From an archaeon (GTDB lineage: Archaea > Iainarchaeota > Iainarchaeia > Iainarchaeales > 0-14-0-20-34-12), in assembly GCA_038046645.1 (NCBI GenBank), contig JBBSVU010000006.1, positions 194,078-212,437 on the forward strand: DNA of 18,360 bases, in the 5' to 3' direction. Below, one piece after another: positions 1-18,360 of this stretch. Position numbers and translations under genes: made by a program. Numbering within the stretch: position 1 is the first letter of the stretch; each line of letters opens with the position of its first letter. The notes beneath the pieces are model-generated. The model did not search any database. It saw only the letters and a program-made list of their open reading frames with translations, and was not told the origin of the DNA.

Positions 1-1268
1 GTTTTCTGCTTTTCCTTTGCAGAATTGCAATCCAGCATTTCTTTCATCGAAATTTTAGTTTTTTCGAAATCATCTTTGTCCTTGCAGATGATAGGTTTTC
101 CATAATTCCCGCCTCCGCCTGCAATGTATAAAACATAGCCATTCCTGAATGCTAAGATGTGCTTTGCAATGTCTGCATCAATTTCTGCAATCTGCTCTAT
201 CGGTGAATCAACCAAGATATTTATTTCTGATTTAAACCTTTCAACTAGCCGCATCCACAAGCCCTGGACTTTTTTGCTGTTTGTTTGCTTCACATCTTTT
301 GCAATTGAAATTAATTCCGCCAAAGGAATGCTATGCAAATAAGGAGGCCGTGTTTCTGGATGTATTTCCTCATTAAAATCAGCCAATTCAGAGATTCTAT
401 CCATAACTCCCTTTTTTATCGGACCTTTGCATAATTTACATTTCCAGTTTAAGGCAATTGCCTCTTTTAATGAATATTTTTCCTGGCAGCCTTCGCATGC
501 AGTACAATGGTACTTTCCTTCCCTAGGGTCAACACCGACATTTATTGCAATATGCCTGCCATCTTTTCTCTCAATTACTTTTTTCAATTCAGCAAAATTT
601 GGTTTTTCCATTTTTGCCCTTATGAATTCCCTTCCAAGCCTAACAGGCCAAGGGCTGTGGGAATCTGAACATGTGAGAAATTCATAATTATGGTTTTCCT
701 GAATCAAATCTGCAAAATAAGAATCAGCGCTTAACCCCAATTCAATGAATTTAATCTCAGAAATCATTTTACCATAACATTCCCTGATGGAATTGAAATG
801 TGAATAAACAGAAAAATAAGGAGTAAATGCATGGCTTGGCCCGATTAACCCACCTAATTCAACAATCTTTTCAGCTAATTTCTCTGCACTTATCTTTAAT
901 GTAGGCCTTCCAAAGCCTTTCCCATCTAATCTGCCATATTTTAACAAATAATCCCTCAGCTGATTCACCTTGTCAAAATCCTCCATGAAAAATAAATGGT
1001 GAACATTATTTATGTCATTTATTTCCCCACCCAAAACAAAATAAGTATCAAATTCCTCAACCACAAAGCAATGGTTTTTCTTAATCAATGAATGCTCTGC
1101 ATGCTTAATCCATTCCCCGCAAAGGATATCGCCGGTGCTTAATAATTTCAGGCCTTTCAATCTTGCCTGCTCCGCCAGAATTGGCAGAAGCATGTTTTTG
1201 CTTACTCCGCCGGCATATGGGCTATGTATGTGCAGGTCGCAATCAAATAATTTCAAATGTTCTGGCAT
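1..1268 (-). CDS. endoQ: Endonuclease Q / TIGR00375-family PHP-domain nuclease with Zn finger (3' end outside window)
   Basis: Not in the ORF track because it has no stop in the window. Manual translation from ATG 1268 gives MPEHLKLFDCDLHIHSPYAGGVSKNM...KGLKLLSTGD...HHL...GRP...GPSHAFTPYFS...IELGLSAD...SDSHSPWPVRLGREF...GKYHCTACEGC...CKLC...IKKGVMDRI...RPPYLHSIPL...GGGNYGK...EKQK. The PHP metal ligands and CxxC/CxxC match this family. At least 422 aa. Confidence 0.88.
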   Translation of the reverse strand, partial: MPEHLKLFDCDLHIHSPYAGGVSKNMLLPILAEQARLKGLKLLSTGDILCGEWIKHAEHSLIKKNHCFVVEEFDTYFVLGGEINDINNVHHLFFMEDFDKVNQLRDYLLKYGRLDGKGFGRPTLKISAEKLAEKIVELGGLIGPSHAFTPYFSVYSHFNSIRECYGKMISEIKFIELGLSADSYFADLIQENHNYEFLTCSDSHSPWPVRLGREFIRAKMEKPNFAELKKVIERKDGRHIAINVGVDPREGKYHCTACEGCQEKYSLKEAIALNWKCKLCKGPIKKGVMDRISELADFNEEIHPETRPPYLHSIPLAELISIAKDVKQTNSKKVQGLWMRLVERFKSEINILVDSPIEQIAEIDADIAKHILAFRNGYVLYIAGGGGNYGKPIICKDKDDFEKTKISMKEMLDCNSAKEKQK

Positions 1269-1323
1269 ATTACAATATAGAAACATAAAAGGTATAAAAT
1301 AACATTCCACTTTAATTAAGTTG
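1269..1323. promoter_or_regulatory. Compact divergent archaeal promoter region (endoQ/amrS)
   Basis: 55-bp gap with AAAAGGTATAAAATA near its centre, roughly 25-30 nt from both start codons. No SD motif is visible, consistent with leaderless transcripts. Confidence 0.45.
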
Positions 1324-2334
1324 ATGAAAGAAGCTATTTTCTATGAAAAACTGAAAGACAAAAAAGTAAAATGCACTGCCTGCAATCGCTATTGCATTAT
1401 CCCGGAAAACAGCGCGGGTTTCTGCCGAGTGCGAAAGAACCTTGAGGGAAAATTATTCCTGCTTGTTTACAATAAAACACTGACATTGACTGTCGATCCG
1501 ATTGAGAAAAAGCCGTTCTTCCATTTCAAGCCAGGAAGTTTCTGCAACAGCATAAGCACATATGGCTGCAATTTTTCCTGCAGGTATTGCCAAAATTATT
1601 CCATAAGCCAGGAATTTCTTGCGAGCCAGATTGATGATGTGCAAGAAACAAGCCCAAAACAAATTGTTGAAGATTCTTTAGCTAAAGGTGTTGAAGGAAT
1701 TTCTTACACGTATACCGAACCTACAATTTTTGCAGAATATGCTTTGGATACAATGAAGCTTGCAAAGAAATCAGGATTGTACAATGTTTGGGTTTCAAAT
1801 GGGTACACAAGCAAAGAAGTTTTCAAAAAAATTATTCCTTACCTTGATGCAAATAACATTGACCTGAAAGGCAACAAGGATTTTTACCTGAAAGTGTGCG
1901 GAGGCATAGATATTGAAAAAGTAAAAGAGAACATTGAAAGATTTTCAAAGAAAACGCATGTTGAAGTAACAAACCTGATAATCCCAGGATATAACGATTC
2001 AGAAAAGGATTTGAATGATGTTTGTGGATTCATCTCTTTAATTGATAAAGAAATGCCTTTGCATTTCAGCAGGTTTTTTCCTTATTACAAGATGAATGAT
2101 GTTTCTCCCACTCCTTTAGAAGCATTGCAGAAGGCAAAAGAGATTGCAAAAAAGCATGGTTTGAAATATGTTTATGTTGGCAACACGCCAGAAGAATCAA
2201 ATACCTATTGCCAGAAATGCAATAATTTGCTGATTGAGAGAAAAGGCTATTCTACCTTCAAGCTTGGGTTGCAGCAAAAACTAGATGAAGCATATTGCAG
2301 AAAATGCGAAAATAAATTGCCAATTGTTCTTTGA
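1324..2334 (+). CDS. amrS: AmmeMemoRadiSam system radical SAM enzyme (PflA-like)
   Basis: N-terminal CTACNRYC...GFCRVR, DPIEKKPFFHF, radical SAM CxxxCxxC (CNFSCRYC), YTYTEP, LHFSRFFPYYKM, YVYVGN and C-terminal CxxC...CxxC. ATG 1324 is preferred over TTG 1321. Confidence 0.9.
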   Translation: MKEAIFYEKLKDKKVKCTACNRYCIIPENSAGFCRVRKNLEGKLFLLVYNKTLTLTVDPIEKKPFFHFKPGSFCNSISTYGCNFSCRYCQNYSISQEFLASQIDDVQETSPKQIVEDSLAKGVEGISYTYTEPTIFAEYALDTMKLAKKSGLYNVWVSNGYTSKEVFKKIIPYLDANNIDLKGNKDFYLKVCGGIDIEKVKENIERFSKKTHVEVTNLIIPGYNDSEKDLNDVCGFISLIDKEMPLHFSRFFPYYKMNDVSPTPLEALQKAKEIAKKHGLKYVYVGNTPEESNTYCQKCNNLLIERKGYSTFKLGLQQKLDEAYCRKCENKLPIVL

Positions 2335-2343
2335 ATTATTTCA

Positions 2344-2673
2344 CTAAAGCAATCCCAAGAATTTCAGCAGAAGCATTACCCCAATGCCTGCAGGCCCGAA
2401 TATTATGCTGACAACAAGCGTTGGGATGGTTGGCAACCCAATGCCCAACCCAAATTTAACAATAGCAAAAAGGATTAACCCTAAAATAGAATTTACAATT
2501 ATCTTTTTCAAAAACACCAAAAGCAGTATTGTGACAACAATTAAAACAATTCCGGCTATCAGCCATATTGGATTCCCGAGGATTGAATTAGCAGTATTTA
2601 CTGCGCTGCTTGCAATATTGCCGTCTATTCCTGCATTTGTTTCTGCAAAGATATTTAAAAAATCAAGGCTCAT
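2344..2673 (-). CDS. Small membrane protein, BofA (pro-sigmaK processing inhibitor)-like family
   Basis: Three hydrophobic segments. KKIIVNSILGLILF...GIGLP..PTLVVSIIFGPAGIGVMLLL resembles the BofA-family pattern found in archaea. Confidence 0.65.
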   Translation of the reverse strand: MSLDFLNIFAETNAGIDGNIASSAVNTANSILGNPIWLIAGIVLIVVTILLLVFLKKIIVNSILGLILFAIVKFGLGIGLPTIPTLVVSIIFGPAGIGVMLLLKFLGLL

Positions 2674-2690
2674 AACCTATTTGGCTTATT

Positions 2691-2704
2691 ACTATTTAAA
2701 TAGT
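2691..2704. promoter_or_regulatory. Palindromic TATA box (ACTATTTAAATAGT) shared by divergent genes
   Basis: Perfect 14-bp palindrome centred at 2697.5. The divergent start codons at 2673 and 2724 have their midpoint at 2698.5. Confidence 0.6.
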
Positions 2705-2723
2705 TTTATGTGCTATTTCAGAT

Positions 2724-3368
2724 ATGTTTTCCGACAACCAGAAAAAAATAGCGTTGAAATTATTGAGCAATTCACAATCTTTAGATGAATTGGTTGAATC
2801 AACCTCATTTGACAAAAAGATAATCGAAAAGGAATTGAAGGAAATGCTAAAAATGAAATTAGTGAAGAAATCTGAAGACCGCTATTTATTAGAAAATAAA
2901 ATTGCAAATGAATTAAATAAAAGAAAGGCTTTGCAAGAAATAGACCCTTATGAATTAAGGACCCAGGCATTCATAGAAATGCAGGCACTAACAAAGGAAT
3001 TGCTTGAAACCTATTTGGGAAAATTAGAAGAATCCCTAAAAAAAGACAAAAGCATTACAATTTATTCAATCAGCAAGGCCAAGCCAGTAAAGCAAGGCAG
3101 CTATTTCAGTTCATTCATTGATATTAATTTTACAGTAAAGGATTTGGCTGCATTAATCAAATTCATGTTCTTCTATGGCCCTACCTCTGTTGAAGTAATC
3201 AAGCCTGAAAGCTTTGAGATTAAAGCAGATGATTTGCAGGATGCATTAATGACCATAAGCCAGATGACACAGAATTATTCTAATTATATCTTAAAATTGG
3301 TAAAAGAAAAGGAAATTAACGATTTGGACAGAAAGATTGCACAAGGAAAATTAGGGTTTAAGCCTTAG
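2724..3368 (+). CDS. Uncharacterised protein: N-terminal winged-HTH fused to a conserved archaeal alpha/beta domain
   Basis: QKKIALKLL...SLDELVEST...IEKELKEMLKMKLVKK..DRYLL fits a wHTH pattern. The C-terminal FSSFIDINF...FMFFYGPTSVEVIKP resembles a conserved archaeal hypothetical family. Confidence 0.6.
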   Translation: MFSDNQKKIALKLLSNSQSLDELVESTSFDKKIIEKELKEMLKMKLVKKSEDRYLLENKIANELNKRKALQEIDPYELRTQAFIEMQALTKELLETYLGKLEESLKKDKSITIYSISKAKPVKQGSYFSSFIDINFTVKDLAALIKFMFFYGPTSVEVIKPESFEIKADDLQDALMTISQMTQNYSNYILKLVKEKEINDLDRKIAQGKLGFKP

Positions 3369-3467
3369 TTGAAAATCCCTATTTCGTGGATTGTCGAATC
3401 AGTATTCAACAGAATAAGAGAAAACTCCCTTAAAAAACGTCAAAACACGTAATTTTAGTACAAATAC

Positions 3468-3485
3468 CGAAACCTATTTAAATAG
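3468..3485 (+). promoter_or_regulatory. BRE/TATA promoter of the S-layer gene
   Basis: CGAAAC followed by CTATTTAAATAG (3474-3485), about 105 nt upstream of ATG 3590. Confidence 0.55.
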
Positions 3486-3574
3486 CTTCAGAGATTGAAT
3501 AATAAAAGCTTGTGTCTAGCCTTCCATATATATTACATATATGTTTGGTTGGATGCTAAAATCATGGAGAAAGT

Positions 3575-3581
3575 GAGGTGA
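3575..3581 (+). promoter_or_regulatory. Shine-Dalgarno site of the S-layer gene
   Basis: GAGGTGA, 8 nt before ATG 3590. Confidence 0.75.
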
Positions 3582-3589
3582 AACTTTAC

Positions 3590-6500
3590 ATGAAGGTTTT
3601 AAATGTAAAAAGATTGGCTGCAATAGGATTAGGTGCAGCTTTAGTTGGTACAGCTTTGGCTCCAGTAGCTTCAGCATTGACCCTAGATGATAAGTCAACA
3701 TTAGTTGACTCAACTACAGGTAAACCACTGGTTGACGTAGTTGTAGGTGCAAATGCTGCAGTCTCAGACGTAGTCTGGGCAGGAAATATTGCTACAAGGG
3801 TTGCACAGTTGGCCACAATTGATGCAGATGTAACTCCAGAAGTTACAATTGCAGAAGGAACAGGAGAAGAGACAGTTGTTGATCCAGCATTAACAGCATT
3901 CTCATTAGACTTAGTATTGGGAGGCACAACAACCTACGCAACAGGAACAGCAAAGACATACGATGATAACTATCTGACATCAACAAACACACAGCCAGAA
4001 TATAGTAAAGAAATATCAAACTCTACCTTGACTTTCTTAAAAAACGCAACACAGACACAGAAATGGAATAGCACTACATACTCAGAAACAGTTAAGGAAG
4101 TTTTGAATGTAAAGCCAGACTTCAAGTTTGATTACACAAATTACAGCACAGTAGGAGATTTGGTAGGTTATATGACAGCAGTCGGAGACTTTAACTACAC
4201 AGTTACATTCTCACACGGTTTGCCATTGAATGAAACTACCGCACAGCTTTACAGTACTTCAGGTACACAATTCCAGTACGACAAAGCAGAGGATAGTGTT
4301 ATAGTTCCTTTCTTTGGAGACACCTATAAACTTTATAGGGCAGATGCAACCGGTACCTATGTTGATATAAAATTGATTAAGGATTCCGGTGAAGCAACCT
4401 ACTATAAAGGAGATGTAATCCCAGGCTTGAAAGGATCAGGTGCATATGTAGGCAAGGATGTTACTGTTGAAGTTACAAATGTATTCCAGACATCAGCTAC
4501 CTCAGCATATAGTGCTGACTTTGTATTGAAAGATGCAAACGGAAATGTTCTGTCAACAGCTACTTCATTAGCGGCAGGGGTATTCCTTGAAGCTTATTTT
4601 ATGGACGGTAGCGGAAATGCAGCATTAGGAACCTCAGTATATTTAAGTACTGTTGGTGCAAATGTTGAGACAGGAAAAACATTCGTAACAGTAACACAGG
4701 GTACAGATGTACTTGAATTAGTGGATACAAAAGCATATCCCTATGTAAGTACAGATACAGATACATTGGACGATTACTGGATCTTTGACACAGGAACAAT
4801 ATCACAAGGAGCAAGCCCTGATGTAAACGTCATAAAGCAGTTCAGTATCTACAATAATATGAAGAAATGGAATAACTCAACAGGAAATACTCCTTTATGG
4901 GTTGCTGACGACCAGTGTTTAACTACAGCTTGTGTATCAGGATCAAATGAAGCAATTTTCCTGCAAGGTGTTGCTGAAACAACCAAAGGATATAACTTTG
5001 CAAAGATAACCTTTGATGGATTCAAGAAATCAGCTATTGAGTTCAGTACCTTGAAATTAGGTGCAAATTACGTAGATTACTACGATAATTCAGATTTCCA
5101 CCACAAGGTTCCATTCTACATTGCATTGGACACAACATTGACTACACAAGGAAGTTTCCCAATAGACAATCAGACATTCTATTATAGAGTGAATGATGCA
5201 GATGCAAACTTCTCATTAGGTGGAGATAACAATGTTTTGAACGGTGTTACAGTAACATTCATAGATAACAACATTGGATTGCCAAGAACAGATGCATTTA
5301 CTGGTGTAGATGCTAACTATCTTACAGGTACTCCGGGTAGAGTAAATGTAGACTTCAATGGAATTACCTATAGGCAATGTGCATTAGCAAGCACAAATAC
5401 AAGATTACAATGTTTAGCAGATGGTAACTTCCAGATTTCACAGATACAGTTCGCAAACGTAGCAGATTCAGATTTCATAGGGTCAGCTAATTTCAATAAG
5501 TCCTGGTACTATGAAAAAGTAGATGCAGTAGGGGATATGAATAATATCACCACAAAAACCATAGATCTATGGGCAACAGTTCCATTAACAGGTTCACAGA
5601 TGAACAGTAAGACTTTCAAGTATGCCTACTATAGAGCTAACACAGGATATGCCTACGTTTACTTGATGTTAAGTAGACAGACAGACTTCTCACCAGCTCA
5701 AGTGCAGAAATATGCATATGGTTTGCAGTTAAGCGGAACTGACTCAGATTTAGGTGGAGGAACTGTTGAAGATGGTATAGTAGATCAGCCATTCTATGTT
5801 CCAGATTTAGGTGAATCTTGGGCAAGGACTGGTGGAGCAAGCGACTACAATTACTACCTATCAGTGTTCAACTTGAATACCTTCGATGGTTCAGCATCAT
5901 CTACAACTGTTGGTACTGTTGATGCAAATGTATATGTCTTTGCAGATGCATCAGGTAAATTACCAGTACTTCCAAATAACAACTTGTCTACCTACACAGT
6001 TGATGTAGCTTATTTGAACTCAACTTGGACATTATCTAACAGCACAGCAGCTAACTATCTAAAGAAAGGTTACACAGAAGACGGTGCAAAGTTAGATATT
6101 GCAGACAATGTCATGACAATGATATCTCCAGCAAGCAGACTTTACCTGAAGATGTCAGTTGTCGGTTCAGCAGCTACTACCAGTACAACAGGAACTGCAT
6201 GTACCCCAGCAATAACTGCTGATGGCGGTAAGTGTACAACTTCAACAGGTACAGAGATTACCTTAACAAAGTTGACTCCTACAGTCGAGCAGGTAAAGTA
6301 CACCGCAGGTTGCTCAGCTGACCAGTTAGAAGTGGCAAATGTCACAGCTAACCAGGTAGTGCCAGCAGGAGACCTTGTTGTAACTGATGAAGATGTTGTT
6401 GCAGGCGGTAACCACGTTTTAGTAGGTGGTTATTTAGTCAACACATTAGCAAAAGTAGCAACAATCGGTGGAGCTAGCTTGGAAGAAGTGCTAACAGCAG

Positions 6501-6622
6501 ATAACCCAGTCGTTGTTGAAGTAACAGACGACGGTGACTATGTTGTAGCTGGTTATTCAGCAGATGACACAGTCGACGCTGCACAGCAATTCATTGCTGA
6601 GTTAGACAAACTGTTGGAATAA
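3590..6622 (+). CDS. S-layer glycoprotein (Methanococcus/Thermococcus-type S_layer_N and S_layer_C domains), ~1010 aa
   Basis: Signal peptide MKVLNVKRLAAIGLGAALVGTALAPVASA. N-domain VVVGANAAVSDVVWAGNIA. C-domain NHVLVGGYLVN...YVVAGYSADDTVDAAQQFIAEL. Thr/Asp-rich, with about 16 N-x-S/T sequons by manual count. Strong SD and a distinct codon bias (TAC/TTC/AAC/ACA/GCA) suggest high expression. Confidence 0.9.
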   Translation: MKVLNVKRLAAIGLGAALVGTALAPVASALTLDDKSTLVDSTTGKPLVDVVVGANAAVSDVVWAGNIATRVAQLATIDADVTPEVTIAEGTGEETVVDPALTAFSLDLVLGGTTTYATGTAKTYDDNYLTSTNTQPEYSKEISNSTLTFLKNATQTQKWNSTTYSETVKEVLNVKPDFKFDYTNYSTVGDLVGYMTAVGDFNYTVTFSHGLPLNETTAQLYSTSGTQFQYDKAEDSVIVPFFGDTYKLYRADATGTYVDIKLIKDSGEATYYKGDVIPGLKGSGAYVGKDVTVEVTNVFQTSATSAYSADFVLKDANGNVLSTATSLAAGVFLEAYFMDGSGNAALGTSVYLSTVGANVETGKTFVTVTQGTDVLELVDTKAYPYVSTDTDTLDDYWIFDTGTISQGASPDVNVIKQFSIYNNMKKWNNSTGNTPLWVADDQCLTTACVSGSNEAIFLQGVAETTKGYNFAKITFDGFKKSAIEFSTLKLGANYVDYYDNSDFHHKVPFYIALDTTLTTQGSFPIDNQTFYYRVNDADANFSLGGDNNVLNGVTVTFIDNNIGLPRTDAFTGVDANYLTGTPGRVNVDFNGITYRQCALASTNTRLQCLADGNFQISQIQFANVADSDFIGSANFNKSWYYEKVDAVGDMNNITTKTIDLWATVPLTGSQMNSKTFKYAYYRANTGYAYVYLMLSRQTDFSPAQVQKYAYGLQLSGTDSDLGGGTVEDGIVDQPFYVPDLGESWARTGGASDYNYYLSVFNLNTFDGSASSTTVGTVDANVYVFADASGKLPVLPNNNLSTYTVDVAYLNSTWTLSNSTAANYLKKGYTEDGAKLDIADNVMTMISPASRLYLKMSVVGSAATTSTTGTACTPAITADGGKCTTSTGTEITLTKLTPTVEQVKYTAGCSADQLEVANVTANQVVPAGDLVVTDEDVVAGGNHVLVGGYLVNTLAKVATIGGASLEEVLTADNPVVVEVTDDGDYVVAGYSADDTVDAAQQFIAELDKLLE

Positions 6623-6647
6623 AATCCATCATATACCTTATATATAT

Positions 6648-6686
6648 GAAATAGGCTATGCGCCTATTTCCTTTTTTTATTTTTTT
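6648..6686 (+). terminator. Intrinsic terminator after the S-layer gene
   Basis: Perfect 9-bp stem GAAATAGGC-TATGC-GCCTATTTC followed by C-T7-A-T7. Confidence 0.8.
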
Positions 6687-6691
6687 CGGTC

Positions 6692-6904
6692 TTCTTTTTC
6701 TTTGCGAAAGAAAAAGAATGTACGTTGCAATTAAAATTCAAAAGAATTTTAATGCACAATAACAACATAAAATCTAGGGGATTTTATGTGTCCAACAAAC
6801 TTTGTTTGTTGACCCTTTCAAACCTTTGTTTGAAAAGGTCCAATAAAATTTCATAGAAATTTTATTTGGAAACTAGTAAGTTTTATTTGTGCCAAGAAAA
6901 AGAA
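6692..6904. repeat. Array of six adjacent palindromes bracketed by an inverted repeat
   Basis: Stems at 6692-6718, 6726-6756, 6765-6789, 6793-6811, 6811-6840 and 6842-6866. Segment 6692-6705 is also a 13/14 inverted match to 6891-6904. Confidence 0.85.
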
Positions 6905-6914
6905 ACTGATTTTT

Positions 6915-7535
6915 ATGAAGATAAATTCAAAAATCCTGATTTTTATTGTTTTAATTCTGGTTATCGCAGGCTCTTATTTTTTATTCTTTAATTCTGCAAA
7001 AAGCCAGTATGCTTATACTTGGCAGAACAATACCATCAAATTTAATTCGAATATTTATCAATCATTAAATGATTCTGGTTATATGTCAAAAAAAACCTTC
7101 TTAATATCGCCAGCAATGACCTCTTTTTCATCGCAGCAAAACACCAATTATACAAATGATTTTCTCATACCCTTTCTTGTGGTTTTAAGCGGCAATGACA
7201 AGAATGCTGTTACGTTTATCCGCGTTTATGATGCCAACTCTGATTTGGCTTATTGCTCCACAAATTTTGGAAATGTCAAGGATGAGAAAAAGCTGCCAAA
7301 AGAACAATGTTTGAATATTTTGTCAGATTCTGCTTTAATCAAGATACAACTGGAAAATTTGGATGGCCTGAAACCGCAAAGCGAGGTATTGCTTTCCGAG
7401 GATTCAATTATAATAATCCCAAAAGATATTTCTGATTTGAAAAAGATATTTATCATTATTTCCCAAGATCTTTTCCCAAATTATAAGAATATAATAACTA
7501 ATTCAAATATCCTTTCATCATATGTAATGAAATAA
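6915..7535 (+). CDS. Hypothetical membrane-anchored extracellular protein
   Basis: 206 aa with a basic N-terminus and one hydrophobic helix, then a polar domain with two Cys and several N-x-S/T sequons. Confidence 0.7.
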   Translation: MKINSKILIFIVLILVIAGSYFLFFNSAKSQYAYTWQNNTIKFNSNIYQSLNDSGYMSKKTFLISPAMTSFSSQQNTNYTNDFLIPFLVVLSGNDKNAVTFIRVYDANSDLAYCSTNFGNVKDEKKLPKEQCLNILSDSALIKIQLENLDGLKPQSEVLLSEDSIIIIPKDISDLKKIFIIISQDLFPNYKNIITNSNILSSYVMK

Positions 7536-7550
7536 TTGCTTTCAGGAATT

Positions 7551-8444
7551 ATGGACAAATATTTTCTTTACCTAAAGAGTTCTTTTTCTGCGCTTTTCTT
7601 CCTCATAGCTTTCGCATTTCTCATTTATTTGACCGAGCCTAAAAACTTGTTGGAAATCAAGCCAGATTTATTTCTTATTTCTGTGCTGCTGTATCTCGTA
7701 AGCATTATTATTCTGTCTTTTTTAGAATTTCTCTATTTAGGGAAATCCGCAAAAACAAATTTCGTGGGATACTCTAAAATATATTTTGCAACCATTTTTG
7801 CAGATATTAATGCGCGATTCAGCTCAGAATTCCTTCGGCAGAGAAAATTTGCAGAAGCAGATTTTAGCAAAGTTTCAGGAATAAAAAAAGCATCCCTTGC
7901 AATCCTTTTAATTTCTGCCCTTTGCATTCCACTGTTCCTTATCGCAGGGCTTTTCCTGCACAAATTTTTGATTCTTTTATTATATTTGGCATTTCTGCTT
8001 GTTTTTACCAATGAAAAATTCAATTCTTTATTCTGCACTTTATTTAGTAAATTTCTTGGGATTTTCCATCCAGCTAATTTTTTATTAACCCTGCCCTGCT
8101 TTGGCCCAAAAAAAGAGTTTATTGCATTTCTTATTATTTCGCTCTCTCTATTTTTGGAATTGGCTTCTTTTTATTTTATTTTTAGCTCCCTTAATATGGC
8201 CCTTAACCCCGTTTATTTAGTGTTATTCTTTGCAATTTTCAAAATCGCTGAATCTGTTAACTTTGCAAAAAGAAATATAGGGCTGGCTGAAGGCATAACA
8301 TTTATTTTTCTCTCAAATTTCTTTGCATTAGGCAAAATACCCCCAGTTATTATCCTTTCAATTAGTGCCAGAATCATAATCCCAATTAGCTTATCAATTT
8401 TATGGTTTTTATACTATAAACGAGAAGCAAAATTGCAGGGTTAA
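7551..8444 (+). CDS. Divergent flippase-like membrane protein (LPG_synthase_TM/UPF0104-like)
   Basis: About 8 TM segments. ARFSSEFLR and NIGLAEGITFIFL occupy the positions of the family's P..GE..R and G.G..E motifs. ATG 7551 (AGGA upstream) is preferred over TTG 7536. Confidence 0.55.
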   Translation: MDKYFLYLKSSFSALFFLIAFAFLIYLTEPKNLLEIKPDLFLISVLLYLVSIIILSFLEFLYLGKSAKTNFVGYSKIYFATIFADINARFSSEFLRQRKFAEADFSKVSGIKKASLAILLISALCIPLFLIAGLFLHKFLILLLYLAFLLVFTNEKFNSLFCTLFSKFLGIFHPANFLLTLPCFGPKKEFIAFLIISLSLFLELASFYFIFSSLNMALNPVYLVLFFAIFKIAESVNFAKRNIGLAEGITFIFLSNFFALGKIPPVIILSISARIIIPISLSILWFLYYKREAKLQG

Positions 8445-8447
8445 AAT

Positions 8448-10577
8448 ATGCAAAAAATCCCAATAACTAATCCGAAGGCATTTTTTGTTGGCTGCTTGCT
8501 TGTTTTTTTCCTGATTCTTTTATATTCATTTGGTTATTGGCATTCTTTTTCACAGAAGGAATCTTTTTCAGAGATTTATTTCCAAAAATATGCCAAAGAA
8601 ATAAGCACTGAAGATGCCTGCTTTGCCATCAATGTGCATTCTTTTAACCAAAAAATAGCCGATTCCATGCAAATACAAGTAAATTCCAAGCAGCATAGTT
8701 CCTTGCCAATAAATATTCCTGAAAATGAAGAAATGCAATTGGAAAAATGCCTGCCGAACAGTGCGCTATCTTTAGGGGATAATGTTATTTCTGCTTCTTT
8801 GGGCAATGATTCAATATTTTTCCATGTTTTGAAATCAAAAATTGCAAAAATATCTTATGCCGCTCAATTGCCAAAGAAAAGCACTGCAAATAAAGAACCA
8901 ATTTTTGCAAATCTGCTTTTTTTCATGCTTTTTATGCTCTCCTTTTTCTTTTTTACATATTTATTCTCCAAAAAATTCGGGCTTTTGCACGGCACAATTA
9001 TTTCAATTGCTATTTTTATCATTCAATCCCTATTCAGGATTTTTTTAGATTATTTTGGGATTCTGCAAAATGCTTTTTCACTGTACCTAGTTTATTTTGC
9101 GGCATTTTGCCTGGCTTATTTTTACCTTCCAAGAATTATCCAACCAGAAAAAAAAGATTCAGAAAATGATTTTGACAGAAAAGCATTTATTGCCTCGCTT
9201 ATCCTTGTTTGTTTTTTCATTTTTCTGCAGCTTTTTTCAGTTTCACATTTTTCCGAGTGGAATATCTATTATGAACGGCAGACATCACTTTTCATGGCAG
9301 ATAGCCTTTCTATTTATGACCCTTTGAGCTATTTAGGAAGGCCATTTACCTTTGATCCTGGTTATTTCCTCTTCGAATCAAATATAGCAAAGCTTTCTTC
9401 CCTTTCACAGGATTATCTCTTTGCCGCGAGCGCTTTCTTTGCAATTCTGCTCCTGTTTTTCAGCTCCTTATTCCTTGCCAAATCATTGAAATTCTCATTT
9501 CCCCAAGCAATGCTTTTCTTTATCCTGCTAATCACTTTGAATTTTAATTTTACAAACTTTTTGCTGTCCCCAAGGCACATAATAGCAGTTTCCCTAATGC
9601 TTTATGCATCAGCACTTTTCATCACTGACAAAAAAGCCTGGGTTTGGCTTGGTTTGGTTGCAGGTTCTTTAGCTGCAATCCAAATTCCTGCAGCAATATT
9701 CTTTGCCTTATTTTTATTTGCAATAGGCATTAATTCAAGGAATGATTTGCTAAATAAAAACAACATTTATGCTGCAGTCCTTGCTTTCGCAGTGTTCTTG
9801 TTTGCCTTTGCATCAATATTATTTAAGCATGGGCTGCCTTATACTGCAAAAATGAAGGATTGGGGTTATCTGCTGCATTTGGATAATGGCTGGCTTATGT
9901 TTGACATGAATATTGTCTATTATCTGCTTTTGTTTTTAATTTTGTTAGGCATTTTCTTGTTCAAATCAATGGATTGGGCAGATAGAAAGGTTTATGTTGC
10001 AATGCTGCTTTCCCTACTTTTGGAATTCACCCTGAGTTTTAGGTTTAATATAGTTACACAAGCGCTGTTTGCAATCTTTTTAATAAAATCCATTTTTTAC
10101 ATTCTGCCAAAAAGATACCCAAAAATTTTCTCCCAACCTTTGTTGGGGCTAGCTTTTGCCATTTTGCTCATATTCGCTAGTTATGCAACATTTGAAAATA
10201 TCCAAAAAGAACCTTCACAATTATCAACCTTGCAGGAATTAAGCCCGATGCTTTTTGCATCAAGGCTTCCTGAAGATTCAAACTTTTTGGTTGAGCCGTT
10301 ATACGGCCATTCTTTAGCCTATTTCGGAAAGCAAAAAGTTTTGGCAGATTTATATACTGAATATGCAGATACAAAAAAGCTTGATGCTGAATATGATTTT
10401 CTAGTGAATGGCAATAAAGCAGTGTTAGAAGAATATTCCATAAATTATGTGCTGATTTACAAGGCAGGGGTTCATACAAGTGCTCAGCCCTTTATCCAAT
10501 TCGATGCAAATTTTTCAATCCCTTATCTTTCTAAGGTTTATACTAACGGCCTTTTTGATCTTTATTCCACAGATTGA
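8448..10577 (+). CDS. Multi-pass GT-C-fold glycosyltransferase-like protein (STT3/AglB-like architecture)
   Basis: N-terminal anchor and ~115-aa soluble domain, then many TM helices with loop YDPLSYLGRPFTFDPGYF. The C-terminal soluble domain DSNFLVEPLYGHSLAYFGKQKVLAD...LEEYSINYVLI...KVYTNGLFDLY resembles the STT3 C-terminal core. Confidence 0.6.
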   Translation: MQKIPITNPKAFFVGCLLVFFLILLYSFGYWHSFSQKESFSEIYFQKYAKEISTEDACFAINVHSFNQKIADSMQIQVNSKQHSSLPINIPENEEMQLEKCLPNSALSLGDNVISASLGNDSIFFHVLKSKIAKISYAAQLPKKSTANKEPIFANLLFFMLFMLSFFFFTYLFSKKFGLLHGTIISIAIFIIQSLFRIFLDYFGILQNAFSLYLVYFAAFCLAYFYLPRIIQPEKKDSENDFDRKAFIASLILVCFFIFLQLFSVSHFSEWNIYYERQTSLFMADSLSIYDPLSYLGRPFTFDPGYFLFESNIAKLSSLSQDYLFAASAFFAILLLFFSSLFLAKSLKFSFPQAMLFFILLITLNFNFTNFLLSPRHIIAVSLMLYASALFITDKKAWVWLGLVAGSLAAIQIPAAIFFALFLFAIGINSRNDLLNKNNIYAAVLAFAVFLFAFASILFKHGLPYTAKMKDWGYLLHLDNGWLMFDMNIVYYLLLFLILLGIFLFKSMDWADRKVYVAMLLSLLLEFTLSFRFNIVTQALFAIFLIKSIFYILPKRYPKIFSQPLLGLAFAILLIFASYATFENIQKEPSQLSTLQELSPMLFASRLPEDSNFLVEPLYGHSLAYFGKQKVLADLYTEYADTKKLDAEYDFLVNGNKAVLEEYSINYVLIYKAGVHTSAQPFIQFDANFSIPYLSKVYTNGLFDLYSTD

Positions 10578-11433
10578 TTAATTTGCTAAGGCCAATAACT
10601 GAAAGCGTAATATAATTAGTAAACAAATATAACAGAGACACGGTAACAGCGCTTTCTGCGCTTATGCCCTTCATTGCAAGCATAAATATCATCCCAGCTT
10701 CCCTAGTCCCTAAACCTAAAAAGGTAATCGGCATTGTTTCAATCAATATGGTAATTGAAACAACCATGAGCAAGAATGTGAGTGATAGATTTATGCTAAG
10801 TGATTGCGCTATTAAATAGTAAATCAACACCGTACTAAGAAATGCTGCCGGCGTTAAAAAAATCAAAGGAATGATTGTTTTTTTGTTGCTAATTGCAGAT
10901 ATTGTTTCATTTGCTATATCTGTAATTTTTGACCTGAACCTTTTTATTGAAAAGGCAATTATTGCGGCAATGAGTATCAAGAACAGCATAATTATTTTTT
11001 GCGATGGCATAAAAACAACTTCAAGGTTTAATGCAAAAATGCTGAGCATTGCAATAAAGCAGACAAAAATTATGTCAGTTGCCCTGTCAGCAAGGACTGA
11101 AGCAACAGCCTTCTGCAATCCCAGGTGTTTTATGTATGCTGACCTTATAAAAATGCCCAATTTAAGAGGGGTAAGAAATCCAATCATTGTTCCGACACAG
11201 AATATCCTTACAGATTCAAATAACGAAGGCGCTTTTCCATAATGCTTGATTATTGTTTGCCATTTTAATCCGTGCAATATCAGGCTTAGGATTACTGCAA
11301 GCACAGCTAGCCCTAAAAAAGCAAAATTTGCCTTTTGTATATTTATTAATAATTTGCCCAAGTCTATTGTGCTTAGGATATAGCCAAAAATTATCAGGCC
11401 GATAAACCCTGGAAGTATCTTCTTTATTTCCAT
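10543..11433 (-). CDS. Flippase-like domain protein (lysylphosphatidylglycerol synthase TM region, UPF0104/AglD2-like)
   Basis: LHGLKWQTII, GFLTPLKLGIFIRSAY, SVLADRATD and MPITFLGLGTREAG are family-like motifs. About 8 TM segments. Confidence 0.85.
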   Translation of the reverse strand: MEIKKILPGFIGLIIFGYILSTIDLGKLLINIQKANFAFLGLAVLAVILSLILHGLKWQTIIKHYGKAPSLFESVRIFCVGTMIGFLTPLKLGIFIRSAYIKHLGLQKAVASVLADRATDIIFVCFIAMLSIFALNLEVVFMPSQKIIMLFLILIAAIIAFSIKRFRSKITDIANETISAISNKKTIIPLIFLTPAAFLSTVLIYYLIAQSLSINLSLTFLLMVVSITILIETMPITFLGLGTREAGMIFMLAMKGISAESAVTVSLLYLFTNYITLSVIGLSKLINLWNKDQKGR

Positions 11434-11604
11434 GACAAATAATGCAGGAAATGAGCTGTTAAATACTTATCTGAAGCTTAGTAGGGTTTAGCTTGTGAAG
11501 CATACTTGCACTTTAGATTCACCTTTTAAAGACAAATATCTTTATAATTATAAATAAATATATATGTGTAGACTAATAATTGAAGGAGATTAAGAGGCTA
11601 ATTC

Positions 11605-12987
11605 ATGGTTTTAATCATAGATTTGCTGGATGCAATAACCCAAATAATAACCCAAATATTTCTGCTTATTTGGCCAATTACCTCAAAAATGCTTGTTTTT
11701 GAGCCCCAGTTAAAGGTAATAAGCTACTTTTTCGGTTCCCTGTTTAGCGTATTCCTTGGTTTAGCAGCCATAATATCAACAGTTTACCTTATTATGGTGC
11801 TTTATGTTCTCTTTTTTGTTAATGGCAGGAAAGAGCCAGAAAAAGCGCTTGATTTCAAAAAAGCGCCATTTGTCAGCATTCATATTCCAACAAGAAATGA
11901 GTTAGCGGCAATAACCTGTGCCAAATGCTGCCTTGATTTTGATTACCCAAAAGACAAGATGGAAATTCTGATTGGGGATGACAGCGATAAGCCTGAAATA
12001 TCAGAAAAGCTCAGGGAATTCGCATTGAAAAATTCAAAATTAGTTAAAGTAATTAGGAGAGAGAAAAATATCGGTTTTAAATCAGGCAATTTAAATAACC
12101 TTATTGACCATTCCAAAGGGGATTTTTTTGTAATATTTGATTCTGATTATGTCCCACAAAAAGATTTCCTGAAAAGGATAATTTCTCCCTTGGTTGAAGA
12201 TAAAACTTTATCGGCAACCCAAGCAAGATGGAATCCAGCAAATGCAGACCAGAACTTTAGCTCAATTTTGGCAGCAAGCATAGTGTATGTTTTCCATTTA
12301 ATCTCGCTGCCATTTTTAAAGAAATTAAGCGGAACTGTGATGCTGTGTGGCTCTGCTGAAGCCGTAAGGCGCTCTGATTTGGAAGCATTGGGAAAATGGG
12401 AATTAGGCAGCTTAACCGAAGATATTGAATATTCATTTAGGCTTATTAAGGCAGATAAAAAAGTGCTTTATTTGGAAGGTTTGGAGTGCAGTTGTGAAGT
12501 GCCTTTTACCGCCAGAGATTTATATAGGCAGCAAATGCGGTGGGCTTATGGTGTAATAAAAGCGCTAAAAAAGCATTTCTTCAGCATATTGCAATCAAAA
12601 AATATATCATTCTCAAAAAAATTGCCATTATTCGTAGCAGGTATTGGCTATACCTTTACAACAATACTTTTCCTGCTGTTTATGAGCGGCATGATAACAT
12701 TAATCTCTCTGCCGGTTTATCCAAATTATGAGACAACAAGGTATCTTTTAATGAATACCCTGCTTAGCATATTGTTTACTATCGGGCCGGTATTTGCCAG
12801 TGTGCTTGTTTTGCTCATTAAGAAAAAGATAAGGTATGTCGCTAGGCTTTTGGTTTCAATATTCTCAATCGGCATAGTATCAATGGTTTATGTAAATTTA
12901 GGGGTAATAAAAGCGCTTGCAAACAAGCCAATGCAGTGGTTCCTTGTCAGCAAAAATAGCAATAATCTTGAATCAGAAGAACCCTAA
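11605..12987 (+). CDS. Processive GT2 glycosyltransferase, cellulose synthase-like (CesA/CSL type)
   Basis: D,D,D,QxxRW set: GDDSD, FKSGNLN, IFDSD, LTED, YRQQMRW. TM helices flank the catalytic domain, and SD-like AAGGAG/GAGG lies upstream. Confidence 0.9.
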   Translation: MVLIIDLLDAITQIITQIFLLIWPITSKMLVFEPQLKVISYFFGSLFSVFLGLAAIISTVYLIMVLYVLFFVNGRKEPEKALDFKKAPFVSIHIPTRNELAAITCAKCCLDFDYPKDKMEILIGDDSDKPEISEKLREFALKNSKLVKVIRREKNIGFKSGNLNNLIDHSKGDFFVIFDSDYVPQKDFLKRIISPLVEDKTLSATQARWNPANADQNFSSILAASIVYVFHLISLPFLKKLSGTVMLCGSAEAVRRSDLEALGKWELGSLTEDIEYSFRLIKADKKVLYLEGLECSCEVPFTARDLYRQQMRWAYGVIKALKKHFFSILQSKNISFSKKLPLFVAGIGYTFTTILFLLFMSGMITLISLPVYPNYETTRYLLMNTLLSILFTIGPVFASVLVLLIKKKIRYVARLLVSIFSIGIVSMVYVNLGVIKALANKPMQWFLVSKNSNNLESEEP

Positions 12988-12988
12988 T

Positions 12989-14233
12989 TTATTCAGTTTT
13001 CATTAATTCCCTTAAAACAACAGTCGCATAGCAGCTTTTTTCCAGGTCAAATGAAAGCTTGCAGCACATTTTCCCTTCATAAAAGTCATCTCCCCTTATT
13101 TCAATTATTTTCAAATCTTTGGGGAATATTACTAATTTTCTATATGCCCCTCTGCTTGAACATTCTGCAAGTGTTTTTAATTTAAAATCCTCGAATTTAA
13201 TATTTTCTTCTTCCAAAAGATTTTTTTCAATCTCTGCTATCTTTTCATTATCTGAGAATTTTGATTCATAGCCCGCTAATAATCCCATTGCTATGCCATC
13301 CTCTGATTTTTCCCCCTCTAATGCCATTAACCCTAAACCTAAATCTAATCTTTTGTCAATTATCTTGTTGAATAAATATCCTTGATATGCATGTGTAAAT
13401 AAAAACCTGAATTTTTTTGGCATTTTTGCAAAAGCCCCGGCAAAATCATTTGGATATTTGCATAAATGGTGGATCATCGACCTTTCAAACCTGTTTTTTA
13501 TGGGGAACATTTTTATTGCTGAGCTGAAATCTTCTGTTTCAGCCAGCTTTAACCTTGCTCTCCTTAAGTCCTCATCCTCTTTAATATCCGTAGCTGTCAA
13601 ATAAAGCATTACTGCATTTTTTATGTTTTCTTTAATTAATTCTTTTCCAACCAAGTGGCTTATGTTTCTTATCCCGCCAAACCTTTGTTCGCCATAATAA
13701 TTTGCTATTCCATTTTCATTAATCTCCTTAATGCCCTCAATAAGCCTTTTTTCTATTTCTTCCTTTGCCAAATTAATATTCCTAATTATCACCGTGAACC
13801 TGTTGCCCTTTAATTTGCCCAAATCAAGCTTCCAGTCTTCCCATGAAGGATTGCTCAACCTTAATCCTTTCCAATGCGTATCCCCAAGCAGCTTTAAATT
13901 AGGATTCCAAATACTTATCCTTTGGCAGGTTATGCCTCGTTTATCCTTTAGGCCGCCATATCCTATTCTTTTTGGGCTTATCTGCAGTTTTCTTGCAATA
14001 ATTCTTATTGCAAAATTCATATCCTGGTTTATTTTTTCCAAGTCAAAATGTAAATGTTCTTTATTATCAATATTTTCTGGCAATAAAATTTTCTCATGAG
14101 ACGCATTTTCCTGCGTAAAATATTTTACCTCACAGATGCGGCCATTTTCCTGAATCTCTTCCACGATAAAGTCAGCATATCTCCTTTTTATTTCCCCACC
14201 TGTTCCTTCACATTTCGTAAAATATTTTGCCAT
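12989..14233 (-). CDS. truD: tRNA pseudouridine(13) synthase TruD
   Basis: DFIVEE, catalytic GLKDKRGITCQ, LKGNRF, NYYGEQRFG, HAYQGYLFN, F.L.K.CYATVVLRE. Confidence 0.96.
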   Translation of the reverse strand: MAKYFTKCEGTGGEIKRRYADFIVEEIQENGRICEVKYFTQENASHEKILLPENIDNKEHLHFDLEKINQDMNFAIRIIARKLQISPKRIGYGGLKDKRGITCQRISIWNPNLKLLGDTHWKGLRLSNPSWEDWKLDLGKLKGNRFTVIIRNINLAKEEIEKRLIEGIKEINENGIANYYGEQRFGGIRNISHLVGKELIKENIKNAVMLYLTATDIKEDEDLRRARLKLAETEDFSSAIKMFPIKNRFERSMIHHLCKYPNDFAGAFAKMPKKFRFLFTHAYQGYLFNKIIDKRLDLGLGLMALEGEKSEDGIAMGLLAGYESKFSDNEKIAEIEKNLLEEENIKFEDFKLKTLAECSSRGAYRKLVIFPKDLKIIEIRGDDFYEGKMCCKLSFDLEKSCYATVVLRELMKTE

Positions 14234-14277
14234 TTAATCACAATCCTACTATAATTAGCATGCATTGCCAGTTAACT

Positions 14278-17019
14278 TTATTTATACCTTAGGATAGCGC
14301 CAATTCCGCCAAATCCGGTTTGGAATTGTTTTCCCTCATCTGTTTCTGTACTTACCATATGTGTTTCTGCATTGCTTTCTGCAGCTTTTTCCATTAGGTA
14401 ATCAGCATAATCCACTTCCTCAATTATTTCCAAGGCAGAACCGCATAACTTGCATTTATAATTCCTTAAATCAGGCTCTTGGTACATTACCTCAGAATAA
14501 TCACAGGCTGTGCATTTCACTTTGTAAATCATCTTCTCTAGGCCCTCACTTATCAAAAGCTTAGAAACCTTTCTTGCTGTTAATGCAGCTTCAACCTCTT
14601 TCTCCCCGTATGTTGCCAAGCCTGTTTTTACAACATTCATCATGAATTCCTGCACTATCTGCTTCTCCCTTATTATATCTGTCTGTTGCAATACGTCATG
14701 GGATTTATCAATAGCTTCCTTTATGCCTGAAGGATCAGTATATCCAACATCAATCTTCCCTATAATTTTATTCTTCAACCTGTGGTCTAATAAGTCAGTT
14801 TCTAAAAAGTAATTTTTGGTAAGCCCTGGCCCCCCAACAATTATCCCCCGTATTTTATCTATCTGGCCAACAAAAGCCTTGTTCATCTCTTCGCTTACCT
14901 TCCTGTAAAAATCATGCTCTGCCTCTTCCCTCAGCCTTTCAAAACGCTGGGCTGAATTATGGACAATTAACCCATTTGCCATGAAATTTCCCATTTTTGT
15001 GGTAATATCTATTGTTTTGGTTTCTTTCCTGATTTTTTGTAATTTAGCTATTTTTACCGGCAAAATAGGGATATTTAAAATATTCTCAAATTTCTTTCTT
15101 AATCCTTTATTGGCTTTCACTTTATTTATTATGGACTTTTTGAATACTGTTTTACCCATTAGCCTTTCATTTCTGAAGAAGTTACTTACTTTTGGGAAGT
15201 CGCAGGTATTATAACCAACATTCTCAAATATTTCCCTAATTTCACTTCCTGGCACAATTATCTGGCGCACATTGCTTTTCATTGTTTTGTTTTTTATGCA
15301 TTTTTTCAATTTTGCGAATTTAATTTTTGAACTGAAGCATATCGTCTTTTTGAATGTTTTTAACGATTCTTTCTCTGTTATATCTAAAGTATAGCGATTA
15401 TTTTTTGAATAGATATTTTTTCTGTTGTCATACTCGTAAACTGAGGCAATAATCCCAAATCTTAGTAAAGCCATTCTAAGATGTTCGATTATCTTTTTAT
15501 TATTCATGCTTATTGATAACCCTCTCTTAGTCACATAGCCCTCTGCATCAAATAATCCCTTTATAAATGAGGCTAAAACTTTGTTTTTAGATTTAAGTAC
15601 CTTTGCTGGAATATTGCTATCTAGCGCTTTTTTTACTTCAGGGAATTCATTTAATATATAATCCGCAATAGGCTTACCATATATTCTAACTTGCCAATAA
15701 TTTTTGCTGTTTCTAAACACAATATTTGTATTTGCGTGGAATAATGTTTTCCCCAATTTTTCATAAATCAATGCTATTTCCCTATTCTGTTCACTAAAAG
15801 CAATTCTTTCTTTTTCAATATTGCCATCACCAATTAAGTAGCCTAAAAATTGTGCAAGTTTTTTATTTAAATATGTTGGCAGTTTTATGTCCGTTTTCTT
15901 TTTACAATATTTCTTCAGGAATGGATCTAGCGGAATTTTTAAAACCGTGCAATAATTTTCCAAATAATCGTCTGAAGGGTCAAATTTTCCCAATTCTAAA
16001 GCTGAGACGCTTGCCTGATGTGCCCCAAGCATTTCACCTAGCTGTTTTTGCGATATTCTTAAAGAATTTCTTTGTTTTGCTAAATGACCTAAACCCTTAG
16101 TGTTTATTTTATAATTGTTGTAATAATGAGTGTTAAGAAGCTGCGTTTTTCCACTGATCTCTATTCTTGCAGGCATTATTAATAAATCGCCCTCCCTTAA
16201 TGAAGATGCGGTTATCTCGGCTATGCCTTCTTCTGCAACTTTAAATAGCGTATGTTCTTCTGAGCAGGTTAAATCTAACTTTGGGTACTTTGTTGTTATC
16301 TGGATTAACTTATTTTTATTGTTCTCCCATTTATTGGTTATTTTGGTATTGCTTAATTCTAGATTATTTAAATTAGCTGCGCAGATTTCTAGAGGGTTAT
16401 GTGCTTCTTGTATTTCAATAATTTCCCCATCACTTAATTGAATTAAAGTTTCAGGATGCAAACATTGCCCACCCGCACGTATTTTACCAGCTACCCTGCT
16501 TTTGAAATTGCCAACAATATCATACCGCTTTCCTTTCAAAACAGCGAAGGTAGCCTCTCTTTTATCCATTGTAACAATCACATAAATATCAGTAGGCTGG
16601 ACCATATTCTTCAATGGAATTAGGTGGAATTCAGAATCACACCAGTACAATTTAGTTTCCAGTTTATTAACAGGCTTTACAGTAAACAATTTTATGTCAA
16701 CCTTTCCGTCATTCGGGCTTACATTTCCGCAAAATATCGCTAACCCGGTATCTGGCAGTTTGAAATTAATCTGCTTAAGCAGATTGATAATTTTTCTTAA
16801 TGCACCCTGCACATTCTTCCTTGTTTTAGGGTCCTTAATATTGCTGCTCTGGCTTACTTCATCACTCAGCTGTTTCATTACTATGGATCTGTCCGTGCCT
16901 GGCGGTATGTAAACAGAAATTAATTCAGTGCCTGATCCTTTAAATGATTCAAGCATCTTTATCTTCTTCTTGAATAATGCTTTCTCCGCATCCATTGCAT
17001 TTAAGTCAAGATGAGCCAT
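14278..17019 (-). CDS. prf1: Peptide chain release factor aRF1 precursor containing an intein
   Basis: GTELISVY, NIKD, YWCDSEF, RAGGQ|intein|SAQRFER, GGPG.TK, YGEKEV, CxxC...CxxC and GFGGIGAILRY. Exteins of 185 + 225 = 410 aa give the expected aRF1 size. ATG 17019 is preferred over TTG 17028. Confidence 0.95.
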   Translation of the reverse strand: MAHLDLNAMDAEKALFKKKIKMLESFKGSGTELISVYIPPGTDRSIVMKQLSDEVSQSSNIKDPKTRKNVQGALRKIINLLKQINFKLPDTGLAIFCGNVSPNDGKVDIKLFTVKPVNKLETKLYWCDSEFHLIPLKNMVQPTDIYVIVTMDKREATFAVLKGKRYDIVGNFKSRVAGKIRAGGQCLHPETLIQLSDGEIIEIQEAHNPLEICAANLNNLELSNTKITNKWENNKNKLIQITTKYPKLDLTCSEEHTLFKVAEEGIAEITASSLREGDLLIMPARIEISGKTQLLNTHYYNNYKINTKGLGHLAKQRNSLRISQKQLGEMLGAHQASVSALELGKFDPSDDYLENYCTVLKIPLDPFLKKYCKKKTDIKLPTYLNKKLAQFLGYLIGDGNIEKERIAFSEQNREIALIYEKLGKTLFHANTNIVFRNSKNYWQVRIYGKPIADYILNEFPEVKKALDSNIPAKVLKSKNKVLASFIKGLFDAEGYVTKRGLSISMNNKKIIEHLRMALLRFGIIASVYEYDNRKNIYSKNNRYTLDITEKESLKTFKKTICFSSKIKFAKLKKCIKNKTMKSNVRQIIVPGSEIREIFENVGYNTCDFPKVSNFFRNERLMGKTVFKKSIINKVKANKGLRKKFENILNIPILPVKIAKLQKIRKETKTIDITTKMGNFMANGLIVHNSAQRFERLREEAEHDFYRKVSEEMNKAFVGQIDKIRGIIVGGPGLTKNYFLETDLLDHRLKNKIIGKIDVGYTDPSGIKEAIDKSHDVLQQTDIIREKQIVQEFMMNVVKTGLATYGEKEVEAALTARKVSKLLISEGLEKMIYKVKCTACDYSEVMYQEPDLRNYKCKLCGSALEIIEEVDYADYLMEKAAESNAETHMVSTETDEGKQFQTGFGGIGAILRYK
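14956..16464 (-). mobile_element. 503-aa intein with LAGLIDADG homing endonuclease and XRE-type HTH
   Basis: Begins CLHPET (TGT at 16464), block B CSEEH, ends GNFMANGLIVHN followed by +1 Ser. LAGLIDADG motifs LGYLIGDG (15823-15846) and FIKGLFDAEG (15538-15567). HTH RNSLRISQKQLGEMLGAHQASVSALELGK lies within 15940-16083. Confidence 0.95.
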
Positions 17020-17075
17020 AAAAATCAATAATTTTCCCCAATCGTATATCTAATAGCAAAGCAAAATCTTTTTAA

Positions 17076-17402
17076 CCGCACGAGCAAGAAACCTTAATTT
17101 TTCAAGATGCAGATGCGTGTGAGTTCAGAGGAAATCCACTCTCCCAAAACGTTTATAAATTACATTAATATTATTATTTTGAGGATACAAGACTGAGCAT
17201 AGTGTGATGCAATATTTATCAAATAAAGATAATATTGTTTTATATGTTCATTACCCTGTGAACGTGCTGGTATTCTTTTTAATAAAATACATACTCATAA
17301 AAATGAGCTACTGTCGGGCAGGCAGGAAGTTAAGCCTTTGGAGCTTCTTATTAAAGAAGCGATGAATCAGGAAGCTGCAGCCTTTAGGGTGCAGAATGCC
17401 AC
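17076..17402 (+). mobile_element. Non-autonomous, decayed IS200/IS605-family element (PATE/MITE-like; no tnpA or tnpB)
   Basis: 17076-17115 is 30/40 identical (ungapped) to the left-end hairpin region at 18310-18349. The right end has GAAG + CTGCAGCC-TTTA-GGGTGCAG + AATGCCAC, preceded by tnpB-tail-like ACTGTCGGGCAGGCAGGAAGTTAAGCCTTTGGAG. Confidence 0.75.
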
Positions 17403-17420
17403 TTATCAATTACCTTATAT
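17310..17420 (+). ncRNA. Putative TnpB omega-RNA/reRNA scaffold plus flanking guide
   Basis: Stems CTGTC/GGCAG (17311-17325, one G-U), GCTTCTT/AAGAAGC (17343-17360) and the subterminal hairpin (17375-17394), in the order typical of IS605-type right-end RNAs. Boundaries are approximate and expression is unknown. Confidence 0.5.
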
Positions 17421-17519
17421 GACCAGGTGTTGAATAAGCGTAACACTAAAACAATTAGTAGAAAGTATGTTTTAATGCTGTTCGACACCTTATAAGGTAT
17501 ATATATTTAGGGTGAATCT

Positions 17520-18293
17520 ATGTTTGATGAAAGTATTTTCCCAATGGCAAAAGCTGAGGAATCAACAGAACAACTACAATCTGAAACCCAGCCTTATTAT
17601 TCAAATGATAAATTATTTGTGTTGTCCGTAGGTGGTTCAATCTTGGTTGATGAAAAACCAAAAACCACATTTATAGCGAAATTTGCTGAAACAATCAATG
17701 AATTATCTAGGGAAGGATACAAATTCTGCCTTGTGGTTGGAGGAGGGAAAACCGCCCGAAATTATGTAGCAGCAGCAAAGAATTTTGGTGCTACAAATTA
17801 TGCCCTGGACAAATTAGGCATAGTTTCAAGCAGGTTAAATGCTTTGCTTTTAATTCAGGCTTTGGAGAATGCTTATCCCACAGTAATGACAGACCCAGAA
17901 AAAGCTACTGAGGTGTTAAATCAGGGCAAGATACCAGTATTTGGCGGTTTGTATCCAGGGATAACAACCGATGCAGTAGCTTCCTTAGTGGCAGAAGCCC
18001 TTGATGCTAAATTTATCAATCTTACGAATGTTGATGGCGTTTATACCGCAGACCCTAATGTTGAGCCTCATGCCAAGCTGCTTAAGCATATGTCCTATGA
18101 GAAGTTATTGAGTTTGATAAGGGTAGCAGATTCCAAGCCGTCCCAACATGTAATCCTTGATTTGCCTTGCTGCTTGATTATAAGAAGATCAAGCATACAC
18201 GCGGCAGTTTTGAATGGCAATAATTTAGATAATCTCAAGAATTACCTTAGAGGGCTAGATTTTGTAGGGACAACAATTTCCGAAGAAGAGTAA
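17520..18293 (+). CDS. pyrH: Uridylate (UMP) kinase, archaeal type
   Basis: VLSVGGS, VVGGGKTARNY, DKLGI..SRLNA, PGITTDAVA, NLTNVDGVYTADP, D...C.II.RS and GT.I. SD GGGTGA at 17510-17515. Confidence 0.96.
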   Translation: MFDESIFPMAKAEESTEQLQSETQPYYSNDKLFVLSVGGSILVDEKPKTTFIAKFAETINELSREGYKFCLVVGGGKTARNYVAAAKNFGATNYALDKLGIVSSRLNALLLIQALENAYPTVMTDPEKATEVLNQGKIPVFGGLYPGITTDAVASLVAEALDAKFINLTNVDGVYTADPNVEPHAKLLKHMSYEKLLSLIRVADSKPSQHVILDLPCCLIIRRSSIHAAVLNGNNLDNLKNYLRGLDFVGTTISEEE

Positions 18294-18309
18294 TCCAGTT
18301 AATAATTAG

Positions 18310-18360
18310 CCGTGTGAGCGGGAAACCTACATCTTTTAAGATGTAGATGAAAGCTCACAG
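18310..18360 (+). mobile_element. Left end of an IS200/IS605-family element (probably continues beyond window)
   Basis: Perfect hairpin CTACATCT-TTTA-AGATGTAG (18327-18346) inside an outer GTGAGC/GCTCAC stem. AAAC lies directly 5' of the hairpin and TTAG at 18306-18309, as the IS608-type guide/target pairing rule predicts. Confidence 0.7.

Follow-up and report, generated by a model that had tools for sequence, protein, structure and literature searches.

The window, an 18,360-nucleotide stretch of the 1.17-Mb genome (89% complete) of a small groundwater archaeon, carries on its minus strand a gene for the release factor aRF1 that is interrupted in frame by an intein. The open reading frame extends over 14278..17028 and encodes 916 aa when started at TTG; an alternative ATG start at 17019..17017 gives a 913-aa form identical to a database protein (P0001), and with this start the precursor gene occupies 14278..17019, with its stop codon at 14278-14280. 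Membership in the aRF1 family is clear from the score against the NCBIfam model aRF1_eRF1 (TIGR03676), which reaches 436.6 bits (cut-off 234.7) notwithstanding the insert. The Pfam families eRF1_1, eRF1_2 (split at profile position 41) and eRF1_3 are all matched, giving the N, M and C domains, and the motifs NIKD, YWCDSEF (YxCxxxF) and GGQ are found at 60, 125 and 183-185 in the 913-aa numbering. The gene adjoins TruD in intein-bearing and intein-free genomes alike.

The intein itself, 503 aa running from CLHPET to IVHN, lies at 14956..16464 of the minus strand (residues 189-691 of the 916-aa frame), immediately after the GGQ motif. With a slash marking each splice junction, its borders read VAGKIRAGGQ/CLHPET and GLIVHN/SAQRFER. 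The N-extein of 185 aa (16465..17019, minus strand) ends in IRAGGQ, the Gln being the intein -1 residue, and the C-extein of 225 aa (14281..14955, minus strand) starts with SAQRFERL, whose Ser+1 is the predicted nucleophile. A first-pass annotation had placed an intein directly after the GGQ of aRF1 at precisely these positions, with which both the junctions and the Pfam domains agree, and had proposed that removal of the 503 aa restores an aRF1 of 410 aa, as joining the two exteins (185 + 225 aa) indeed does. The presence of an intein in aRF1 is thus confirmed, far beyond chance.

Intein architecture: splicing, endonuclease and helix-turn-helix modules

The splicing domain is recognised by Pfam Intein_splicing (54.5 bits against a cut-off of 35.8) and is divided between the two ends of the element, all parts of which are encoded on the minus strand. 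Its HINT N-terminal part (intein residues 1-116; 16117..16464), supported by conservation and by strands in the structural model, contains Cys1 and Ser68-Glu-Glu-His71, which we take to be the (T/S)xxH motif of block B; the HINT C-terminal part (residues 466-503; 14956..15069) contains Asp486 and the terminal His502-Asn503. Cys1, Ser68 and His71 are invariant in 117/117 aligned rows of homologues, as are Asp486, Phe494, His502 and Asn503, and the flanking positions are equally constant, with Gln at -1 and Ser at +1 in all 116 homologues. Cys1, block B, the H502-N503/S junction, the HINT fold and an insert removable in frame are together the marks of a class-1 intein.

Between the two HINT parts lies a LAGLIDADG endonuclease core (residues 187-375; 15340..15906), matched by Pfam LAGLIDADG_3 (E 1.2e-20) and Hom_end and predicted to adopt an I-DmoI-like fold. 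Both helices characteristic of two-motif enzymes are present with their catalytic acidic residues: motif 1 ends in LGYLIGDG (Asp213, encoded at 15826-15828) and motif 2 in GLFDAEG (Glu308, at 15541-15543). Asp213 is kept in 116 of the 117 rows; position 308 is acidic in just as many (Glu in 112, Asp in 4 more), and Lys254 is found in all 117.

Two further modules flank this core. The linker between HINT-N and the endonuclease (residues 117-186; 15907..16116) holds an XRE-type helix-turn-helix (HTH) module, which scores 32.8 bits against Pfam HTH_3 (cut-off 23; E 7.2e-8), forms five helices in the model (residues 122-186) and over residues 118-186 matches C.BclI (2b5a) in a phmmer search (E 0.005). 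The family cut-off and the five-helix bundle agree on the assignment, and DNA binding is predicted. The module is discrete: 12 of the 117 homologues lack it. In the interval between the endonuclease and HINT-C, a helical region (residues 376-465; 15070..15339; helices at 380-463 in the model) lies where archaeal inteins have their "accessory domain" and may share its function.

An AlphaFold2 (AF2) model of the whole intein (pLDDT 95.6, pTM 0.92) retrieved the intein structures 7qss (E 1.4e-26), 1dq3 (E 2.4e-21) and 2cw7 (E 6.7e-21) in Foldseek and also matched PI-SceI, while the endonuclease part matched I-DmoI and I-Tsp061I. Sequence and predicted structure identify the element as a class-1 intein of canonical type, equipped with a two-motif LAGLIDADG endonuclease and, beyond that, an XRE-type HTH.

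Relatives among characterised inteins

The best structural and sequence matches are TliVMA/PhoVMA, inteins of the A-ATPase subunit A in Thermococcales (PDB 7QSS, 7QSU, 7QST; Beyer & Iwai 2022, PMC8966425), with a Foldseek E of 1.4e-26 (TMt 0.77), a phmmer E of 4e-15 and an identity of about 19%. Common to both are the HINT, LAGLIDADG and accessory-domain plan, an archaeal host and insertion into an essential protein at a catalytic loop; the intein described here has another host protein and another site, aRF1 GGQ/S. The accessory domains described for TliVMA/PhoVMA correspond in position to the helical region 376-465. In the account given there, HINT-N is joined to the endonuclease by an unstructured loop of 28-32 residues (PMC8966425), whereas in the aRF1 intein this linker holds the 70-residue HTH_3 module. 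PI-PfuI (the Pyrococcus furiosus RNR intein, PDB 1DQ3) and PI-PkoII (PDB 2CW7) are likewise homing inteins from archaea that are full-size and carry additional domains for DNA binding, but their hosts differ, their accessory domains are unlike those of the aRF1 intein in kind and place, and identity is 15-18%.

Among intein-containing NCBIfam models, the intein part matches PRK14845 (IF-2, E 6e-22), PRK04132 (RFC) and PRK07773 (DnaB), all far below the model cut-offs because the intein alone is matched. The IF-2 match means that a translation factor as intein host is not unprecedented; the intein-bearing models compared here cover IF-2/aIF5B, RFC, DnaB and VMA, and none of these is for a release factor.

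Closer relatives are found at the same insertion point in aRF1 of other DPANN archaea, with similar termini (CL.P(D/E)(S/T)L...NGL(I/V)VHN). One genome (G025) carries a mini-intein of about 144 aa, and an HTH-less form is known from 845-aa proteins; these are forms reduced by loss of the endonuclease or of the HTH, and the copy described here is the full form.

Splicing and translation termination

By homology to characterised inteins, the 913-aa precursor would first fold, after which Cys1 would attack the Gln(-1)-Cys1 peptide bond in an N-S acyl shift. Transesterification would then transfer the N-extein to Ser+1, cyclisation of Asn503, assisted by His502, would release the intein, and an O-N shift would leave a normal 410-aa aRF1 reading AGGQSAQRF across the junction. 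Only the spliced protein could be expected to bring its GGQ into the peptidyl-transferase centre, and splicing is presumably constitutive.

A search of the 89%-complete genome for a second, intein-free aRF1 found none. The one other eRF1_2 match was rejected as a candidate, as it is Pelota (TIGR00111, 254 bits). Since the interrupted gene is the only aRF1 seen, the active release factor should require splicing, and the earlier proposal that termination depends on it gains support to the extent that splicing takes place as predicted. A dead gene, with termination carried out by another factor, would be easier to entertain in a genome that is just 89% complete, but we find it scarcely credible: the 913-codon frame is open, the aRF1 motifs and splicing residues are all intact, the remaining eRF1-like gene is Pelota, and the same open arrangement is kept in hundreds of lineages.

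The genome also encodes an Mtq2-type Gln methyltransferase (TIGR00537, 152 bits). Haloferax Mtq2 is described as acting on aRF1 only together with a GTP-bound class II factor (PMC6144793); from this requirement it is a reasonable inference that splicing precedes methylation, in which case spliced aRF1 alone would be the substrate of the enzyme.

A separate observation concerns the GGQ motif in other DPANN archaea. In some Aenigmatarchaeota and Woesearchaeota, aRF1 reads GG(M/W/F)SQ in place of GGQ, and Mtq2 was present in none of 7 such genomes compared with 8 of 11 GGQ genomes. No description of a GGQ-less aRF1 was found in the full-text literature searched. To our knowledge, textbooks present GGQ and its methylation as universal; a GGxSQ aRF1 without Mtq2 in whole DPANN clades bears on that universality and may outweigh the intein in importance.

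Distribution, alleles and mobility

Within the order, 142 genomes bear aRF1: the gene is uninterrupted in 105, split at profile position 41 in 35 and partial in 2, which puts the number of carriers at 35-37. Presence varies even inside a genus (g4; four genomes with the intein, three without). A genome of the same family as the source has an empty site (G004), and one of the same genus carries the intein (G036). The insertion point is highly constant, with GGQ followed by Cys in 119/120 homologues among the matches listed and 77/79 genome loci representing aRF1 at the GGQ/S site; the empty-site alleles (13 loci) keep GK.RAGGQ/S..RF without gaps.

Comparison of intein and extein histories, which the first-pass annotation had proposed, revealed conflict. 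Pairwise identities of the two parts are weakly correlated (Spearman 0.30, 6670 pairs), with discordant pairs in both directions (extein 98% and intein 69%; extein 57% and intein 80%). Trees were built from 50 of the 116 rows; of the 30 intein splits with good support, 7 were recovered in the extein tree. For four intein clades picked after inspection of the intein tree, AU tests on the extein data rejected three (p 0.0008, 1e-8 and 0.023) and did not reject congruence for the fourth (p 0.53). The sequence comparisons show horizontal movement of the intein between aRF1 alleles, and patchy distribution and tree conflict together lend indirect support to homing. The existence of empty sites, a mini-intein and HTH-less copies also fits stages of a homing cycle and weighs against a regulatory role.

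It is very probable, in our assessment, that the element is an active-looking LAGLIDADG homing intein, lodged in the GGQ/S loop of the only aRF1 and selfish rather than regulatory. The excised 503-aa intein would act as a site-specific endonuclease, with the XRE-type HTH and the helical accessory region probably making further DNA contacts. An intein-free aRF1 would be cut at its conserved GGQ-coding sequence and repair would copy the intein in. The element would persist through selfishness and through the lethality of imprecise loss at the GGQ site, and not through control of termination.

Homing may also have ended in this lineage, leaving a fixed intein that still splices and is vertically inherited while its endonuclease no longer cuts. 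The carrier in the same genus would fit, and PhoVMA, reported with an inactive endonuclease domain (PMC8966425), offers a natural precedent. Contigs of four runs (X2, X8, X10 and X11) likewise yielded the source strain's intein-bearing allele alone, with no empty allele and no intein-skipping joint, a result to be read with the caveat that contigs cannot show absence. Immobility nevertheless seems unlikely: the endonuclease core is intact throughout, including both LAGLIDADG acidic residues and Lys254, and is conserved over the 117 rows, and inactivity should bring decay, as in the mini-intein of G025.

The same distribution bears on the first-pass suggestion of a regulatory switch, in which redox-, salt- or temperature-dependent splicing would tune the amount of active aRF1 and with it global termination or readthrough. 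Other archaeal proteins are known to harbour conditional inteins, and with a single aRF1 in the genome slowed splicing would hit all termination. Besides Cys1, the intein contains C28, C67, C172 and C187, as a redox switch might use; across the 117 rows, however, no conserved Cys partner for Cys1 was found near the active site (C67 in 42/117, C28 in 4/117), and the +1 residue is Ser, so that the conserved pairing with Cys1 or Cys+1 expected of a redox-trapped intein is missing. The intein is missing from the 105 uninterrupted genes of the order and variable within a genus, and such patchy presence argues against a conserved regulatory feature. Its trees are at odds with host trees, and nine further genes of the same genome bear inteins, making ten with aRF1. 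The suggested switch therefore does not find support here, and we consider it quite improbable.

A variant would be co-option in the carrier DPANN, with state-responsive splicing setting the level of active aRF1 and the excised intein, made one-for-one, doubling as an HTH DNA-binding regulator. The HTH is strongly conserved (C172 in 100 of 105 rows, for example), which a benefit to the host might explain as well. Co-option of this kind strikes us as very improbable.

Novelty and implications

A natural intein in aRF1 or eRF1 was not described in the full-text literature searched, although InBase or intein census tables may list the allele. The first-pass view of aRF1 as an uncharacterised intein host stands with respect to the papers searched, and its reservation about uncurated database examples is borne out, since at least 280 protein clusters carry the aRF1 intein, some of them labelled "eRF1/intein/homing endonuclease" by JGI. 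Hundreds of largely unrecognised copies thus exist, and novelty is only partial.

Current views on the working of inteins and release factors are unchanged by this locus. What it offers is a large natural series at one site, from full-size through HTH-less and mini forms to empty alleles over several archaeal phyla, which is well suited to study of the homing cycle; a modular XRE-HTH added to a LAGLIDADG enzyme; and a set of splicing domains that appear to accept Gln, Met, Trp or Phe as the -1 residue. A class-I release factor joins the intein hosts, interrupted at the very residue that performs peptide release, and the Gln methylated by Mtq2 is the -1 residue of the intein. In carrier organisms, each termination event would rely on prior protein splicing.

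The aRF1 precursor and its junctions

The aRF1 gene occupies one long minus-strand ORF (14278..17028), which encodes 916 aa when read from a TTG start. Read from the ATG at position 17019 it has 913 aa, and this form matches the 913-aa database protein P0001 exactly. The 185-aa N-extein ends in ...VAGKIRAGGQ, the 503-aa intein (14956..16464, minus strand) runs from CLHPET to IVHN, and the 225-aa C-extein begins with SAQRFERL. Pfam matches all three eRF1 domains. The second is interrupted at profile position 41, and the gap inside it holds Intein_splicing, LAGLIDADG_3, Hom_end and HTH_3, over cut-offs except for the neighbours of Hom_end. The NCBIfam aRF1 equivalog model scores the window ORF at 436.6 bits (cut-off 234.7). 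The first-pass annotation was correct on where the intein lies, on both junctions and on the aRF1 of 410 aa left upon removal.

Sixteen DNA runs from six groundwater studies contain the stretch (0/16 on record as RNA). Contigs of four runs span intein and exteins without differences, and those of run X2 bridge both intein junctions, which confirms the assembly of the intein-bearing gene. Among the contigs of the four runs none skips the intein, contigs being unable to show the absence of empty alleles.

Intein architecture

Alignment of the intein with 116 full-length homologues (117 rows) shows the splicing residues to be conserved: Cys1, Ser68, His71, Asp486, Phe494, His502 and Asn503 are invariant in 117/117 rows, Ser68 and His71 forming the SxxH of block B. 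Exteins are available for 116 rows, each of which has Ser+1 and Gln-1. The endonuclease is conserved as well. In LAGLIDADG motif 1 (...LGYLIGDG) the acidic Asp213 is kept in 116/117 rows, in motif 2 (...GLFDAEG) an acidic residue stands at Glu308 in 116/117 (Asp in four), and Lys254 is invariant.

An AlphaFold2 model built from this alignment (pLDDT 95.6, pTM 0.92) retrieves archaeal homing inteins as its top PDB folds in Foldseek (TliVMA 7qss, E 1.4e-26; 7qsu; PI-PfuI 1dq3; PI-PkoII 2cw7; PhoVMA 7qst), followed by PI-SceI and then free LAGLIDADG enzymes such as I-DmoI; a PDB sequence search concurs. HINT-N (residues 1-116) is followed by an XRE-type HTH_3 domain (117-186), the LAGLIDADG core (187-375), a helical region (376-465) and HINT-C (466-503). 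The sequence search also matched residues 118-186 weakly to the controller protein C.BclI, which has an XRE-type HTH. In archaeal inteins as treated in the relevant sections of Beyer & Iwai 2022 (PMC8966425), accessory domains sit between endonuclease and HINT-C, and HINT-N is linked to the endonuclease by an unstructured loop of 28-32 residues; compared with the inteins of those sections, the aRF1 intein has a 70-residue XRE-type HTH in place of the loop. The HTH is a discrete module, because 12/117 rows lack exactly the residues of that stretch, and its addition is a minor structural variant. A related intein with the same HTH_3 plus LAGLIDADG plan interrupts the gene for Topo VI subunit A in a MAG that carries the label Promethearchaeota (locus L097, 1-2559).

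Dependence of termination on splicing

A profile search of the window's genome (1.17 Mb in 25 contigs, 89.2% complete) with eRF1_2 recovered the two halves of the split aRF1 gene and one further ORF. As a second aRF1 the latter was rejected: it is Pelota (TIGR00111, 254 bits; cut-off 177.65). The search for a second, intein-free aRF1 that the first reading had called for therefore finds none in this 89.2%-complete assembly, and its proposal that termination depends on splicing gains support, the only aRF1 in the assembly being the precursor. As far as the assembly shows, all aRF1 of the organism must derive from the intein-bearing form.

A methyltransferase of the HemK2/Mtq2 family (TIGR00537, 152.6 bits; cut-off 87) is encoded in the genome too. 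A study of Haloferax volcanii (PMC6144793) shows the GGQ glutamine of aRF1 to be an in vivo substrate of Mtq2, which in vitro requires the GTP-bound class II factor. Since the Haloferax enzyme has this requirement, it seems fair to suppose that methylation of the GGQ glutamine would come after splicing.

Distribution and mobility

Among 5.8 billion protein clusters there were 280 hits, and in each of the best 120 the eRF1 domains stand together with an intein and LAGLIDADG domains. These 120 have Cys directly after GGQ in 119 cases and carry the labels Diapherotrites/Iainarchaeum, Aenigmarchaeota, Woesearchaeota and Nanoarchaeota. Scanning species-representative genomes found 157 relatives, from which 79 loci were kept: 67 with GGQ plus Cys, seven with GG(W/M) plus Cys in a full aRF1, three cut on the N side but ending in HN/S..RF (the slash marks the junction), and two in other hosts. 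These add the labels Micrarchaeota, Pacearchaeota, Nanohaloarchaea and, from two MAGs (L088, L095), Thaumarchaeota/Nitrososphaerales.

In the latter two, a 526-527-aa intein with HTH_3 sits at GGQ/S of aRF1, and the open frames exceed 1250 aa and start before the locus; some aRF1 representatives are likewise long, at 1187 aa (P0309) and 1452 aa (P0330). The Thaumarchaeota/Nitrososphaerales genes may hold a second insert. A Micrarchaeota gene (L107, 1249-4485) carries a related intein that begins CLHPDTFIQLSD, close to the window intein's CLHPETLIQLSD; its C-extein starts SRWATHG, a motif that makes GlmS a candidate host.

Occupancy is patchy at close range. Across 151 genomes of the window's order, eRF1_2 is uninterrupted in 105 (frames of ~410-440 aa, counted from listed rows) and split at position 41 in 35 (mostly 850-950 aa), the remainder comprising two partial matches, seven Pelota-like matches only and two with nothing; the split form is present in 14 of 32 families. 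Genus g4 has four genomes with the intein and three without, a genome of the window's own genus (G036) has it, and one of the same family (G004) has the empty site GKERAGGQ/SAVRF. Thirteen empty sites all keep GK.RAGGQ/S..RF and have 26-37 of 48 nucleotides in common with the fused flanks of the window gene. At the same position, G025 of this order carries a ~144-aa mini-intein (CLVPDS...LVVHN) with no endonuclease (L025, G025:C1:136000-139500, ORF from locus base 817). TruD adjoins aRF1 with or without the intein, and therefore the resident gene was invaded, not replaced.

Identities of inteins and exteins correlate weakly (Spearman 0.30, 6670 pairs); one pair has exteins 98% and inteins 69% identical, another 57% and 80%. 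In trees built from 50 of the 116 rows, with splits counted at support of at least 90, the extein tree contains 7/30 intein splits and the intein tree 11/32 extein splits, and when four intein clades were put to AU tests on the extein data, three were rejected (p 0.0008, 1e-8 and 0.023) and the fourth was not (p 0.53). This comparison, suggested in the first-pass annotation, reveals histories in conflict; such conflict is typical of a homing element, in agreement with the intact endonuclease.

We consider it probable that the aRF1 intein is a selfish homing element. The annotation had also raised the idea that conditional splicing acts as a regulatory switch for termination, which is highly improbable given that the intein is dispensable among close relatives, moves horizontally and lacks a second conserved cysteine close to the active site (C67 occurs in 42/117 rows). 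The same genome has nine further intein hosts (PolII DP2, RtcB with a mini-intein, LonB, MetK, RNR, a T2SSE-type ATPase, HerA, MCM and A-ATPase subunit A; loci L130-L138 on contigs C2, C6, C8, C10, C19, C20 and C23). With ten hosts counting aRF1, its intein is therefore one among many and no special device.

The LonB locus (C6:178039-179596) has two reading frames, with three TGA within the C-terminal intein match, and may be broken or mis-assembled. Elsewhere in the window, five ORFs of 206-709 aa (regions 6915-10577 plus, 3-1310 minus and 2724-3368 plus) gave no Pfam hit at E 1e-5, three of these adjoining an S-layer-like protein gene (3578-6622).

As for aRF1 as a new intein host, full-text literature searching, with InBase and intein-census supplements outside its scope, found no description of a natural aRF1/eRF1 intein, and the word "intein" is absent from the release-factor survey of Burroughs & Aravind 2019 (PMC6514570). 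In databases copies do exist, some with JGI names already reading "eRF1/intein/homing endonuclease".

aRF1 proteins without GGQ

In 7/79 loci a complete aRF1 has GGW (L070, L082, L083, L090, L099) or GGM (L091, L103) before the intein, the third codon being TGG or ATG. This is the only aRF1 in four of five such genomes searched; in the fifth, a second, intein-free copy reads GGM too. The 120 protein clusters nearest to that copy (P0121-P0240) comprise 116 GGM, two GGF, two GGW and no GGQ, and the best 150 representatives at 50% identity comprise 117 GGQ, 13 GGW, eight GGM, three GGF, two GGE, one GGS and six unparsed. In place of the "universal" GGQ, entire clades under the labels Aenigmatarchaeota and Woesearchaeota read GGM, GGW or GGF, with or without the intein (the seven loci and L109). 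The five genomes searched yielded no bacterial-type RF domain, and the literature searched no mention of a GGQ-less aRF1 of this kind.

Ser-Gln are the next two residues in 132/143 GG(M/W/F) proteins vs 21/233 GGQ proteins. The resulting GGxSQ is shared with the aVLRF-1/acVLRF-1 families, for which Burroughs & Aravind (PMC6514570) report it; the catalytic Gln may therefore have shifted two residues downstream rather than vanished. TIGR00537, the Mtq2/HemK2-type methyltransferase, exceeds its cut-off in 0/7 GGxSQ genomes (G151-G155, G166, G167) and 8/11 GGQ genomes (G000, G156-G165), namely the window's genome, 3/5 labelled Aenigmatarchaeota and 4/5 Woesearchaeota (Fisher p 0.004, uncorrected for relatedness and with genome completeness not known). 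The GGQ register and its methyltransferase look to have been lost together. These proteins also show that the aRF1 intein family would splice, or at least persist, whether Gln, Met, Trp or Phe stands at -1.
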